Part shown: positions 1-64,000 of the stretch, in pieces | How the letters are laid out: each line of letters begins with the position of its first letter | How positions within the stretch are numbered: position 1 is the stretch's first letter | Assembly: GCA_031418775.1 (NCBI GenBank) | Contig: JANOJN010000016.1 | Location: 5,771 to 69,770 of the forward strand | Direction: 5' to 3' | DNA: 64,000 nt | DNA from: Acidimicrobiia bacterium | GTDB taxonomy: Bacteria; Actinomycetota; Acidimicrobiia; Acidimicrobiales; JANYDT01 | The notes under the pieces: generated by a model | What the model was told of the DNA's origin: nothing | What the model saw: the letters and a program-made list of their open reading frames with translations, nothing else | Database searches by the model: none | Program-made: the position numbers and the translations under genes

Positions 1-697
1 GCCATCGCCGGTCGGAGGCGTCGACGGTGAAGTTCACGCCGTCGACGAGGGCGGCCTCCGTTGTGGGTAGGGACGCTTCGACTCGTCCCGAAGCGAACAC
101 CGTCCACGATGCTGTCCATACGCGTCCGGTCTCGATCTCGGCCTTCCACGTGATCTCGAGGGATGACCCGCGGACGGCAAATGAGGCGGCGCCGTCGACG
201 ACCACGGTGGCGAAAAGTTGACCGTCTCGTTGACTTGTCGCCCGCGGCCCTTCGCCGATCGTCCACGGAAGCGCCGGCCCAGGGGATCGCCCGGACCGGA
301 GACGAAGGATCGACGCGCCGTCGGACTCGAGGACGACGACGAGCTCGACCGTCTTCGTCGGTCCGAAGGAGTGCAGCTCGATGTGCTCGGTGACCGAGCC
401 GTCGACGACGGTTCGCCGCCGGATGAGCAGCGCCTTGGCGTTGCGGTGTGCATCGAGAGCAGCAAGGGATGCGATGCGGTCCGATGAGGCGCCGGTGCGA
501 TCCGACGCGAGCATTGGTGGCTCAAGGCCGTCGAGCAGAACGGTGACCGAACTGAGCAGCCGCTCGTCACGGAAGAAGACCCCGAGGAGAGAACCCGGTC
601 GGATCGCACCGGGTCGCGACGACAGCGAAATGGTGGTTCCTCGAACGAGTGTCGTCGTGTCGCTGGGAGCGAGCACCTCGATCGATGGGTTTGTCAT
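1..697 (-). CDS. glycogen-debranching-enzyme N-terminal domain / amylo-alpha-1,6-glucosidase family protein (5' part only; continues beyond left window edge)
   Basis: Absent from the ORF track because it has no in-window stop. I checked the minus frame from ATG 697-695 down to nt 2: 232 codons, no stop, G/C-rich third positions. N-terminus MTNPSIEVLAPS...GSLLGVFFRDERLLSSVTVLLDGLEPPML resembles the GDE_N_bis domain. It lies directly downstream of the sugar ABC operon. Confidence 0.5.
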   Translation of the reverse strand, partial: MTNPSIEVLAPSDTTTLVRGTTISLSSRPGAIRPGSLLGVFFRDERLLSSVTVLLDGLEPPMLASDRTGASSDRIASLAALDAHRNAKALLIRRRTVVDGSVTEHIELHSFGPTKTVELVVVLESDGASILRLRSGRSPGPALPWTIGEGPRATSQRDGQLFATVVVDGAASFAVRGSSLEITWKAEIETGRVWTASWTVFASGRVEASLPTTEAALVDGVNFTVDASDRRW

Positions 698-731
698 TGC
701 ATCCAGTTGTAGTTGATGGACCGAGCGGAAC

Positions 732-1700
732 TCAGCCCTTGACTGCGCCCGATGAAAGACCTTGACGGAAATGCTTCTGGAACACGAAGAACATGATCGC
801 CATCGGAATGGTGGTCAGCATCGCTCCGGAGAGCATCGTGGCCCATGGAACCGACGTGCCGAACTCGCCCTGCAATGACGCCAGACCGACGGGAAGCGTG
901 CGGAGCTGGGGCGCGGCAGGGGTGGCGATGAGGACCTTCACGAACTCGTTCCACACACCGTTGGTTCGAAGGATGAGCAGCGTGAGCACTCCCGGCGCGG
1001 CCATCGGGAGGATCACGACGCGGAACGTCGTGAAGCGCGATGCGCCGTCGATGGCTGCCGATTCTTCCATTTCGCGGGGGATCTGCTCCATGAACTGTTT
1101 CATGACCAAGATGTCGGCGATATCGAACAGCAGGGGAACGATGATTCCCCAATAGGTGTTCAAGATGTTGAGCTGCTTCATCATGATGAACTGCGGGATG
1201 ATCAGGACGATCCCCGGAATGCCCATCAGCAGAACGATGAGGAAGAACACCGCTCGCTGACCGCGGAACTTCATACGGGAAAGTGCGTAACCCGCGAGTG
1301 AGGCGATGATGATTCGACCTGTCACGACAACCACAGTGACGAACACCGAGTTGATCATCCACCGGGGGAAGTCGACGCTGTCCTTGTTCAGCCCTTTGAG
1401 GCCCTGAAGACTCGGGCTCCCGAGGGCGCGGCTGAAGCTCAGGCTGGTCGGGTGCTTCGAGATATCCGGGTCGGACTTGAACATGCTGATCGCCGACAGA
1501 ATGAACGGCGAGATGTAGGTGAGTGCCGCGGTGATCAGGATGGCGTAGAGGAACACCTTCAGCGCAAGGCGCTTGCGTCGTTCCTTCTTCTGCTGAATGA
1601 GCCAGTAGTCGATCTCCGCCGGGGCGTCGATGATGACCGTCATCGGTTCATTCCTTCCGGCGCTGGGTCGTTCCGTTTCATCAGTCGTACCCCTTGTCAC
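732..1700 (-). CDS. carbohydrate ABC transporter permease (MalG-like)
   Basis: 322-aa ORF with multiple hydrophobic helices. It has the EAA-type loop (EESAAIDGASRFTTFRVVILPMAAPG) typical of binding-protein-dependent permeases, and overlaps the upstream permease gene by 20 nt. Confidence 0.9.
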   Translation of the reverse strand: MTRGTTDETERPSAGRNEPMTVIIDAPAEIDYWLIQQKKERRKRLALKVFLYAILITAALTYISPFILSAISMFKSDPDISKHPTSLSFSRALGSPSLQGLKGLNKDSVDFPRWMINSVFVTVVVVTGRIIIASLAGYALSRMKFRGQRAVFFLIVLLMGIPGIVLIIPQFIMMKQLNILNTYWGIIVPLLFDIADILVMKQFMEQIPREMEESAAIDGASRFTTFRVVILPMAAPGVLTLLILRTNGVWNEFVKVLIATPAAPQLRTLPVGLASLQGEFGTSVPWATMLSGAMLTTIPMAIMFFVFQKHFRQGLSSGAVKG

Positions 1701-2736
1701 TCACGAGCATGCGTTGGACGAACGTGAAGACGGCGATGATGAAACACAACAGCACTGCGAGCGCCGCAGCAAGGCCGGCCTGTCCATTCTTGAAAGACTG
1801 GAAGTAGATCCAGAACGCCGGTGTGATCGTCGACTTGTCGGGCCCGCCGAAGCTCATGGCGAAGATCTGGTCGAAGACCTGCCACGTTCCGACAAGGCCG
1901 AGGACCAGCACCAGGTAGACCTGCGGTCGGAGCATCGGCAGCGTGATGTAGCGCATGCGCTTCCACCCGGTAGCGCCGTCGAGCGTCGCCGCTTCGTCGA
2001 GGGACTCCGGGATGTTCTGCAGACCGCCGAGGAAGATGAGCATGAGCGTGCCGCTCGTCGTCCAGATGACGCTCGACATGATTGCCGACATCGCGACGCT
2101 CGGCCCGGCGAACCAGTCCCACCAGCTCAGCCCGAAGAACGAGCCCTTCATGAAGCCGGGTGGTTTGTCGACGCCGAACACCCCGAGCAGGTTGTGGAAC
2201 GTGCCGCGAGAATTCCCGAACCAGTTGACCTTCTTGCCCGGGAAGATCTTGTTCGCCAGCCCGTCCACCTGGAACATGAACTTGAAGATCAGCGATACCG
2301 CGATCGAGCTGGTGATCGAAGGAAAGAAGAACGCGAGCCGAAAGAAGCTGCGACCCTTGAGGAACTTCTGGTGGACGACAACGGCGAGCACGAATGCCAG
2401 AAAGGTCTGAATCGGCACAACGAAGATGACGTAATAGAAGTTGTTCTTCAACGACAGCGCGAAATCGGACCTCCGCAGCGAGTCGTCGACGATCAGCGTC
2501 TTGTAATTGTCGAGGCCGATGGACACGGCCTTCTGCGGTGGGGTGATACCGCTCCAGTCGGTGAAGCTCACCCAGACCGCCATGAAGATCGGGATCACGG
2601 TAAAGATCAGAAGCCCGAGCACGAATGGCGCGAGGAAGATCCAGCCCGTTCGGGTGTCGTGCTCGAAGAGCTCGGTCTTTCGGTTGCGGCGGTCGCGGCG
2701 GGTGACCGCCTTCTTCGGGCTCAGCGTGATTGCCAT
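1681..2736 (-). CDS. carbohydrate ABC transporter permease (MalF-like)
   Basis: 351-aa ORF with 6 predicted TM segments and the motif LDEAATLDGATGWKRMRYITLPMLRP. It sits in an operon with the SBP and the second permease. Confidence 0.9.
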   Translation of the reverse strand: MAITLSPKKAVTRRDRRNRKTELFEHDTRTGWIFLAPFVLGLLIFTVIPIFMAVWVSFTDWSGITPPQKAVSIGLDNYKTLIVDDSLRRSDFALSLKNNFYYVIFVVPIQTFLAFVLAVVVHQKFLKGRSFFRLAFFFPSITSSIAVSLIFKFMFQVDGLANKIFPGKKVNWFGNSRGTFHNLLGVFGVDKPPGFMKGSFFGLSWWDWFAGPSVAMSAIMSSVIWTTSGTLMLIFLGGLQNIPESLDEAATLDGATGWKRMRYITLPMLRPQVYLVLVLGLVGTWQVFDQIFAMSFGGPDKSTITPAFWIYFQSFKNGQAGLAAALAVLLCFIIAVFTFVQRMLVSDKGYD

Positions 2737-2858
2737 GACGTGTCCGGTCCAGAGTCGGTGCTTCGGAAACAGCGAACGAACTGCGCGAAGGAGGTCCGGA
2801 TCACCGACGCGACATTCCTCGCATCGGTGACCCGTCGTCCTCCTGAAGGAAAAGGGGC

Positions 2859-4100
2859 TTATCCCTTCAGGACGCTGTTGCCCGCCTTGTCGACGTTGGC
2901 GGCGTAGTCGTCGAAGGACTTCTCACCGCTGAAGACGGCCTTGAGTCCTTTGTTGAACTCTCCCTGTACGTCGCCGAAGCCCGGGACGAACTGGAACTTG
3001 CGGGCATACGAGGCGCCGTCGACGAAGGGCTTGAGCTCCGAACGGGGAGCGAGCCACTTCGCCGCGACCGACGCATGCGCCGGCATGACGTTGAACGCGT
3101 TGGTCCACTTCAGCGACCCGTCAGGACTGGTCAGGAAGTCGACGAGCTTCCACGCGGCGGCCTGGTTCTTCGAGTTCTTGTTCACGCCGTAGCAGACGGT
3201 GAAGGCGAAGGTGCCCTTGCCGCCGGGTCCTGCGGGCAGTTCGGCGTAGCCGACGTTCACCGCCGGGAAGTCCTTCTTCATGTAGCCGACGATCCAGTTG
3301 CCTTCGATGACCATCGCGGCCTTGCCCTTGCCGAGGGCCTCGCCGCCCCATCCGGCACCGATCTCGTCAGGTGCCTGCAGGGTCTTGGCCTTGTACATGT
3401 CGGAGAGGAGCCCGAACGCCTGCTTGTTGGCCGGGCTGTTGACCGTCATCTTGGTGATCTTGTCGTCGGTCATCGCACCGCCGGCTTGGAACATGAACAC
3501 GCCGACTCGCGGGTACTCGAAGCCCATCGACAATCCGACGACTCCGTCGCCGGTGAGCTTGGCGGAGGCCGCCTTCAGCTCGTCCCAGGTCTTGGGCGGC
3601 GTGACGCCCTTCGCTGTGAGGAGGTCTTTGTTGTACACGAGCGCGAGCGTGGAGAAGTCCTTGGGCGGGCACACGAGCTTGCCCTCGGGGGTTGAGAACA
3701 CCGTGCGCAACGATGGGTAGATGTCATCGGGCTTGGTCAAGGCGCCGGCGGGTACCGGCGCGAGTGCGCCGGCCTTGAGGAGGTCAGGCATCTTGAACGA
3801 GTCGACGTAGAACACGTCGGGCCCTGCGCCCGACGCCAGCGCGGCCTGCAGCGCTGCGTCGTATTCCTTCTGCGGATTGAAGACGGCTTTGGCCCCGGTC
3901 TTCTTGTTGAACTCGCTGACCAAGCCGGTGAGCGCACCGTCTTCTTCGGGCGAGCTGGTCCAGCCGTAGATGCTCAGCTTCTTGTTCTTGAGCACGACAG
4001 GTGCGGCCTTCTTCGTTGCCGCCGTGGCGGCCGGCGCGATGACAGCAACCGCAACAAGTGCGGCGATCGCGATGCGTGAGTTTCGACGGAAAGATGTCAC
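2859..4100 (-). CDS. sugar ABC transporter substrate-binding protein (secreted or lipoprotein)
   Basis: C-terminal 413 codons of the 536-aa ORF. GTG at 4100 is preceded by AAGGAG 7 nt upstream and is followed by a signal peptide (VTSFRRNSRIAIAALVAVAVIAPAATAATKK). The body resembles family-1 extracellular solute-binding proteins. Confidence 0.85.
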   Translation of the reverse strand: MTSFRRNSRIAIAALVAVAVIAPAATAATKKAAPVVLKNKKLSIYGWTSSPEEDGALTGLVSEFNKKTGAKAVFNPQKEYDAALQAALASGAGPDVFYVDSFKMPDLLKAGALAPVPAGALTKPDDIYPSLRTVFSTPEGKLVCPPKDFSTLALVYNKDLLTAKGVTPPKTWDELKAASAKLTGDGVVGLSMGFEYPRVGVFMFQAGGAMTDDKITKMTVNSPANKQAFGLLSDMYKAKTLQAPDEIGAGWGGEALGKGKAAMVIEGNWIVGYMKKDFPAVNVGYAELPAGPGGKGTFAFTVCYGVNKNSKNQAAAWKLVDFLTSPDGSLKWTNAFNVMPAHASVAAKWLAPRSELKPFVDGASYARKFQFVPGFGDVQGEFNKGLKAVFSGEKSFDDYAANVDKAGNSVLKG

Positions 4101-4198
4101 GGAGTTTCTCCTTGGAGCGTTTGCCAGCCAACGGCTGAGGGCTTGACGGTTGATTGGTAGGACGGGGTGCCGCGTGTTGTGGTCGTCGTGCAGTTGCG

Positions 4199-5287
4199 TC
4201 ATCCGGTCCGTCGAACGATCAGCTCGGGTTCGAGCAGCACGCCTCGGGGTTCGGAGTTCGGGTCGGCGAACTGCGCCGACAGGAGTTGGGCGATTGTTTG
4301 CGCGACCGCGGTGATCGGCTGGCGGATGGTGGTGAGCCCTCCGCCCGCGTAGGCGGCGACGGGGGAGTCGTCGAAGCCGATAACGGCAGCGTCTCGGCCG
4401 GGGACGATTCCCCGGGATTCGAGTTCGCCGAGGACAGTGAGGGCCTGGAGATCGGACATCGAGACCCATGCGGTCGGAGCATCGGGTCCGTCGAGGAGGT
4501 TCGCTATGGCTTGGCGGTCGACGACAGCATCGTCTTGGAGCGACACGATGTGGAGGTCGGCGGTGGGGATGCCCGCTGCGGCGATGGCGGAACGCACGCC
4601 CTGCTCGCGCTCGTCGTTGACGACTCCGGGTTCGCGGGGTCCGAGCCAGGCGAACCGCCGGTGACCGTTGGCGAGGAGGTGGTGGATGGCGAGTCGGGTG
4701 CCGGCGCGGCCGTCGACATCGACCCAGGAGTGTTCCGCTGCGCCCCAGGTGCGGCCGAAGCTAACAAAAGGCATGCGGCGTTCGAGAAGAGGGGCCGGGC
4801 GACGATCTTCCCGCTCCGTGCTGGAGAACACGACGCCGTCGGCCGCCGACTGTGCTGAGAGCTCCCAGTAGCGGGCGATCTCGCCGTCGAGGTCGTTCGA
4901 TGCGAACAGCAGGATGTGGCAGCCGATCGCTTCGACCGCTTCGGTCAGCTCGTGGAGGAACGTGTCCATGACGCTGTTGAGGTGGCCGACGACAGGCGGG
5001 ATCCGGTAAGCGATGGCCCGCGAGGTGCCCGTTCGAAGGTTGCGAGCGTGGTGGTTCGCCCGGTAGCCGAGGGTATTGATGGCGAGCTGCACCCGCTCGA
5101 TCGTCTCGGGGCGGACCCGGTGGGGTGCGTTCAGCACGTTCGACACCGTCTGGCGGCTGACTCCGGCGTGCCGGCCCACGTCTTCGATCGTGGGAGTGGC
5201 GTGGACGAAGCGCTCAGGCCGCTCGGAGACGACCTCGAGATGCCCGAGGGGCCCGCCAGTGCGGCGTTGCAGAACGTCATCGGTCAT
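4199..5287 (-). CDS. LacI family transcriptional regulator
   Basis: N-terminal HTH PTIEDVGRHAGVSRQTVSNVLNAPHRVRPETIERVQLAINTLGYRANHHARNLRTG followed by a periplasmic-binding-protein-like core. Confidence 0.9.
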   Translation of the reverse strand: MTDDVLQRRTGGPLGHLEVVSERPERFVHATPTIEDVGRHAGVSRQTVSNVLNAPHRVRPETIERVQLAINTLGYRANHHARNLRTGTSRAIAYRIPPVVGHLNSVMDTFLHELTEAVEAIGCHILLFASNDLDGEIARYWELSAQSAADGVVFSSTEREDRRPAPLLERRMPFVSFGRTWGAAEHSWVDVDGRAGTRLAIHHLLANGHRRFAWLGPREPGVVNDEREQGVRSAIAAAGIPTADLHIVSLQDDAVVDRQAIANLLDGPDAPTAWVSMSDLQALTVLGELESRGIVPGRDAAVIGFDDSPVAAYAGGGLTTIRQPITAVAQTIAQLLSAQFADPNSEPRGVLLEPELIVRRTG

Positions 5288-5313
5288 CGCAGGCGGCCCC
5301 CGATCGGTCGTTT

Positions 5314-5372
5314 TGAACGTTCATTTGAACGTTCATATTCTGCACAGTACGCACTTCGACTCGGCGTGTCAA
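5314..5372 (-). promoter_or_regulatory. candidate promoter (TTGACA-17 nt-TACTGT) followed by two tandem TGAACGTTCA palindromes (candidate LacI-type operators)
   Basis: On the minus strand, TTGACA is at 5372-5367, followed by a 17-nt spacer and TACTGT at 5349-5344. Perfect 10-bp palindromes TGAACGTTCA lie at 5335-5326 and 5323-5314 (12-bp period), 27-48 nt upstream of the LacI start. Confidence 0.5.
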
Positions 5373-5420
5373 CGGTCACATCGAGATTTCGACTCCGGCC
5401 CGCTCCAGCCGGCCGGGCGG

Positions 5421-6230
5421 TCAGGATCGCGGGGCGATGGCGAAGCTCGCTGTCGCCGTCTCCTTCAGCGAGCGCCCCGCCGTTCGGAGAATGCCGACGA
5501 GCAGGTCGGGGCGTCTGGTGTAGATCCCGTCCACTCCGAGGTCGACCAACTCCTCCATGTCCTTCGGGTCGTCGACGACCCACGTCAGGACCGAGGTACC
5601 CATGCGATGGCTGAACGCCAGCGATTCCGCTGTCACCCGTCGAGAACCGTTGTCCGCCTTGAACCGGGGCTGGCTCACCAGTTGCGTGGAGCGAAAGGTA
5701 CGGTCTCCCGATTCTCTGGCCGCCCGGGCGGCACGCCGCTCGGTATCGGTTCCCGATGTCCGCAGGCCAGGGCATGTCCTTCGGAACTGCAGCACTTGCG
5801 CCGAGCTGTCGGCCCCCACATAGACATCGTCGATTCGGCGCAGACGCGCAAGGAGCTCACAGACCGGTTTCACGGCGAGTGTTCGCTGATCTTTCAGGTC
5901 GAAGATGACGAGTGTGGCCGGGAAACGGCGAAGGATGGCTTCGACGCTCGGAACCGTCAAACCCTTGCCTCGGAAAGGGTGTGTGCCATGACTGGTGAAT
6001 CCCCACCCGGCATCGAGCTTGGACAATTCGGCGAACGGTGTTGTCGAAACCTTCCCGGGAGCGCCGGTCGTTCGACGCAGCGACGAATCGTGAAACGCTA
6101 CGGGCACGCCGTCGGCGGTGATCGACACGTCAATATCGATGACGTCAGCTCCCATCGCCATGCTCTTTTCGTACGCGTAGAGGGTGTTCTCGGGAAACAG
6201 GCCATCGCCACCGCTGTGGGGAATGATCAA
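5421..6230 (-). CDS. glycerophosphodiester phosphodiesterase (GDPD) family protein; possible frameshift separates it from an upstream signal-peptide ORF
   Basis: IIPHSGGDGLFPENTLYAYEKSMAMGADVIDIDVSITADGVPVAFHDSSL matches the GDPD N-terminal core (variant HSGG instead of HRG). The ORF starts at TTG 6230. See the finding on 6227-6385. Confidence 0.75.
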   Translation of the reverse strand: MIIPHSGGDGLFPENTLYAYEKSMAMGADVIDIDVSITADGVPVAFHDSSLRRTTGAPGKVSTTPFAELSKLDAGWGFTSHGTHPFRGKGLTVPSVEAILRRFPATLVIFDLKDQRTLAVKPVCELLARLRRIDDVYVGADSSAQVLQFRRTCPGLRTSGTDTERRAARAARESGDRTFRSTQLVSQPRFKADNGSRRVTAESLAFSHRMGTSVLTWVVDDPKDMEELVDLGVDGIYTRRPDLLVGILRTAGRSLKETATASFAIAPRS

Positions 6231-6540
6231 GGTCTGCCGGTTCGGAACGGATTGACGAGCGGGCGCGGGGCGGCACGAGCTGCGCCGTCTACGGACACCG
6301 ATGCGACCGTCGAGAGCACAACGGCGAACGAGACCAGGCGGCGCAACTGCTGGCGTTCTCGCATGTCACTCCCTTTCCGTCGCATGTTTACGTCACGCGC
6401 GGTCGTTTCGTTCACTGTTCGCCGAACGAGGCCTGCGGTCGCCCCGGAGGAAAGTGCCGACGCGGACTTGAGCGGGAGGTCGACTCCTTTCATCCATACC
6501 TCACGAGGAATCGGCCAAGGTCGGAGTCCGCCGTTGTACG

Positions 6541-7488
6541 TTGCATCCGGCGGCTACTCACGCCGGAGGGTTCATGGCGGACAGCGAGTCTCGAGATCCG
6601 GCGCCGGCCGACTCCTCGCGGTCGGTCGCACGGACACTCCTCGGAGACCGGAGGGTCCTTGTTGCGGGCGCCTTCGTCGCGTTGATCGCGGCTGTCTGGC
6701 TCCTTCGCTCTCCCACACCCAATCGTCCCTCTCGCGAAGAGGTGTCCGGAATCGTCACGAAGGCCGTCAGCGCCGCGGTGTCCGACGCCAAGGACGACCT
6801 CGCGTCGGCGCCGGCCCGCTCCGCTCTCGCGTTTCGTCGCGTGCTTCCGTCGGTGGTCTTCATCACGACCGGCGACGCGGAGCGCCCGGTGACCGAGGCC
6901 GACGGTAGTCCGACCTCCACTGTCCGTCCGAGCGGCGGTCCGGCACCGGAAGCCGAGCGCTCCGGCGGCCTCGGCACAGGCGTGATCATCAACGCCGACG
7001 GCATGATCCTGACGGCCAACCATGTGGTGTCGGGAGCGAAGGTCATCACCGTGACCTTCGCTGACGGGACGTCGAGTGCAGCGTCGGTCGAGTCGGCCGA
7101 GCCGGAGCGAGACATCGCCGTCCTCAGGGCGGATCGCAAGCCCGAGGTCGTGGTGCCGGCGGTGATGGGTGGTGGCGTCAAGGTCGGCGACGAGGCCTAC
7201 GTGATCGGCCACCCCCTCGGGCTCGGGGACTCGATGAGTGCGGGCGTCATCTCCGGTCTGGACCGGTCGATTCCGACCGAGGACGGGACGGTCCTCGATG
7301 GCCTCATACAGTTCGACGCTGCCGTGAATCCCGGTAACTCCGGGGGCCCACTCCTCAACCGCAACGGTCAGGTCGTCGGCATCGTCACGGCCCTCGCCAA
7401 CCCGTCCAAGCAGGGATTCTTCGTCGGCATCGGGTTCGCCGTACCGATCGACGAAGCGAGGGGCTCCGCCGGAGGACCGCCGAAATAG
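6541..7488 (+). CDS. membrane-anchored trypsin-like serine protease (S1C / HtrA-like, no PDZ seen)
   Basis: N-terminal TM helix (VLVAGAFVALIAAVWLL). Catalytic motifs are TANHVV (His), DIAVLRAD (Asp) and GNSGGPLL (Ser). Confidence 0.85.
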   Translation: MHPAATHAGGFMADSESRDPAPADSSRSVARTLLGDRRVLVAGAFVALIAAVWLLRSPTPNRPSREEVSGIVTKAVSAAVSDAKDDLASAPARSALAFRRVLPSVVFITTGDAERPVTEADGSPTSTVRPSGGPAPEAERSGGLGTGVIINADGMILTANHVVSGAKVITVTFADGTSSAASVESAEPERDIAVLRADRKPEVVVPAVMGGGVKVGDEAYVIGHPLGLGDSMSAGVISGLDRSIPTEDGTVLDGLIQFDAAVNPGNSGGPLLNRNGQVVGIVTALANPSKQGFFVGIGFAVPIDEARGSAGGPPK

Positions 7489-7570
7489 CAGGCCTGACGA
7501 GGCGTCGACAACCCCCGAACACCGCAGTGCCGTTTGATCACCAGCCACCGAATGACGAGGAGCAGCACCG

Positions 7571-8611
7571 ATGCACGAATGGTCCCCGGAGACGAAGACA
7601 ATCGAACAGGTCGCCTATCAGGTGAAGAAGGTGATCGTCGGCCAGGACGGCCTGATCGAGCGTCTGCTCGTCGCTCTCCTTGCTCGCGGACACGTTCTCG
7701 TCGAAGGTGTTCCCGGCCTCGCCAAGACCATGGCGATCAAGACGCTGGCGCGATCGATTGGTGGACAGTTCCAGCGCATCCAGTTCACCCCCGACCTCGT
7801 TCCGGCGGACTTGATCGGCACCCGGATCTACAACCAGAAGACCGGCGACTTCCAGACCTCGCTCGGCCCGGTGTTCGCCAACTTGTTGCTCGCCGACGAG
7901 ATCAACCGTGCCCCGGCCAAGGTCCAGAGCGCGCTCCTCGAAGTCATGCAGGAGCGCCAGGTGACCATCGGCCGCGAGTCGCACCCGGTCCCTGACCCGT
8001 TTCTGGTGATGGCCACCCAGAACCCGATCGAGTCCGAAGGCACCTACCAGCTGCCCGAAGCGCAACTCGATCGGTTCATGCTGAAGGTGCTCGTGGGCTA
8101 TCCGAGCCCAACTGAGGAGTTTGTGATCGTGGAACGCATGACGAACCCGATGGAACCGACGGTTCCGGTGATCGACGTCGATCAGCTCCGGGTGCTCCAG
8201 CAGGCGGCCGCCGACGTCTATGTCGACCCGTCGCTGATCGAATACGCCGTGAAGATCGCGACCGCGACACGCGATCTCGGCTCGATCGGCCTCAAGGGTC
8301 AGGCCCGCTACGTGACATTCGGGGCGAGCCCCCGTGCGTCGATCAACATGATCCTCGCGGCGAAGGCCTTGGCGGTCATCCGGGGTCGTGACTACGCAAT
8401 CCCCGAAGACGTGCGTGAGCTCGCGCTCGACGTCCTGCGGCACCGCGTGGTGCTGTCCTACGAGGCGCTGTCCGAGGACCTTCGTCCCGACGATGTCCTG
8501 ACCAAGGTGCTGGCTTCCATCCGCGTGCCCGACACGCCGACGCAGCAGCGGCGGCCCCGACCATCGGACCGGAGCGGTGATGGCAGCGGTTGGGCTCCCG
8601 CCAACGCCTGA
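7571..8611 (+). CDS. moxR: MoxR family AAA+ ATPase
   Basis: Walker A in HVLVEGVPGLAKTMAIKTLA and Walker B LLADEINRAPAKVQSALLEVMQE. GAGGAG RBS upstream of ATG 7571. Confidence 0.95.
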   Translation: MHEWSPETKTIEQVAYQVKKVIVGQDGLIERLLVALLARGHVLVEGVPGLAKTMAIKTLARSIGGQFQRIQFTPDLVPADLIGTRIYNQKTGDFQTSLGPVFANLLLADEINRAPAKVQSALLEVMQERQVTIGRESHPVPDPFLVMATQNPIESEGTYQLPEAQLDRFMLKVLVGYPSPTEEFVIVERMTNPMEPTVPVIDVDQLRVLQQAAADVYVDPSLIEYAVKIATATRDLGSIGLKGQARYVTFGASPRASINMILAAKALAVIRGRDYAIPEDVRELALDVLRHRVVLSYEALSEDLRPDDVLTKVLASIRVPDTPTQQRRPRPSDRSGDGSGWAPANA

Positions 8612-9476
8612 GGCGGTTCTCCGCCGCATCGAGTGGAAGGTGATCCGCCGGCTCGACGGCCGGCTCCAGGGCGACTTCCGCACCCTCCTGCACGGTTCGG
8701 GGGTCGACGTGGCCGATCTGCGCGAGTACGAGCCGGGCGACGATGTCCGCCACATCGACTGGAACGTGACGGCCCGCACGGAGATCCCGCACGTCCGCAC
8801 GTTCCTCGAAGACCGCGCGCTCACCGCCTGGCTCCTCCTCGATCGGTCTGCGTCGATGGCCTTCGGTCCCACGGATCGCCCGAAGGGCCTGGTGCTCGTC
8901 GAGTTGGCTACCACCTTGGCGCGGCTGCTGAGCCGGGGCGGCAACCTCGTCGGTGCCGTGCTCTTCAACAACGCCGTCGAGCTGACCATCGCGCCGCGGG
9001 CGGGTCGCAATCACGTGCTTCGTCTCACTCGGGAGCTACTGAAACCGACCGTATCCACCGGTACCACTACCAACCTGGCCGATCTCCTGAACATAGGTGC
9101 ACGTACGATCCGTCGACGCTCGCTGGTGGTGATCGCCTCCGATTTCATCAGCGAACCGGGCTGGGAGCAACCGCTGGGTCGGCTCGCCCGACGGCACGAG
9201 GTCGTTGCCCTTCGGTTGTGCGATCCGCGGGAATCAGATTTGCCCGATGCCGGCTTTCTCGTGATCGAGGATGCCGAGACCGGGGAACTGCTCTCCGTCG
9301 ACACCAGCGATCCGGAGTTCCGCCGCCGCTTCGCGGTCCTCGCCGGAGAGCGTGACGCCGAGATCAGGGCGGCGGCGAAGCGCGCCGGTGTCGACCTGCA
9401 CGTCGTCTCCACGGAGGACGACCTCGTCGCTGTGCTCGTCCGGATCGTCGAGCTCCGTCGCCGCCGGAGGCGCTGA
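8577..9476 (+). CDS. DUF58 domain-containing protein
   Basis: LREYEPGDDVRHIDWNVTART motif typical of DUF58. It overlaps the moxR 3' end, the usual MoxR partner arrangement. Confidence 0.9.
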   Translation: MMAAVGLPPTPEAVLRRIEWKVIRRLDGRLQGDFRTLLHGSGVDVADLREYEPGDDVRHIDWNVTARTEIPHVRTFLEDRALTAWLLLDRSASMAFGPTDRPKGLVLVELATTLARLLSRGGNLVGAVLFNNAVELTIAPRAGRNHVLRLTRELLKPTVSTGTTTNLADLLNIGARTIRRRSLVVIASDFISEPGWEQPLGRLARRHEVVALRLCDPRESDLPDAGFLVIEDAETGELLSVDTSDPEFRRRFAVLAGERDAEIRAAAKRAGVDLHVVSTEDDLVAVLVRIVELRRRRRR

Positions 9477-10546
9477 TGAAGTTCGTGTGGCCTCCGGCGC
9501 TGCTGTTGCTCGTCATCGTCCCGGCGCTCGTGGCCGGTTATCTTGCCCTCCTCCGCCGCCGTGGGCGTCGGGTCGCCGAACTCGAGGCAAAGGGTTTCGT
9601 CGCGTCGCCGTCCACCCAACGGCTCCGTCGGCTCCGGCACGTGCCGTACGCGTTGTTCCTTCTCGGTTTGACCGTGATGATCACCGGAGCGGCACGACCC
9701 CAGACGGAGATCACCGTCCCCCGGCGTCAAGGTACGGTCATCCTCGCCTTCGACGTGTCGAACAGCATGCGGGCGAAGGATCTGAAACCATCGCGAATGG
9801 ACGCAGCGAAGGAGGCGGCGAGGGCATTCGTGGACGAGCAGCCCTCGTCCATCCGCATCGGTGTCGTGGCGTTCAGCGACGGATCGCTGGTGACTCAGCA
9901 GCCGACGACGGATCGTCGTGCCGTGCTTCAGGCGATAGGGCGATTGACGCCGCAGGGCGCAACGTCGCTCGGCCAGGGGATCTACGCGTCGCTTCAGGCC
10001 ATTGCCGGGAAGTCTCTCTCCCCTGATCTTCCCGGCCCTGGCGCCCCGGGGGCTCGATCGACGGAGGCCGCCTCGCCGGACACCGCGCCGTCGGGACCGA
10101 CCAATCCGGACGCGGTGGCACCGGACGCGATCGACAACGTCGACATCGGCTACTTCGGGTCGGGGGCGGTCGTGCTCCTTTCCGACGGCGAGAACACCGA
10201 CGATCTCGACCCGTTGGCTGTTGCCAAACTGGCCTCGACGGGCGGCGTCAAGATCTATCCGGTAGGGGTTGGTTCGACCGAGGAGACGGTTGTCGAACTC
10301 AATGGGTTCCAGTTCGCCACGTCTCTCGACGAGGCGGCGTTGCAGGGCATCGCCGACATCACCGACGGCTCGTACTTCCGAGCCGAGAGTGCAGCTTCGC
10401 TCTCGAACATCTACAAGTCGATCGATCTCCAGTGGCGACGGGAGTCGGAGTCCACCGAGATCACCTCGTTGGTGGCTGCCGCGGGCGCGGCGATGTTGGC
10501 GATCGGTGCCGCACTCTCACTGTTCTGGATCGGAAGGCTGGTCTAG
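9476..10546 (+). CDS. VWA domain-containing membrane protein (BatA-like)
   Basis: N-terminal TM helices, a VWA MIDAS start (ILAFDVSNSM) and a C-terminal TM helix. The start overlaps the DUF58 stop (TGATG). Confidence 0.85.
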   Translation: MKFVWPPALLLLVIVPALVAGYLALLRRRGRRVAELEAKGFVASPSTQRLRRLRHVPYALFLLGLTVMITGAARPQTEITVPRRQGTVILAFDVSNSMRAKDLKPSRMDAAKEAARAFVDEQPSSIRIGVVAFSDGSLVTQQPTTDRRAVLQAIGRLTPQGATSLGQGIYASLQAIAGKSLSPDLPGPGAPGARSTEAASPDTAPSGPTNPDAVAPDAIDNVDIGYFGSGAVVLLSDGENTDDLDPLAVAKLASTGGVKIYPVGVGSTEETVVELNGFQFATSLDEAALQGIADITDGSYFRAESAASLSNIYKSIDLQWRRESESTEITSLVAAAGAAMLAIGAALSLFWIGRLV

Positions 10547-10549
10547 ACG

Positions 10550-11689
10550 ATGACGCTTCGTTGGCCATTCGCGCTGTTCGGCCTTGTCGCCGTGCCGTTG
10601 CTTCTCGTCGCGTATCTGCTTCAACTGCGGCGGAGTCGGCGCGGTGCAGTTGTCTTCTCCAGCGTGGCGCTGGTGCGCGCCGCCATGGCGAAGCGTGCCA
10701 GTTGGAAGCGCCACGTGCCGGCTGCGCTGTTCCTCGTCGGGCTCACGTCGCTCGGCGTCGCGTCCGCTCGGCCGCAGGCCTCCGCCAAGGTTGCCGTTTC
10801 CCGTACAACGATCATGCTGGCCCTCGACGTCTCGCGTTCGATGTGCTCGACGGACGTACTTCCGAACCGGTTGACCGTCGCGCAGGAGGCCGCACGCTCA
10901 TTCGTTGAAAGACAGCCGAAAGGCACTCGGATCGGCATCGTCGAGTTCGCCGGATTCGCGTTGGTACTCGTCGAACCGACGACGGAACGCGAGCGGCTGC
11001 TCTTCGCTATTGACAGTCTCACGACGGCGCGGGGTACGGCGATCGGGTCGGCGATCCTTCGCTCGGTCGACGTCATCTCGTCGATCAACCCCGACGTGGC
11101 TCCGGTCGATTCCTCGGTCGAATCTGCCGCCGGAGACTCCTTCCCGGGGTTTGATCCGACGACGGGTGAGCCGATCGGGACAGCTCCCGTTCTGCCGGCT
11201 GCTCCGGCACCAAAGGAGGGCTACGTCTCCGACATCGTCGTCCTGCTCACCGACGGAACGAACACGAGAGGGATCGCCCCCGTCGACGCCGCCAAGCAAG
11301 CGGCCGATCGACGGGTGCGGGTGTACACGATCGGGTTCGGAACATCGAACCCGACCGACATGGTGTGCACCGCCGAACAACTCGGCGGAGATTCACTGTT
11401 CGACCAGCCGACGTTCGGCGCCGGAGGTTACGGGACGCCACCCGCCAGCGCGATCCGACGGTTGCTCGTGGCCGACGAGGGCACGCTTCAATCCGTGGCG
11501 AACCTCACCGGCGGCAAGTTCTACCGGGCGGAGGATTCCGACCAGCTTCGTGGCGTGTTCGACAAACTCCCGAGAGACGTTGAGCTGCAAAGCAGACAGG
11601 TCGAGCTCAGCGTCGGCTTCCTCGGCGTGGGTGCACTCCTGTCACTCCTCGCCATGGTCCTTTCGCTGCGATGGAACCGCACGCCCTGA
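10550..11689 (+). CDS. VWA domain-containing membrane protein (BatB-like)
   Basis: Same architecture as the preceding gene (IMLALDVSRSM MIDAS, N- and C-terminal TM helices). It starts 3 nt after the upstream stop. Confidence 0.85.
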   Translation: MTLRWPFALFGLVAVPLLLVAYLLQLRRSRRGAVVFSSVALVRAAMAKRASWKRHVPAALFLVGLTSLGVASARPQASAKVAVSRTTIMLALDVSRSMCSTDVLPNRLTVAQEAARSFVERQPKGTRIGIVEFAGFALVLVEPTTERERLLFAIDSLTTARGTAIGSAILRSVDVISSINPDVAPVDSSVESAAGDSFPGFDPTTGEPIGTAPVLPAAPAPKEGYVSDIVVLLTDGTNTRGIAPVDAAKQAADRRVRVYTIGFGTSNPTDMVCTAEQLGGDSLFDQPTFGAGGYGTPPASAIRRLLVADEGTLQSVANLTGGKFYRAEDSDQLRGVFDKLPRDVELQSRQVELSVGFLGVGALLSLLAMVLSLRWNRTP

Positions 11690-11711
11690 TCGCTTCGACG
11701 GGCAGATGCCT

Positions 11712-12278
11712 TCAGCTGGTCATGCCGCCGAGCCCGACAAGGCCACGCGCCAACTCGATTTCGCCCATGTGCCGAAGGCCGTGTTGATACAGCCAGCACT
11801 CGAAGCCGTCGAGCACGGTGATCCCCTGGGGGCCGGCCACCCGGGCGCTGAAGGTGGTGGCGATCTGGGGCGGGAAGGGATGCGGGATCACGACACGGGT
11901 GAGGTCGGCCGGATCGAGTGTGGCGAGGTAGGCCTCCGTGCGATCGAACACTGCTCGCTGGTAGGCCCTGAACTCCTCGTAGTTGCCGATGCGCTGGAAG
12001 ACCATCTCGTCGACCGTGCGGTGCTTGCCGTGATCGTCGACCGACATCTGCACCCGCTGCTGCCAATCGTCATTCCAGATCGGTGCCGTTCCGGTGAGCA
12101 ACATGAACGACGCATCGATCATGTTGGTGAGATGGAACAGCGAGAACGCGATCGGAAGAACACCTTCGCGTTCGAAATGGTTGACGTGCTCGAGCTCCAT
12201 GGACTCCACCGCCTGGTAGTAGAGCGAGTGCATCGCGCGCATACGACGTTGGAGCGAATCGAGGACGAGTTCGTTCAT
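11712..12278 (-). CDS. DinB-family-like protein (four-helix bundle, putative metal-binding)
   Basis: 188-aa ORF. His-containing helices (HSLYYQAVE..., HLTNMIDASF..., WLYQHGLRHMGEIELARG) resemble the DinB_2 family. The assignment is by resemblance only. Confidence 0.5.
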   Translation of the reverse strand: MNELVLDSLQRRMRAMHSLYYQAVESMELEHVNHFEREGVLPIAFSLFHLTNMIDASFMLLTGTAPIWNDDWQQRVQMSVDDHGKHRTVDEMVFQRIGNYEEFRAYQRAVFDRTEAYLATLDPADLTRVVIPHPFPPQIATTFSARVAGPQGITVLDGFECWLYQHGLRHMGEIELARGLVGLGGMTS

Positions 12279-12308
12279 CAGTTTCCTTTGGGTTGGCGCT
12301 TCGGCGGG

Positions 12309-12803
12309 CTAGTGCGAAGCGGAGGTGGGTGTATCCGATGTCTCGCCGATGCGATCGAGTCGCGCGACGAAGCCGACGTAGCCCCACACCATCTGCGCGC
12401 CGTCGCGTCGCCGAGTGACCTCGATCGGGATGCCGACAGGCCGGAGCACGTGCACGCCGTTCTCGTAGGTAGCGACGACGTTTATAGGCGTCGTGAAGTC
12501 CCGCTCGGCGACGTCGTTCACCCCGTTCTCGGCGGTGCCGTCGCAGCGCATGTCGTGGATGACTCCGCCGCCGGTGATGACGATCCGCTCACGCGCCTGC
12601 TCGATACGTTGCACATGTCCGATGACGGGATGCGCTGGTTGCGCTGCGCCGTTGACCTCCGCCGACACGACCTTCCAGAGTCCGCGGAGGTCCGGAGCGC
12701 CGGCCACAAGGAGCTCGTCGCAACCGGCGAGGATCTCCGCGGGGAACTCCGCCCCGTACCCGCCAGGAGGGGTGTGTGCGACGGGAATGGTTGCGACGGA
12801 CAT
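12309..12803 (-). CDS. hypothetical protein
   Basis: 164-aa ORF with non-repetitive, balanced composition, lying co-directionally 30 nt upstream of the DinB-like gene. No family recognised. Confidence 0.55.
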   Translation of the reverse strand: MSVATIPVAHTPPGGYGAEFPAEILAGCDELLVAGAPDLRGLWKVVSAEVNGAAQPAHPVIGHVQRIEQARERIVITGGGVIHDMRCDGTAENGVNDVAERDFTTPINVVATYENGVHVLRPVGIPIEVTRRRDGAQMVWGYVGFVARLDRIGETSDTPTSASH

Positions 12804-13011
12804 GTACGCATCGTAGGGAGACCGATGTCGCCGGATGCAATTGCCTTGGGTTGCTGGCCCTTTTCAGCTCGTGACGTCGCCATCGACGGCGATGTCGACG
12901 AACTCGGGTCTCGATTCCTGCCGCTTCGCGCCGGGGGTTCGGTGCAACACGATGAGCATGGATCTCCGCGGGATCGGCGCCGCTCTGCTGGGCACCGGAG
13001 TCGGCGCTCCG

Positions 13012-13308
13012 ATGGATTGTCCTACCACCTGTACTACCGTTGTTCGTGTGGCCCGACGACAGAAGCGATCGATTTCACTCCCTTCCGACCTGGCCGACGC
13101 CATCGACACGGCAGCGACTGCGGCTGGCACAACCGTCAGTGCGTGGATGGCTGAGACCGCCTCCCACCGCCTCCGTCTCGACGCTGGTCGACGCGGGGTC
13201 GCCGAATGGGAACATCAGCATGGCGCTCTCAGCCCGGATGAGATCGCTGACGGCCTCGCGCGAGCGAGAGCGATGCTCCGACGACCGTCATCCCGGAAGA
13301 CCGCCTGA
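13012..13308 (+). CDS. vapB: ribbon-helix-helix antitoxin (VapB-like); start uncertain (ATG 13012 or GTG 13048)
   Basis: KRSISLPSDLADAIDTAATAAGTTVSAWMAETASHRL is an RHH (CopG-like) motif. The stop TGA abuts the ATG of the PIN gene. Confidence 0.65.
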   Translation: MDCPTTCTTVVRVARRQKRSISLPSDLADAIDTAATAAGTTVSAWMAETASHRLRLDAGRRGVAEWEHQHGALSPDEIADGLARARAMLRRPSSRKTA

Positions 13309-13692
13309 ATGACCGGGGTCACCTATGACACGGGCGCGCTCATTGCGGCCGACCGAAACGACCGACGAATGTGGGCACTCCACGCTGGCTTCCTCGCCCT
13401 CGAGATCTCCCCTACGGTGCCGACCCCGGTACTTGCCGAAGCATGGCGCGGCGGACCGCGCCAGGCCAGCCTCGCTCGCTTCCTGGCCCTCTGCACCACC
13501 GAACCACTCACCGACGCCCAGGCGAAAGCAGTCGGCGCGCTCGCAGCGCGCGTCGGCCACGATGACATCGTTGACGTGACTGTTGTTGAGGGCGCGATCC
13601 GCCGCCGCGACTCTGTCGTCACCTCCAATCCTTCCCACATCCGCACGATCGCCGACGGGGCGCGTGTCAAGCTGGCCATCGAGACCGTTTGA
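13309..13692 (+). CDS. vapC: PIN-domain ribonuclease toxin (VapC)
   Basis: 127 aa with the N-terminal acidic residue (VTYDTGALIAA), later acidic residues (TEPLTDAQ, DDIVDVTVVE) and the C-terminal VVTSNPSHI, typical of the PIN fold. Confidence 0.85.
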   Translation: MTGVTYDTGALIAADRNDRRMWALHAGFLALEISPTVPTPVLAEAWRGGPRQASLARFLALCTTEPLTDAQAKAVGALAARVGHDDIVDVTVVEGAIRRRDSVVTSNPSHIRTIADGARVKLAIETV

Positions 13693-13743
13693 ACGTTTGA
13701 GGTCTTCTGCCGTTCTTCTACCTGAATCCCGGTCGTCCCGCCA

Positions 13744-14745
13744 TCACGTCCGACGTCTGGCGTGCACTCCCCGTGGGGCCCGCAGATCGGCGATCCCGGT
13801 GAAGTTCGGGAACTTCGACATCGCCGCCCAAAGATGGTCGCCGTAGGTGAAGGGTTCGAACGTCGTCGAGCCCTCGAGCGGCAGCGGCTCGATCACCGCA
13901 TCGGCGTGCGGTTCATAGAAGAACGGGATGGAGAACCGCGTGGATCCATGGCTGATGACGCGGTGCGGAGTCGCTCGAAACCGCCCCTCCGTCCAGCGTT
14001 CAAGCAGCCCGCCGAAGTTCACCGCGAGGTGTCCGTCGACCGGGGGAACCTCGACCCATTCGCCACTGCGGAGCTTCACGGCAAGCCCGGCCACGCCGTG
14101 CTGGCAGAGCAGCGTGACGAAGCCGGAGTCGACGTGTTCGCCGCGCCTCGGCGTGTCTGGCTCGCCTGCCGAATCGAAGGCGGGATCGACGGGCGGCAGT
14201 TCGTAGCGCATGAGACGCAGCGTGGAGATGCCCCCGGTGAATGCTTCATCGAAGTGGTGCTCGTCGACGCCTACGCAGCGGGCCACCGAGCGCATGATCG
14301 CGGCGCCGAGTCGTTCCATGGCGAGGTAGTACGCGGCGACGGTCTCGCGCCACCGGGGGAGCTCCGACGGCCGGGGAAGCGGGGTCGAACCGAGCAGCGG
14401 ATCATCGTCGGACACAGCCCAACCCGGTCGGTCCGGGACCACGTCGGGGCCCAGGTCGTAGATGTCGACGCCGACATCGGACGAGCGGGGGTTCCAGCCC
14501 CGGTACACGTTGGTGTTCGACGGTTCGTAGTAGTTCCGCCACAGCGCATGCTGGCTGGCCTCGGGCAGGGCGAAGACCGCCAGCATCGCGTCTCGAGTCC
14601 ATAGGGCGGTCGGAACAAGTTCGCTAGGACCGGCGATGGTCAGAACCCCCGATTCGCCCGCGGCGTCGGCGATCGCACGGTCGACATCGTCGCGGTCCGG
14701 GCCCGGAGGACCGAACAGCGACGCGACATCGATCAGCGGGACCAC
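13744..14745 (-). CDS. 2-oxoglutarate/Fe(II)-dependent oxygenase (isopenicillin N synthase family)
   Basis: HVDSGFVTLLCQ...GLAVKL...WVEVPP...LAVNFGGLLERWTEGRFRATPHRV carries the HxD...H facial triad and the RxS/T-type 2OG-binding tail. Confidence 0.85.
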   Translation of the reverse strand: MVPLIDVASLFGPPGPDRDDVDRAIADAAGESGVLTIAGPSELVPTALWTRDAMLAVFALPEASQHALWRNYYEPSNTNVYRGWNPRSSDVGVDIYDLGPDVVPDRPGWAVSDDDPLLGSTPLPRPSELPRWRETVAAYYLAMERLGAAIMRSVARCVGVDEHHFDEAFTGGISTLRLMRYELPPVDPAFDSAGEPDTPRRGEHVDSGFVTLLCQHGVAGLAVKLRSGEWVEVPPVDGHLAVNFGGLLERWTEGRFRATPHRVISHGSTRFSIPFFYEPHADAVIEPLPLEGSTTFEPFTYGDHLWAAMSKFPNFTGIADLRAPRGVHARRRT

Positions 14746-14834
14746 GGCCCGACCCTATCCGCGCACTCGCGGGCGATCGGCCCGGGTCGGGCGGCGCGGC
14801 CGGTGCGCGCCCACGACCCGGCCTGCCGGGAGTA

Positions 14835-15041
14835 CTACTTGCTGAGCGCGGTGATCGCCTGGGCCCAGAGCACGTACTTGTTGGTGGCCAGGTCACCGAC
14901 CGTTTTGATGCCGAGAGCTGCGGCGAGCGCCTTGGCATCGGCCTCGGAAATGCCGGCAAGGGCGTCGACGGGAGCATTGACGAGCTCAGCGAATTCCTTC
15001 TGCTCGTATGCCTTGTCGAGAAACTTTGCGATGTCAGCCAT
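14835..15041 (-). CDS. small hypothetical protein (68 aa, helix-hairpin-helix-like)
   Basis: Internal ATG 15041 of the 176-aa ORF has GAAGGAG 8 nt upstream. The downstream part, MADIAKFLDKAYEQKEFAELVNAPVDALAGISEADAKALAAALGIKTVGDLA..., is well composed. The upstream part of the ORF is Arg/Pro/His-rich junk. Confidence 0.6.
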   Translation of the reverse strand: MADIAKFLDKAYEQKEFAELVNAPVDALAGISEADAKALAAALGIKTVGDLATNKYVLWAQAITALSK

Positions 15042-15113
15042 GGGGGTCTCCTTCGTCCGGTCCGACGTGCTGTCGGTCAACTTCGGGTCTACCAGGTCAG
15101 CGCACCGGTTTGG

Positions 15114-15929
15114 GTGGATCGACCCGCTACGGACGCAAGGAATCTCGTGCGGCCGGGGACCGGCGAGGATGGGTACGTGGAAATCGAAGCGGTGACCCAG
15201 GCCGTGGGGCGGCCGGTGCGTCGCCCGGTGATGTTGCAAGGTTGGTTCGATCTGACATCGATCCATTGGCGCTATGAGCCCTCGGTCGTCCAGGAGCTCC
15301 TTCCCGACGGCTTCACGGTGGACACCTTCGACGGCTCGGCGTGGGTTGGGTTGATCCCCTTCCATATGCGTCGGATCCGGTTACCCTTTGGCCCCAGGGG
15401 TGGCATTGCCGCCGGGCGCTGGTCCACATTTCCCGAGACGAACGTGCGGACCTACATCGTCGACCGTCGGGGGCGCCGGGGTGTCTGGTTCTGCAGTCTC
15501 GACATCACCCGTCTCGCTCCGACGCTCGTTGCGCGGGTTGCCTATGGCCTCCCGTACTGCTGGTCGTCGATGACAATCGGCCATCCGAGTACCGACGTCG
15601 TCGAGTACACCTCGGTTCGTCGTTGGCCTGGGCGTGCTCGCGGAGCGACCGCCGACGTCACCGTGCGCATCGGTGAACGGCTCGATGCCGTGGGCGAAGA
15701 CTCGCTCGAGGCGTTCCTGTCCGCGCGTTGGGCGCTTGGCTCGACCTTTCTCGGGCGCCGTCTGTGGGCAGAGGTCGACCATGCCCCGTGGCAGCTCCAC
15801 CGCGCCGAACTCCTGCATCTCGATCAGTCGGTGATCGCCGCGGCCGGTCTGCCGGTGCCGATCGGGGAGCCAGCGGTGTTGTGGTCCCCCGGGGTCGAGG
15901 TTCGGATCGGCCGTCCCCGGTTCGACTGA
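15114..15929 (+). CDS. DUF2071 domain-containing protein (start probably downstream, e.g. GTG 15177 or ATG 15231)
   Basis: MLQGWFDLTSIHWRYEP...DGSAWVGLIPFHMRRIR...FPETNVRTYIV matches my recollection of the DUF2071 (YgjF-like) family. Confidence 0.7.
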   Translation: MDRPATDARNLVRPGTGEDGYVEIEAVTQAVGRPVRRPVMLQGWFDLTSIHWRYEPSVVQELLPDGFTVDTFDGSAWVGLIPFHMRRIRLPFGPRGGIAAGRWSTFPETNVRTYIVDRRGRRGVWFCSLDITRLAPTLVARVAYGLPYCWSSMTIGHPSTDVVEYTSVRRWPGRARGATADVTVRIGERLDAVGEDSLEAFLSARWALGSTFLGRRLWAEVDHAPWQLHRAELLHLDQSVIAAAGLPVPIGEPAVLWSPGVEVRIGRPRFD

Positions 15930-15964
15930 TCGGTCGGTCCCTCGCTCGGAGATGAGGTCGGGGG

Positions 15965-17953
15965 GTGACAGGATCGCCGACGATGGAATCCTCGAACGAG
16001 CCGACCGACCACCCCCTCTGGACGCCCACCCCGGAACGGGTGGTGGCGGCGAACCTCACACGCTTCGCGGCCTCTGCGGGGCACCTCGGTGCGTCGTACG
16101 AGGAAGTGCATCGGTGGTCGATCGACGAGCCGGACGAGTTCTGGCAGGCCATCTGGGACTTCACCGGCGTCGTCGGCTACCCGGGCGATACGGTCCTCGA
16201 ACGGGGCGAGTCGATGCGGTTCGATCGATACTTCCCCGGCGCCTCTCTCAGCATCGTCGACACGTTCCTGCGATGGCGGGGAGACGACGAGGCGATCGTG
16301 GCGATCGACGAACGAGGGATCCGCCGGGCCATCTCCCGTGACGAGCTCCGCGAACTGGTTGCCGCTGCTGCGGCGGCCCTGAAGGGCGACGGGGTAGGTG
16401 TCGGCGATCGGGTCGCCGCATGGATGCCCAACGTCCCGGAAACGATCATCGTGATGTTGGCCGCGGCGTCGATCGGCGCAGTGTTCTCGTCGACGTCGCC
16501 GGACTTCGGCGCGTCCGGGGTGATCGACCGCTTCGGGCAGATCGAGCCCACGGTCCTGGTCGCCTGCGACGGCTATCTCTACGGAGGCAAGCGGTTCGAA
16601 GTCACCGATCGGCTCTCGGAGATCGTACGCGCGCTTCCGACCTTGCGGAGGGTCGTTGTCTACCCTCATCTCGGGGATGTCGCGGTACCACCAGAAGCGG
16701 TCACGTTCGGCGAATGGATCGGTCCCCACGCGGGAGCGGCACTCGAACCGGTGGCGCTTCCCTTCGACCATCCCTGGTATGTGCTGTACTCGTCGGGAAC
16801 CACCGGTAAGCCGAAGTGCATCGTGCACCGCGCCGGAGGCGTTCTCCTCAAGCACCTGACGGAGCACCAACTGCTCTGCGATGTTCGCCCGGGCAACCGC
16901 GTCCTGTATTTCACGACCGCCGGGTGGATGATGTGGAACTGGCTGGCGTCCGTGCTGGCAAGTGGCGCCACCGCGGTGCTCTACGACGGTTCGCCGTTCC
17001 ATCCGGATGGCGACGTGCTCTTCGGCATCGCCGAGTCGGAGCGCTTGACGCTCCTCGGCGTCTCGGCGAAGTTCATCTACTCGTGCGCCAAGGCCGGACT
17101 CGACCCGTCGGCGGATCATCGGTTGGAGCACCTCCGCACGGTCTGCTCCACCGGCTCACCGCTGTCGCCCGACGGTTTCCGCTACGTCTACGAGCACGTG
17201 AAGGCTGACGTCCACCTTGCGTCCATCTCGGGAGGCACGGATCTCTGCGGCTGCTTCGTCGGAGGCGACCCGACGGGTTCAGTCTGGGCTGGCGAGATCC
17301 AACGTCCGGCGCTCGGCATGGCCGTTGACGTCTGGGGGGCGCACGGGGAGTCCCTCCCGCCCGAGGGCGGTGCTGGTGAACTCGTATGCACACGTAGTTT
17401 CCCCTCGATGCCCCTCGGGTTCTGGAACGACGACGACGGATCTCGCTATCGGGCGGCCTACTACGAACGTTTCGAGAACGTGTGGGCCCAGGGCGATTTC
17501 GCCTCCTGGACGCACCACGGCGGCATCGTCGTCCACGGCCGCTCCGACGCCACGCTCAACCCGGGAGGTGTCCGCATCGGAACAGCCGAGATCTACCGCG
17601 TGGTCGAGCAGCTCCCCGAGATCGCGGAGTCTCTCGTCTTCGGCCAGCAGTGGGAAGGCGATACGCGCATCGTGCTGCTCGTACGGTTGTCCGCCGACGT
17701 CACACTCGACGACGCCCTGCGCACCGAGATCCGCGCCAGGATTCGTTCCGCCGCGACTCCCCGGCACGTTCCCGCGGTCATCGTTGCGGTGGAGGACCTT
17801 CCCCGGACTAGGTCGAACAAGCTCGTCGAACTTGCCGTTGCCGACGTCGTCCACGGCCGTCCGGTGCGCAACACCGAGGCTCTCGCCAACCCCGAGGCGC
17901 TCGATGCCATCGCCGCCCTGCCGGAGCTCCAGCGGGCGGTTTCCTCGACGTGA
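15965..17953 (+). CDS. acetoacetate-CoA ligase (acetoacetyl-CoA synthetase)
   Basis: 662 aa. N-terminus PLWTPTPERVVAANLTRF...DEFWQAIWDF and the AMP-binding motifs YSSGTTGKPKCIVH and GDF...HGRSDATLNPGGVRIG are typical of AACS. Confidence 0.9.
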   Translation: MTGSPTMESSNEPTDHPLWTPTPERVVAANLTRFAASAGHLGASYEEVHRWSIDEPDEFWQAIWDFTGVVGYPGDTVLERGESMRFDRYFPGASLSIVDTFLRWRGDDEAIVAIDERGIRRAISRDELRELVAAAAAALKGDGVGVGDRVAAWMPNVPETIIVMLAAASIGAVFSSTSPDFGASGVIDRFGQIEPTVLVACDGYLYGGKRFEVTDRLSEIVRALPTLRRVVVYPHLGDVAVPPEAVTFGEWIGPHAGAALEPVALPFDHPWYVLYSSGTTGKPKCIVHRAGGVLLKHLTEHQLLCDVRPGNRVLYFTTAGWMMWNWLASVLASGATAVLYDGSPFHPDGDVLFGIAESERLTLLGVSAKFIYSCAKAGLDPSADHRLEHLRTVCSTGSPLSPDGFRYVYEHVKADVHLASISGGTDLCGCFVGGDPTGSVWAGEIQRPALGMAVDVWGAHGESLPPEGGAGELVCTRSFPSMPLGFWNDDDGSRYRAAYYERFENVWAQGDFASWTHHGGIVVHGRSDATLNPGGVRIGTAEIYRVVEQLPEIAESLVFGQQWEGDTRIVLLVRLSADVTLDDALRTEIRARIRSAATPRHVPAVIVAVEDLPRTRSNKLVELAVADVVHGRPVRNTEALANPEALDAIAALPELQRAVSST

Positions 17954-18166
17954 CCGTCGGTTGCCGAGGTGCCGCCGTCCTGTGTGCACGACGCCGACGT
18001 CGAGTTTGTTGAACGCTGGGCGTGGGCGGCGAACCGGCCGGCCGCCTGCTGAGCGGTGATACATCAGAGTTCGCAACCCATCCGGTAGTGTCGCGATCGG
18101 TCGACGGAACGAAGAACCGGTCATGACGCGTGGTGTCAACCGACCGGGTACCTCCAAGAGGAACTG

Positions 18167-18883
18167 ATGTCTGCTCCCAAACCCGTGGACGAGGCGAGTC
18201 GGCTCGAAGCCCTGCGCTATTACGACATTCTCGATTCGGCTCCTGACGCTGCGTTCGACGACATCACCCGTCTTGCCGCCTACATCTGCGACACCCCGAT
18301 CGCGCTGGTGTCATTCGTCGACGAGGAACGGCAGTGGTTCAAGGCGCGGGTCGGGCTCGACGTCTTGGAGACCGATCGCTGTTTGTCGATGTGCGCCTGG
18401 GCGATCCTCGACGAAGAGTTGTTCGAGGTCGCCGACACCCGGCTCGACGATCGGTTCGTGGACAACGGCCTCGTCATCGGCGAACCGTTCATCCGTTTCT
18501 ACGCAGGAGTGCCGCTGCGTTCGGCAGAGGGAATGAACCTCGGGACACTGTGCGTGATCGACCGAGTGCCCCGGAACCTGTCGGATTCGCAGCGCAGCGC
18601 ATTGCGGGCCCTGGGGAACCAGGTCAGCCGACTTCTCGAAGGAACGGTCGTGCGTCGATTGCTCGCCGAGTCATTGGCCACCTTCGATGTGTTCGACCGC
18701 TCGTTCCCCTCGTGCGTGATGTGCGGCGACGTCGTGCTCCGCGAGTCCCAGATGTCGCTGCGCGACTTCGTGAGCGAGCACACCTCAGCGCGCTTCCACG
18801 ACACGGTCTGCCGAACGTGTCCGCCGACCTACGACCCCGAGCCTTCGGTGTCGATCGAAGCCTTTCTCGAGGCCAATCCGTAG
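18167..18883 (+). CDS. GAF domain-containing protein with C-terminal Cys4 segment
   Basis: N-terminus EASRLEALRYYDILDSAPDAAFDDITRLAAYICDTPIALVSFVDEERQWFKARVG is the classical GAF sensor module. The C-terminal 70 aa carry CVMC...CRTC. Confidence 0.8.
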   Translation: MSAPKPVDEASRLEALRYYDILDSAPDAAFDDITRLAAYICDTPIALVSFVDEERQWFKARVGLDVLETDRCLSMCAWAILDEELFEVADTRLDDRFVDNGLVIGEPFIRFYAGVPLRSAEGMNLGTLCVIDRVPRNLSDSQRSALRALGNQVSRLLEGTVVRRLLAESLATFDVFDRSFPSCVMCGDVVLRESQMSLRDFVSEHTSARFHDTVCRTCPPTYDPEPSVSIEAFLEANP

Positions 18884-18937
18884 GTGGGCCAACGTCACCG
18901 GTGCATCGGCGATCGGAGCACCGGCAGAGAAGACCGG

Positions 18938-20014
18938 TCAGCCGAGGGTGTTCGTGTTCCCAAGCTCGGCGAACGCCTGCTCCAGTCGGGCCACGAAGCT
19001 CACCTCGGCTGCGCGCAGCCAGACGCGCGGGTCGTAGAACTTCTTGTTGGGCGAATCGGGACCGGTCGGGTTGCCGAGCTGACCCTGCAGGTAGTCGTGC
19101 TTGTCGATGTCGAACTGGCGGATGCCGTCCCACAGGGCCCACTGCAGGTCGGTGTCGATGTTCATCTTGATGACGCCGTAGCTGATGGCTTCGGCGATCT
19201 CTGCCGCCGATGATCCGGAGCCGCCGTGGAACACGAAGTTCACCGGGTTCGGACCGGTCGAGAATTTCTGGGCGATGTAGGCCTGGGCATCGCGCAGGAT
19301 GGTCGGGGTGAGCTTCACGTTGCCCGGCTTGTAGACGCCGTGCACGTTGCCGAAGGCCGCAGCGATGGTGAACCGGTCGCTCACGTTCATCAGGCGTTCG
19401 TAGGCGTAGGCGACCTCCTCGGGCTTCGAATAGAGGTCGGCCTGGTCCTTGTCGGAGTTGTCGACCCCGTCCTCCTCGCCTCCGGTGATGCCGAGCTCGA
19501 TTTCGAGCGTCATGCCCATCTTCGACATGCGCTCGAGGTACTTCACACAGATGTCAAGGTTCTCGGCGATCGGCTCCTCGGAGAGATCGAGCATGTGGGA
19601 GCTGTAGAGCGGCTTCCCGGTGGCCTTGAAGTGCGCTTCGCCGGCGTCGAGCGCGCCGTCGATCCAACCGAGCTTGTCCTTCGCGCAATGGTCGGTGTGA
19701 AGGATGACGCGGGCACCGTAGGCCTCCGCCAGCGTGTGCACCGCCTGGGCGCCGACGATCGATCCGAGCACGGACGCCCGGTCGCCCTTCACGCCGATCC
19801 CTTTGCCGGCCACGAACGCTCCGCCGCCATGCGAGAACTGGATGATGACGGGCGCATTGGCCTTCGCCGCAGTCTCCATCACCGCGTTGACGGTGTTGGA
19901 ACCCGTGCAGTTTGCCGCGGGAAGGGCGAAATGGTTGGCCTTCGCCAACGCAAAGATCTGGGAAACGGCGTCCCCGGTCAGGACGCCGGCAGGGAATTGG
20001 TCTGAGAGGCTCAC
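18938..20014 (-). CDS. fbaA: class II fructose-bisphosphate aldolase
   Basis: 358 aa. VLTGDAVSQIFALAKANHFALPAANCTGSNTVNAVMETAAKANAPVIIQFSHGGG aligns closely with E. coli-type FbaA. GTG start. Confidence 0.95.
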   Translation of the reverse strand: MSLSDQFPAGVLTGDAVSQIFALAKANHFALPAANCTGSNTVNAVMETAAKANAPVIIQFSHGGGAFVAGKGIGVKGDRASVLGSIVGAQAVHTLAEAYGARVILHTDHCAKDKLGWIDGALDAGEAHFKATGKPLYSSHMLDLSEEPIAENLDICVKYLERMSKMGMTLEIELGITGGEEDGVDNSDKDQADLYSKPEEVAYAYERLMNVSDRFTIAAAFGNVHGVYKPGNVKLTPTILRDAQAYIAQKFSTGPNPVNFVFHGGSGSSAAEIAEAISYGVIKMNIDTDLQWALWDGIRQFDIDKHDYLQGQLGNPTGPDSPNKKFYDPRVWLRAAEVSFVARLEQAFAELGNTNTLG

Positions 20015-20031
20015 GCCGCCCAGGCTATGGC

Positions 20032-21490
20032 ATGCCCACCCATCAGCGGCCGAACATCGTCATCTTCATGGCGGACCAACTGCGTGCTGATGCACTCTCC
20101 CCTTTCGCTCCGGGTCGCAAGACGGCACACACCCCCGTGTTCGACGAATTGGCGTCGCGCTCGACGGTGATTCGAGGACGCGTTCGTGCAGCATCCGGTC
20201 TGCGGTCCCTCGCGTGTGTCGATGATGACGGGGTGGTACCCACATGTCCATGGGCATCGGACGTTGACCAACCTGCTCAAACCGTGGCAGCCCAACCTGC
20301 TCCGCCTGGCCAAGGACGCGGGGTACAACGTGTGCTTTGCCGGTCGGCGAGGTGACGTGTTCGCCCCGGGCGTGACTGAGGCATCGACGGACGTCTGCGG
20401 CTGGCTCGTCCGGCCGCGGCACGGCTTCTCCCGCTCGCCGTTCCCCGAGCACAGCCCGCAGTGGCACGCGATGTTCGTGGGTCGCCGCGATCACGACCCC
20501 GCCGACGGACCGGTCCTCGATTTCGACGAAGCATGCATCCGCACGGCCGAGCAGTGGCTCGCTGATTCGCCGGAGGGACCGTGGCTGCTCTTTGTCCCGC
20601 TGATCTTTCCCCATCCGCCTTTCGAGGTGGAAGATCCGTGGTTCTCGCTCCACACGGCGAACGACGTACCCGACCGCATTGCGCCCCAGACGAACAAGCC
20701 CGCGTTCCATGGTGCGCTCCGGGATGTCAAGCACTTCGAGGAACTCGAGCCGGGTCAGTGGGCGGGTATTCAGCGCACGTACTACGGAATGGTGTCGCGG
20801 GTCGATGACCAGCTCGGGCGGGTGTTGCGGGCCGTCGAGCGAACGGGCGCCTCCGAGAACACGGTGACCGTGTTCTGTTCCGACCACGGCGAGTTCGCCG
20901 GTGACTACGACCTGGTGGAGAAGTGGCCGAGCGGTCTCGATCGTTCGCTGACCAGAACCCCCTTGCTGATCCACGACCCGCGCGTTCCCGGTGGCGTCGT
21001 GCAGTCACCGGTCGAGCTGGTTGACATTCTTCCGACGTTGGCCGAGATCGGCGACATGACGGTCGGGCACACTCACTTCGGCCGTTCCCTCGTCGCGCTG
21101 CTCACCGACCCCTCCGACGCTCATCGGTCGTTCGCCGTCACCGAGGGCGGCTTCCGCCCGACCGACGTGGACCTCCTCGAGGAGCCGATTTCCGGTCCGT
21201 ATGAGGCGAAGGCACGCCTGCAACGGGAACGACCGGAACTCGTCGGCCTTGCGGTCGCCCTCCGAACGGCCACCCACACCTACGTACACCGGCAGGAGGA
21301 GTCGGGCGAACTCTACGACCGGGTGACCGACCCCGACGAGATCGTCAACGTGATCGGCGACCCCGCACTCGCGGAGACTCGTCAATCGCTGGAACGGACC
21401 CTGACCCGCTGGCTGGTCGAGACAACTGACGTCATCAACTGGGACCTCGACCCGCGGTTTCCCTCCGTGCCCGATGGCTACCGGACCTGA
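20032..21490 (+). pseudogene. sulfatase (formylglycine-dependent arylsulfatase family) interrupted by a 1-nt frameshift near 20170
   Basis: Frame 1 from ATG 20032 reads MPTHQRPNIVIFMADQLRADAL...FDELASRSTV. Frame 2 from 20171 reads FEDAFVQHPVCGPSRVSMMTGWYPHVHGHRT (CxPxR motif) and continues to 21490. The total length is not a multiple of 3. Confidence 0.7.
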
Positions 21491-21622
21491 GCGGGTCCGT
21501 CGCCTTTGCGCCGGCGAGGAGCAACCTGTGGGAAGGACCGACTCCTGCACCGGACCGTGCCGCCGAGCGGCCATCATGGGCCGGGTGCTCCGGAGAGAGC
21601 GCCTCCGTCGAAAAGGACCGTC

Positions 21623-23260
21623 ATGACCACGCCGCCCGTCCCCATGCCCACCGTGATCGGCTCGCCCGCGTGGGAAGAGGTCGGCGCACATGCTGATCGG
21701 CTGCGCAATACCCATCTCCGGGATCTGTTCGCCGCCGATCCGCAACGCGGGGACAGCCACACGGCGTCGGGTGCGGATCTCTTTGTCGACTACAGCAAGC
21801 ACCTCGTCGACGCGGCCGCGTTGTCGGCGCTTCTGACCCTGACCGATGCCGCCGGGCTGCGAGAGCAGATCGATGCGATGTTCGCCGGGCGACGCATCAA
21901 CATCACGGAGGATCGAGCGGTGCTGCACACGGCGTTGCGGGCACCCCGTGGATCGTCGGTCGTGCTCGAAGGTGTCGACGTCGTGGCCGACGTGCACGAG
22001 GTACTCGACCAGATGGCGGCGTTCTCCGACCGGGTCCGCCACGGACGCTGGCTCGGGGCGACCGGTCTGCGCATCGCCACGATCGTGAACATCGGCATCG
22101 GCGGCTCCGACCTCGGTCCGGCCATGGCCTACGACGCACTGGCCGCGTTCCGCCAACACGACCTCGCCTGCCGATTCGTCTCCAACGTCGACGGTGCCGA
22201 CCTGTGGGGGGCGGTGCGCGATCTCGATCCGGCCACGACTCTGTTCGTCATCAGCTCCAAGACGTTCACCACGGTCGAGACGCTCACCAACGCCCGGTCG
22301 GCGCGGGCGTGGCTGGTCGACGCGCTCGGTGAGGATGCAGTGGTGAAACACTTCGTCGCCGTCTCGACCAATACCACGAAGGTGGCCGAGTTCGGTATCG
22401 ACACTGCGAACATGTTCCGGTTCTGGGACTGGGTCGGCGGTCGGTACTCGTTCGACTCCGCCATCGGGCTGTCGCTGATGATCGCCCTTGGGCCCGACAA
22501 CTTCCGGTCGATGCTCGCCGGCTTCCATGCGATGGACGAGCACTTTCGTACCGCGCCGTTCGACCGGAACCTCCCCGTCCTTCTCGGTCTTCTCGGAGTC
22601 TGGTACGGGAACTTCCTCGGCACCCAGACACACGCAGTGCTTCCGTACAGTCACGAGCTGGGGAAGTTCGCGGCCTACCTGCAGCAGCTCGACATGGAGA
22701 GCAACGGGAAATCGGTGGACCGCAATGGCGTGCCCGTCGCCGCGCAGACCGGTCCCGTGGTTTGGGGCACCCCCGGAACCAATGGTCAGCACGCGTACTA
22801 TCAGCTGATCCACCAGGGAACGATCCGCATTCCGTGTGACTTCATCGGTTTCGCCCGTCCGAATCACGGACTCGACGTCCACCACGATCTGCTCATGGCG
22901 AACTTCTTCGCCCAGACCGAAGCGTTGGCCTTCGGGAAGACCTCGGACGAAGTGCGGGCCGAAGGGGTCGCCGAGCATCTCGTGCCGCACAAGACCTTCG
23001 CCGGAAACCATCCGTCGACCACGATCATGGCGCCTCAACTGACACCCGAGGTGCTCGGCCAGTTGGTTGCTCTCTATGAGCACAAGGTGTTCACGCAGGG
23101 AGTGATCTGGAACGTGAATTCGTTCGACCAGTGGGGCGTGGAGCTCGGCAAGGTGCTGGCCACCCGTATCGCCGCCGAGCTCGAAGCGGCCGACGACGCC
23201 GCCCTGGGTCACGACTCGTCGACGAACGCCCTCCTCCGCCGCTACCGATCGATGCGTTAG
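21623..23260 (+). CDS. pgi: glucose-6-phosphate isomerase
   Basis: 545 codons from internal ATG 21623. Motifs: [21 protein letters not shown](V)[33 protein letters not shown]. Confidence 0.95.
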
Positions 23261-23340
23261 CCCGACACCGGGGAAGTGCGCGGGGCGTACTACCGACGAA
23301 AGGCCCTATCAGCCGGGCGTCACTCGGCTCAGACTGGCCG

Positions 23341-23841
23341 ATGATGGGCATCGCGAACTCCTTCGTTTCAGCGGTCTTGAAATCTCCGCTGCATCGGGTC
23401 CTGTCGGGATCGACCGGTGTCGTCCGTTACGCCGGTCGAGTGACGAACCGTACGGTCACGACGCCCGTGCAGTACGCAAGGCATGGAGACGGGTTGGTCA
23501 TCCTCGTCGCCAATCCCGAGGCCAAGAAGTGGTGGCGGAACTTTCGCGCCCCGCACGCCATCGATGTGCTCGTGGAGGGGGAGTGGCTCCCGATGATCGG
23601 CCGGGTCGTCGACGGACGAGTCCTGCCCGAACAAACTGTCGCTCCCATGGAGGCCTATCTGCAACGATTCCCGAAGTTGGCGCGACGATTCCCGGGTGGA
23701 ACGCCTCTCGAGCGGGTCGAACACGCGCTCCTCGTTACGTGCGAACCGCGGCTCGCCCACCTCGCGTCCGCTCATGGAGTGCATCTTCCTCACCTGCACC
23801 TTCCTCACCTGGTGGCGAGTCCGGAGCCGGATCCGTTCTGA
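23341..23841 (+). CDS. nitroreductase/quinone-reductase (PF04075-like, putative F420H2-dependent) family protein
   Basis: From the internal ATG: SPLHRVLSGSTGVVRYAGRVTNRTVTTPVQYARHGDGLVILVANPEAKKWWRNF resembles the deazaflavin-dependent reductase family. The upstream part of the ORF overlaps the pgi 3' end and is Arg-rich junk. Confidence 0.6.
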   Translation: MMGIANSFVSAVLKSPLHRVLSGSTGVVRYAGRVTNRTVTTPVQYARHGDGLVILVANPEAKKWWRNFRAPHAIDVLVEGEWLPMIGRVVDGRVLPEQTVAPMEAYLQRFPKLARRFPGGTPLERVEHALLVTCEPRLAHLASAHGVHLPHLHLPHLVASPEPDPF

Positions 23842-23870
23842 GCTGTGCCGGTCCGGGCGGATCCGGCCGG

Positions 23871-24644
23871 TCAACGAACGAAGACCGGGCGCTCGGGCGA
23901 TGAACGGACGGGGTCGAAGGCGTAGCCGGCTTCGGCGAAGTTCACGATTTCGTCCGCGGAAGTAATACGTTCGCGTATCAACCAGCCGGACATGATGCCG
24001 CGTGCCTTCTTGGCGAAGAAGCTGATGATCTTCGGGTCCCCGCCGTCCTTACGATCCAGGAACACCGGGGCCACGATTGGCGCGTCGAGCTTCGTCGGAC
24101 GGACCGAACCGAAGTACTCCTGCGACGCCAGGTTGACGAGCACTCGCTCGCCCGGGCTCTTCTTGATCGCATCGCGAAGGGCGAGAGTGATCTCGTCACC
24201 CCAGAAGTCGTAGAGGTCACGGCCCTTCGCCGTCGCGACCTTGGTTCCCATCTCGAGGCGGTACGGCATCATGAGGTCGAGCGGGCGGAGGACGCCGTAG
24301 AGCCCCGAGAGAATTCGGAACGTCTTCTGCGCGTGGGTGAAATCGTCCTCGGTGAACGTCGCTCGGGCGGCCAAGCCGTCGTACACGTCGCCGTTGAACG
24401 CGAGGAGGGCCTGCCGAGAGTTCCGTTTGGTGAACGGCACCTCGAAGTCGCGGTACCGATCTACGTTCAACTGGGCCAGTGATGGGGAGATCGACATGAG
24501 CCGGGCAACGTCGGCGGGGCTCTTCGTCCGCATCACCTCGATGAGTTCCTTCGACCGCTCCAGCATCCGTGGCCGGGTGGCCCTAGTGGTCGCGAGGGAC
24601 GATTCGTAGTCGAGTGACTTGGCGGGCGAGACGACGATCAGCAC
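23871..24644 (-). CDS. yaaA: peroxide stress protein YaaA (UPF0246/DUF328)
   Basis: GTG 24644 then LIVVSPAKSLDYES...LLAFNGDVYDGL...LRILSGLYGVLRPLD..YRLEMG. 257 aa, matching YaaA length. The 415-aa ORF upstream of this point is junk. Confidence 0.9.
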   Translation of the reverse strand: MLIVVSPAKSLDYESSLATTRATRPRMLERSKELIEVMRTKSPADVARLMSISPSLAQLNVDRYRDFEVPFTKRNSRQALLAFNGDVYDGLAARATFTEDDFTHAQKTFRILSGLYGVLRPLDLMMPYRLEMGTKVATAKGRDLYDFWGDEITLALRDAIKKSPGERVLVNLASQEYFGSVRPTKLDAPIVAPVFLDRKDGGDPKIISFFAKKARGIMSGWLIRERITSADEIVNFAEAGYAFDPVRSSPERPVFVR

Positions 24645-24697
24645 CCGTCCATTCAAGCGCCGCCGGACGCACTCTGTGGCGTCGACCGGCGGTCGAG

Positions 24698-24958
24698 TCA
24701 GATCCCGGACGTGTCGACGTTTCCGTAGGTGCGGAAAGCGATGGACGTGCGGGTCTCCCGCACCCCGGGAAGGCGGCAGATCCGCTCGGTCACGATCGTG
24801 GCAACGTCTTCGTGGCTGCGGACCCACAAGATCGCCAGAAGGTCGTGGTCGCCGGTGGTGGAATGCACCTCTCGGACCCCCTCGAGGTCGGCGATCGCCG
24901 CGCCCAGCGTGGCGATGTCGGCCGGAGCGGCAGAAATGGAGACGAACGCGGTGATCAT
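24698..24958 (-). CDS. Lrp/AsnC ligand-binding (RAM) domain protein without HTH
   Basis: 86 aa from the internal ATG: MITAFVSISAAPADIATLGAAIADLEGVREVHSTTGDHDLLAILWVRSHEDVATIVTERICRLPGVRETRTSIAF is an AsnC_trans_reg-like domain only. Confidence 0.8.
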   Translation of the reverse strand: MITAFVSISAAPADIATLGAAIADLEGVREVHSTTGDHDLLAILWVRSHEDVATIVTERICRLPGVRETRTSIAFRTYGNVDTSGI

Positions 24959-25032
24959 GGTTGCGAGTCTTGCCGACGCGGCTGTGTGGCGTCGTCTGGC
25001 ACGAGTGGTGCTCGGAGGTCCAGACTGGCCCC

Positions 25033-25521
25033 ATGGCATTCGAACTGACTGACGAGATGCGTGCAGCGATCGGCGTGGAGAGTGCGCCGTGGCCGGTGGA
25101 GTTCACCTCGACGGGCATCCGGGGATTCGCCCGTGGCGTCGGCTACACCGATCCGGTGTACTACGACGTGGCTGCCGCGCAGGCGGCCGGGTACGCCAAC
25201 CTCCCGGCGCCCCCAACGTACGGCGGGATCCCGGTCTTCATCCCGGGGAAGACCGACGACCGCTACGGCGGACCTTCCAACACTGGCCAGCCGCCCCTTC
25301 GGCACGGACTGAAGAACGTCCTCGACGGCGGGACCGAGCACCACTACGTCCGGGTCCCCGTCGCCGGGGAAACACTCAGCTTCACCTCCAAGGTCGCCAA
25401 CCTGGAAGTGAAGGAGTCCCGGGCGCTCGGCACGATGCTCGTCATCACGAGTGAGTCGACCTACCTCGACAGCGCGGGGGACATCGTGTTCACCACCCGC
25501 GGCCAAGGCATCTTCTACTAA
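25033..25521 (+). CDS. MaoC-family dehydratase N-terminal-domain protein (HadA-like hot-dog subunit)
   Basis: 162 aa from the internal ATG. FTSTGIRGFARGVGYTDPVYYD...AAGYANLPAPPTY is typical of the non-catalytic hot-dog partner. It is followed 20 nt later by the MaoC-like subunit. Confidence 0.8.
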   Translation: MAFELTDEMRAAIGVESAPWPVEFTSTGIRGFARGVGYTDPVYYDVAAAQAAGYANLPAPPTYGGIPVFIPGKTDDRYGGPSNTGQPPLRHGLKNVLDGGTEHHYVRVPVAGETLSFTSKVANLEVKESRALGTMLVITSESTYLDSAGDIVFTTRGQGIFY

Positions 25522-25541
25522 GCACGACGGGACAGAGAACA

Positions 25542-25952
25542 GTGGCTCTTTCGTTTGACTCCATCACCATCGGCGACGCATTGCCGACTATCGAGAAGAC
25601 CCCCGGTCGCGAGCAACTCGTGAAGTACGCCGCTGGCTCGGGCGACTTCAATCCGCTCCACTACGACGCCGACTTCCCGCAGGCCAAGGTCATCGGCGAC
25701 AACATCGTGCACGGACGGATGAAGTACGCCTCACTCGGTCAGTGTGTGTCCGACTGGGTCGGGCATGCGGGCACCGTGCAGTCGATTTCGTGTCAGTACC
25801 GCGGCATGGATCTCCAGGGCAAGACCTTCAAAGTGGGTGGCACCGTCACCGCCAAGGACGATGCGGCGCGAACCGTCGAGGTCGAACTCTGGACCAAGGA
25901 CGCCAGCGGCGCCACCACCACGCCGGGCAAGGCAACGGTCCTCTTCCGCTAG
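25542..25952 (+). CDS. MaoC-like (R)-specific hydratase/dehydratase (HadB-like hot-dog subunit)
   Basis: YAAGSGDFNPLHYDADFPQAKVIGDNIVHGRMKYA carries the hydratase-2 motif (D-x-N-P-L-H). Confidence 0.85.
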   Translation: MALSFDSITIGDALPTIEKTPGREQLVKYAAGSGDFNPLHYDADFPQAKVIGDNIVHGRMKYASLGQCVSDWVGHAGTVQSISCQYRGMDLQGKTFKVGGTVTAKDDAARTVEVELWTKDASGATTTPGKATVLFR

Positions 25953-26317
25953 CTTTCGGGCGCCTCGGCTGGGAACTGCGCGGCGAGGGCCGTCTGGATT
26001 TCGATGTGGCGGAGGAGGAAGGCGCGCTCGTCCAGCCGTTTGCGCCGCAGCCAGCCGGTGACCTCGTCGTTGCACTTGCTGGCGTTGCAGGAGCGACAGG
26101 CCGGAGCAATGTTGTCGAGCGTGTACCGGCCGCCGCGGGAAAGGGCCTGCACACAGTCCTTTTGCAGCGGTGTGTCGGTTTCTCCGCAGTAGGCACAGCC
26201 GCCCCAAGCCGCCTGCAATGCCGTCCACTGCTGGCCGGTGAGGTCGTGGGCGACGGCGTCCATCCGCTTCTTGCGCTTGCGGGTCGCCCGGGCCTTCCGA
26301 GTGCGGCTGACGGCCAT
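25949..26317 (-). CDS. small HNH endonuclease
   Basis: 122 aa. A basic N-terminus is followed by CAYCGE...DCVQALSRGGRYTLDNIAPACRSCNASK (Cys4 plus HNH-type core). The 3' ends overlap convergently with the hot-dog gene by 4 nt. Confidence 0.8.
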   Translation of the reverse strand: MAVSRTRKARATRKRKKRMDAVAHDLTGQQWTALQAAWGGCAYCGETDTPLQKDCVQALSRGGRYTLDNIAPACRSCNASKCNDEVTGWLRRKRLDERAFLLRHIEIQTALAAQFPAEAPES

Positions 26318-26394
26318 GACCCGACCCTACGCCGACGACCTCGGAGGGGTTCCGTGACGCACGGCACACGCCTGTTTCCAGTGTGCTACGTTGC

Positions 26395-26408
26395 CGAAAG
26401 CGTTTGCA
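26395..26408. promoter_or_regulatory. candidate LacI-family operator (CGAAAGCGTTTGCA)
   Basis: Matches TGNAANCGNTTNCA at all specified positions but the first. It lies 42 nt upstream of the SBP start, flanked by an AGTGTGCT direct repeat (26380-26387, 26410-26417). It shares AGCGTTTGC with 4116-4124, upstream of the other SBP gene. Confidence 0.3.
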
Positions 26409-26449
26409 GAGTGTGCTTTCGCGACTCGGAATGACCAAGGGGAGACTCA

Positions 26450-27790
26450 ATGAAACTGTCTAAGTCGGTAGCCGCCGTCGCGGCACTCGCCGTGCTCGCT
26501 GCGCCAATCGCAGCGGGTGCCGCCACGAAGAAAGCTGCCGGACCGAAGTCCATCGCCGGCGGCAAGATTCTCTGCAAGAACCAGTACAAGGGGAAGACGG
26601 TCACCCAGCTGACACCGAAGCGCAACAGCGCTACTGATCAGGTCCTGGTCGACTACACCAACGCCTACTCGGCATTCGAGAAGTGCACGGGCGCCAAGGT
26701 GAAGATGGAAGGCACCGACCAGTTCGAGGCCCAGGTGAAGGTCCGCGTCGAGGGTGGCAACGCCCCCGACATCATCGACTTCCCGCAACCGGGACTCCTC
26801 GCCTCGCTCGCCGCGAAGGGCAAGCTCACGCCGCTCACCGGCAACACGCTGAAGTCGGCCCAGAACGACTTCATCGGCGGCTGGCTCGAATACGGCACCG
26901 TGGCCGGCAAGGTCTATGGCATCCCGCAGGAAGTCAACATCAAGTCCCTCATCTGGTACAGCCCGAAAGCGTTCGCCGCCAAGGGGTACAAGATCCCGAA
27001 CACGCTCGATGAGCTCAAGACGCTCTCCGACAAGATCGTCACCGACGGCGGCACGCCGTGGTGCGTCGGCATCGAGTCCGGCGTCGCCACCGGATGGGTG
27101 CTCACCGACTGGATGGAAGACTTCATGCTCCGCCTCAACGGCGAGAAGGTCTACGACCAGTGGGTCAACCACACGTTGGCCTTCAACGACCCGAAGGTGA
27201 AGGCGGTAATGGATGCTGTCGGCGCCTACGTCAAGAACCCGAAGTACATCGGTAGCGAGTCGGCCGTGAAGAACATCGCCACGACCAAGTTCCAGGAGGG
27301 CGGCTTCCCGATCGTCCAGGGTAAGTGCTACATGCACCGCCAGGCATCGTTCTACAAGGACCTTTGGCCGGCAGGCACCAAAGTCGGCGACGACGGAGAC
27401 ATCTCGTCGTTCTACCTGCCGAGCCCGGCCGGCGGCCCGAAGTACATGCTCGGTGCCGGCGACATCTTGGCGGCAGGCAACAACAAGCCCGTCACCATGG
27501 ATGCCCTTCTGTTCAGCACGTCGCTTGACTATGCCAACGCCATCCTCGTGACCCGCAAGTCGAACCTGTTCCCCCGTAAGGACATCGACGTGGCGAAGTA
27601 CACCGACCCGGTCGGCGCGAAGTTTGCCGCGCTACTCAAGGGAGCCGATGTGTTCCGCTTCGACGCTTCCGACCTGATGCCGGGTGCCGTCGGCGCCGGC
27701 ACGTTCTGGACGGAGATCACGAAGTGGGTCACCGGTCAGTCCACCGACGACACCGTGAACAACATCGAGAAGAGCTGGCCCAAGGCCTGA
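26450..27790 (+). CDS. sugar ABC transporter substrate-binding protein
   Basis: Signal peptide MKLSKSVAAVAALAVLAAPIAAGAATKK, a 446-aa family-1 SBP-like body and a GGGGAG RBS. Confidence 0.9.
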   Translation: MKLSKSVAAVAALAVLAAPIAAGAATKKAAGPKSIAGGKILCKNQYKGKTVTQLTPKRNSATDQVLVDYTNAYSAFEKCTGAKVKMEGTDQFEAQVKVRVEGGNAPDIIDFPQPGLLASLAAKGKLTPLTGNTLKSAQNDFIGGWLEYGTVAGKVYGIPQEVNIKSLIWYSPKAFAAKGYKIPNTLDELKTLSDKIVTDGGTPWCVGIESGVATGWVLTDWMEDFMLRLNGEKVYDQWVNHTLAFNDPKVKAVMDAVGAYVKNPKYIGSESAVKNIATTKFQEGGFPIVQGKCYMHRQASFYKDLWPAGTKVGDDGDISSFYLPSPAGGPKYMLGAGDILAAGNNKPVTMDALLFSTSLDYANAILVTRKSNLFPRKDIDVAKYTDPVGAKFAALLKGADVFRFDASDLMPGAVGAGTFWTEITKWVTGQSTDDTVNNIEKSWPKA

Positions 27791-27830
27791 TCGGCTCCGG
27801 TCGGTAACGACAAGAGCTTCACGTTCTGAC

Positions 27831-27860
27831 AGTGCCCGTGCGCGTTCGCGCACGGGCACT
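27831..27860 (+). terminator. intercistronic GC-rich stem-loop (attenuator or mRNA stabiliser) between the SBP and permease genes
   Basis: AGTGCCCGTGCGCG-TT-CGCGCACGGGCACT forms perfect 14-nt arms, 41 nt after the SBP stop. There is no clear U-tract. Confidence 0.5.
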
Positions 27861-27952
27861 TCGTCTGCGGTCTGCGGTCGTCATTCTCCATACGGACTGT
27901 GATTGACTTCCGCTCGTCGGCAAACCTGCGAGAGGGATAGCGAACAGCGAAC

Positions 27953-28978
27953 ATGGAAGACCTCCTCAGAAATATCGCGCTCATCACTGGTGGTGTGGTC
28001 GGCTTCGTCGCCGTCTTCCTGATCATCTACGCGCTTATCAACCAACTTCCCCGGGGCATCCGGGAGAAGCTCCAAGCGGTCCCGTTCATCATCTTTGCGC
28101 TGATCTTCGCGATCGGTGGATTGATGGTTTCCGCCGTTCGCACAGCGATTGCCAGCGTGCTCGACGACACCGGCAAGAAGTTTGTCGGCCTTGGCAACTA
28201 CCGAGAAATCTGGGATCAACTCGATAGCCGACTCGCTGTCGTCAACAGCTTCGTCTGGGTGTTCGTCGGGACCAGCGTTACGGTCGCGATCGGGCTCATG
28301 ATTGCCCGCTTCGCCGACGGCATGCGAGGTGAGCGAATCGCCAAGACTCTGATCTTTCTCCCGGTGGCGATCTCGCTCGTCGGCGCCGGTATCACGTGGC
28401 GGTTCATCTATGCCGAGAAGGGCTTCTCCTTCGACGCCGGGCTTCTGAACGCCGTGACCAAGGCCGCCCACCTTCCGGATTCCATGGGCGGAGGACCCGA
28501 AGGCCGGAATTGGCTTCTCGAACGCGGCTTCGGCGGCCTCACACCGCCCAGTTGGGGCCCTGGGTTCAACACGCTTCTTCTGATCGTGATCTTCATCTGG
28601 GCCCAAATCGGCATTGCCACCGTCGTGCTTTCCGCGGCGATCAAGGGTGTACCCCAGGAACTGCTCGAAGCAGCGATCGTCGACGGCGCCACGAGCAACG
28701 AGACGTTCTTCAAGGTGACGATTCCTTACATCAAGGGGACGATCGCCACGGTCACCTCGCTTGTTGCCCTCGGCTCGCTCAAGGCGTTCGACACGGTGGC
28801 GGCGGCGACCGGCGGACGCTTCGGAACCAGCACGATCGCCAATGAGTTCTTTGTGAAGTTCTTTGTCCAGGACCGAAACGGCGTGGCGGCGGCACTCGCC
28901 ATGGTGCTGTTCGTGTTGTGTTTCCCGATCGTCGTTTGGAACCGGCGCGTGCAGCGTCGCATTGAGGAGACGAATTGA
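27953..28978 (+). CDS. sugar ABC transporter permease
   Basis: 341 aa, multi-TM, with EAA loop LLEAAIVDGATSNETFFKVTIPYIKG. Confidence 0.9.
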   Translation: MEDLLRNIALITGGVVGFVAVFLIIYALINQLPRGIREKLQAVPFIIFALIFAIGGLMVSAVRTAIASVLDDTGKKFVGLGNYREIWDQLDSRLAVVNSFVWVFVGTSVTVAIGLMIARFADGMRGERIAKTLIFLPVAISLVGAGITWRFIYAEKGFSFDAGLLNAVTKAAHLPDSMGGGPEGRNWLLERGFGGLTPPSWGPGFNTLLLIVIFIWAQIGIATVVLSAAIKGVPQELLEAAIVDGATSNETFFKVTIPYIKGTIATVTSLVALGSLKAFDTVAAATGGRFGTSTIANEFFVKFFVQDRNGVAAALAMVLFVLCFPIVVWNRRVQRRIEETN

Positions 28979-29925
28979 TGGCTGAGACCACTGTTGTGAA
29001 GCGGATCCGCCCTCGGCGGGTCAAGGAGTCAATGGGCACGTCAATCGCGGCGAGTGCACACACTCGAAGCGGCCGAATCCTCGTGTGGATGGTCGCACTT
29101 CTGTGGACGGTGCCGACCTTCGGTGTGTTCGTGTCGTCGTTCCGGCCGGAGGCCGACGTCAAGTCGACGGGATGGTGGACGTTCTTCCTCCACCCGACGC
29201 ACTTCACCTTCTCCAACTACAACAGCGTGCTGTCCACGGGTCCCGGGAGCGAAGGACTGAGCCATTTCCTGCTCAATTCCTTTCGCATTACGATTCCCTC
29301 GGTCATCATCTCGGTCGGGGTAGCGGCGCTTGCTGCCTACGGCTTCTCATGGATCGAGTTCAAGGGTCGCGACTGGCTCTACTCCCTCATTCTCGCCATG
29401 CTGATCGTGCCGTTGCAGATGTGTCTGATCCCGATCCTTCGGTTCTTCACCGGTGGCGTGCACATTGGTAACACGACAATCTTTCCCTACCTGCACCTCG
29501 ACAGTTCGGTTGTCGCCGTGTGGATCGCGCACAGCATTTTCGGGCTCCCCTTTGCCATCTTCCTCATGAAGAACTTCATCGGTGGGCTACCGAGAGAGAT
29601 CATCGAGGCCGCCCGCGTCGATGGTGCGTCCCACCTCGTCACGTTCACGCGGTTGGTAATACCTCTTTCGGTGCCATCGATCGCCTCCGTCGCGATCTTT
29701 CAGTTCGTCTACATCTGGAACGACTACCTCGTGGGTGTCGTCTTCGGTGGATCGAAGAACACGCCGATCATCGCGAAGATGGTCGAAGTCACCGGATCGC
29801 GAGGGCAGTCATGGCACTTGCTCACGGCTGCCGGCTTCGTGTCGATGGTGGTACCCGTCGTGGTGTTCCTCGCACTGCAGCGATTCTTCGTGCGAGGTCT
29901 GCTCGCCGGGTCGGTCAAGGGCTGA
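28975..29925 (+). CDS. sugar ABC transporter permease
   Basis: 316 aa, multi-TM, with EAA loop IIEAARVDGASHLVTFTRLVIPLSVP. The start overlaps the upstream stop (ATGA). Confidence 0.9.
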   Translation: MMAETTVVKRIRPRRVKESMGTSIAASAHTRSGRILVWMVALLWTVPTFGVFVSSFRPEADVKSTGWWTFFLHPTHFTFSNYNSVLSTGPGSEGLSHFLLNSFRITIPSVIISVGVAALAAYGFSWIEFKGRDWLYSLILAMLIVPLQMCLIPILRFFTGGVHIGNTTIFPYLHLDSSVVAVWIAHSIFGLPFAIFLMKNFIGGLPREIIEAARVDGASHLVTFTRLVIPLSVPSIASVAIFQFVYIWNDYLVGVVFGGSKNTPIIAKMVEVTGSRGQSWHLLTAAGFVSMVVPVVVFLALQRFFVRGLLAGSVKG

Positions 29926-29954
29926 ACCGACTTCCGCTCCCCGGGTCCGGCTGC

Positions 29955-31175
29955 TCAGCGCAGTAGGGACCGGGCGAGCGTGAGCGGGTTGCCGGTCGCC
30001 AGGCGGCGCTGTAGGCGCGGGCCGGCGTTGCGGAACACCTTCCACATCACCGACGCCATCTCCGCCGACCCCGCCTCGCCGCCGAGGTAGGTCGCCGCGA
30101 CCGCCGGGCTCAGTCGGAAGAACGAGTCGAAGAACGACCGGAGGTCGCGCTGGTTCATCGTGAGGACGCGACAGAGTCCGTACGTCTCGAGTCGCCTCGC
30201 CTTCACCCGGTCGTCACTCCACAGCGACTTCCAGATCTCACGGCTTGCATGGTCGAGGTCCACCCCCGAGCGCTCGAGCTGTGCCGCGATCGCCGTCGCG
30301 ATCCGTGGCGCCGATCGGAGGGATGCGGCCACGGAGTACCCCGTCGCGGGATGGACGAGTGACGCGGCCGCCCCAAGACCGATGGTGCGCTGCGTTCGGT
30401 GGGGGAGCGGCACATCCATCGGGAACGACACTCGCTCGATCCCGTGGATGTGCTTGATGACAAGACCATCAGCGCGCAGACGATCGTGGAGCCGCCGTTC
30501 GAGCTCATCGAATCCGAGCGCGGGACGACTGGCGAGAGCGGTCTCCTCCACCAGCCACCGTCCATCGATCGGAAGGGTGTACCCGAAGGTCGGGACGGTG
30601 CGCTCGGGCCCCCGCCAGTCCATGAGTGTGCATTCGCCGTCCGCAAGTAGAGGTCGTTCGAACTCGGCGATGATGCCGTACGCCACCTGGAATGCTGTCG
30701 GGGTCGTTCGCTCCTCCCGCTCGATGAAGCGTGATGTCGCGCCGGACCCGTCGAGGACCAAGGAGGAACGGAGCGCCTTTCCCTCGGTGACCTCGACGGT
30801 GGTTCCGGAACGGTCGTGGGTGACCTGTGTTGCCGTGCCACGGCGTACCGTCAACGAGCCGCCCTCGGCTGTTGCCCGCAAGGCCGACGCGAGCGCGGCG
30901 TTGTCCAACCGTCCGTAGGGGCGCCCGGCCACCTGATCGCGATCACCGATCACGTTGACCGTGTCGAACACCTCCGCCCACATGTCGGCGCTGGGCATGA
31001 GTTCGGTGACGGTTGCGTCGATCTGGTCGACCCACGCTCCGTAGGTGTTCGTCCAGGCGCGGTCGGGGTCCGGAGCGACGAGGGTGACGCTCAGTCCGGT
31101 CGGTGCGAGAGCTGCCGCGGCGGACCACGCTGCTGGGCCCGAGCCGAGGATGACGATGTCGGTCGCCTTGGCCAC
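29955..31175 (-). CDS. lycopene cyclase family (CrtY/CrtL-type FAD-dependent) protein
   Basis: N-terminal dinucleotide fold DIVILGSGPAAWSAAAAL, a 406-aa length and a general resemblance to lycopene beta/epsilon cyclases. Assignment is from recollection only. Confidence 0.65.
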   Translation of the reverse strand: MAKATDIVILGSGPAAWSAAAALAPTGLSVTLVAPDPDRAWTNTYGAWVDQIDATVTELMPSADMWAEVFDTVNVIGDRDQVAGRPYGRLDNAALASALRATAEGGSLTVRRGTATQVTHDRSGTTVEVTEGKALRSSLVLDGSGATSRFIEREERTTPTAFQVAYGIIAEFERPLLADGECTLMDWRGPERTVPTFGYTLPIDGRWLVEETALASRPALGFDELERRLHDRLRADGLVIKHIHGIERVSFPMDVPLPHRTQRTIGLGAAASLVHPATGYSVAASLRSAPRIATAIAAQLERSGVDLDHASREIWKSLWSDDRVKARRLETYGLCRVLTMNQRDLRSFFDSFFRLSPAVAATYLGGEAGSAEMASVMWKVFRNAGPRLQRRLATGNPLTLARSLLR

Positions 31176-31213
31176 CCGACCATCTTGGCCGCTTCTCGGG
31201 GCTCGTTGTTCGA

Positions 31214-31310
31214 GTCAGGTCGGTGTTCTGATCACGTTGAGCTGGCTGAGCGCGGTGTTTGTTGTGCGGGTCAGGTCGGTGTTCTGATCACGTTGAGCTG
31301 GCTGAGCGCG
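31214..31310. repeat. 41-bp perfect direct repeat (31214-31254 and 31270-31310) duplicating the 3' end of the SPFH gene
   Basis: GTCAGGTCGGTGTTCTGATCACGTTGAGCTGGCTGAGCGCG occurs twice, 15 bp apart. The right copy encodes the last 12 codons plus the stop of the SPFH gene. Confidence 0.9.
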
Positions 31311-32203
31311 ATCAGATCACGGAACTGCTTCTCCATGCCCTGCGGTGATCCGTCAAGGAACAAGACGTTGCCCTGCCCGTTCTCGGCCACATGACGGATC
31401 GCTTCGGTCCACATCGCGAAGAGGATGAGGGCAGTGTCGACGTTCTCGGCTTCAAGCTGCTTGGCCGATTCGGCGAGGCCCTTCGCGACCTCTTCGCGGA
31501 ACAGCGCCACGCCCTGGCCGCGGAGCTGCGACGCGTTGCGCTCCGCGGATGCGGCGATCTGGATGGCGTTGCCTTCGGCTTCGGCTTCCTTGGTCTTGCG
31601 GATGAGGAGCGCGTCGCCTTCATTGGTTGCGGCCGCCTTGAGGTTGTTCGACGCCACGACCTGGGCCATCGACTGGGTGATCACCGAGTCGAACGTGATG
31701 TCGTTCAGGGCAAGATCGATCAGGTGGTAACCCCACCCTTCCAAGGTGGCGTCGAGCTGGTCCTTGACCTCTTCGACGATCTCGCGTCGAAGCCCGAGGA
31801 TCTCCGCCTGGCGTTTCGTCGCCACGAAGCCGCGCGTCGATCCTTCGATCGTCCGGATCAGCGCAGTCGAGAAGTCATCGGCGCTCTGGAACTTGAACGC
31901 CACGTTCTTGAGGGTCTCCTCCTTCTCGTTGAAGACCGCGTAGAGGAGCATCGCCTTGAAGTAGACGTTTGCCTGGTCCTGGGTGATCGCCTGGAACTCG
32001 ATCTCGATGGAGCGGTTCTGGATCGAGATGCGACGGGAGACCTTCTCGATCAGCGGGATGAGGAAGTTCAGCCCGGGGCGGAGGATGCGGCGGTACTTGC
32101 CGAAGATGGTGACGACGGCGATGTTGCCCTGCTCCACGGTCTTGACGGAGAAGACGAGGAGCAGGAGGAAGAGTCCAACAAGGACAAGAACGGCAGGACC
32201 CAT
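31271..32203 (-). CDS. SPFH/band-7 (stomatin/prohibitin-like) family protein
   Basis: From the internal ATG: TM helix MGPAVLVLVGLFLLLLVF, then VEQGNIAVVTIFGKYRRILRPGLNFLIPLIEKV, the typical SPFH domain start. Confidence 0.85.
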   Translation of the reverse strand: MGPAVLVLVGLFLLLLVFSVKTVEQGNIAVVTIFGKYRRILRPGLNFLIPLIEKVSRRISIQNRSIEIEFQAITQDQANVYFKAMLLYAVFNEKEETLKNVAFKFQSADDFSTALIRTIEGSTRGFVATKRQAEILGLRREIVEEVKDQLDATLEGWGYHLIDLALNDITFDSVITQSMAQVVASNNLKAAATNEGDALLIRKTKEAEAEGNAIQIAASAERNASQLRGQGVALFREEVAKGLAESAKQLEAENVDTALILFAMWTEAIRHVAENGQGNVLFLDGSPQGMEKQFRDLIALSQLNVIRTPT

Positions 32204-32285
32204 CGACGCAAACCTCCGGCGGCGACGAACGGGTGCCGTGCCGCTCCGCGAACGTATACCAAGGACTCGCCTGTCTGGCGCTGCG

Positions 32286-32978
32286 CTAGTAGAAGCCCTC
32301 ACGGCGCGCGTAGCGGGCAGCCCGTTCGGCGTCATAGACCGCGGCATCGAACTCCGGATCGCTCTGGGCGTTGATGACCTTCAGAATTTCGCCGTTGCTG
32401 GGAAGGCTCGTCCGGTCCTGAAAGGTCGAGGGGTCCCACAGGTGCGAGCGAATGAAGGCCTTCGAACACTGCGTGAACGCTTCTTCGATTTCGACGACGA
32501 TGCCGAGGCGCGGCACGCTGCCTTCATGCTCACACGGGGCAAGAAGGTCGCGGTCATCGGTAATCCACGCTCGGCCATTGACGCGGAACGTATCGGTGAT
32601 GCCCGGGAGGACGAAGAGCAGGCCGACGTGCGGATTGGCGATGATGTTGCGGAGGGTGTCGGCAAGACGGTTGCCGGGGCGTTCCGGTATGACGAGGGTA
32701 CGGTCGTCGAGGATCCTGACGAAGCCTGCCGGATCTCCGCGCGGGCTGACGTCGCAGTCTCCAGTCGGGCTCGATGTCGCAATGCACAAGAACGGAGAAC
32801 GCTCGATGAAGCCACGGGTGAGCTGGTTCAGCGAGTCCGTGACCTTCATGCAGACGGCCTTGGCGGGTTCGCCGATCACGCTTCGCAGCTCGGCGACGCT
32901 CGCCAATCGGCGAATCTCGCGGCCCAGAACCGACCCGCTCGTCGGTTCGTCGACTGTGACATCGGTCGTCGTATCCAC
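32286..32978 (-). CDS. pyridoxamine 5'-phosphate oxidase (PPOX-class) family flavoprotein
   Basis: FIERSPFLCIATSSPTGDCDVSPRGDPAGFVRILDDRTLVIPERPGNRLADTLRNIIANPHVGLLFVLPG resembles the MSMEG_1061-type FMN-binding split-barrel family. Confidence 0.75.
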   Translation of the reverse strand: MDTTTDVTVDEPTSGSVLGREIRRLASVAELRSVIGEPAKAVCMKVTDSLNQLTRGFIERSPFLCIATSSPTGDCDVSPRGDPAGFVRILDDRTLVIPERPGNRLADTLRNIIANPHVGLLFVLPGITDTFRVNGRAWITDDRDLLAPCEHEGSVPRLGIVVEIEEAFTQCSKAFIRSHLWDPSTFQDRTSLPSNGEILKVINAQSDPEFDAAVYDAERAARYARREGFY

Positions 32979-33027
32979 CGATTCAGGGTATCGGGACGAC
33001 GGCGGTGGCCAGGCGAATTACTCTTAC

Positions 33028-34785
33028 GTGGTGAGTACGACCGAAGAACAGTCAAGATTTGCCGATCTCGGACTCCGCCCTGAGCTCCTCAGCTCCGTGG
33101 AATCGCTGGGCTACGAGGAGCCAACCCCGATCCAGCGCGAGGCGATCCCGCTGATGCTGAGCGGTCGAGACCTCCTCGGGCAGGCGGCAACCGGCACCGG
33201 AAAAACCGCGGCTTTCGCGCTCCCGATCCTCCAGCAAATCCCCGAAAGCAAGGGAAAACCGGAGCCCTTCGCGCTGGTTCTCGTTCCGACGCGCGAGCTC
33301 GCCGTCCAGGTCTCGGAAGCTATGTACAAATACGGTCGCGTGCTCGGAGCGCGCGTCCTTCCGGTCTACGGCGGTCAGCCGATCGGTCGCCAGCTGCAGG
33401 CGCTCTCGGGTGGCGTGCACGTAGTCGTCGCCACTCCTGGTCGCGCAATGGACCACATCGCCCGCGGCACCCTCGCCCTCGACAAGATCAAGATCGTGGT
33501 GCTCGACGAGGCGGACGAGATGCTCGACATGGGCTTCGCTGAAGACATTGAAGAGATCCTCAAGTCGACCCCATCGGATCGTCAGACCGTCATGTTCTCG
33601 GCGACGCTTCCTCCTCGCATCATGGGCATCGCCAAGCGCCATCTCAACGACCCGCTAAAAGTGCAGATCGGGCTCGGTGACACGAAGCCGGGCAAGGCCC
33701 TCATCCGTCAGGCGGTCTACGTCGTGCAGCGGTCCCACAAGGCTGCCGCGCTCGGTCGAGTACTCGACGTCGAGGCTCCCCGAGCCGCACTGGTCTTCTG
33801 CCGCACACGTACTGAAGTGGAACAGCTGACCGAGACGATGAACGGCCGCGGCTATCGCGCTGAGGCGCTCCACGGAGGTCTGGGACAGGAGTCCCGCGAT
33901 CGGGTCATGGGGCGCATCCGGACGGGCGCCACCGAACTTGTCATCGCCACCGACGTGGCCGCCCGCGGTCTCGACATCGACTCGCTCACCCATGTCGTGA
34001 ACTACGACGTCCCGTCGGCTCCGGAGGCATATGTCCACCGCATCGGTCGCGTCGGGCGCGCCGGTCGGGAAGGCACTGCGATCACTCTCGCCGAGCCACG
34101 TGAACAGCGTCTGCTCGAGAACATCGAGCGGCTGACCAAGCAGAAGATCGCCATCGAGAAGGTCCCGTCGGTCGCCGACCTCCGGGCCAAGCAGATGGAG
34201 CTCACCGTCGAGACGATTCGTACGGCGTTGACCGCCGACGACCTCGAGAACTATGCGGGCATCCTCGATCAGTTCTCCGAGACCGAGCTCCGCGACGTTG
34301 CGCTCGCAGCAATCCGTCTGGCTCACCTCGCGAACGGCGCGACGGTCGACGACAAGGAGATTCCCGACGCGTCCTCGCGCATGCAGCGTGGCGCCGGCGA
34401 GACCAAGGGCCGATTCGACCGAGGAGGCACCGACCGGTGGAACGACGATGGTCCGCGTAAGCGGCCGCCGAGCAAGGGCGGAAGCGGTGAGTGGGCCGAG
34501 CGTCCGGCCCGACCCGCCGGTGCGCCGAAGGGCGGTTCCGGCGGTCCCACAGCCAAGCTCTACATCGGCCTCGGCCACAAGGACGGTGTGCGAGCAGGCG
34601 ACCTCGTCGGCTCCATCGCGAACGAGAGCGGACTCACGGGCCGCGACATCGGACCCATCAAGATCGCGGAGCACTTCTCCGTCGTCGGTGTGCCCGACGG
34701 CTCGGCGGAGGACGTGATCGCCGTGATGCGCAAGGTCATGCTCCGCGGCAAGAAGGTCACCGTCCGCCGCTTCGTCGAAGACTGA
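33028..34785 (+). CDS. DEAD-box ATP-dependent RNA helicase (DeaD/CsdA-like with C-terminal DbpA-type RNA-binding domain)
   Basis: Q motif FADLGL...GYEEPTPIQ, AATGTGKT, DEAD (VLDEADEM), SAT, HGGL..., YVHRIGRVGRAG, and the C-terminal KLYIGLGHKDGVRAGDLVGSIANE. The part of the ORF upstream of the GTG at 33028 is antisense to the PPOX gene. Confidence 0.9.
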   Translation: MVSTTEEQSRFADLGLRPELLSSVESLGYEEPTPIQREAIPLMLSGRDLLGQAATGTGKTAAFALPILQQIPESKGKPEPFALVLVPTRELAVQVSEAMYKYGRVLGARVLPVYGGQPIGRQLQALSGGVHVVVATPGRAMDHIARGTLALDKIKIVVLDEADEMLDMGFAEDIEEILKSTPSDRQTVMFSATLPPRIMGIAKRHLNDPLKVQIGLGDTKPGKALIRQAVYVVQRSHKAAALGRVLDVEAPRAALVFCRTRTEVEQLTETMNGRGYRAEALHGGLGQESRDRVMGRIRTGATELVIATDVAARGLDIDSLTHVVNYDVPSAPEAYVHRIGRVGRAGREGTAITLAEPREQRLLENIERLTKQKIAIEKVPSVADLRAKQMELTVETIRTALTADDLENYAGILDQFSETELRDVALAAIRLAHLANGATVDDKEIPDASSRMQRGAGETKGRFDRGGTDRWNDDGPRKRPPSKGGSGEWAERPARPAGAPKGGSGGPTAKLYIGLGHKDGVRAGDLVGSIANESGLTGRDIGPIKIAEHFSVVGVPDGSAEDVIAVMRKVMLRGKKVTVRRFVED

Positions 34786-34814
34786 TCAGCGGGACTGCAC
34801 CCGCGGGCTGAGCT

Positions 34815-35240
34815 TCAGCCGTTGAGGACGACCTCGGCGAGGTAGCCGTCGGGGTCGCGGAACGCGAAGAAGCGCTGCGTGCCGAACTCGCGGACATCTC
34901 CGGTCGACGCGCCCGCGGCAACGAGGCGAGCCAGCAGTTCGTCGAACGCCTCCATGTCCGTCGCTCGGAAGGAGGCGTGATCGAAGCGAGCCGTGCCATA
35001 GAACACGGCTGCCGGCGGAGTGAGGAGTTCCGGAGCATCACCGAGAGCGACCTCGGTGGCCTGCAGGGTCGTGCCGCTGCTCAGTGGGATGAGGACGATC
35101 TTGCGTCCGTCGCCGCCCACCCGAGGGAACCCCGTCAGCGGCTCGATGCCGAAGATGCTCCGGTAGAACTCGGTGAGCCGATCGACGTCCCTCGACGACG
35201 TGGACACGTGGTCAAATCCGCTTACAAGTGCTCGACTCAT
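34815..35240 (-). CDS. VOC (glyoxalase/bleomycin-resistance/dioxygenase) family protein
   Basis: 141 aa from the internal ATG. FDHVSTSSRDVDRLTEFYRSIFG...FDHASFRATDMEAFDEL...FRDPDGYLAEVV shows the paired beta-alpha-beta-beta-beta modules. Confidence 0.8.
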   Translation of the reverse strand: MSRALVSGFDHVSTSSRDVDRLTEFYRSIFGIEPLTGFPRVGGDGRKIVLIPLSSGTTLQATEVALGDAPELLTPPAAVFYGTARFDHASFRATDMEAFDELLARLVAAGASTGDVREFGTQRFFAFRDPDGYLAEVVLNG

Positions 35241-35358
35241 GGTTCGTCTCCGTTCGGGTGGGCTCGGTCCGGAGCCGCGACGACGCAACCTACTTGCCCT
35301 CGTCGAGACATGTGGATTGTCGGCGACGGCTTCGGGGCACCCTCGGTAGCGTGACCTT

Positions 35359-35940
35359 ATGGATGATCGGACCGAAAAGGCCGTAAGAGCACTCACTTCG
35401 TCGCCGCTGTTCCCGTTCGAAGGTGAATTCGGACTGAAGACATTGGGTGCCCCGATGGAGAGTGAACTCGTTCGAGACGGCGAGGATGGCAAGCCCTGTC
35501 ACTCGTGTGGTGCGGATGACAGGGTGCTCTGGCGCAACGGACGATGGAAGCTCACCTCCTTCCGACCGTCTGCCAACCCCGTCGGGCTATTCCTCGAGAC
35601 CATTGATCACATCGACTTCGATCACTTTGACGATGGCTTGGCAGCTGAGTTCGGTCGGCTCACCTGGCGTCTCGAAACGGCGATCAGGACGATCGAATCC
35701 GTTGGGCGAGTGCACGTGCATCGTTGGGGCGACGGTTCGTCGCACTTCCATGTCTGGTTCCAAGGCCGACCTGCGCGTCAGGTCGAGCTCTACGGATGGG
35801 GAGACGTTCTCTGGTCCCAACTGCTTCCACCGCTTGACGCGTCGGTGATCGACGCCAACCATCGCCGGGTAGTTGTGCACTTCGCTCGGGCGGTGGGCGG
35901 CACAGTGGTGGACCTCCGGCGATCAAGCTCTGAGCGTTGA
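35359..35940 (+). CDS. hypothetical protein (HIT-like features: CHSCG...HVHRWGDGSSHFHVWF)
   Basis: 193-aa ORF with good composition. The Cys-x-x-Cys near the N-terminus and the His-x-His-x-hydrophobic stretch resemble degenerate HIT-family proteins. Function not established. Confidence 0.5.
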   Translation: MDDRTEKAVRALTSSPLFPFEGEFGLKTLGAPMESELVRDGEDGKPCHSCGADDRVLWRNGRWKLTSFRPSANPVGLFLETIDHIDFDHFDDGLAAEFGRLTWRLETAIRTIESVGRVHVHRWGDGSSHFHVWFQGRPARQVELYGWGDVLWSQLLPPLDASVIDANHRRVVVHFARAVGGTVVDLRRSSSER

Positions 35941-35976
35941 GCCCCGAGACCGGTTCCGGGAGTCCTTCGCCGCCGC

Positions 35977-38436
35977 GTGGTTCGCAGCGAAGGCAGTAGC
36001 TTCGCCCTCGTGAATGACGCCGAACTCGATGCCCTGATCGACGCTCTGACCATCGAGGAGCAGGTGTCGCTGCTGGCGGGAACGGACAACTGGCACACGG
36101 CTGAGCTTCCGCGCCACGGCATCCCGGCAATGCGGGTCACCGATGGACCCGCCGGAGCGCGGGGAACAACCTTCACCGGTCCGGCGTCGGTCAACGTGCC
36201 GTCGGGAACTGCGTTGGCGGCAACCTTCGATCCGGCGCTGGTCGAACGCATCGGCGCGCTCCTCGGCCGTGAGGCGCGCGCCAAGGGAGCTCGCGTGCTG
36301 CTCGCACCGACCGTGAACCTCCACCGCACACCGGTCGGCGGCCGCAACTTCGAATGCCAGAGCGAAGATCCATACCTCAGCGCGCGGATCACCGTCGGCT
36401 ACGTCAACGGGGTGCAGAGCGAGGGGGTGGCGGCGTGCGTGAAGCATTTCGTCGGCAACGACACCGAGCACGAGCGGATGACGATCGACAACCGCATCGA
36501 CGAGCGAACCATGCGCGAGATGTACCTCCGACCCTTCGAAGCGGCGGTGTGCGAGGCCGACGCTCTTTCGATCATGTCGGCGTACAACCGGATCAACGGA
36601 CCGTGGGCCGCCGACTCGAAGGAGCTCATCACCGACGTGCTGCGCGGGGAGTGGGGCTTCACCGGCGTCGTCATGAGCGATTGGTTCGGGCTGCACTCGA
36701 CAGCCGAGGGCATCGAAGCCGGCCTCGACCTGGAGATGCCGGGGCCGACGCGCGACCGCGGTGCCAAGCTCGTCGCCGCCGTCGAGTCCGGAGCCGTCGA
36801 CGCCTCGCTGGTACGGGCCGCTGCTCGTCGAATGCTGTCGTTCATGGATCGGCTCGGCGCCATCTCCGATGGTGGACCGGGACCGGAGACGACCCGCGAC
36901 GTACCGGAGGATCGATCGCTGATCCGATCCGCTGGCGCGGCCGGCATGGTGCTACTCCGCAACGAAGCCAACGCCCTTCCCCTCGATACCACTTCTGTTC
37001 GCCGCGTCGCCGTCATCGGTCCCAACGCAGCGAAGGGGCGGATCATGGGCGGAGGGTCGGCCATGGTCAATCCCGTGCACGAGGTCCATCCGCTCGGCTC
37101 TCTCCGTGATCGACTCGGCGGTGCCGGCGTCGAGGTGCTCGACGCCGTCGGGTGCACCATCCACCGGACGCTTCCGCCGCCGCGGCGCGACTGGATCACC
37201 GATGCCACGATCGACTACTTCGTCACAGCAGATGACATGACCAACGCGGTGCCGCCGCTGCGATCGGAGGTCCTCCCACGCTTCAACCTGATCTGGCCGG
37301 ACGACCCGGGTGAGGGTTTGACGCGCGAACTCTTCGCATGTCGCGTCAGCTTCGGGTTCACCCCTGACGTTTCCGGCGTGTGGTCCTTCGGTCTCACCTC
37401 GATCGGCCGGGCCCGGCTCTTCGTCGACGGAGAGCTCGTTGTCGACGATGAGCCCGCCGCGCCGGGCGGTTCGTTCTTCGGCATCGGCAAGGCCCAGTTC
37501 GTCGCATCGCATGAACTCCTCGCCGGTCAGGCGGTCCGGGTCACGGTCGAATACGTCAACGACGGACTCGGGATGATGCGCGGGTTGATCATGGGCTTCG
37601 ACGCTCCGGTCGTCGACGACTTGGTGGCAGGGGCGGCGAGGCTGGCGGCCACGACCGACGCGTCCATCGTGATCGTCGGGACGAACGACGACTGGGAGGC
37701 CGAGGGCTACGACCGCACCACGATCGCCCTGCCCGGTCGTCAGGACGAGCTCATCAGCGAGGTGGCCAAGGTAAGCGCGCGGACAATCGTCGTGGTGAAC
37801 GCCGGTTCGCCCGTCGCCATGCCGTGGATCAACGAGGTCGACGCCGTGCTCTTCGTCTGGTTCCCCGGGCAGGAGTTCGGCGATGCGCTCACCGATGTGC
37901 TCCTCGGCGACGTCGACCCCGGTGGGCGGCTCCCGGTTACCCTGCCCCGTCGTCTCGAGGACACACCGGCCTTCGAGCACCATCCCGGGCGCAACGGCGT
38001 GGGCCGCTATCTCGAGGGACGTCTCATCGGGTATCGGTACTACGACACGGTCGGGCGCGAACCACTGTTCGGCTTCGGTCACGGTCTTTCCTACGCGGAC
38101 ATTTCGATCGACAGCGCCGAGGCCGGTGATGGCGTCATCCGGGCCACGGTCACCAACGCCGGCGATCGGTCCGGCTTCGAGGTAATCCAGGTCTATGCGC
38201 ATGATCCCGTCGGAACGGGCGCGCCCGACGATGCCGTGCAGCAACTCGTCGGCTTTGCCAAGGTCGAGGTTGCCCCCGGGGAGAGTCGTTCGGTCGAGAT
38301 CGCCCTCGATCCCCGCTGGGCGATGCACTGGGACGTGGCGACCCATTCCTGGGCGGCCCGCCCGGGAGCGCGGGAACTCCGGGTAGGTCGTTCATCGCGT
38401 CGTATCGACCACGTACTCGCAGTTACTGTCGGCTGA
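35977..38436 (+). CDS. glycoside hydrolase family 3 beta-glucosidase
   Basis: 819 aa. LTIEEQVSLLAGTD...GIPAMRVTDGPAGAR, KHFVGND.E..R, GFTGVVMSDW (nucleophile Asp region), and a C-terminal Fn3-like domain (GGRLPVTLPRRLEDTPAF). Confidence 0.9.
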   Translation: MVRSEGSSFALVNDAELDALIDALTIEEQVSLLAGTDNWHTAELPRHGIPAMRVTDGPAGARGTTFTGPASVNVPSGTALAATFDPALVERIGALLGREARAKGARVLLAPTVNLHRTPVGGRNFECQSEDPYLSARITVGYVNGVQSEGVAACVKHFVGNDTEHERMTIDNRIDERTMREMYLRPFEAAVCEADALSIMSAYNRINGPWAADSKELITDVLRGEWGFTGVVMSDWFGLHSTAEGIEAGLDLEMPGPTRDRGAKLVAAVESGAVDASLVRAAARRMLSFMDRLGAISDGGPGPETTRDVPEDRSLIRSAGAAGMVLLRNEANALPLDTTSVRRVAVIGPNAAKGRIMGGGSAMVNPVHEVHPLGSLRDRLGGAGVEVLDAVGCTIHRTLPPPRRDWITDATIDYFVTADDMTNAVPPLRSEVLPRFNLIWPDDPGEGLTRELFACRVSFGFTPDVSGVWSFGLTSIGRARLFVDGELVVDDEPAAPGGSFFGIGKAQFVASHELLAGQAVRVTVEYVNDGLGMMRGLIMGFDAPVVDDLVAGAARLAATTDASIVIVGTNDDWEAEGYDRTTIALPGRQDELISEVAKVSARTIVVVNAGSPVAMPWINEVDAVLFVWFPGQEFGDALTDVLLGDVDPGGRLPVTLPRRLEDTPAFEHHPGRNGVGRYLEGRLIGYRYYDTVGREPLFGFGHGLSYADISIDSAEAGDGVIRATVTNAGDRSGFEVIQVYAHDPVGTGAPDDAVQQLVGFAKVEVAPGESRSVEIALDPRWAMHWDVATHSWAARPGARELRVGRSSRRIDHVLAVTVG

Positions 38437-38491
38437 GTCACGGACCGGCCGGACACGCGCGAACAGCCGCTTCCCGCTCAACGCCACACCA

Positions 38492-41400
38492 CTAGGTCGC
38501 GGATGCCCGAAGCGCCGAGCGGACGCGCTGCTCGCTGATCGGACCGTCGGTGCCGAGGTGCTGGGCGAACAGGCTGACCCGCAACTCCTCGATCATCCAG
38601 CGCACCTCGAGTAGCCCGGTGGAACCAGGCCGGGCCGAACGCAGCGCATCCCGGTACGCCGCCTCGAGCGCCCGGGCGGTGTTCATCCGCGGGGTGTCCC
38701 GGTGCGGGTCGGACGAAAGCTTCTGCAGGCGGTGGAGCACTGCATCGAGATAGCGGGGAAGGTGGGCGAGCCGACGAACACCGGTGCGGGTGGCGAACCC
38801 CGGACGCATGAGACGGGCGACCTGCTCGATGGAGTCGTTGATCGACGCGGACATCGACAGGGACCGCGGCTGTGCCTGCATCTCCGCGAAGGTTCGCTGC
38901 AGCTTGGCGTACGTCGCGAGTGTCAGGGCGATCTCCCGCCCGATGGTTGCGCTCGCCGGTCCCGACCCGGACTTGACCGCGGCGAGCAACTCGGCGAAAC
39001 CGAAGGCCGTGAACACCGGCCCTCCGTTGGCAATCAGAACGTGGTCGATCACGGCGGCGGCGGCGTCGTCGAGCAGAGCCTCGATATCACCGTTCGGTGC
39101 GGCGGCAAGAGCGAGTCGGTCAGTGGCTTCGATCGATCGCCGGATGTCACGACGTGAGGGTGTCGCCGCCAGCTGCAGGAGTCTTCGCGTGCCGTCCCAC
39201 ATGGCTTCGCGTTGGGCGGCCTCGCTGACCATCACGCGCACGGACACGCCGCGCCCTTCGTCGACGAGGGACGGGAAGCCGTGCACCGTGAATCCGAGTT
39301 GGGCGGTCGTGACCCGAGCAGTGAGATCACCGAACACCCACGATGTCGCCGCCTCGAACTCGAGACCGGGCATGGCGGCGCCGAGTGCTGTCCGGCAACG
39401 TCCACCCAGTTCGGAACGCAGCCGTCCGAGACCGCGCCCGGCGGCCACCACGGCGTCATCGGCGTCGAGCACTTCGAAGCGCATCCGGAGGTGCGGTTCG
39501 AGCCGGGTCATGTCGAACTCTTCTGCGGTGAGTGGCGACCCGATCGCATGAGCCACGTAGCGAGTGAGTGCGTCGATCAGCGATCCGGAGCGAGGGTCGG
39601 CTGACGCCAGGAACTTCTCGACATGATCGGCGATCGGGATCAGCTGCCTCCTGATGTTCTTGTTGAGTGTGCGTATCAACGCGTCGACGAGCTCGACGCG
39701 GTGGCCGGTGATGTGCCACGAGAACTCCGCCTCGTCGAGATGAGGCACAGCAATGAGAGGGACGGTCGCAGTGGCGCCGTCGTCCACCGCACCGGGGTCG
39801 TGCACGTAGGTCAGCGGAGCCGGGGCGTTCGTCGATGGCCACGTGTCGGGAAAGTCCTCCCACCGCACTCCGGCGGCGGCATCATCGAGCAGATGGGCGA
39901 CGCTCACCGAGAGGAAGTCGGGCAGGAGGGGCCGCATCCCCTTCCACCACTGATTGAACGAGGCGGTCGACGCAACGGTTTCGGGAATCCGGTCGTCGAA
40001 GAATGCGTAGGCCCGGTCGCCGTCCGCCAGCAGGTCGCGTCGTCGCGCTCGGGTCTCGATTTCCGTGACCAGTTCTGCGGTCCGAGCGTTCGCTGCGACG
40101 AAGTCGTGATGGACTTCCCACTCGCCGTCGACCAGCGCGTTCCGGATGAAGAGTTCGCGTGCCTGAACCGGGTCGATGCGGCCGAAGAAGACCCGTCGGC
40201 CGGTCACGATCGGAAGGCCGTAGAGCGAAACACGCTCGATCGCAACGGCCGAGCCCGTCTTGGGGTCCCACGTGGGCTCGGAATACGACCGGCTCACCAG
40301 ATGGTCACCGGCGCGTTCGATCCATTCGGGTTGGATACGCGCAACGGTTCGCGCCCACAGCCGATCGGTCTCGACGACCTCGCCGGCCATGATCCATTTC
40401 GCCGGCTTCTTGAACAGCGTCGAACCGGCGCCAACGAGGAAGCGACTGTTGCGGGCGCCGCGATAGTCGCGGGTGCGCTCGTCCCGCGCGCCGACGTTGA
40501 CGACGAGTCCGGTCAGCAACGCTTGATGGACGAGGTCAGCGGCGGCGGGCTGGGCCCCGAAGCGCAGCCCGAGATCGGACGCAACTTGGCGGAGCTGGCT
40601 GAAGATGTCCTGCCACTCCCGTATGCGCACATAGTTCAGGTAATCCCGCCGGCACATCTTGCGGAACTGGCTCGACGACATCTCGCGCTGGCGATCCCGG
40701 AGGTGGTTCCACAGATTGATCAGCGACATGAAGTCGGAGGAGTCATCACGGAATCGGGCGTGCGACACATCCGCGGCCTCGCGCTTCTCGCTCGGACGTT
40801 CGCGTGGATCTTGGATCGAAAGTGCGGCGGCAATGATGAGCACTTCTTTGACGCATCCGTTGAACTCGGCGGCGAGGACCATGCGACCGAGCTTGGGATC
40901 GAGTGGCAATCGAGCCAGACGGCGGCCGAGCTCGGTCAGCTCACCGTTCTCCGGAGCGGTCACCGCGCCCAGCTCGTAGAGCAGCACGAGCCCGTCCTTC
41001 ACCGAGCGTCGGTCGGGCGCGTCGATGAACGGGAACGTGGCGATGTCCCCGAGTCCGAGGGCGAGCATCTGCAAGATGACCGATGCCAAATTGGTGCGCA
41101 GGATTTCGGGGTCGGTGAACGCCGGTCGGTCGAGGAAGTCGTCTTCGCTGAACAAGCGGATGGCTACCCCGGGCGCGACGCGTCCGCACCGACCGGCCCG
41201 TTGGTTTGCCGACGCCTGGGAGATCGGTTCGATGGGGAGCCGCTGCACCTTCGATCGACGGCTGTAGCGGGAGAGGCGTGCCGTGCCGGTGTCGACGACG
41301 AACCGGACCCCGGGGACGGTCAGGGAGGTCTCGGCCACGTTGGTGGAGAGAACGACCCGGCGCGTGGTGTGGGGTTCGAACACCCGGTGCTGTTCGGCAG

Positions 41401-42307
41401 CGGACAATCGCGCGTACAGCGGGATGACCTCGAGAGGGCGTCCGGGCACGACCATTTCTCGGATCGCGTCGGCGGCGTCGTGGATCTCCCGTTCACCATT
41501 GCAGAACACGAGCACGTCGCCGTCACCGTGAGCACAGAGCTCCTCCACGGCGGCGACGATGGCCTGCGGCTGATCCGGGGCTTCGTCATCTTCGGAGCCG
41601 AACGGCCGGTACCGGACCTCGACCGGGAACGTTCGACCGGTCACCAGGATGACGGGGACCGATCGGCGACGACCCGTGGCGTCGACCCGGCTGAAGTGCT
41701 CGGCGAAGCGGGCGGTGTCGATGGTGGCCGAGGTGATGATCAGCTTCAGGTCGGGTCGTCTCGGAAGGAGTTGGTGGAGGAAACCGAGGAGGAAGTCGAT
41801 GTTCAGGCTGCGCTCGTGGGCCTCGTCGATGATGATCGTGTCGTAGCGGCGCAGGAGCCGGTCGCGGCCGATCTCGGCGAGCAGGATGCCGTCGGTCATC
41901 ACCTTCAATCGGGTCAGCTCCTTCACCCGGTCGGTGAAGCGGACGGCATACCCGACGGTTTCTCCGACCGTGGTGCCGAGCTCCGACGCCACCCGTTCCG
42001 CAATGGTTCGCGCCGCCAATCGCCGCGGTTGGGTATGGCCGATCATGGCGTCGAGACCCCGCCCGAGGTCGAGGCAGATCTTTGGGAGCTGAGTGCTCTT
42101 GCCCGACCCCGTTTCGCCGGCGACGACGATCACCTGATGATCGCGGATCGCCTCGCGGATCTCGTCGACGCGGTCGGTGATCGGCAGTTCCGTCGGGTAC
42201 TCGATGACGCAAGGTGCGCCAGCGCGGGCGGCGCGCAGCACCTCGACGCGGGGGGACCCCTCGCCCCGTTCGCGTGGGCGGGGCCGAGGGCGCCGATCGG
42301 TGGACAT
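38492..42307 (-). CDS. hrpA: ATP-dependent RNA helicase HrpA (DEAH-box)
   Basis: 1271 aa. VAGETGSGKSTQLPK, IIDEAHERSLN, the FCNGEREI..., TNVAETSLTVPG... and QRAGRCGR motifs, and a long HrpA-type C-terminal extension. Confidence 0.95.
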   Translation of the reverse strand: MSTDRRPRPRPRERGEGSPRVEVLRAARAGAPCVIEYPTELPITDRVDEIREAIRDHQVIVVAGETGSGKSTQLPKICLDLGRGLDAMIGHTQPRRLAARTIAERVASELGTTVGETVGYAVRFTDRVKELTRLKVMTDGILLAEIGRDRLLRRYDTIIIDEAHERSLNIDFLLGFLHQLLPRRPDLKLIITSATIDTARFAEHFSRVDATGRRRSVPVILVTGRTFPVEVRYRPFGSEDDEAPDQPQAIVAAVEELCAHGDGDVLVFCNGEREIHDAADAIREMVVPGRPLEVIPLYARLSAAEQHRVFEPHTTRRVVLSTNVAETSLTVPGVRFVVDTGTARLSRYSRRSKVQRLPIEPISQASANQRAGRCGRVAPGVAIRLFSEDDFLDRPAFTDPEILRTNLASVILQMLALGLGDIATFPFIDAPDRRSVKDGLVLLYELGAVTAPENGELTELGRRLARLPLDPKLGRMVLAAEFNGCVKEVLIIAAALSIQDPRERPSEKREAADVSHARFRDDSSDFMSLINLWNHLRDRQREMSSSQFRKMCRRDYLNYVRIREWQDIFSQLRQVASDLGLRFGAQPAAADLVHQALLTGLVVNVGARDERTRDYRGARNSRFLVGAGSTLFKKPAKWIMAGEVVETDRLWARTVARIQPEWIERAGDHLVSRSYSEPTWDPKTGSAVAIERVSLYGLPIVTGRRVFFGRIDPVQARELFIRNALVDGEWEVHHDFVAANARTAELVTEIETRARRRDLLADGDRAYAFFDDRIPETVASTASFNQWWKGMRPLLPDFLSVSVAHLLDDAAAGVRWEDFPDTWPSTNAPAPLTYVHDPGAVDDGATATVPLIAVPHLDEAEFSWHITGHRVELVDALIRTLNKNIRRQLIPIADHVEKFLASADPRSGSLIDALTRYVAHAIGSPLTAEEFDMTRLEPHLRMRFEVLDADDAVVAAGRGLGRLRSELGGRCRTALGAAMPGLEFEAATSWVFGDLTARVTTAQLGFTVHGFPSLVDEGRGVSVRVMVSEAAQREAMWDGTRRLLQLAATPSRRDIRRSIEATDRLALAAAPNGDIEALLDDAAAAVIDHVLIANGGPVFTAFGFAELLAAVKSGSGPASATIGREIALTLATYAKLQRTFAEMQAQPRSLSMSASINDSIEQVARLMRPGFATRTGVRRLAHLPRYLDAVLHRLQKLSSDPHRDTPRMNTARALEAAYRDALRSARPGSTGLLEVRWMIEELRVSLFAQHLGTDGPISEQRVRSALRASAT

Positions 42308-42493
42308 CCCCTCCAGTATCGGCGTTGCGCAGTGGTTCCGGGGCAGTTCCGGTTCAGCGGTGACCGCAAGCCGAGTCCGACGGTTGCGGGTGGCTCACCC
42401 GTGCGGCAATCAGCGCAACGTGCGTGGTCTCGGGCGGTTTTCGGCCCTAGAGTACCGTCCGTGAAAGCGGTTGCGGATAGACAGTCTGAAGGG

Positions 42494-43504
42494 ATGCCTC
42501 CCCGCGGTGGTCGTGCCACGATCGCCGATGTCGCTCGCGGCGCTGCCGTCTCGGAGGCGACCGTCAGCAGAGCGCTTCGCAACCTCCCCCATGTGCGTGC
42601 CGAGGTCCGTCAGCGTGTTCGTGACGTCGCCAGCGCGCTGAGTTACGTGGCTGATCCGAATGCCTCACGTCTGGCTTCGGGTCGAACGAAGACCGTCGGG
42701 CTCATCGCCCGACATCTGGACACGTGGTACGTCAGCCAGGTCTCTACTGGCTTGGAGGACGTCCTGCAGCCTGCCGACCAGGATCTGCTCATAAGCGCAC
42801 TGAGTACCCCCGGCCGTCGACGCGACCTCGTCGCCGGGACCACCAACCTCAACCAACGGGTCGACGGCGTCGTGGTGGTCGATGCGTTCCTCGGTGCCTC
42901 GTGGAAGCGGGCGCGGGGCGAGCGTCCGATCATGATCGTCGGTGAACGGGTTGACGGCGAACACACCCTGGGTATCGATGATGAGCTCGGCGGTTCTCTC
43001 GCGGCCGAGCATCTCGTCGGGCTCGGCCATCGCCGCCTCGCCACCATCGGAAGCCGGAGCATACGTGACCGGTTCTCCCCGGTGTCAGGACTTCGGCTCA
43101 AGGGGTTTCGTCGGATCGTGGTGGAGGCAGGGATCGAACCGGCTGTCGAACTCAGCGGCGCCTACACCGTCGAGAGCGGCGCAGCCGCAGCACGCAAGTT
43201 GCTCGCCCTGCCGCCGGAGCGTCGTCCAACTGCGGTGTTCTGTCTGTCGGACGAGATGGCCTTCGGGGTGCTCCAGGTTGCCCGTGAACTGCATACTGAC
43301 GTGCCCGGGGAGCTCGCGGTGGTCGGCTTCGATGGCCACTCCGTCGCCGAGGCCTTCGGTCTCACGACCGTCCACCAACCGGTTCGTGATCTTGGACGCC
43401 GCGCCGCGGAGCGCATGCTCGCCCTGCTCGACGACCCCACACGTCCACCCGGCCACGAGGTTCTCGACGTTCGGCTCATCGTTCGCTCCTCGAGCACGAA
43501 GTGA
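42494..43504 (+). CDS. LacI family transcriptional regulator
   Basis: Last 336 codons of the 1293-aa ORF. ATG 42494 (GAAGGG upstream) is followed by ATIADVARGAAVSEATVSRALRNLPHVRAEVRQRVRDVASALSYVADPNASRLASGRT. The rest of the long ORF is antisense to hrpA. Confidence 0.9.
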   Translation: MPPRGGRATIADVARGAAVSEATVSRALRNLPHVRAEVRQRVRDVASALSYVADPNASRLASGRTKTVGLIARHLDTWYVSQVSTGLEDVLQPADQDLLISALSTPGRRRDLVAGTTNLNQRVDGVVVVDAFLGASWKRARGERPIMIVGERVDGEHTLGIDDELGGSLAAEHLVGLGHRRLATIGSRSIRDRFSPVSGLRLKGFRRIVVEAGIEPAVELSGAYTVESGAAAARKLLALPPERRPTAVFCLSDEMAFGVLQVARELHTDVPGELAVVGFDGHSVAEAFGLTTVHQPVRDLGRRAAERMLALLDDPTRPPGHEVLDVRLIVRSSSTK

Positions 43505-43556
43505 TGATCTGATCCCGGGCTGGCTCTTGGCCCCCTGACAGGAGCAGGATGACGGT

Positions 43557-45242
43557 ATGGGACCTCGCATCGTCATCCGTGGTGGCATCGTCGTCGATGG
43601 TTCGGGCTCGCCCGGAACCGTCGCAGATGTGGCGATCGAGGGTGATCGTGTCGTGGCGATCGGTGAGATCGCGCCGCTCCCCGACGATGATGTGCTCGAC
43701 GCCACCGGTTGCATCGTCTCTCCCGGCTTCATCGACATTCACACCCACTACGACGCGCAGGTGTTCTGGGATCCGGCGCTCACTCCGTCCTGCTTCCATG
43801 GGGTCACGAGCGTGGTGGCGGGGAACTGCGGGTTCTCGATCGCCCCTGTTCGCCCGGAGCACCGGGCGCTGATGGCGGCCACGATGGAGAAGGTCGAGGA
43901 CATGGATCCGGCCACCCTCCTCGAAGGGGTGCCGTGGGACTTCGAGACCTTCCCCGATTACCACGACGCCGTTGAGCGCCATGGCTGCGTGCTGAACTAC
44001 GGCGCCTACATCGGCCACACGGCGCTCCGCCTCCACGCGCTGGGCGATGAGGCGGTCGGGCGCGTCGCCACCGATGCGGAGATCACGACCATGGCGGCGG
44101 CCGTCTCCGAGGCGATGGATGCCGGAGCGCTCGGATTCGCGACCTCATTCGCCGTGACGCACCGAGGCGCTGACGGGAACCCCATCCCGTCTCGCTACGC
44201 CGACCGACGCGAGGTCGACGCGCTCGCCGCAGCGGTTGTCGCGTCCGGACGGGGCGTGGTCGGTATCAACGGCGGCGAGGGTCTGTCGTTCGCCGACAGC
44301 TATGACCTGTCGATCGAACTCGGCGCACCGGTCACCTACACGGCGGTGCTCACGACCCCGACCGGGGCTCATCTGAAGGCGATGGAGATCCATCGGGCAG
44401 GTATTGGGCGGGGCGCGAACGTCTGGCCGCAGATCAGCTGCCGTCCGCTCGCGTTCTCGATGCACCTCGTGGAACCCTTCACGCTGAACACCAATCCTGT
44501 CTTCGCCGAGCTGATGCCGTTGAGCGAGGCGGATCGTCGGCGCGCGTACGAATCGTCGGAGTGGCGGCAGCGGGCCAAGCAGGCGTGGATTGACAACCGC
44601 CGGCTCTCTCCGCGCTGGGACACGTTCACGGTGATGGAGTCGACCCAACCCGAGCTCATCGGTCTGGGCATCGCGGCCCTTGCTGAGCAGCTCGGGGTGC
44701 ATCCGCTCGATGCTCTCCTCGACGCGGTGCTCGCCGAACCGGACCTGAAGTCGCTTCGTGTCAAAGCGACGCTCGCAAACGATGACCCCGAGGGCATTGC
44801 CGGTCTGCTGCGCGAAGAACACGTCACGCTCGGCCTCTCCGACGCTGGAGCCCACGTCGGTCAGATCTGCGACGCCCCGCTGCCCACCGACCTCCTCGGC
44901 AATTGGGTGCGGGGCCGTGAAGCGCTCACCCTCGAAGACGCCGTGCACCGTCTCACCGGGGTGCAGGCCGACCTGTTCGGCTTCGTCGACCGCGGGGTCC
45001 TGCGGGCGGGTGCGTTTGCCGACGTGTGCGTGTTCGATCCGGCCACCGTTGCCCCGGGCCCGATCCGCCGTGTGCGTGACTTCCCGGCGAACGGCGAGCG
45101 GCTCACCGCCGACGCACCGATCGGTGTCCGTCATGTCCTCGTGAACGGCACGGTGATACGCCGCGACGAACGCTCTCTCCCGATGGACGAAATAGGCCGG
45201 CCGGGACAGATGCTCGTCGCCGGTCTGCGCGGGAGCCAGTGA
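43557..45242 (+). CDS. N-acyl-D-amino-acid deacylase (D-aminoacylase) family amidohydrolase
   Basis: IVIRGGIVVDGSG...VSPGFIDIHTHYDAQVFWDP...VTSVVAGNCGFSIAP is the characteristic N-terminus. 561 aa, AGGAGCAGGA RBS. Confidence 0.85.
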   Translation: MGPRIVIRGGIVVDGSGSPGTVADVAIEGDRVVAIGEIAPLPDDDVLDATGCIVSPGFIDIHTHYDAQVFWDPALTPSCFHGVTSVVAGNCGFSIAPVRPEHRALMAATMEKVEDMDPATLLEGVPWDFETFPDYHDAVERHGCVLNYGAYIGHTALRLHALGDEAVGRVATDAEITTMAAAVSEAMDAGALGFATSFAVTHRGADGNPIPSRYADRREVDALAAAVVASGRGVVGINGGEGLSFADSYDLSIELGAPVTYTAVLTTPTGAHLKAMEIHRAGIGRGANVWPQISCRPLAFSMHLVEPFTLNTNPVFAELMPLSEADRRRAYESSEWRQRAKQAWIDNRRLSPRWDTFTVMESTQPELIGLGIAALAEQLGVHPLDALLDAVLAEPDLKSLRVKATLANDDPEGIAGLLREEHVTLGLSDAGAHVGQICDAPLPTDLLGNWVRGREALTLEDAVHRLTGVQADLFGFVDRGVLRAGAFADVCVFDPATVAPGPIRRVRDFPANGERLTADAPIGVRHVLVNGTVIRRDERSLPMDEIGRPGQMLVAGLRGSQ

Positions 45243-45278
45243 GCAGAGCAGGAACGGCAGAGCACTAGCTTCGGGCAG

Positions 45279-46061
45279 ATGAGCGACGACCGCAGGTATC
45301 ACATCGGGTTCGGCCCCAGCGATCTGGCTGGCCGGGTGCCCGACCTCGTGCTGCTCTCGGGCGATCCGGAGCGCACCAAGCACATCGCCACGGAGCGGCT
45401 CGCCAACGCCCGTCTGCTCAGCGAGCACCGTGGCCTCACAAGCTACGTCGGCACGCTCGCCAACGGCGTCGACATCCTGTGCTGCACGAGCGGCATGGGA
45501 GGTCCGTCGACGTCGATCGTGATCAACGAACTGGCGCAGATTGGCGTTCGCACCGTGATCCGCGTGGGGACAACCGGTTCGCTGCAACCGCACGTGCCGG
45601 TCGGATCGGTGATCATCACGAGCGCTGCGCTCCGCCGTCAGGGCGCGACCCTCGACATCGCCCCGATCGAATACCCGGCGGCAGGTGACCCGTTCGTCAC
45701 CGTTGCGTTGGCGAACGCCGCGGCCTCGCTCGGCATCCCGCATCACGTCGGGATCACCGCGTCGGTGGACACCTTCTTCGAAGGTCAGGAGCGTTCGGTG
45801 ATCTCGGCCAACCCCCGCCTGCTCCGCTCGCTGCAGGGGATCACCGACGAGTACCGCAATCTCGGGATCCTCAACTACGAGATGGAGTCGGCCACGGTGT
45901 TCACGTGCGCGTCGGTGTACGGCATGCGCGCCGGATGTGTCTGTGCCGTTATCGCCCAGCGAACCGAGGGCGAGAACGTGGTCATGGAGGCGAAGGACGA
46001 AGCGGTGGAGCGCACCATCCTCGTGGCGCTCGCCGGCGCTGAGGCGCTCACGTCGAAGTAG
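45279..46061 (+). CDS. nucleoside phosphorylase (PNP/UDP family, uridine-phosphorylase-like)
   Basis: VLLSGDPERTKHIA...TSGMGGPSTSIVINELAQIGVRTVIRVGTTGSLQ...YEMESATVF are PNP_UDP_1 motifs. Confidence 0.8.
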   Translation: MSDDRRYHIGFGPSDLAGRVPDLVLLSGDPERTKHIATERLANARLLSEHRGLTSYVGTLANGVDILCCTSGMGGPSTSIVINELAQIGVRTVIRVGTTGSLQPHVPVGSVIITSAALRRQGATLDIAPIEYPAAGDPFVTVALANAAASLGIPHHVGITASVDTFFEGQERSVISANPRLLRSLQGITDEYRNLGILNYEMESATVFTCASVYGMRAGCVCAVIAQRTEGENVVMEAKDEAVERTILVALAGAEALTSK

Positions 46062-46080
46062 CCGTCCCGACCGGGGCTGA

Positions 46081-47052
46081 GTGTCACTCGGGGCACCGAA
46101 CCGCTACCGTTCGCTCATGCCAGTGCACTACGAAAAAGGTCTCGTCGACGTCGGCAACGGATGCTTCGCCTACTTGCAGCCCGACGGCGGTTGGGGGTGG
46201 AGCAACGCGGGTCTGATCGAGAGCAACGGGGTTTCCCTACTGGTCGACACGCTCTTCGATCTCAAGCTCACTCAGGAGATGCTCGACGCGATGGCAGAGA
46301 TCCGCGCACGGTCGCCGATCGCCACGCTGGTGAACACGCACGCCAACGGCGATCACTGCTACGGCAACCAACTGGTGACGAATGCGGCGATCGTGGCGAG
46401 TGCGGCAACCGCCCACGAGATGGCCGAGGTTCCCGCGTCGATGATGCTGTCGCTCAACAATGCCCCTGGCGAGATCGGCGAGCTCTTCCGGGGCTTCTTC
46501 GGTGCGTTCGATTTCAGCGGCATCGAGTCCACGCCGCCGACCGAGACGTTCTCCGGTCGACACGACATCAGTGTGGGCGGTCGCATCGTCGAGCTCCACG
46601 AGGTCGGACCCGCGCATACGGCAGGGGACACCATCGTGCACGTGCCCGACGCGGCAACGGTGTTCACCGGCGACATCCTGTTCTCGCACGGCACGCCCAT
46701 CGTGTGGGCGGGGCCGTTGTCCAACTGGATCGCCGCATGCGATCTGATCGAGACGATGGCGCCGTCGGTCGTGGTCCCCGGGCACGGACCGGTCTCGACG
46801 CTCGCCGACGTGCGCGACTGCCGCGAGTACCTGTCGATGATCGAGCGCGAGGCGTCGGCCCGTCACGCCGCCGGGATGTCGGCGAGCGATGCGGCGCACG
46901 ACATTGCCTTGGGCGAGTTTCGCGAGTGGGGTGAGTGGGGCCGCATCGCCGTCAACGTCGACACGGTGTACCGGTCGATCGACTCGGAGTACAAAGGCAT
47001 GGACATCTTCGAGATGTTCCGCCAGATGGCGAAGCTCGAGGCGGCGGGCTGA
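46081..47052 (+). CDS. MBL-fold metallo-hydrolase
   Basis: NAGLIESNGVSLLVDT...VNTHANGDHCYGN (HxHxDH variant)...HTAGDTIVHVP...PGHGP. The start could instead be ATG 46117. Confidence 0.85.
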   Translation: MSLGAPNRYRSLMPVHYEKGLVDVGNGCFAYLQPDGGWGWSNAGLIESNGVSLLVDTLFDLKLTQEMLDAMAEIRARSPIATLVNTHANGDHCYGNQLVTNAAIVASAATAHEMAEVPASMMLSLNNAPGEIGELFRGFFGAFDFSGIESTPPTETFSGRHDISVGGRIVELHEVGPAHTAGDTIVHVPDAATVFTGDILFSHGTPIVWAGPLSNWIAACDLIETMAPSVVVPGHGPVSTLADVRDCREYLSMIEREASARHAAGMSASDAAHDIALGEFREWGEWGRIAVNVDTVYRSIDSEYKGMDIFEMFRQMAKLEAAG

Positions 47053-47058
47053 GACTAG

Positions 47059-47095
47059 TTGCTACCGTGATGCTACCTTTGGTAGCATCACGGTA
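47059..47095 (+). promoter_or_regulatory. candidate mazEF promoter (TTGCTA-18 nt-TAGCAT) overlaid by a perfect 15-bp-arm palindrome (operator); apparently leaderless
   Basis: TACCGTGATGCTACC-TTT-GGTAGCATCACGGTA spans 47063-47095. The -10-like TAGCAT (47083-47088) ends 6 nt before the A of ATG 47095. No SD sequence is present. Confidence 0.5.
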
Positions 47096-47313
47096 TGAAG
47101 GTCAGCGTAAGTCTGCCGGATGACGATGTTGCGTACCTCGACGAGTATGCGCAGACCCAGGGTCTCGCTTCGAGGTCGGCCGTCGTTCACAAGGCCGTTC
47201 GTCTCCTTCGGGCGACCGAACTCGGCGGGGCGTATGAGGACGCCTGGCGCGACTGGACCGAGTCCGGCGACGGCGACATGTGGGAAGCCGCGACCGCTGA
47301 CGGCATCAACTGA
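47095..47313 (+). CDS. mazE: ribbon-helix-helix antitoxin (MazE-type, RHH class)
   Basis: MKVSVSLPDDDVAYLDEYAQTQGLASRSAVVHKAVRLLR is an RHH motif. The stop overlaps the mazF start (ATGA, written TGATG on the DNA). Confidence 0.8.
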   Translation: MKVSVSLPDDDVAYLDEYAQTQGLASRSAVVHKAVRLLRATELGGAYEDAWRDWTESGDGDMWEAATADGIN

Positions 47314-47660
47314 TGCGTCGCGGCGACATCGTCCTCGTCGACTTGGAGCCGGTTCGGGGAGCGGAGGCAAACAAGCGCCGACCCGCTGTCATCGTCACCA
47401 ACGAAGGCGCGAATCTCACCGCCCAACGCCTCCGGCGGGGTGTGGTCACCGTAGTTCCCGTCACATCGAACACCGCTCGTGTCTATCCGTTTCAGGTGAT
47501 GCTCCCATCCTCGGATACCGGGCTTGACCATGATTCGAAAGCTCAGGCCGAACAGGTTCGGTCGGTGGACATCGCGCGCGTCGGTCAGCGAGTCGGTGCC
47601 GTTCCCGCCGATCTCTTGATGCTCGTCGACGAAGCACTCCGGCTCCACCTCGCTCTCTAA
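47313..47660 (+). CDS. mazF: MazF/PemK family endoribonuclease toxin
   Basis: MRRGDIVLVDLEPVRGAEANKRRPAVIVTNE...VVPVTSN...SKAQAEQVRSVDIARV matches the PemK/MazF family pattern. Confidence 0.9.
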   Translation: MRRGDIVLVDLEPVRGAEANKRRPAVIVTNEGANLTAQRLRRGVVTVVPVTSNTARVYPFQVMLPSSDTGLDHDSKAQAEQVRSVDIARVGQRVGAVPADLLMLVDEALRLHLAL

Positions 47661-47911
47661 GAAGAGCGAATTTGCCGCGCTGCCCTTCGAGCGAATGACA
47701 ACGAGTCATGGTGCACGGTTCCTTCGCGCCCCAGGTGATGCGATGCACTCTGTACGGGAATCATATGCACACGGATCATATCGGGAACGGTGAGATGCGA
47801 TTCCCAGCCGGAACTCTTGGTTGTTCAATGCGTCGTCCTTATTACTTCAGACGGCGCGCGGGAGGCGGGTGTTTCGGTCTGGTGTCCCAGTGATTTTGCC
47901 GAACAAATCAT

Positions 47912-47940
47912 TTGACATCTGCGAACATGTGTTCTACCAT
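47912..47940 (+). promoter_or_regulatory. candidate promoter TTGACA-17 nt-TACCAT with embedded LexA (SOS) box-like GAAC-ATGT-GTTC
   Basis: TTGACA at 47912-47917, cGAACATGTGTTCt at 47922-47935 and TACCAT at 47935-47940. ATG 47947 begins 7 nt after the -10 (leaderless geometry). Confidence 0.5.
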
Positions 47941-47946
47941 GGTCGC

Positions 47947-49221
47947 ATGGCGAACACTGCTGCACAACAGATCGAGGCTCTCGCGCTTCTCTGCGTGCCG
48001 CGCAGTTCGTCCGTGCACTGGGACCCCACCACCGCCAAGATCGCCCTACAACAGCTACGCCGACTCCGGGGCGAGTTGGCCGCGCTCGAAGCAGTACTCG
48101 TCGGTGTTCTCAAGACCGAGACCGGCCGCGACACGAAAGCCGCATTGGCCCGCGGGTTCGGGATGTCGAACGGCGAAGCCCGCAAAGCTGAAGAGGTTGC
48201 TGACATCGTCGGACGAGTTCCCGGTGCCGGCGACGCTCTGGTGGATGGCGAAGTATCGGGGGAGCATCTGCGACACCTCAAACCGATCACCGACAACGAC
48301 GAAGCAGCCGAACTGTTGTCGTTGGCGCCGAGTCAGTCCCCAGACGACTTCGGCAGAACGGTTGCGAAGTACCTGATCGATCGTGATGCAAAGGGCGTCC
48401 GTGCGCGGCAACAACGGGCTCGGTCCGTGAAGTTCTTCAAAGCCGACAACGGCTGCGTCGGCATGCGCGTCATCCTCCCCACCCTTGAGGGCGAGCAAGT
48501 CAAAGCCACACTCAACGCGGCGTGTGATGCAGCGTGGCGTGATGCGCACCCTGAACGAGCTGAAACGCTTGGCGCGCACGACGACGAACCCCGCGAACAA
48601 CGGCTCGCCGATGCGCTCGTGGCAGTGATGAACGGCACCGCCACCGGCGGATCGACGCGAACAGCGATGGTCGTCACCATGCAAGCCGAAACTCTCGAAT
48701 GCAAGATCCTCGGTGTCGGGCCGATCCCGACGGGAGACGCACTCACTCTCGTCGACGACCCGCGAACCGATCTCTACGCCGCGGTCCAAGCAACCGACGG
48801 GGGGATCATGAAGTTCGGCCGGTCCCGAAGGCTTGCGTCACCGCTTCAGAAACTTGCCTTGGCGTTGCGAGACGGAGGGTTCTGCACCAAGCCCGGATGC
48901 TCTGCGCCGTGGCACCGATGCGATGCCGACCACATCGTCGAGTGGGACGATGGCGGTCTGACCGACATCGAGAACCTCCGTCACCTTTGCGGCTGCGATT
49001 GCCACCCGCATCGTCACGAAACCGGTGCCGAGATGACACGACAACGCGACGGCACCTGGACAATCGACAACGACTTCTTCCCGCCCAGGCCACCAACTAG
49101 ACCGGCCGTCAACCCACCCTGGCCACTACCAAGACCGGCCGTCAACCCACCCGACCTCGAGTTCCAACAACGACTCCGCCAACTCTGCTTCGCCGTTGGA
49201 CGACCCGACCCCTACTCCTAA
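47947..49221 (+). CDS. DUF222 domain HNH endonuclease (mycobacterial 13E12-repeat-family type)
   Basis: 424 aa from the internal ATG. The N-terminal DUF222-like region (LRRLRGELAALEAVLVGVL...) is followed by the C-terminal HNH core RDGGFCTKPGCSAPWHRCDADHIVEWDDGGLTDIENLRHLCGCDCHPHRH. Confidence 0.85.
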   Translation: MANTAAQQIEALALLCVPRSSSVHWDPTTAKIALQQLRRLRGELAALEAVLVGVLKTETGRDTKAALARGFGMSNGEARKAEEVADIVGRVPGAGDALVDGEVSGEHLRHLKPITDNDEAAELLSLAPSQSPDDFGRTVAKYLIDRDAKGVRARQQRARSVKFFKADNGCVGMRVILPTLEGEQVKATLNAACDAAWRDAHPERAETLGAHDDEPREQRLADALVAVMNGTATGGSTRTAMVVTMQAETLECKILGVGPIPTGDALTLVDDPRTDLYAAVQATDGGIMKFGRSRRLASPLQKLALALRDGGFCTKPGCSAPWHRCDADHIVEWDDGGLTDIENLRHLCGCDCHPHRHETGAEMTRQRDGTWTIDNDFFPPRPPTRPAVNPPWPLPRPAVNPPDLEFQQRLRQLCFAVGRPDPYS

Positions 49222-49364
49222 CGCAACTCCTGAGTCGTCACCCGTTCCTAGACAACTGAACCTCCTGGCCGGAGAGCCAGCCGTTACCGACGACTTCGGC
49301 ACGGTAGCCGTCGGTCGCGCCGAGATGGCGGAAATCTCCGGTCGGCCGTAGCCTCGAAGTTCTC

Positions 49365-50420
49365 ATGCGTAGCGCCAAAGACTTCTTCAAACCCCTTGCT
49401 GTCGGAGCGCCTGCTCCCGTTCGCGAGATCCCCTTCCGGCCGAGCCGGATGATCCACTTCTTCCCACCGTCGAACGCCAAGATGGTCGCCAAAGTGGGCG
49501 AGATCGCTCCCACGGTCGACATCCTCCTCGGCAACCTCGAAGACGGAGTGCCGGCAACAGACAAGGAGGCGGCGAGGGCCGGGTTGGTCCAGGTCGCGAA
49601 GACCGTCGACATGGGCGATACCCAGCTGTGGACCCGCGTGAACAGCCTTGACTCGCCTTGGGCTCTCGACGACCTCACCACGCTGGTCACCGAAGTGGGC
49701 GACAAGCTCGACGTGATCATGATCCCGAAGGTCGAGGGAGCCGAGGACATCCACTACGTCGACAGGTTGCTCGCCCAGCTCGAAGCGAAGGCGGGTCTGA
49801 CCAAGCCGCTCCTCGTCCACGCGATTCTGGAGACCGCCCGCGGTATGGCGAACGTCGAGGAGATCTGCGGCGCCTCCCCGCGCATGCAAGGCCTCTCCCT
49901 CGGTCCGGCCGACCTTGCTGCGAACCGCCGCATGAAGACCACGCGGGTCGGTGGCGGCCACCCCGACTACCTCGTCCGGGACGACCCCGCACCTGACGCT
50001 ACGGACGCCCCTCGGGCCACCCATCAGCAGGACCTTTGGCACTACACGATGGCCCGCATGGTCGATGCCTGCGTGATGCACGGCATCCTGCCGTTCTACG
50101 GACCGTTCGGCGACATCAAGGACACCGTGGCGTGCGAAGACCAGTTCCGCAACGCCTATCTGCTCGGCTGCGTCGGGGCGTGGAGCCTCCACCCGGTGCA
50201 GATCGACATTGCCAAGCGGGTGTTCTCGCCCCGGCCATCCGACGTGGCTCAGGCCCAACGGGTCATCGATGCCATGGGCGACGGCACGGGGGCGATCATG
50301 CTCGACGGGAAGATGGAGGACGACGCCTCGGTGAAGCAGTGCCGGGTGGTCGTGGAGCTGGCCAAGTCGCTCTCTGCCCGTGACCCAGAACTTGCTGCCG
50401 CGTACGGCTTCGCGAAGTAA
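49365..50420 (+). CDS. mcl: L-malyl-CoA/beta-methylmalyl-CoA lyase (HpcH/HpaI aldolase-citrate lyase family, Chloroflexus Mcl type)
   Basis: 351 aa. [26 protein letters not shown]..., [41 protein letters not shown] and GAWSLHP match my recollection of the ~348-aa Chloroflexus-type enzyme along the whole length. Confidence 0.8.
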
Positions 50421-50443
50421 TACGCGTACCTAGGGAATCCATC

Positions 50444-51310
50444 ATGACTGATCTTCGCCCCCGCCGCTCCGTGCTCTACATGCCGGCCGCGAACGAACGT
50501 GCGCTGGAAAAGGCGCAAACGATCCCGTCCGATGCGCTCATCTTTGATCTCGAAGATGCGGTAGCAACTGACGCCAAGGAGCAAGCGCGCGCCAATGCCG
50601 TCGCCGCCGCGCGCTCGGGTGCCTACGGACGACGCGAGATCACCATCCGCTGCAACGGCCTCGACACTGCGTGGGGTGCCGCCGACATCGCCGCGGCGGC
50701 AACGTCGACCGCGGCGGCCGTGGTCATCCCGAAGGTGTCATCGGTCGCCACGCTCGAAGCGGTTTCTCAAGCGCTCGACGCCGCCGGTGCGCCTGCCGAG
50801 ATGCGGATATGGGCGATGGTCGAGACACCCACGGCCATCTTCGACGTACGGGCGATCGCCGCGCACCCCCGCGTCAACGTGTTGGTCATGGGAACGAACG
50901 ACCTTGCGAAGGAACTCCGAGCGGCGCAGATACTTGGCCGGGCACCATTGCTTCCGCATCTGGCAACGGCTCTGCTCGGCGCCCGCGAGGCCGGCGTGAG
51001 CATTCTCGACGGAGTGTTCAACGACGTGAAAGACCCCGATGGCTTCCGGGCCGAGTGCATCGTCGGCGCGCAGATGGGTTTCGACGGCAAGACTCTGATC
51101 CACCCCAGTCAGGTCGAACCGTGCAACGAGGTGTGGGCCCCTACCGAGGCGGAGACACTCCACGCCCGACGCGTGATTGCCGCGTTCGACGAAGCCGTCG
51201 CCGACGGCCGCGGCGTGGTCACGGTCGACGGTCGGATGATCGAGAATCTCCACGTCGACAACGCGCGGCGCACGCTCGCCGTGGCCGACGCGATCGCTGC
51301 GCTCGGCTGA
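50444..51310 (+). CDS. CitE-like CoA-ester lyase / malyl-CoA thioesterase-like protein (HpcH/HpaI family)
   Basis: RSVLYMPAANERALEKA...DALIFDLEDAV...VRCNG...VIPKV...WAMVETP...GTNDLAKEL...DGKTLIHPSQV is the typical CitE/Mcl2 pattern. It starts 23 nt after mcl. Confidence 0.8.
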   Translation: MTDLRPRRSVLYMPAANERALEKAQTIPSDALIFDLEDAVATDAKEQARANAVAAARSGAYGRREITIRCNGLDTAWGAADIAAAATSTAAAVVIPKVSSVATLEAVSQALDAAGAPAEMRIWAMVETPTAIFDVRAIAAHPRVNVLVMGTNDLAKELRAAQILGRAPLLPHLATALLGAREAGVSILDGVFNDVKDPDGFRAECIVGAQMGFDGKTLIHPSQVEPCNEVWAPTEAETLHARRVIAAFDEAVADGRGVVTVDGRMIENLHVDNARRTLAVADAIAALG

Positions 51311-51315
51311 GCTGG

Positions 51316-51702
51316 TCAACGCGGAGGGCGGCGCCCGCGGAAGAACGAGGCGAGGGCGCGGCCGAACCGGCCGAGCACGTCCTGGCCTCTCGACGGGTTG
51401 GCCCATCCTCCGACAGGAGGCGGCGATGACGGATCGCGTTCGTCGGGCTTTGCGACCTCCGGTCGTACCCGCCGCCGCATCTTCGTCACCCACCACAGCC
51501 CGAACCCGGTGAAGACCCCGAGGAACGATGCGGAGGACAACGCACGTGGCCACGCCACGCCGTTGGACTTGACGATCAGCAACTGCACAACGAACGCCAC
51601 GACCCCGACGATCACACATGCCCGCGTCGAGGCCAACGTTCGCCTCGGTTCGCGGAGTTCATCGCTGGCCGGATCCTCGGGTCGGACCGCTTCGTCTTCC
51701 AT
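51316..51702 (-). CDS. small membrane protein (two predicted TM helices), last gene of the Nfu/nuclease-like operon
   Basis: 128 codons from the internal ATG 51702, preceded by GGAGGAG and lying 4 nt after the upstream stop. Hydrophobic stretches are ACVIVGVVAFVVQLLIV and ASFLGVFTGFGLWWV. The upstream part of the 263-aa ORF overlaps the nuclease gene out of frame. Confidence 0.55.
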   Translation of the reverse strand: MEDEAVRPEDPASDELREPRRTLASTRACVIVGVVAFVVQLLIVKSNGVAWPRALSSASFLGVFTGFGLWWVTKMRRRVRPEVAKPDERDPSSPPPVGGWANPSRGQDVLGRFGRALASFFRGRRPPR

Positions 51703-51706
51703 GCCG

Positions 51707-52531
51707 TCAGTCTCCTCCGAGCGAACCACGACCGCGAGACGCCGAGAACGGACACGTGTGCTGGTAGGCGCATGTGCTGCAGGCCCACGGGGACGGGGTG
51801 GCCGAGAAGCGACGCTCGCCGCGGATGCGTTCGTCCACCTCTTGCACGAAAGCGATGGCGCGCCGGATCGTTGCCTCGTCGAAGTCCAGCGACACGACGA
51901 AGCTCCCGGTCGACCTGAGGGCCTCGTAGGAGACCCGCACTCCGGTGACCCGGCGACCGGACCGGGCGATCGGATGAGCGAGCGCGAGGAGACCGTAGAG
52001 CAGCGCGGCGGGATCGTCGTCGATCGATTCGGCGACGTGCCCGCTCTTGTAATCACGAACTTCGAGAATCCCGTCGTGGTGCAGCCATAGCGCGTCGATA
52101 CGTCCACGTACGATCACGTTGCGACGAGCACGGAACCACTGGAGATCGCATTCGCCGTCCACGTAGTGGACGTCGTCGCCGTGAACGGTTGATGGGCACA
52201 GCTCGCGGTGGGCCAGGATCCGCTGTGACAGCCATGCCGACTGCGGGGACGTCGGGTCCAGGAACCCCGCATCGTCATGACCTGCCATCGGAGCATGCCG
52301 AAGTCGGAGTTCGCGATGCAGGGAGAGCCCGAGGGCGAGTTCCTCGGTCTGTTCGGCCGCATCAGGGTCTGGTTCGAGGCGTAGAACGTGGGCCAAGCCG
52401 TACCGGCGTGGGCACGCGGCGAGATCCCGCGCCTTCGACGCCGTGATCACGAGCACGCCGGGAGACGGCTGGAACGGTGCTCCCAGGTCATCTTCGGTCC
52501 ATGCGTCCCGGCTCGCCGCGAGTCGGCTCAT
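51707..52531 (-). CDS. PD-(D/E)XK nuclease family protein with Cas4/AddB-type 4Fe-4S cysteines
   Basis: 274 aa. N-terminal Cys in ITASKARDLAACPRRY, GRIDALW...LEVRDYKSG (D...D-x-K) and the C-terminal CSTCAYQHTC (C-x2-C-x5-C). Confidence 0.75.
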   Translation of the reverse strand: MSRLAASRDAWTEDDLGAPFQPSPGVLVITASKARDLAACPRRYGLAHVLRLEPDPDAAEQTEELALGLSLHRELRLRHAPMAGHDDAGFLDPTSPQSAWLSQRILAHRELCPSTVHGDDVHYVDGECDLQWFRARRNVIVRGRIDALWLHHDGILEVRDYKSGHVAESIDDDPAALLYGLLALAHPIARSGRRVTGVRVSYEALRSTGSFVVSLDFDEATIRRAIAFVQEVDERIRGERRFSATPSPWACSTCAYQHTCPFSASRGRGSLGGD

Positions 52532-53370
52532 GGACGCAGCGTCGGTTCGACGGATGGGCTCAGTCGTGCGGCAAGGTCGTGATCAGTGGTCGACGAAACG
52601 GCGGCACACGAACGAATCGCCGGGCATGCGTCGCACCACCAACCCGGCGTCTCGATGGGATCGATCAGCACCAACTCGACCATGGCATTGAGCTGTTGGG
52701 CAGCCGCGCTGACCATAGACGTCGTGATGTCGGTGTTTCGCTCTGACGGTGAAGCGCCGAGCCACAGGTGTCGAACTCGGGCGAGCACGTCGATGTCGGT
52801 GGGCGCTCCCTGGGTGATCAGAAGAGTGAGGAGGGCGTCGTTGTCGATGTCGACGGGTGCCGTCGTAGCGTCTTCGGCGATCGATTCGTCGTGCACCTCG
52901 TGCTCGGTGGAATACGACGTGACGCGCCGTGTTCCGAGATGAACGCGCCGTATCTCGATGACGCGCGTCGCCCGATCGACCACGGTCGTGTCGCAGCGTC
53001 CCGTGAGACGGAAACGTCCTGTCCGACTTGGCCGCTCCAGGAACTCGCCGGCGCTCGGGTGGAGCGACACGAGATCGTCGCCGACGAACTCGCTGTAGGC
53101 CTGCACGGCCCGCATGAATCGCGATCGTTCCTCCGCCGAAAGCCCCGGGGGAGGGTTCTCGTCGAGCGTGTCGGCAACGGTTACGTTTCGCTGGTCGGCC
53201 ACCTCATGGGCGACGCGAATTGCCTCGCGTACCGCAGCGTCGAGGCGGAATGCGCCCTTGGCGACCGGCCGGGGCTTTGTCTCCGGATCCAGGATGGTGG
53301 CGAGAAAGCGACGACAGCGTTGCGCCGAAGTAAGACGACCGAGGCTCAGTGACGCGACTGCTACTGCCAC
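52528..53370 (-). CDS. PD-(D/E)XK-like protein, apparently catalytically degenerate, retaining Cas4/AddB-type cysteines
   Basis: 280 aa with a GTG start. LSLGRLTSAQRCRRF (N-terminal Cys), GRCDTTVVD...VIEIRRVHLG (E-x-R where D/E-x-K is expected) and CDACPAIRSC (C-x2-C-x5-C). The stop overlaps the next start (ATGA). Confidence 0.6.
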   Translation of the reverse strand: MAVAVASLSLGRLTSAQRCRRFLATILDPETKPRPVAKGAFRLDAAVREAIRVAHEVADQRNVTVADTLDENPPPGLSAEERSRFMRAVQAYSEFVGDDLVSLHPSAGEFLERPSRTGRFRLTGRCDTTVVDRATRVIEIRRVHLGTRRVTSYSTEHEVHDESIAEDATTAPVDIDNDALLTLLITQGAPTDIDVLARVRHLWLGASPSERNTDITTSMVSAAAQQLNAMVELVLIDPIETPGWWCDACPAIRSCAAVSSTTDHDLAARLSPSVEPTLRP

Positions 53371-53400
53371 GACGTCATCCTGCCGAGGTCGGAGAAACGG

Positions 53401-53742
53401 TCAGTCGAACTTGGGAACGTAGCCGCCGCGGCCCATGGAACGGCTCTCGTCGATGTCCATCTCTTCGACTCCGCCAATGACCTCGGTGACCCACGGGAGG
53501 CGGTCTTTGAGGATGCGGTTCACGCCGGCCTGCAGCGTGGTCGACGAGACCGCGCACGAACTGCACGAACCCTGAAGGCGCACTTCGACGACTCCGGTTT
53601 CGACATCTACCGACGTGAGTGCGAGGTCACCGCCGTCCTGCTGAACGACGGGACGGATCAGTTCGATGACGCTCTGCAACGCCTTCATCCGCTCGGTGCG
53701 GGCGTCGTCGGAGAGCACAGCGGTGTCAGTCATGGCCAACAT
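53401..53742 (-). CDS. NifU/Nfu-type Fe-S cluster carrier domain protein
   Basis: 113 aa. IELIRPVVQQDGGDLALTSVDVETGVVEVRLQGSCSSCAVSSTTLQAGVNRILKDRLP is the Nfu C-terminal domain with its CxxC. Confidence 0.85.
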   Translation of the reverse strand: MLAMTDTAVLSDDARTERMKALQSVIELIRPVVQQDGGDLALTSVDVETGVVEVRLQGSCSSCAVSSTTLQAGVNRILKDRLPWVTEVIGGVEEMDIDESRSMGRGGYVPKFD

Positions 53743-53848
53743 TCTTCCTCATCTCCGAGGTTTGCACTACCCCGGTAGGAGAAACCCTCCTGGAATCCCT
53801 CAGCCACGGTCGGACCGCAGTTCTTCCCTCGTCGGGAAGCGAGAGCCG

Positions 53849-54619
53849 TCAGATCGTCGCGCCGCCGTCGCACACGATGGTCTGGCCGGTCGTGAACGCT
53901 CCCGCACTCGAGGCGAGGAACACCGCGGCCCCGGCGATCTCGTCGGGCTCGCCGATGCGGCGCAGCGCCGATCCTGAGGTTGCGTTCTTCAGGATCTCCT
54001 CGTTCTCCCACAAGTACTTGGCGAAGTCTGTCCGCACGAGCCCGGGGGCGACGGCATTTGCCCGAACGTTGAACGGGCCGTATTCGACGGCGATGTTCCG
54101 GGCCATCTGCATGTCGGCTGCCTTCGAGATCCCATATGCGCCGAGGATCGCGTTTCCGCGCAAGCCACCGATCGACGAGACGATGATGATCGATCCCTGC
54201 CGGCGGTCCTTCATCGACGGGAGGACCATGCCGCACAGCCAGTGGTTCGACCGGATGTTCGAGGCCATGATCTTGTCGAAGGCATCGTCGGGGATCTCGG
54301 TCATCGGACCGGCGAACGGGTTGATCGCCGCGTTGCAGACCAGGATGTCGACGGGTCCGAGTGCGGTGACGGTCTTGTCGACGAGCGCCTGCAGCTGATC
54401 CTTGTATCCGATGTTGCAGGGAACCGACATCGCCGACCCCGAGTAGCCGGCTGCGTTGATCTCCGCGGTCACGGCTTCGCACGCGTCGGCCTTGCGGCTG
54501 GAGATCACCACGTTCGCGCCGTGCTGGGCCATGCGGAAGGCGATGGCCTTGCCGATGCCCTTGGTGGAGCCGGTGATGATCGCGGTCTTGCCGGTCAGGT
54601 CGAAGAGCGAGTCGGACAT
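53849..54619 (-). CDS. SDR family oxidoreductase
   Basis: 256 aa from the internal ATG. TGSTKGIGKAIA (TGxxxGxG), NAAI, and S...YGISKAA (YxxxK). Confidence 0.9.
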   Translation of the reverse strand: MSDSLFDLTGKTAIITGSTKGIGKAIAFRMAQHGANVVISSRKADACEAVTAEINAAGYSGSAMSVPCNIGYKDQLQALVDKTVTALGPVDILVCNAAINPFAGPMTEIPDDAFDKIMASNIRSNHWLCGMVLPSMKDRRQGSIIIVSSIGGLRGNAILGAYGISKAADMQMARNIAVEYGPFNVRANAVAPGLVRTDFAKYLWENEEILKNATSGSALRRIGEPDEIAGAAVFLASSAGAFTTGQTIVCDGGATI

Positions 54620-54794
54620 GGGTCTTCCCTTGGTCGGTGAAACGAGAACGCTGACGAGGCTAGGACGAGGAGGGCGCCACAGGCCAACGGGGCTCGGTGG
54701 CCCACGGGCGTCGACCCCTGTCCTTCGCCCCGAGCGACGTAAACGGTGCGTGTCCCGGCCTCCACCAGCGGCGAGCCACCTGGCTACGTCTCGG

Positions 54795-55439
54795 CTACCA
54801 GGTGTTCCAGTGGGTGAGGGCCGCGGAGTCGAGGCGGGGTGCGGGTTTGAAGTCGGTGCCCAGCGTGTAGGCAAGCGGCGTCAGCCCCCCCTGCGTGACC
54901 TCGTCGAAGGGGATGCCGAGGATCTCGGCGGCCTCGCGCTCGTAGACGAGGTGCAGCGTTGTCCATGCGGTGCCGAGGCCTCGGGCCCGCGCGGCGAGCA
55001 TGAAGCTCCAGAACGCCGGGAGAAGCGAACCCCATTGGCTCGCCTGCGCGAACACCGGCAGCTTCTCCGGCACGCGGCCGGTCATGCACGGGATGACCAT
55101 GTAGGGCACACGGTGGAACTCCTCTCGCAGGAACGTCGCCGAGTCTCTGATCGCCCCGGCGCGTTCGGTGCGCGTATCCCCGATGCCGAAATCGTTGTTG
55201 CTCTGGCCGACGTAGGGGTCGAAGGCCTTCCCATACAGGTCGGCGATGGCCTGCTTCTTGGCAGGGTCGTCGATGATCATGAAGTGCCAGTGCTGGCGGT
55301 TCGATCCGGTCGGCGCCTGGAACGCGAGATCCACGCATTCCTGGACGAGTTCGCGGGGGACAGGTCGGTCGAAGTCCAGCCGCTTGCGGACTGCCCGGGT
55401 CGTGGCGAGGACGTCATCGGCGGAGAGGTTGAGGGTCAT
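54795..55439 (-). CDS. nitroreductase family protein
   Basis: 214 aa. TTRAVRKRLDFDRPVPRELVQECVDLAFQAPTGSNRQHWHFMII is the typical nitroreductase N-terminus. Confidence 0.85.
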   Translation of the reverse strand: MTLNLSADDVLATTRAVRKRLDFDRPVPRELVQECVDLAFQAPTGSNRQHWHFMIIDDPAKKQAIADLYGKAFDPYVGQSNNDFGIGDTRTERAGAIRDSATFLREEFHRVPYMVIPCMTGRVPEKLPVFAQASQWGSLLPAFWSFMLAARARGLGTAWTTLHLVYEREAAEILGIPFDEVTQGGLTPLAYTLGTDFKPAPRLDSAALTHWNTW

Positions 55440-55511
55440 GCCATCGGGTCTACCGGCAGCCGCTCAGCTCGACCAAGTCACCCGGCACCCGTCAGGCGGA
55501 CCCGAGAAATG

Positions 55512-55548
55512 AAAAGTCCCGCTCGTGACGGAATCGAGCGGGACTTTT
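55512..55548 (-). terminator. rho-independent-type terminator (bidirectional hairpin) downstream of the NfuA-like remnant
   Basis: AAAAGTCCCGCTCG-TGACGGAAT-CGAGCGGGACTTTT forms 14-bp arms with A- and T-tracts on both sides. It lies about 100 nt downstream of the minus-strand stop at 55651. Confidence 0.6.
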
Positions 55549-55650
55549 CGGTGAACCAACGGTGACGGATTTCCGTTGATTCGAGTTCTCCAACGGCGGC
55601 TCGGACCAAAGAGTCGCGGACATGATGTGTGACTCACGTCACGTCGGTGG

Positions 55651-55994
55651 TCAGGTGTAGAAGGGGCTGTCGCCTGATGCGTGATCGGTCACGTCGACGA
55701 CCGTGGTGATCTCGGGGCAGGCATCCTTGATGGCGACCTCGATGCCCTGACGAAGCGTTGCCTTTGACATCGCGCATCCCTGGCAACCGCCGCCCATGGT
55801 GACGTCTCGGAGAGCGGCTGGAAGTACATCTCGTAGGCCCAACGCGGGCCGTTCGTGGTGCCGACCTCGAGCCAGAGCGCAAGGGAGTCGGCATCGAGTT
55901 CGGCAGCGCGTGCGTCGAATACCGTTGCACGGGCTCCGTCGGTCACCGTGAGCACGATGGTGGACCGGTCGAGGATGTCAGTCATGGCTTCCAT
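55651..55994 (-). pseudogene. NfuA-like Fe-S protein remnant (internal deletion plus frame change)
   Basis: Frame A reads (M)TDILDRSTIVLTVTDGARATVFDARAAELDADSLALWLEVGTTNGPRWAYEMYFQPLSE and then becomes junk. Frame B reads ...RDVTMGGGCQGCAMSKATLRQGIEVAIKDACPEITTVVDVTDHASGDSPFYT, the C-terminal half of an Nfu domain. About 110 codons are present in total, where roughly 190 are expected. Confidence 0.5.
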
Positions 55995-56184
55995 GGTAAG
56001 CGGAGGCGGCGTTCAAGCAGTCCTTGGGAATCACCTCCGCCGTTTTGTCCTATCCCCGGGGGAGAATGAAGGAGTGAGCGCTGCCAACGAGGAACTGCCG
56101 TGGGGGTCTGCCGAGTCCGCGCCGGACCCCCTCTCGCATGCGCTACCGGCTCCGGACTGGACGGTGGCCCCCGGGCCCGCACCG

Positions 56185-57474
56185 ATGTCGACGGTTCGCA
56201 CCGTCTCGCTGACCCGTCTCTATGCCGAGGTCGGACGCGCGCTTGCCGCACCCGGACGCGTGCAGGTCGAAGGCGACGTGCACGACCGTCGGGTCACCCA
56301 ACAGGGTGCGATCTGGTTCACCCTGCGCGATCGCGCGCTCGACCTCCCGGTGCTGATCTCCGGTGGCCGCGCCCGCAAGAGCCGGATCGTCGACGGCGAA
56401 CGGGTATCGGTTGTCGGTCGGGTGACCCTGCAGCAGCGCAAAGTGCAGATCCGTATGGAAGCCGAAGAGGTGCTTCCCGTCGGCGAGGGCGCTGTTGCCG
56501 CGCTCCTCATCCAGGTGCGGTCCAGGCTCGCCGCCGAAGGTCTGATCGACCGTCCTCGCCGACCCATTCCGATGCTCCCGCGTGGGATCGGTGTGGTGTG
56601 CGGAACCGACGCCGCGGTGCGCCGCGACATCGAAGCGGTGGTCGCGGCTCGCTATCCCGGTTTCCCCGTCCGGTTCCTCGAAACCGCGGTGCAGGGCGCG
56701 GGGGCCGCGGAGTCGGTTCGCCGTGCGATCGATGAACTCGTCCTCGCTCCGGACATCGACGTCATCGTGCTCGCCCGCGGCGGCGGGAGCGCGGTCGACC
56801 TTCTCCCGTTCTCCGACGAAGATCTCTGTCGCGCTGTTGCCACATGCCCGAAGCCCGTTGTATCGGCCATCGGCCACGATGGCGATCGACCGGTGTGCGA
56901 TGACATCGCCGACCTTCGTTGCGGCACTCCGTCGATCGCCGCACAGGCTGTCGTCCCGGATCGCGATGCCTTGCATCGCGCATTGGATCGATCCCTCGCC
57001 GACGTGGCCCGAGCGATGCACAACCGCTCGCTCGGTTCGCGCAGTCGGTTGGGTGTGATCCGTTGGGAGAGCGCCCTCGATCGACGTTGTGCCTCGCTCC
57101 ACCAGTCGCTGTCCGGCATTCGATGGAGCGACGCCCTGGCCGCGCGCGTCGCCCGCGAACGGGTCATCCTCGCATCCGTGGCCTGGGACCGGGTGCTTCC
57201 GGCGCGTTGCGATGCCGCCCGCCGCCGCGTGGATCTGATCGACCCGTCGAGCTCGCTTCGCCGTCGGGCGGCGGATGCATCGAACCGGCTTGCTGTGCTG
57301 CAGGCGCGGATGGATGCACTCTCGCCGACCCGCGTCCTCGAACGGGGCTATGCAGTCGTGCGCGATAGCAATGGACGGGTCTTGCGAGACGCCGCACAGA
57401 CATCGTCGGGCTCCGCCCTCGACATCACCCTGGCCGTTGGCCAGCTTCACGTGGAGGTTCGAAATGTCCGATAG
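56185..57474 (+). CDS. xseA: exodeoxyribonuclease VII large subunit
   Basis: From the internal ATG: VSLTRLYAEVGRALAA..VQVEGDV (OB fold), then PRGIGVVCGTDAAVRRDIE...VIVLARGGGSAVDLLPFSDEDLCRAV...PVVSAIGHDGD. An earlier start (GTG 56077) is possible. Confidence 0.9.
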   Translation: MSTVRTVSLTRLYAEVGRALAAPGRVQVEGDVHDRRVTQQGAIWFTLRDRALDLPVLISGGRARKSRIVDGERVSVVGRVTLQQRKVQIRMEAEEVLPVGEGAVAALLIQVRSRLAAEGLIDRPRRPIPMLPRGIGVVCGTDAAVRRDIEAVVAARYPGFPVRFLETAVQGAGAAESVRRAIDELVLAPDIDVIVLARGGGSAVDLLPFSDEDLCRAVATCPKPVVSAIGHDGDRPVCDDIADLRCGTPSIAAQAVVPDRDALHRALDRSLADVARAMHNRSLGSRSRLGVIRWESALDRRCASLHQSLSGIRWSDALAARVARERVILASVAWDRVLPARCDAARRRVDLIDPSSSLRRRAADASNRLAVLQARMDALSPTRVLERGYAVVRDSNGRVLRDAAQTSSGSALDITLAVGQLHVEVRNVR

Positions 57475-57709
57475 GTCCTCGGGAGAGCAAGGCTCACCGT
57501 TATCAACACCCCGACCGATCGCGGCGATGTCGTTCGAGGATCTGGTCGAGGAGCTGACGATGGTCACGGCGCAGATGGACGACGGCACCATCGGGATCGA
57601 ACGAGCAGCGGATCTCTACGAACGCGCCAGTGCGCTGCACGCCGCGGCGTCGGCACGCCTGGTCGGAGTCGAAGCTCGACTCGAGGAGCTCCGCGGCAAG
57701 CGGAGCTGA
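57464..57709 (+). CDS. xseB: exodeoxyribonuclease VII small subunit
   Basis: 81 aa. SFEDLVEELTMVTAQMDDGTIGIERAADLYERASALHAAASARL is XseB-like. GGAGG lies 6 nt upstream, and the gene overlaps the xseA 3' end by 11 nt. Confidence 0.8.
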   Translation: MSDRSSGEQGSPLSTPRPIAAMSFEDLVEELTMVTAQMDDGTIGIERAADLYERASALHAAASARLVGVEARLEELRGKRS

Positions 57710-57731
57710 CGACGGGTAGGAACTGCGCAGC

Positions 57732-59285
57732 GTGACAACGGTTCGGGATCGATCACGTCGGACGCACCGCATCGGGATCGCGGTCGTCTTCGGCGCGTTC
57801 GTTGCACTGCTCACGTTCGGCGACGGAGCTCCGGTCACTGCCACGATCGTCTCCCAGGTCGGTGTTGGCGCTCCGGTGATCACCGGTGTCGGACAGCCCC
57901 CCGACCTGTCCTTTCCGACCACGACGACGTCGGGCGGCGGACCGGTGCCGGTGATGGGAGCGTCGACGACCACGTCCGCCGTCGCTGCCGGTCCGAGCAC
58001 GTCGACCTTCGCTCCCGTGATTCATTCGACCAGTTCGTCGACCACGACGGTCGACGTGTCGACGACTGACGCGACCGCGCAAGCCGGTGCGACGACGACC
58101 GTTCGACCCGGTGGGGTCACGACCACCAGCCGTCCGCCGGCCTCTTCGATCGAAGAACTCCGGTCGCGTGTGAACACCGCGCTCGCCGGCTCGACGTCAT
58201 CGCGTTTCGGCGTCTACGTGGCCGTCGACGGAGGCGGGCCGGTGCTGTTCGAACGCAACGCCGATCGAGGACTGATACCGGCCTCAACGCAGAAGATGTA
58301 CATCGCCGGCGCGGCGCTGTCGGTCATGGGACCCGATGCGAGATATTCAACAGACGTGTTTGCCGATGGGCCGGTGGCGAACGGCACGATGAATGGTGAC
58401 CTCGTGTTCCGGGCCGCCGGCGATCCCACGTTCGGGGCAACACAGCTGGCCGCATTGGCGTCGGCGGTGAAATCGTCGGGGATCACCCGGGTATCCGGAT
58501 CCCTTGTGCTCGACGACACGCGCTACGACCGCCTCACCCGCATCGCCTCGTGGAAGGCCGCGTTCACGCCGGGCGAGTCCGGTTGGTTGTCGGCGTTCTC
58601 CGTCGACGGAAACCATCGCAACGATGCCGCAACGGTCGCCGATCCTGCTCTTGCCAACCTCGAACGATTTCGCGGGGCATTGTCGGCCAAGGGGGTAACC
58701 GTGGCCGGCCTGTCGCGCCGGGGGTCGGTGCCGACGTCCGCGTCACTGCTCGGATCGTCGAAGTCGGCTCCGCTCGCCGAGATCGTGCAGCGATTCGTCA
58801 AGCGGTCCGACAACACCTTCGCGGAGCTGATCACCAAGGAGCTCGGCGCACGGCTTGGCACGGGTTCAACCGCGAGCGGCGTGTCGGCCATAGCCAAGCA
58901 CTTCGGGCAACTCGGCGTCCCGCTTCCCGAAGCACAGTTCGACGGCTCGGGACTCTCCTCCACCAACCGCTCCTCGGCGCGCATACAGGTGGCGTATCTG
59001 CAGCGAGCGCTCGCGTCACCGATCGGCGACGCACTCCGCAATTCATTCTCGGTGTCGTGTGTCGACGGTACGCTCCGCTCTCGCACCTGCGGGACTGCGG
59101 CGGCGGGAAAGGTGCTCGCGAAGAGCGGTGCAATCGACAACGTGGTCTCGCTCACGGGGGTGACGACCACCTCCTCCGGACGCTCCGTGACCTTCTCCTT
59201 CCTCTTGAACGACGTGCGCTCCGCCCGACTCGGCCGAGCGGCAATCGACGCAGCGCTTCTCGAGGTGGTCAGAAGCGCCGTCTGA
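57732..59285 (+). CDS. dacB: D-alanyl-D-alanine carboxypeptidase/endopeptidase (PBP4, peptidase S13)
   Basis: N-terminal TM/signal region and a Thr/Ser-rich linker. PASTQKMYIAGAAL (SxxK) and the C-terminal KSGAIDNVVSLTG (KTG-like) are typical of the PBP4 family. Confidence 0.85.
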   Translation: MTTVRDRSRRTHRIGIAVVFGAFVALLTFGDGAPVTATIVSQVGVGAPVITGVGQPPDLSFPTTTTSGGGPVPVMGASTTTSAVAAGPSTSTFAPVIHSTSSSTTTVDVSTTDATAQAGATTTVRPGGVTTTSRPPASSIEELRSRVNTALAGSTSSRFGVYVAVDGGGPVLFERNADRGLIPASTQKMYIAGAALSVMGPDARYSTDVFADGPVANGTMNGDLVFRAAGDPTFGATQLAALASAVKSSGITRVSGSLVLDDTRYDRLTRIASWKAAFTPGESGWLSAFSVDGNHRNDAATVADPALANLERFRGALSAKGVTVAGLSRRGSVPTSASLLGSSKSAPLAEIVQRFVKRSDNTFAELITKELGARLGTGSTASGVSAIAKHFGQLGVPLPEAQFDGSGLSSTNRSSARIQVAYLQRALASPIGDALRNSFSVSCVDGTLRSRTCGTAAAGKVLAKSGAIDNVVSLTGVTTTSSGRSVTFSFLLNDVRSARLGRAAIDAALLEVVRSAV

Positions 59286-59303
59286 CAGCCTCGATGCCGC
59301 CGA

Positions 59304-59876
59304 TCAACGATTTCGGGCGTGATACTCGCGGTTGGGGATCTGGCCAGTGGCCATCGCCAGTCGATTGGTGAAGTTGTACATGGCGGCGATCTCTGCGCAA
59401 TCCCACACCTCGTCGAGGTCCAGTCCGAGTCCTACGAGGCGGTCGATGTCGGCTTTCGATGTTTCGTTCGGCCGGAGCGTGATCTTCTCGGCATAGTCGC
59501 AGATCGCCTCTCGGCGTTGATCGAGTCCGGCGCGCCTCCAGTCGAGGGTGACGCGGTCGGCCAGCACTGGATCTCCGAGGGCTTCGCGCAATGCCTGGCC
59601 GTGCGCCACGAGGCAATAGAGGCATCCGTTCGCCATCGAGACGACGACGGCGATCATCTCCCGGTCGGCCGCCGACAGGTGCTCGGACGGAACATGCAGC
59701 TGTTTGAAGTGGCTGAACCACGCCCGGAAATGGTCGACCCGGTAAGCGAACGCCTGGAACACGTTGGGTACGAATCCGATCACTGCTTCGGCTTTGGCGA
59801 AGAGTTTGGCAATGTCGTCGGGCAGTTCGTCCCGATCCGGAACCGGGTACCAGGAGATCTCGGGGTCGGTGCGCAC
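59304..59876 (-). CDS. carboxymuconolactone decarboxylase/AhpD-like peroxidase-related protein
   Basis: 190 aa. [29 protein letters not shown] contains the AhpD-type CxxC. Confidence 0.85.
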
Positions 59877-59973
59877 GATGGAAACCGTATCGGTTCAGAC
59901 CGCAAAGGATTCTCCTGTCTCGTTCGACGCGGATGGTTCGCCAAGATCACGCAATGCGGCGAGGATTGCTGCC

Positions 59974-61855
59974 ATGACCAACGCCGAGGAAACGAAGACC
60001 CACTTCCGGACATGTCATCTGTGTGAGGCAACGTGCGGCCTCGAGATCACCACCAAGGGCGCCACCGTGGTGCGGATCCGCGGCGATCAGAACGATGTGT
60101 TCTCTCGTGGCTTCATCTGTCCGAAAGGTTCGACGATCAAGGACCTCGACGGGGACCCCGACCGTGTCCGCCACCCGATGATTCGCCACGGCGAGACGTG
60201 GCGCAAGGTCTCGTGGGAGGAAGCGTTCGCGGAGATCGACCGACGCTTCCGGGGTGTCAAGGCCCGACACCTCGATCCGCGCTCCTCGGCGATCTACTTC
60301 GGTAACCCGACCGCGCACAACATCTCCTCGAGCCTCTACCTGCGCTCAGTGATGAACGCGTTGAAGACCACGAACGTGTTCTCCGCCTCAACCGTCGATC
60401 AGATGCCGAAGCAGATCTCCGCCGCGCTGATGTTCGGCGCGATGGCAACGATTCCCGTGCCCGACCTCGACCGAACCGACTAGCTCGTCATCCTCGGGGC
60501 AAACCCGTGGGAATCGAACGGATCGGTGTGCACTGCGCCGGACTTTCCCGGTCGCGTCGAGGCGATCCGGGCCCGCGGTGGCAAGGTCGTCGTAGGCGGG
60601 GCCGAGCGACGGTACCCCTCGCCCGGGAAAGAACTTCGACCTCGGCCGCTGGCGGAGCCGGGTGCGGGGCGCAGCCGAGGCAGGATCGGAGCTTCCCGTG
60701 GCGGTGCTTGCCGAAGAGATCGAGACACCGGGTGACGGGCAGATCCGCGCGCTCTTCAGCGTGGCCGGAAATCCCGTTCTCTCGACCCCCGACGGCCGTC
60801 GGCTCGAGGCGGCCTTGGCGACTCTCGAGTTGTTCGTAGCAGTGGACATGTATCTCAACGAGACCACGCGCCACGCGCATGTGCTGCTTCCTCCGCCGCG
60901 CTCGCTCACCCGTCCCCACTACGACCATCTGCTCTACCAGTTCGCTGTCCGATCGGTGGCCAACTGGTCCGACCCGGTGTTCGAGCTCGATGTCGACGAA
61001 CGACATGAATGGGACACGCTCCTGCGGCTTGGCGCAGTGCTCGCAGGGAGCGGAACCGACGTCGACGTCGACGAGCTTGACGAAGCGGCCGCAAGGGGGA
61101 GACTCGAGAGCGCAGTTCGCTCACGTCGAAGCCCGGTCTTCGGACGCGACATCGAGGAGTTGCTCGCGCTCTGCGGCGACGAACGCGGCCCGGCACGCTT
61201 GATCGATATCACGCTTCGCCTGGGCAGGTTCGGAGATGGGTTCGGAGCGCGGCCAGAGGGGCTCACGCTCGCACTGCTCCGCGCACACCCCCACGGAATG
61301 GACTTCGGGCCACTCATCCCCCGTCTGGACCACGCGTTGACGACGCCGAGCGGCCGAGTCGAGCTTGCTCCGCCGGCGTTGGTCGACGATCTCGTGCGGT
61401 TCCGTTCATCGGCGATGCCGACGGTGACCATCGCTACAAGCGAACGGTCATCGTCCGCACTGCAGTTGATCGGGCGGAGAGATCTCCGGTCGAACAACTC
61501 GTGGATGCACAACGTGAAGGTGTTGGTGAAGGGAAAGCCGCGGTGCACGCTCCAGATGCATCCCGACGACGCGGCCGTTCGGAACATCCATGATGGCGAG
61601 ACGGTGCGCGTCGCGTCGTCCGTCGGCGCAATCGATGTGCACGTTGCGGTGACGGACATCGTTCGTCGAGGCGTTGTGTCACTTCCACACGGTTGGGGCC
61701 ATCACCGAGATGGCGCGCAACTGGCTGTCGCCGGCGCGAACGCTGGTGCCAGTTTCAACGATCTTGTCGACACATCGTTGATCGATCCGCATAGCGGGAA
61801 CGCCGCGCTCAACTCGACGATGGTGGTCGTCGCATCGCGCGTAATCAGCGAATAA
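59974..61855 (+). pseudogene. molybdopterin (bis-MGD) oxidoreductase family gene disrupted by an in-frame TAG (60481) and an internal deletion/frame change (~60595-60630)
   Basis: The N-terminus TCHLCEATCG...FICPKG is a 4Fe-4S motif. ...DLDRTD*LVILGANP has the stop where the family has an aromatic residue. GGKVVV is not followed by the usual xDPRRT. The reading frame then switches to ...FDLGRWRSRVRGAAEAGSELPVAVLAEEIETPG...AGNPVLS... and runs to the C-terminal molybdopterin dinucleotide-binding-type end (IHDGETVRVASSVGAIDVHV). Confidence 0.75.
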
Positions 61856-62061
61856 GTAAGCATACGTATCAAGAGATTGATAAGCGTGCTTGGCAAATAG
61901 CACGCCGAGGCTGTGAAAGCCAGTACCTCAGATCCCAGTGCTGGCAAGGGCTGTGAGCGGTGAACGACTCACAACCCCGGTTTTTCAAGGTGAATGCTTG
62001 ACTTGTGCGCGCAAATCTTCTTCTCTTTCTCCCTTGTAAGTCGTCGTGCCAGGAGGCAGTC

Positions 62062-62382
62062 GTGAACAAGACAGAGCTCATTGAGGCAGTTGCGGAAGCA
62101 GCGGGCCTTACCAAGACCGATAGTGACAAGGCGGTGAACGCGTTGCTTGACACAGTTCAAGCAGCGGTGCAATCCGGCGACAAAGTCACGATTCCGGGAT
62201 TCGGTTCGTTCTCGGTATCGGACCGCAAGGCCCGTACCGGTCGCAACCCGCAAACCGGTGCAACCATCAAGATCGCTGCGTCGAAGAGTCCGAAGTTTAC
62301 GGCCGGCTCCGGATTCAAGGCTGCGGTTAACGCCAAAGGCAAAGCGAAGGCCGCCAAGGCTCCTGCAAAGAAGGGGAAGTAA
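62062..62382 (+). CDS. hup: HU family nucleoid-associated DNA-binding protein
   Basis: GTG 62062 is preceded by AGGAGG. VNKTELIEAVAEAAGLTKTDSDKAVNALLDTVQAAVQSGDKVTIPGFGSFSVSDRKARTGRNPQTGATIKIAASKSPKFTAGSGFK, followed by a short Lys/Ala tail. Confidence 0.9.
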   Translation: MNKTELIEAVAEAAGLTKTDSDKAVNALLDTVQAAVQSGDKVTIPGFGSFSVSDRKARTGRNPQTGATIKIAASKSPKFTAGSGFKAAVNAKGKAKAAKAPAKKGK

Positions 62383-62386
62383 CCAC

Positions 62387-62605
62387 ATGGCAACGAAGAA
62401 AGCAGCAGCTCCCGCGAAGAAGGCTCCGGCCAAGAAAGCGGCAGCGAAGAAGGCAGCTCCGGCCAAGAAGGCCGCTCCGGCTAAGAAGGCAGCAGAGAAG
62501 AAGTCCGCTCCGGCCAAGAAGGCAGCAGTGAAGAAGGCCGCTCCGGCCAAGAAGGCAGCAGCCAAGAAGGCCGCTCCGGCCAAGAAGGCAGCAGCCAAGA
62601 AGTAG
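62387..62605 (+). CDS. stand-alone (P)AKKA-repeat, histone-H1-like basic protein (72 aa)
   Basis: The ATG lies 4 nt after the HU stop, with GGGGA 9 nt upstream. MATKKAAAPAKKAPAKKAAAKKAAPAKKAAPAKKAAEKKSAPAKK... equals the C-terminal tail of HupB/Hlp-type proteins but is in a different frame from the HU core. Confidence 0.6.
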   Translation: MATKKAAAPAKKAPAKKAAAKKAAPAKKAAPAKKAAEKKSAPAKKAAVKKAAPAKKAAAKKAAPAKKAAAKK

Positions 62606-62677
62606 CTCGCAGCATTCGGCAGGGCGAGGCACTCGTTGTGTCTCGCTCCAGCCGACCTCGCTGGTCGAGCAATCGAT

Positions 62678-63472
62678 CTACAGCGAAGTCAACAACGCAA
62701 ACGCCTCGCCGGTCTCGTGACTGGCGAGGCGTCCTGCGTTACGGGCCTCTTCGAAGACCGTGACTCGGAACGAAGTGACGGCGTCGTTGTCGCCCGACAC
62801 GCTCGGCTCCGACGCGATGCGCATCGTCGTCTCGTACTGGCTCTCGTGTTGCAGCAGCGCTGTCACCTTTGCCTCGATCGCAGTCTCGTCGCAGGTCTCG
62901 ACATGGTTCACCTCGTCGGCCTCCCAGAGGAGCAGCGCCGAGGGACGATGCGGTGCAAGGTGCTGCTCCGGGAAGAACTTGGGATCACGTGCTGCGACGA
63001 TGCCTTCGCACGCCAGAAGGCCGGCATGGCGATGGTCGGGGTGAATGCGGTAGCGACGCCAGGGGTCATGTCCGAGGACCACATCGGGCGTGAACGTGCG
63101 GATCCAGTGGCACACCTCCCACCGTTGCCGAAGTCCGGAGTCGAGTTCGCCGTCGATCCAGCCGAGGAACACCACGTGCGCATCGCTCGTGCTGCCCAGA
63201 GCGCGTGCCGCGGCTCGCTGCTCCCGCTGACGCGTCACAACCAGTTCGGCTGGGTCGACTCGGTGATCCCAGGTGCCTTTCGATCCGTCCGTCAGGACCA
63301 GGTGGAAGATCTCGCACCCCTGGGCTGCCCATTTCGCCAGTGTCGCTCCACAGCCGAATTCGACATCGTCGGGATGAGCGGCGATCGCGAGCGCTCGCTT
63401 CGGAACGGGCAGGTCCACCGAGACCGCGTGCACTCCGGGCGAACGAAGGTGGTACGAATCGGGAATGCTCAT
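62678..63472 (-). CDS. PIG-L/LmbE family deacetylase
   Basis: ALAIAAHPDDVEFGCGATLAKWAAQG...VLTDGSKG...HPDHRHAG are the zinc-binding motifs of the PIG-L family. Confidence 0.85.
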   Translation of the reverse strand: MSIPDSYHLRSPGVHAVSVDLPVPKRALAIAAHPDDVEFGCGATLAKWAAQGCEIFHLVLTDGSKGTWDHRVDPAELVVTRQREQRAAARALGSTSDAHVVFLGWIDGELDSGLRQRWEVCHWIRTFTPDVVLGHDPWRRYRIHPDHRHAGLLACEGIVAARDPKFFPEQHLAPHRPSALLLWEADEVNHVETCDETAIEAKVTALLQHESQYETTMRIASEPSVSGDNDAVTSFRVTVFEEARNAGRLASHETGEAFALLTSL

Positions 63473-64000
63473 CGGTCACCGCCGAGGTGTCTCGTGCCGT
63501 TCATGATCTCGTCGAGGTCTTCGGGAAGATCGACATCGTGGTTGAGATCGGGATCGTGTGAAACCGTGGTGCTGATACCTAGAGCAACCCCGAGCGCGAG
63601 TGCCTGGTCGAGGTGCTTGCGAAACGACCCGACGCCGTAGCTGAACTCGAACCGCTCGAGCACGTCGGGGCGAAGCGGAAGCGACATGGCGTTGGTGCCG
63701 TCGAGTCGATGGTCGGGCACGAGCACGATCCCTGAGGATTCGGCGAGCCAACGGAGGTCTCGGGCGAGTGGAAGGTCGCTGTGCACGATCACGGCGCGCT
63801 CGACACCCATGGACTGGAGTTCGTGCACGGCGAGATGAACCGCAGCATTGAGTCCGCGTCCCTCCTCGCGAAGCACGGAGAGGCTCCGCGACTGCGCCCA
63901 GCGTGCGACCCCTTCGTCATCACACACGATCGCCACAGGGAGGCTGTGAGCGGCATCGACGACCGTGTTGGCGAAGCGTTGCGCAAGAACCGAGCGCGCC
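63469..64000 (-). CDS. cofC: 2-phospho-L-lactate/phosphoenolpyruvate guanylyltransferase (F420 biosynthesis), 5' end beyond right window edge
   Basis: ...GLNAAVHLAV...RAVIVHSDLPLARDLRWL...IVLVPDHRLDGTNAMSLP....FEFSYGVGSFRKHLDQA is CofC/FbiD-like. The frame stays open upstream of the listed GVG start (...ARSVLAQRFANTVVDAAHSLPVAIVCDD) to nt 64000. The stop overlaps the PIG-L start by 4 nt. Confidence 0.75.
   Translation of the reverse strand, partial: ARSVLAQRFANTVVDAAHSLPVAIVCDDEGVARWAQSRSLSVLREEGRGLNAAVHLAVHELQSMGVERAVIVHSDLPLARDLRWLAESSGIVLVPDHRLDGTNAMSLPLRPDVLERFEFSYGVGSFRKHLDQALALGVALGISTTVSHDPDLNHDVDLPEDLDEIMNGTRHLGGDR

Follow-up and report, generated by a model that had tools for sequence, protein, structure and literature searches.

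The role of the [4Fe-4S] cluster in the nucleases AddB, AdnA, Cas4, Exo5 and Dna2 is debated, with structural stapling, DNA-end recognition and redox sensing all under discussion. The combination of a catalytic nuclease with a degenerate paralogous domain that binds DNA or serves as a scaffold is a known principle, followed by RecC in RecBCD and by the eukaryotic heterodimers XPF-ERCC1 and Mus81-Eme1. The ERCC4 family is unrelated in sequence to the proteins described here, and RecC belongs to a motor complex; we know of no dead partner in these three systems that keeps an Fe-S cluster. Among the Fe-S nucleases, an Fe-S-dependent role in DNA-end binding, or as a wedge, has been attributed to AddB and AdnA, and threading of single-stranded DNA to ACE1 (PMC12094033). 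Here we analysed a locus within a 64-kb stretch of the genome of an uncultured Acidimicrobiia bacterium (64,000 nt, hereafter the window) in which two adjacent genes encode Fe-S nuclease-fold proteins, one predicted to be live and the other predicted to be dead.

Four open reading frames are tightly packed on one strand at the coordinates given by an initial annotation of the sequence (Table 1). Reading the junctions directly, we found 30 nt between the Nfu stop and the start of the 280-aa gene, an ATGA overlap between the 280-aa stop and the 274-aa start, and 4 nt between the 274-aa stop and the start of the 128-aa gene, with GGAGGAG 9–15 nt upstream of that last start. The annotation had listed these same spacings (30, −4 and 4 nt), the GGAGGAG sequence and a set of cysteine motifs, and all of them are present as claimed. 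A promoter scan of the region returned 0 promoter-like sites, terminator-like sites occurred at chance level, and the terminator scan placed none in the 30-nt gap between the Nfu and 280-aa genes. Judging from the spacing alone, Nfu is likely co-transcribed with the downstream genes in this genome. GC content is flat across the window, and the synteny of xseA, a nitroreductase gene and HpcH aldolase genes around the locus is kept across genomes. A DUF222/HNH gene lies 2 kb from the locus.

Table 1. Genes of the locus, with positions numbered from the first nucleotide of the window.
Feature	Position	Strand	Description
Nfu-type Fe-S carrier	53401-53742	minus	113 aa, single NifU C-terminal domain, C60-SS-C63
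Degenerate Cas4/AddB/AdnA-like PD-(D/E)XK-fold protein (predicted)	52528-53370	minus	280 aa, GTG start, no D-x-K
Intact Cas4/AddB/AdnB-type PD-(D/E)XK nuclease (predicted)	51707-52531	minus	274 aa, PF12705
Small hydrophobic protein	51316-51702	minus	128 aa, internal ATG of a longer stop-to-stop ORF

The 274-aa protein matches the Pfam model PF12705 over residues 29–261 (model positions 2–247 of 247), with E = 1.1e-20 and 75.1 bits against a cut-off of 22. Its motifs read LAAC40PRRY, GRID146AL, EVRD160YK162 and C251-ST-C254-AYQHT-C260. Residues C40, H72, C112, D146, E157, D160 and K162 are invariant in 43 of 43 members of its family (the 274 family), and C251, C254 and C260 occur in all 38 sequences that are complete. 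Compared with the PDB, the family profile matched the nuclease domain of AdnB (7sjr_B, E = 8e-4) and ACE1 (9iab_A). By its sequence the protein is a bona fide Cas4/AddB/AdnB-type PD-(D/E)XK nuclease, and it is predicted to be the catalytic subunit of the pair, with H72, D146 and D160-Y-K162 as putative catalytic residues. Cysteines C40, C251, C254 and C260, which make up the four-Cys signature, are putative [4Fe-4S] ligands. As none of the 43 members deviates at the H, D and D-x-K positions, catalysis in this family is under selection. The model for CRISPR-associated Cas4, TIGR00372, scores the protein at 31.9 bits, below its cut-off of 65.

Its upstream neighbour, the 280-aa protein, has no match in Pfam, NCBIfam or PADLOC. 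Single-protein sequence searches of the PDB gave nothing useful. Because BLASTP alone finds no similarity between the 280-aa and 274-aa proteins, calling them paralogous needs evidence from profiles and structure. By hhalign, the two families align with 88% probability (E = 3e-6), pairing GRCDTTVV..IEIRRVHLG of the 280 family with GRIDALWL..LEVRDYKSG of the 274 family and bringing the C-terminal cysteine motifs into register. HMM cross-matches between the families range from 1e-8 to 1e-11, and 13 of 31 wide-family members of the 280 family match PF12705. An AF2 model of the 280-aa protein built on alignment A4 reached a pLDDT of 89.2 and a pTM of 0.83; its top Foldseek matches in the PDB were the AdnA nuclease domain (6ppr_A, E = 8e-8), ACE1 (9iac), RecE and Cas4 (4ic1), and it also matched phage Cas4/RecB-like exonucleases. 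This model supersedes an earlier one from the shallow alignment A1, which had a pLDDT of 61.8 and a Foldseek E of only 8e-3. Taken together, PF12705, hhalign and the AF2 and Foldseek results bear out the suggestion of the annotation that the Fe-S nuclease fold of the Cas4/AddB type is common to the two middle proteins, and place them as remote paralogues.

The 280-aa protein has the fold and the four cysteines, in the motifs SAQRC19RRF and C246-DA-C249-PAIRS-C255, and lacks the catalytic (D/E)-x-K. Within the 280 family, C19, C246, C249, C255, E80 and Y92 are present in 51 of 51 sequences and R141 in 98%. At the positions aligned to D160 and K162 of the live protein, an aspartate is found in one of the 51 and a lysine in two, the window protein having R142 and H144 there. 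The motif II aspartate (D127) is kept in 35 of the 51 (69%), as are H55 in 90% and E139 in 86%. We regard the protein as a structural member of the superfamily that is predicted to be non-catalytic, though residual or altered catalysis is conceivable given the retention of H55, D127, E139 and R141. Its residues C19, C246, C249 and C255 are putative ligands of a [4Fe-4S] 'iron staple'. Beyond what the annotation had proposed, the pair would thus consist of one live and one dead subunit, with the D-x-K lost throughout the 280 family.

Wherever a locus has enough sequence, a 280-like gene lies immediately upstream of a 274-like gene; this holds down to ~28% identity, with gaps or overlaps of −4 to +13 nt, and the gene order recurs in every related locus. 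Moreover, single-ORF 280-274 fusions occur in at least four lineages (L014/P0081, L018/P0097, L023 and the L022/L025/L031 group). Since the five members of the P0081 fusion cluster come from independent assemblies, an assembly artefact is unlikely. Constant adjacency, tight coupling and fusion argue for an obligate complex of the two proteins, and we infer that one forms. Three weak solo PF12705 matches on low-GC contigs (L032–L034) have no 280-like neighbour; we treated them as other subfamilies and not as counter-examples. The family counts 41 representatives by the narrow A1 profile, probably an underestimate; a metagenome scan used alignment A2, and a third word-index protein search with the A4 alignment added only two new members. 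The hosts are Acidimicrobiia and other high-GC lineages, probably of the Actinomycetota, known mostly from metagenomes.

These observations bear on the simplest alternative, in which unrelated genes lie side by side by chance and the 280-aa ORF carries a chance cysteine pattern. The BLASTP result and the missing library match of the 280-aa window protein would fit such an account, but the invariance of the cysteines in 51 sequences, the profile and structural homology, the universal adjacency and the recurrent fusions have already refuted it, and we give it practically no credence. That the cysteine pattern is more than coincidence is borne out in both families, where it is invariant in 51 and 43 distinct relatives, respectively, to ~25–30% identity.

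The absence of a helicase, cas gene or CRISPR array near the locus, another point made from the sequence at the outset, was confirmed. The sole helicase in the window is an unrelated HrpA-like DEAH protein encoded 9 kb away, and no helicase gene adjoins the pair in the window or in ~15 independent related contexts. No cas domain or pAgo was found among the scanned neighbours, and the 64-kb window has no CRISPR-like array in TRF output and no Rfam match. The pair could nonetheless be a nuclease module that cooperates in trans with a helicase or motor whose gene lies elsewhere, as a split, motor-less equivalent of AdnAB/AddAB that resects double-strand breaks and is not autonomous. The closest solved relatives, the AdnA nuclease domain for the 280-aa protein and that of AdnB for the 274-aa protein, both belong to a heterodimeric motor-nuclease, and Cas4-like nucleases have repeatedly been linked to UvrD or YprA helicases (PMC5704561). 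However, the ~15 contexts offer no adjacent motor and the window only the distant HrpA-like gene; in addition, both nuclease domains of AdnAB are active, as judged from the AdnA(D934A)-AdnB(D1014A) constructs in PDB titles, while one of the two is dead here. We therefore consider action in trans unlikely.

The 128-aa protein has a strong transmembrane segment at aa 28–44 (Kyte-Doolittle 3.0 in a hydropathy calculation). A second hydrophobic segment, at aa 55–73, is weaker, with a mean of ~1.2 by hand calculation, and is followed by an Arg-rich stretch; of the two hydrophobic helices that had been proposed, the first is thus well supported and the second less so. The C-terminal part carries a conserved GGWANP[ST]xxQ motif at aa 98. 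In L003, L004-L006, L007-L012, L014 and L019, the gene for a homologue directly follows the pair or fusion, often with a 4-nt overlap; none occurs downstream of the distant pairs L015, L020, L021 and L026-L031. The protein is a lineage-restricted third component, and both it and the Nfu neighbour are limited to an Acidimicrobiia-type subset. The arrangement, whose conservation had been at issue, is conserved. PspM (Rv2743c) was considered as an identity for the 128-aa protein and rejected, the score being 19.9 bits in NCBIfam, where the cut-off is 80, and 15.9 in Pfam, where it is 27.7; no pspA or clgR occurs among the scanned neighbours. Its matches to PspM, LapA and endonuclease V are all sub-threshold and probably reflect its hydrophobic and Arg-rich composition.

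A membrane partner could point to defence against plasmids or phages. In that case a solo-Cas4-like nuclease, tethered to the membrane, would break down foreign (single-stranded) DNA as it arrives at the envelope, and the dead paralogue would serve as sensor or regulator. Interference with plasmid DNA has been reported for enzymes of the solo-Cas4 family, and ACE1 acts in pAgo immunity (PMC12094033). The 280-aa and 128-aa proteins diverge more rapidly than the products of neighbouring genes, and the DUF222/HNH gene is close by. In PADLOC-DB v2, the 274-aa protein drew weak, single-domain matches only, to generic Cas4, DruK and Aga-Cas4-like nuclease models, of which those to Cas4 and DruK would favour defence; the Nfu, 280-aa and 128-aa proteins drew none, and no PADLOC system was called at the locus. 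There are likewise no cas genes, CRISPR array or pAgo, no GC anomaly, and no relatives of the pair in phage records, plasmid records or IMG/VR. Housekeeping synteny around the locus is conserved between genomes whose 280-aa proteins differ by as much as 67%, and most distant lineages lack the membrane protein. A defence module had been one of the options put forward initially; the PADLOC, phage, plasmid and viral searches gave no evidence in its favour, and we think such a function quite improbable.

The remaining gene encodes a 113-aa protein that matches PF01106 with E = 1.1e-21 and 77.1 bits against a cut-off of 27, over model positions 2–67 of 67; the CxxC (C60-S-S-C63) lies within its GSCSSC sequence. 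The protein falls far below the cut-offs of the NfuA and NifU equivalogs in NCBIfam. It is by far the most conserved product of the block, at 84–98% identity compared with 33–91% for the 280-aa protein: identity is 94–98% across the near clade and 84% to the L004 orthologue, which sits on the opposite strand. The opposite orientation is found in two lineages (L004/L006 and L019), and the flanking sequence available for the more distant pairs and fusions contains no Nfu gene. Nfu cannot, for these reasons, be called a dedicated donor, and the earlier idea of a dedicated, co-transcribed Fe-S donor does not hold. It resembles Nfu and NifU C-terminal carriers in consisting of a full-length single PF01106 domain with a CxxC; genes of that family are not known to be linked to a nuclease pair, and here the linkage is lineage-restricted and varies in strand. 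Nfu is surrounded by a wider housekeeping block that includes xseA, an NfuA-like gene and the nitroreductase.

The recurrence of redox and Fe-S neighbours (Nfu, NfuA-like, nitroreductase and Rv2466c-like proteins) could point to a role outside repair. One distant pair, in keeping with repair, lies two genes from LigD; apart from this single case the neighbourhoods show no DNA-repair theme, and DUF4012, a thiolase-like protein, an Rv2466c-like protein, PrmC and SHMT are among the neighbours. The proteins might then not be primarily DNA enzymes and might instead serve Fe-S or redox homeostasis as a cluster reservoir, sensor or regulator, together with Nfu, NfuA-like, nitroreductase and Rv2466c-like thiol reductases. 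Such neighbours recur in several lineages, four with Nfu, three with nitroreductase and two with an Rv2466c-like protein, and the dead subunit keeps its cluster ligands perfectly. But the nuclease residues H, D and D-x-K show no variation across the 43 sequences of the 274 family, distant pairs and fusions occur without redox neighbours, and the association can be explained by conserved synteny within one bacterial class. We hold this function to be very unlikely. A long shot, to our minds, is that the pair acts as an envelope-associated, Fe-S-gated nuclease, in which loading or oxidation of the dead subunit's cluster would switch the live subunit at the membrane, with Nfu supplying clusters and thiol/nitro-reductases resetting them. 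Were this true, DNA cleavage would be coupled to the iron or redox state of the cell, or to foreign single-stranded DNA coming in, and the pair would offer a natural separation of function, the Fe-S cluster of a nuclease family having a purely regulatory or sensing part.

Our preferred reading, to which we assign a probability of roughly 55%, is that the functional unit is a helicase-less, two-subunit Fe-S nuclease that trims single-stranded DNA ends or flaps in chromosomal DNA repair. By analogy to AdnA, AddB, Cas4 and ACE1, single-stranded DNA would be threaded in the 274-aa subunit to a Mg2+/Mn2+ site formed by H72, D146, D160 and K162, with the fold stapled by a [4Fe-4S] cluster through one N-terminal and three C-terminal cysteines. 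The 280-aa subunit would be an ancient paralogue that lost the D-x-K, kept its own four-Cys cluster and presents a family-specific conserved surface of H55, E80, E81, Y92 and R141. Its most likely task is to bind the live subunit and to help recognise DNA ends or branches, which would be comparable to what the Fe-S wedge does in AdnA/AddB or the dead nuclease-like domain in RecC. Together, the two subunits would trim single-stranded ends or flaps during repair of the chromosome. In the Acidimicrobiia-type lineage, the complex would be translationally coupled to the small membrane protein, whose cytoplasmic GGWANP tail probably tethers or regulates it. The neighbouring housekeeping Nfu plausibly delivers both clusters, a link that would be lineage-specific and not defining. 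Of this, the analysis shows the folds, the conservation and loss of motifs, the gene coupling, the fusions and the distribution; that the two proteins form a complex and bind clusters, which DNA they act on, their part in repair and their tethering to the membrane are what we infer.

In the 280 family, catalysis appears to have been removed while the four ligands are kept in 51 of 51 sequences and the live partner is retained, either next door or fused to it. With two proteins of only ~270 aa and no helicase, the pair could allow a non-catalytic role of the cluster to be studied apart from catalysis. It is also a possible repair factor of the Acidimicrobiia and of other high-GC lineages.

Compared with AdnAB and AddAB, the locus is alike in bringing together two paralogous RecB/Cas4-like nuclease modules, and the best structural match of the 280-aa protein is the AdnA domain, while the best sequence-profile match of the 274-aa protein is that of AdnB. 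Unlike AdnAB, AddAB and RecBCD, the window proteins are single-domain, with no SF1 motor and no adjacent helicase gene, and one of the two nuclease modules is degenerate. The initial annotation had not recognised the arrangement as described, and our literature search likewise found no description of a live/dead Fe-S nuclease arrangement of this kind. With the iron-staple nucleases of the Cas4/PF12705 group (Cas4 SSO0001, solo-Cas4 and ACE1), the window proteins share a stand-alone form of ~200–280 aa, a PD-(D/E)XK core, and one N-terminal cysteine plus a C-terminal C-x2-C-x5-C, which ligate a [4Fe-4S] cluster in that group and are present here as a sequence signature. Both match the group by profile or structure, and the 274-aa protein has the full D...D-x-K. 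The pair differs in having no CRISPR-cas or pAgo partner and a TIGR00372 score below the cut-off, and the nuclease differs in its fixed pairing or fusion with a dead paralogue that keeps its own putative cluster, with a membrane partner in one lineage. In the literature searched, no Cas4-family protein is described as paired or fused with a dead paralogue that keeps its cluster, and the predicted live/dead heterodimer would add this missing architecture to the Cas4/PF12705 family.

The four minus-strand genes proposed in the initial annotation were all found by ORF reading at the coordinates in the table below, with every cysteine motif it had quoted present. Read directly on the reverse strand, the junctions also agreed with it: a 30-nt gap between Nfu and the 280-aa ORF, an ATGA stop/start overlap between the 280-aa and 274-aa ORFs, and 4 nt from the 274-aa to the 128-aa ORF, with GGAGGAG ahead of that gap. 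As GC content hardly varies over the region and a sequence scan found no terminator-like site in the intergenic gaps, co-transcription of the block is plausible from its layout.

Coordinates of the block and of other features in the window and in related loci (L numbers)
Feature	Sequence	Coordinates	Strand	Remarks
Nfu	window	53401-53742	minus	113 aa
280-aa ORF	window	52528-53370	minus	GTG start
274-aa ORF	window	51707-52531	minus	
128-aa ORF	window	51316-51702	minus	
NfuA-like gene	window	55651-55994	minus	
DUF222/HNH endonuclease gene	window	47821-49221	plus	
Tandem repeat in DUF222/HNH gene	window	49080-49152		33-nt unit, 2.2 copies
Lys/Ala/Pro-rich tandem repeat	window	62405-62602		33-nt unit, 4.3 copies
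Direct tandem duplication	window	31205-31310		56 nt, 1.9 copies, 96% identical
Rv2466c-like gene	L015	2735-3382		
Rv2466c-like gene	L016	290-937		
Rv2466c-like gene	L019	854-1345		
Pair	L021	4199-5741		
777-aa protein gene	L021	1900-4233	minus	
LigD gene	L021	2-1792	minus	
Context gene of distant pair	L026	2336-4192		
Context gene of distant pair	L030	3-2150		
Context gene of distant pair	L029	2195-3718		
Context gene of distant pair	L030	3290-4810		

The 274-aa protein has the hallmarks of a live nuclease. It covers the whole of PF12705, the PD-(D/E)XK model of Cas4/AddB type (E=1e-20), and scores 31.9 bits against the Cas4 equivalog model, under the cut-off of 65 bits. Searched against the PDB, its family profile picks up the AdnB nuclease domain from mycobacteria and ACE1, an enzyme of the Cas4 family. 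Conservation was counted over all collected members of the 274 and 280 families aligned to local HMMs. In the 274 family (n=43), C40, H72, C112, D146, E157, D160 and K162 are invariant, and the three C-terminal cysteines are kept in 100% of complete sequences. C112, invariant in 43/43 members and set with H108 in an H-x3-C-P motif, is a fifth cysteine outside the canonical four-Cys iron staple and is without counterpart in the 280-aa paralogue.

The 280-aa protein matched nothing in Pfam, NCBIfam or PADLOC, and BLASTP detected no similarity between it and the 274-aa protein. Profile-profile comparison of the two families gave a probability of 88% (E=3e-6), placing GRCDTTVV...IEIRRVHLG of the 280 family opposite GRIDALWL...LEVRDYKSG of the 274 family and aligning the C-terminal cysteine motifs. 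A local HMM built on the wide 280 family matched 274-type proteins at 1e-8 to 1e-11, and 13 of its 31 members individually matched PF12705. An AlphaFold2 model of the 280-aa protein from a shallow alignment was poor (pLDDT 62); with a diverse wide alignment of the family it was confident (pLDDT 89.2, pTM 0.83). In the PDB the latter best matches the nuclease domain of AdnA (6ppr_A, E=8e-8), with ACE1, RecE, Cas4 SSO0001, Exo5 and MGME1 among the other top matches, and the BFVD matches are phage Cas4/RecB-like exonucleases. Together with the PF12705 match of the 274-aa protein, these profile and structure matches bear out a Cas4/AddB-type fold for both middle proteins, which had been guessed from their cysteines.

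Across 51 members of the 280 family, reaching down to ~25% identity, C19, C246, C249, C255, E80 and Y92 are invariant, and R141 and H55 are conserved in 98% and 90%. The positions opposite D160 and K162 hold Asp in 1/51 and Lys in 2/51, and the motif II Asp is retained in just 35/51. Both families share an E-x-R element, which we read as structural because in the 274-aa protein it comes ahead of the catalytic D-x-K. With D-x-K lost and all four cysteines kept, the 280-aa protein is predicted to be a non-catalytic, or dead, paralogue, under strong constraint to retain its cluster ligands along with a conserved surface that is new, though it may keep some residual activity.

In all related loci with enough sequence, the 280-like gene lies directly upstream of the 274-like gene, with a spacing of -4 to +13 nt. 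Unfused pairs occur in the near clade (L001-L013), at L004-L006, L015/16, L019 and L020, and at the distant loci L021 and L026-L030, where identity falls to 28-36%. Elsewhere the two form a single ORF with the dead domain first (L014/P0081, L018/P0097, L023, and the L022/L025/L031 group). The five members of the fusion cluster P0081 come from independent assemblies, so this fusion is no assembly artefact. Such adjacency and fusion are classic Rosetta-stone evidence that the 280-aa and 274-aa proteins would form a physical complex.

The two outer genes are less widespread. The initial annotation gave the 128-aa protein two hydrophobic helices; the segment at aa 28-44 is indeed strongly hydrophobic, and the second, at aa 55-73, is only weaker. 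Beyond it lie an Arg-rich stretch and then a tail in which GGWANP stands at aa 98. Homologues with a conserved GGWANP[ST]xxQ tail lie downstream of the pair or fusion, commonly with a 4-nt overlap, in the near clade, L004-L006, L014 and L019; they are absent at L015, L020, L021 and L026-L031. Nfu, which consists of one complete NifU C-terminal domain (PF01106, E=1e-21), is adjacent in exactly this subset and absent from the 1-5 kb flanks of the remaining lineages. No other gene of the block is as conserved: comparing the window with L004, Nfu is 84% identical, the 280-aa protein 33%, the 274-aa protein 43% and the small protein 35%. Nfu may well be the carrier that loads both clusters. The proposal that it is a dedicated donor is not supported as stated: the gene runs on the other strand in L004/L006, an Rv2466c-like gene stands between it and the pair in L019, and it is missing beside other lineages' pairs. 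A housekeeping carrier in a conserved neighbourhood, where the wider run comprises xseA, an NfuA-like gene, a nitroreductase, an SDR in some genomes and Nfu, fits at least as well. A rival to the nuclease reading would give the pair an Fe-S or redox-homeostasis role. Rv2466c-like genes, encoding DsbA-fold thiol reductases, lie divergently beside the pair in two lineages. The NfuA-like gene, the window's second NifU-domain gene, encodes ~217 aa in L004, L007 and L010; relative to L007/L010, the window copy has a 304-nt internal out-of-frame deletion that leaves an ORF of 101 aa without Pfam match and one of 63 aa that aligns with PF01106 over its C-terminal half; either this copy is a pseudogene or the assembly is at fault.

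The near-clade loci belong to Acidimicrobiia MAGs, and their profile matches only 41 representative clusters among 1.84 billion, likely an underestimate of the family because the profile is narrow. No relatives were found in phage records, plasmid records or IMG/VR, PADLOC reported no defence system at the locus, and the window holds no Rfam match. Vertical inheritance in a housekeeping neighbourhood favours a role in repair over the rival in which the pair and membrane protein constitute a defence module. That no helicase or CRISPR array lies nearby was confirmed: the window contains no array, and its sole helicase is an HrpA-like gene 9 kb away. Action of the pair in trans with a distant helicase is a further alternative. 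Neighbours of the distant loci vary (DUF4012, a thiolase-like protein, PrmC, SHMT, glycosyltransferases); the most distant of the unfused pairs, on contigs of 56-74% GC, have a conserved context of their own, in which a DUF4012 membrane protein lies upstream in divergent orientation and a thiolase-like (TLP1) protein follows downstream. At L021, a high-GC metagenome contig, the pair is divergent from a 777-aa protein without Pfam or NCBIfam match, followed, two genes from the pair, by LigD with Prim-Pol, phosphoesterase and ligase domains; none of the other examined loci showed a DNA-repair neighbour. About 2 kb from the module, the window carries a DUF222/HNH endonuclease gene that is conserved in this position in L003, L008 and L009; a repeat in the 3′ end of the window gene encodes a Pro-rich stretch. 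The Lys/Ala/Pro-rich repeat reads AKKAAPAKKAA in one frame and is reminiscent of the C-terminal tails found on histone-like proteins of actinobacteria; the window also holds a direct tandem duplication.

On the best-supported reading, the pair would be an iron-staple nuclease that has no helicase and acts as a heterodimer or, where fused, as a pseudo-dimer. Within it, the 274-aa subunit would cut ssDNA ends or flaps through H72, D146, D160 and K162, and the 280-aa subunit, by analogy with AdnA, AddB and ACE1, may provide Fe-S-dependent recognition of DNA ends or branches, or a scaffold; in the window lineage, tethering or regulation of the complex is probably the task of the small membrane protein. 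The Fe-S cluster of AdnA and AddB has been linked to end binding or to a wedge function, and ACE1 threads ssDNA (PMC12094033). Solo, phage-borne, helicase-fused and pAgo-linked forms are covered by a Cas4 phylogenomics survey (PMC5704561) and the ACE1 study (PMC12094033); a live/dead Fe-S pair or fusion is undescribed in these and in the other literature searched. The pair offers a natural separation-of-function system in which to study what nuclease Fe-S clusters do apart from catalysis, its value tempered by a narrow distribution, mostly in uncultured organisms, and by a function predicted from sequence and models. Pairing of live and dead paralogues recurs among nucleases, as in RecB/RecC, XPF-ERCC1 and Mus81-Eme1.
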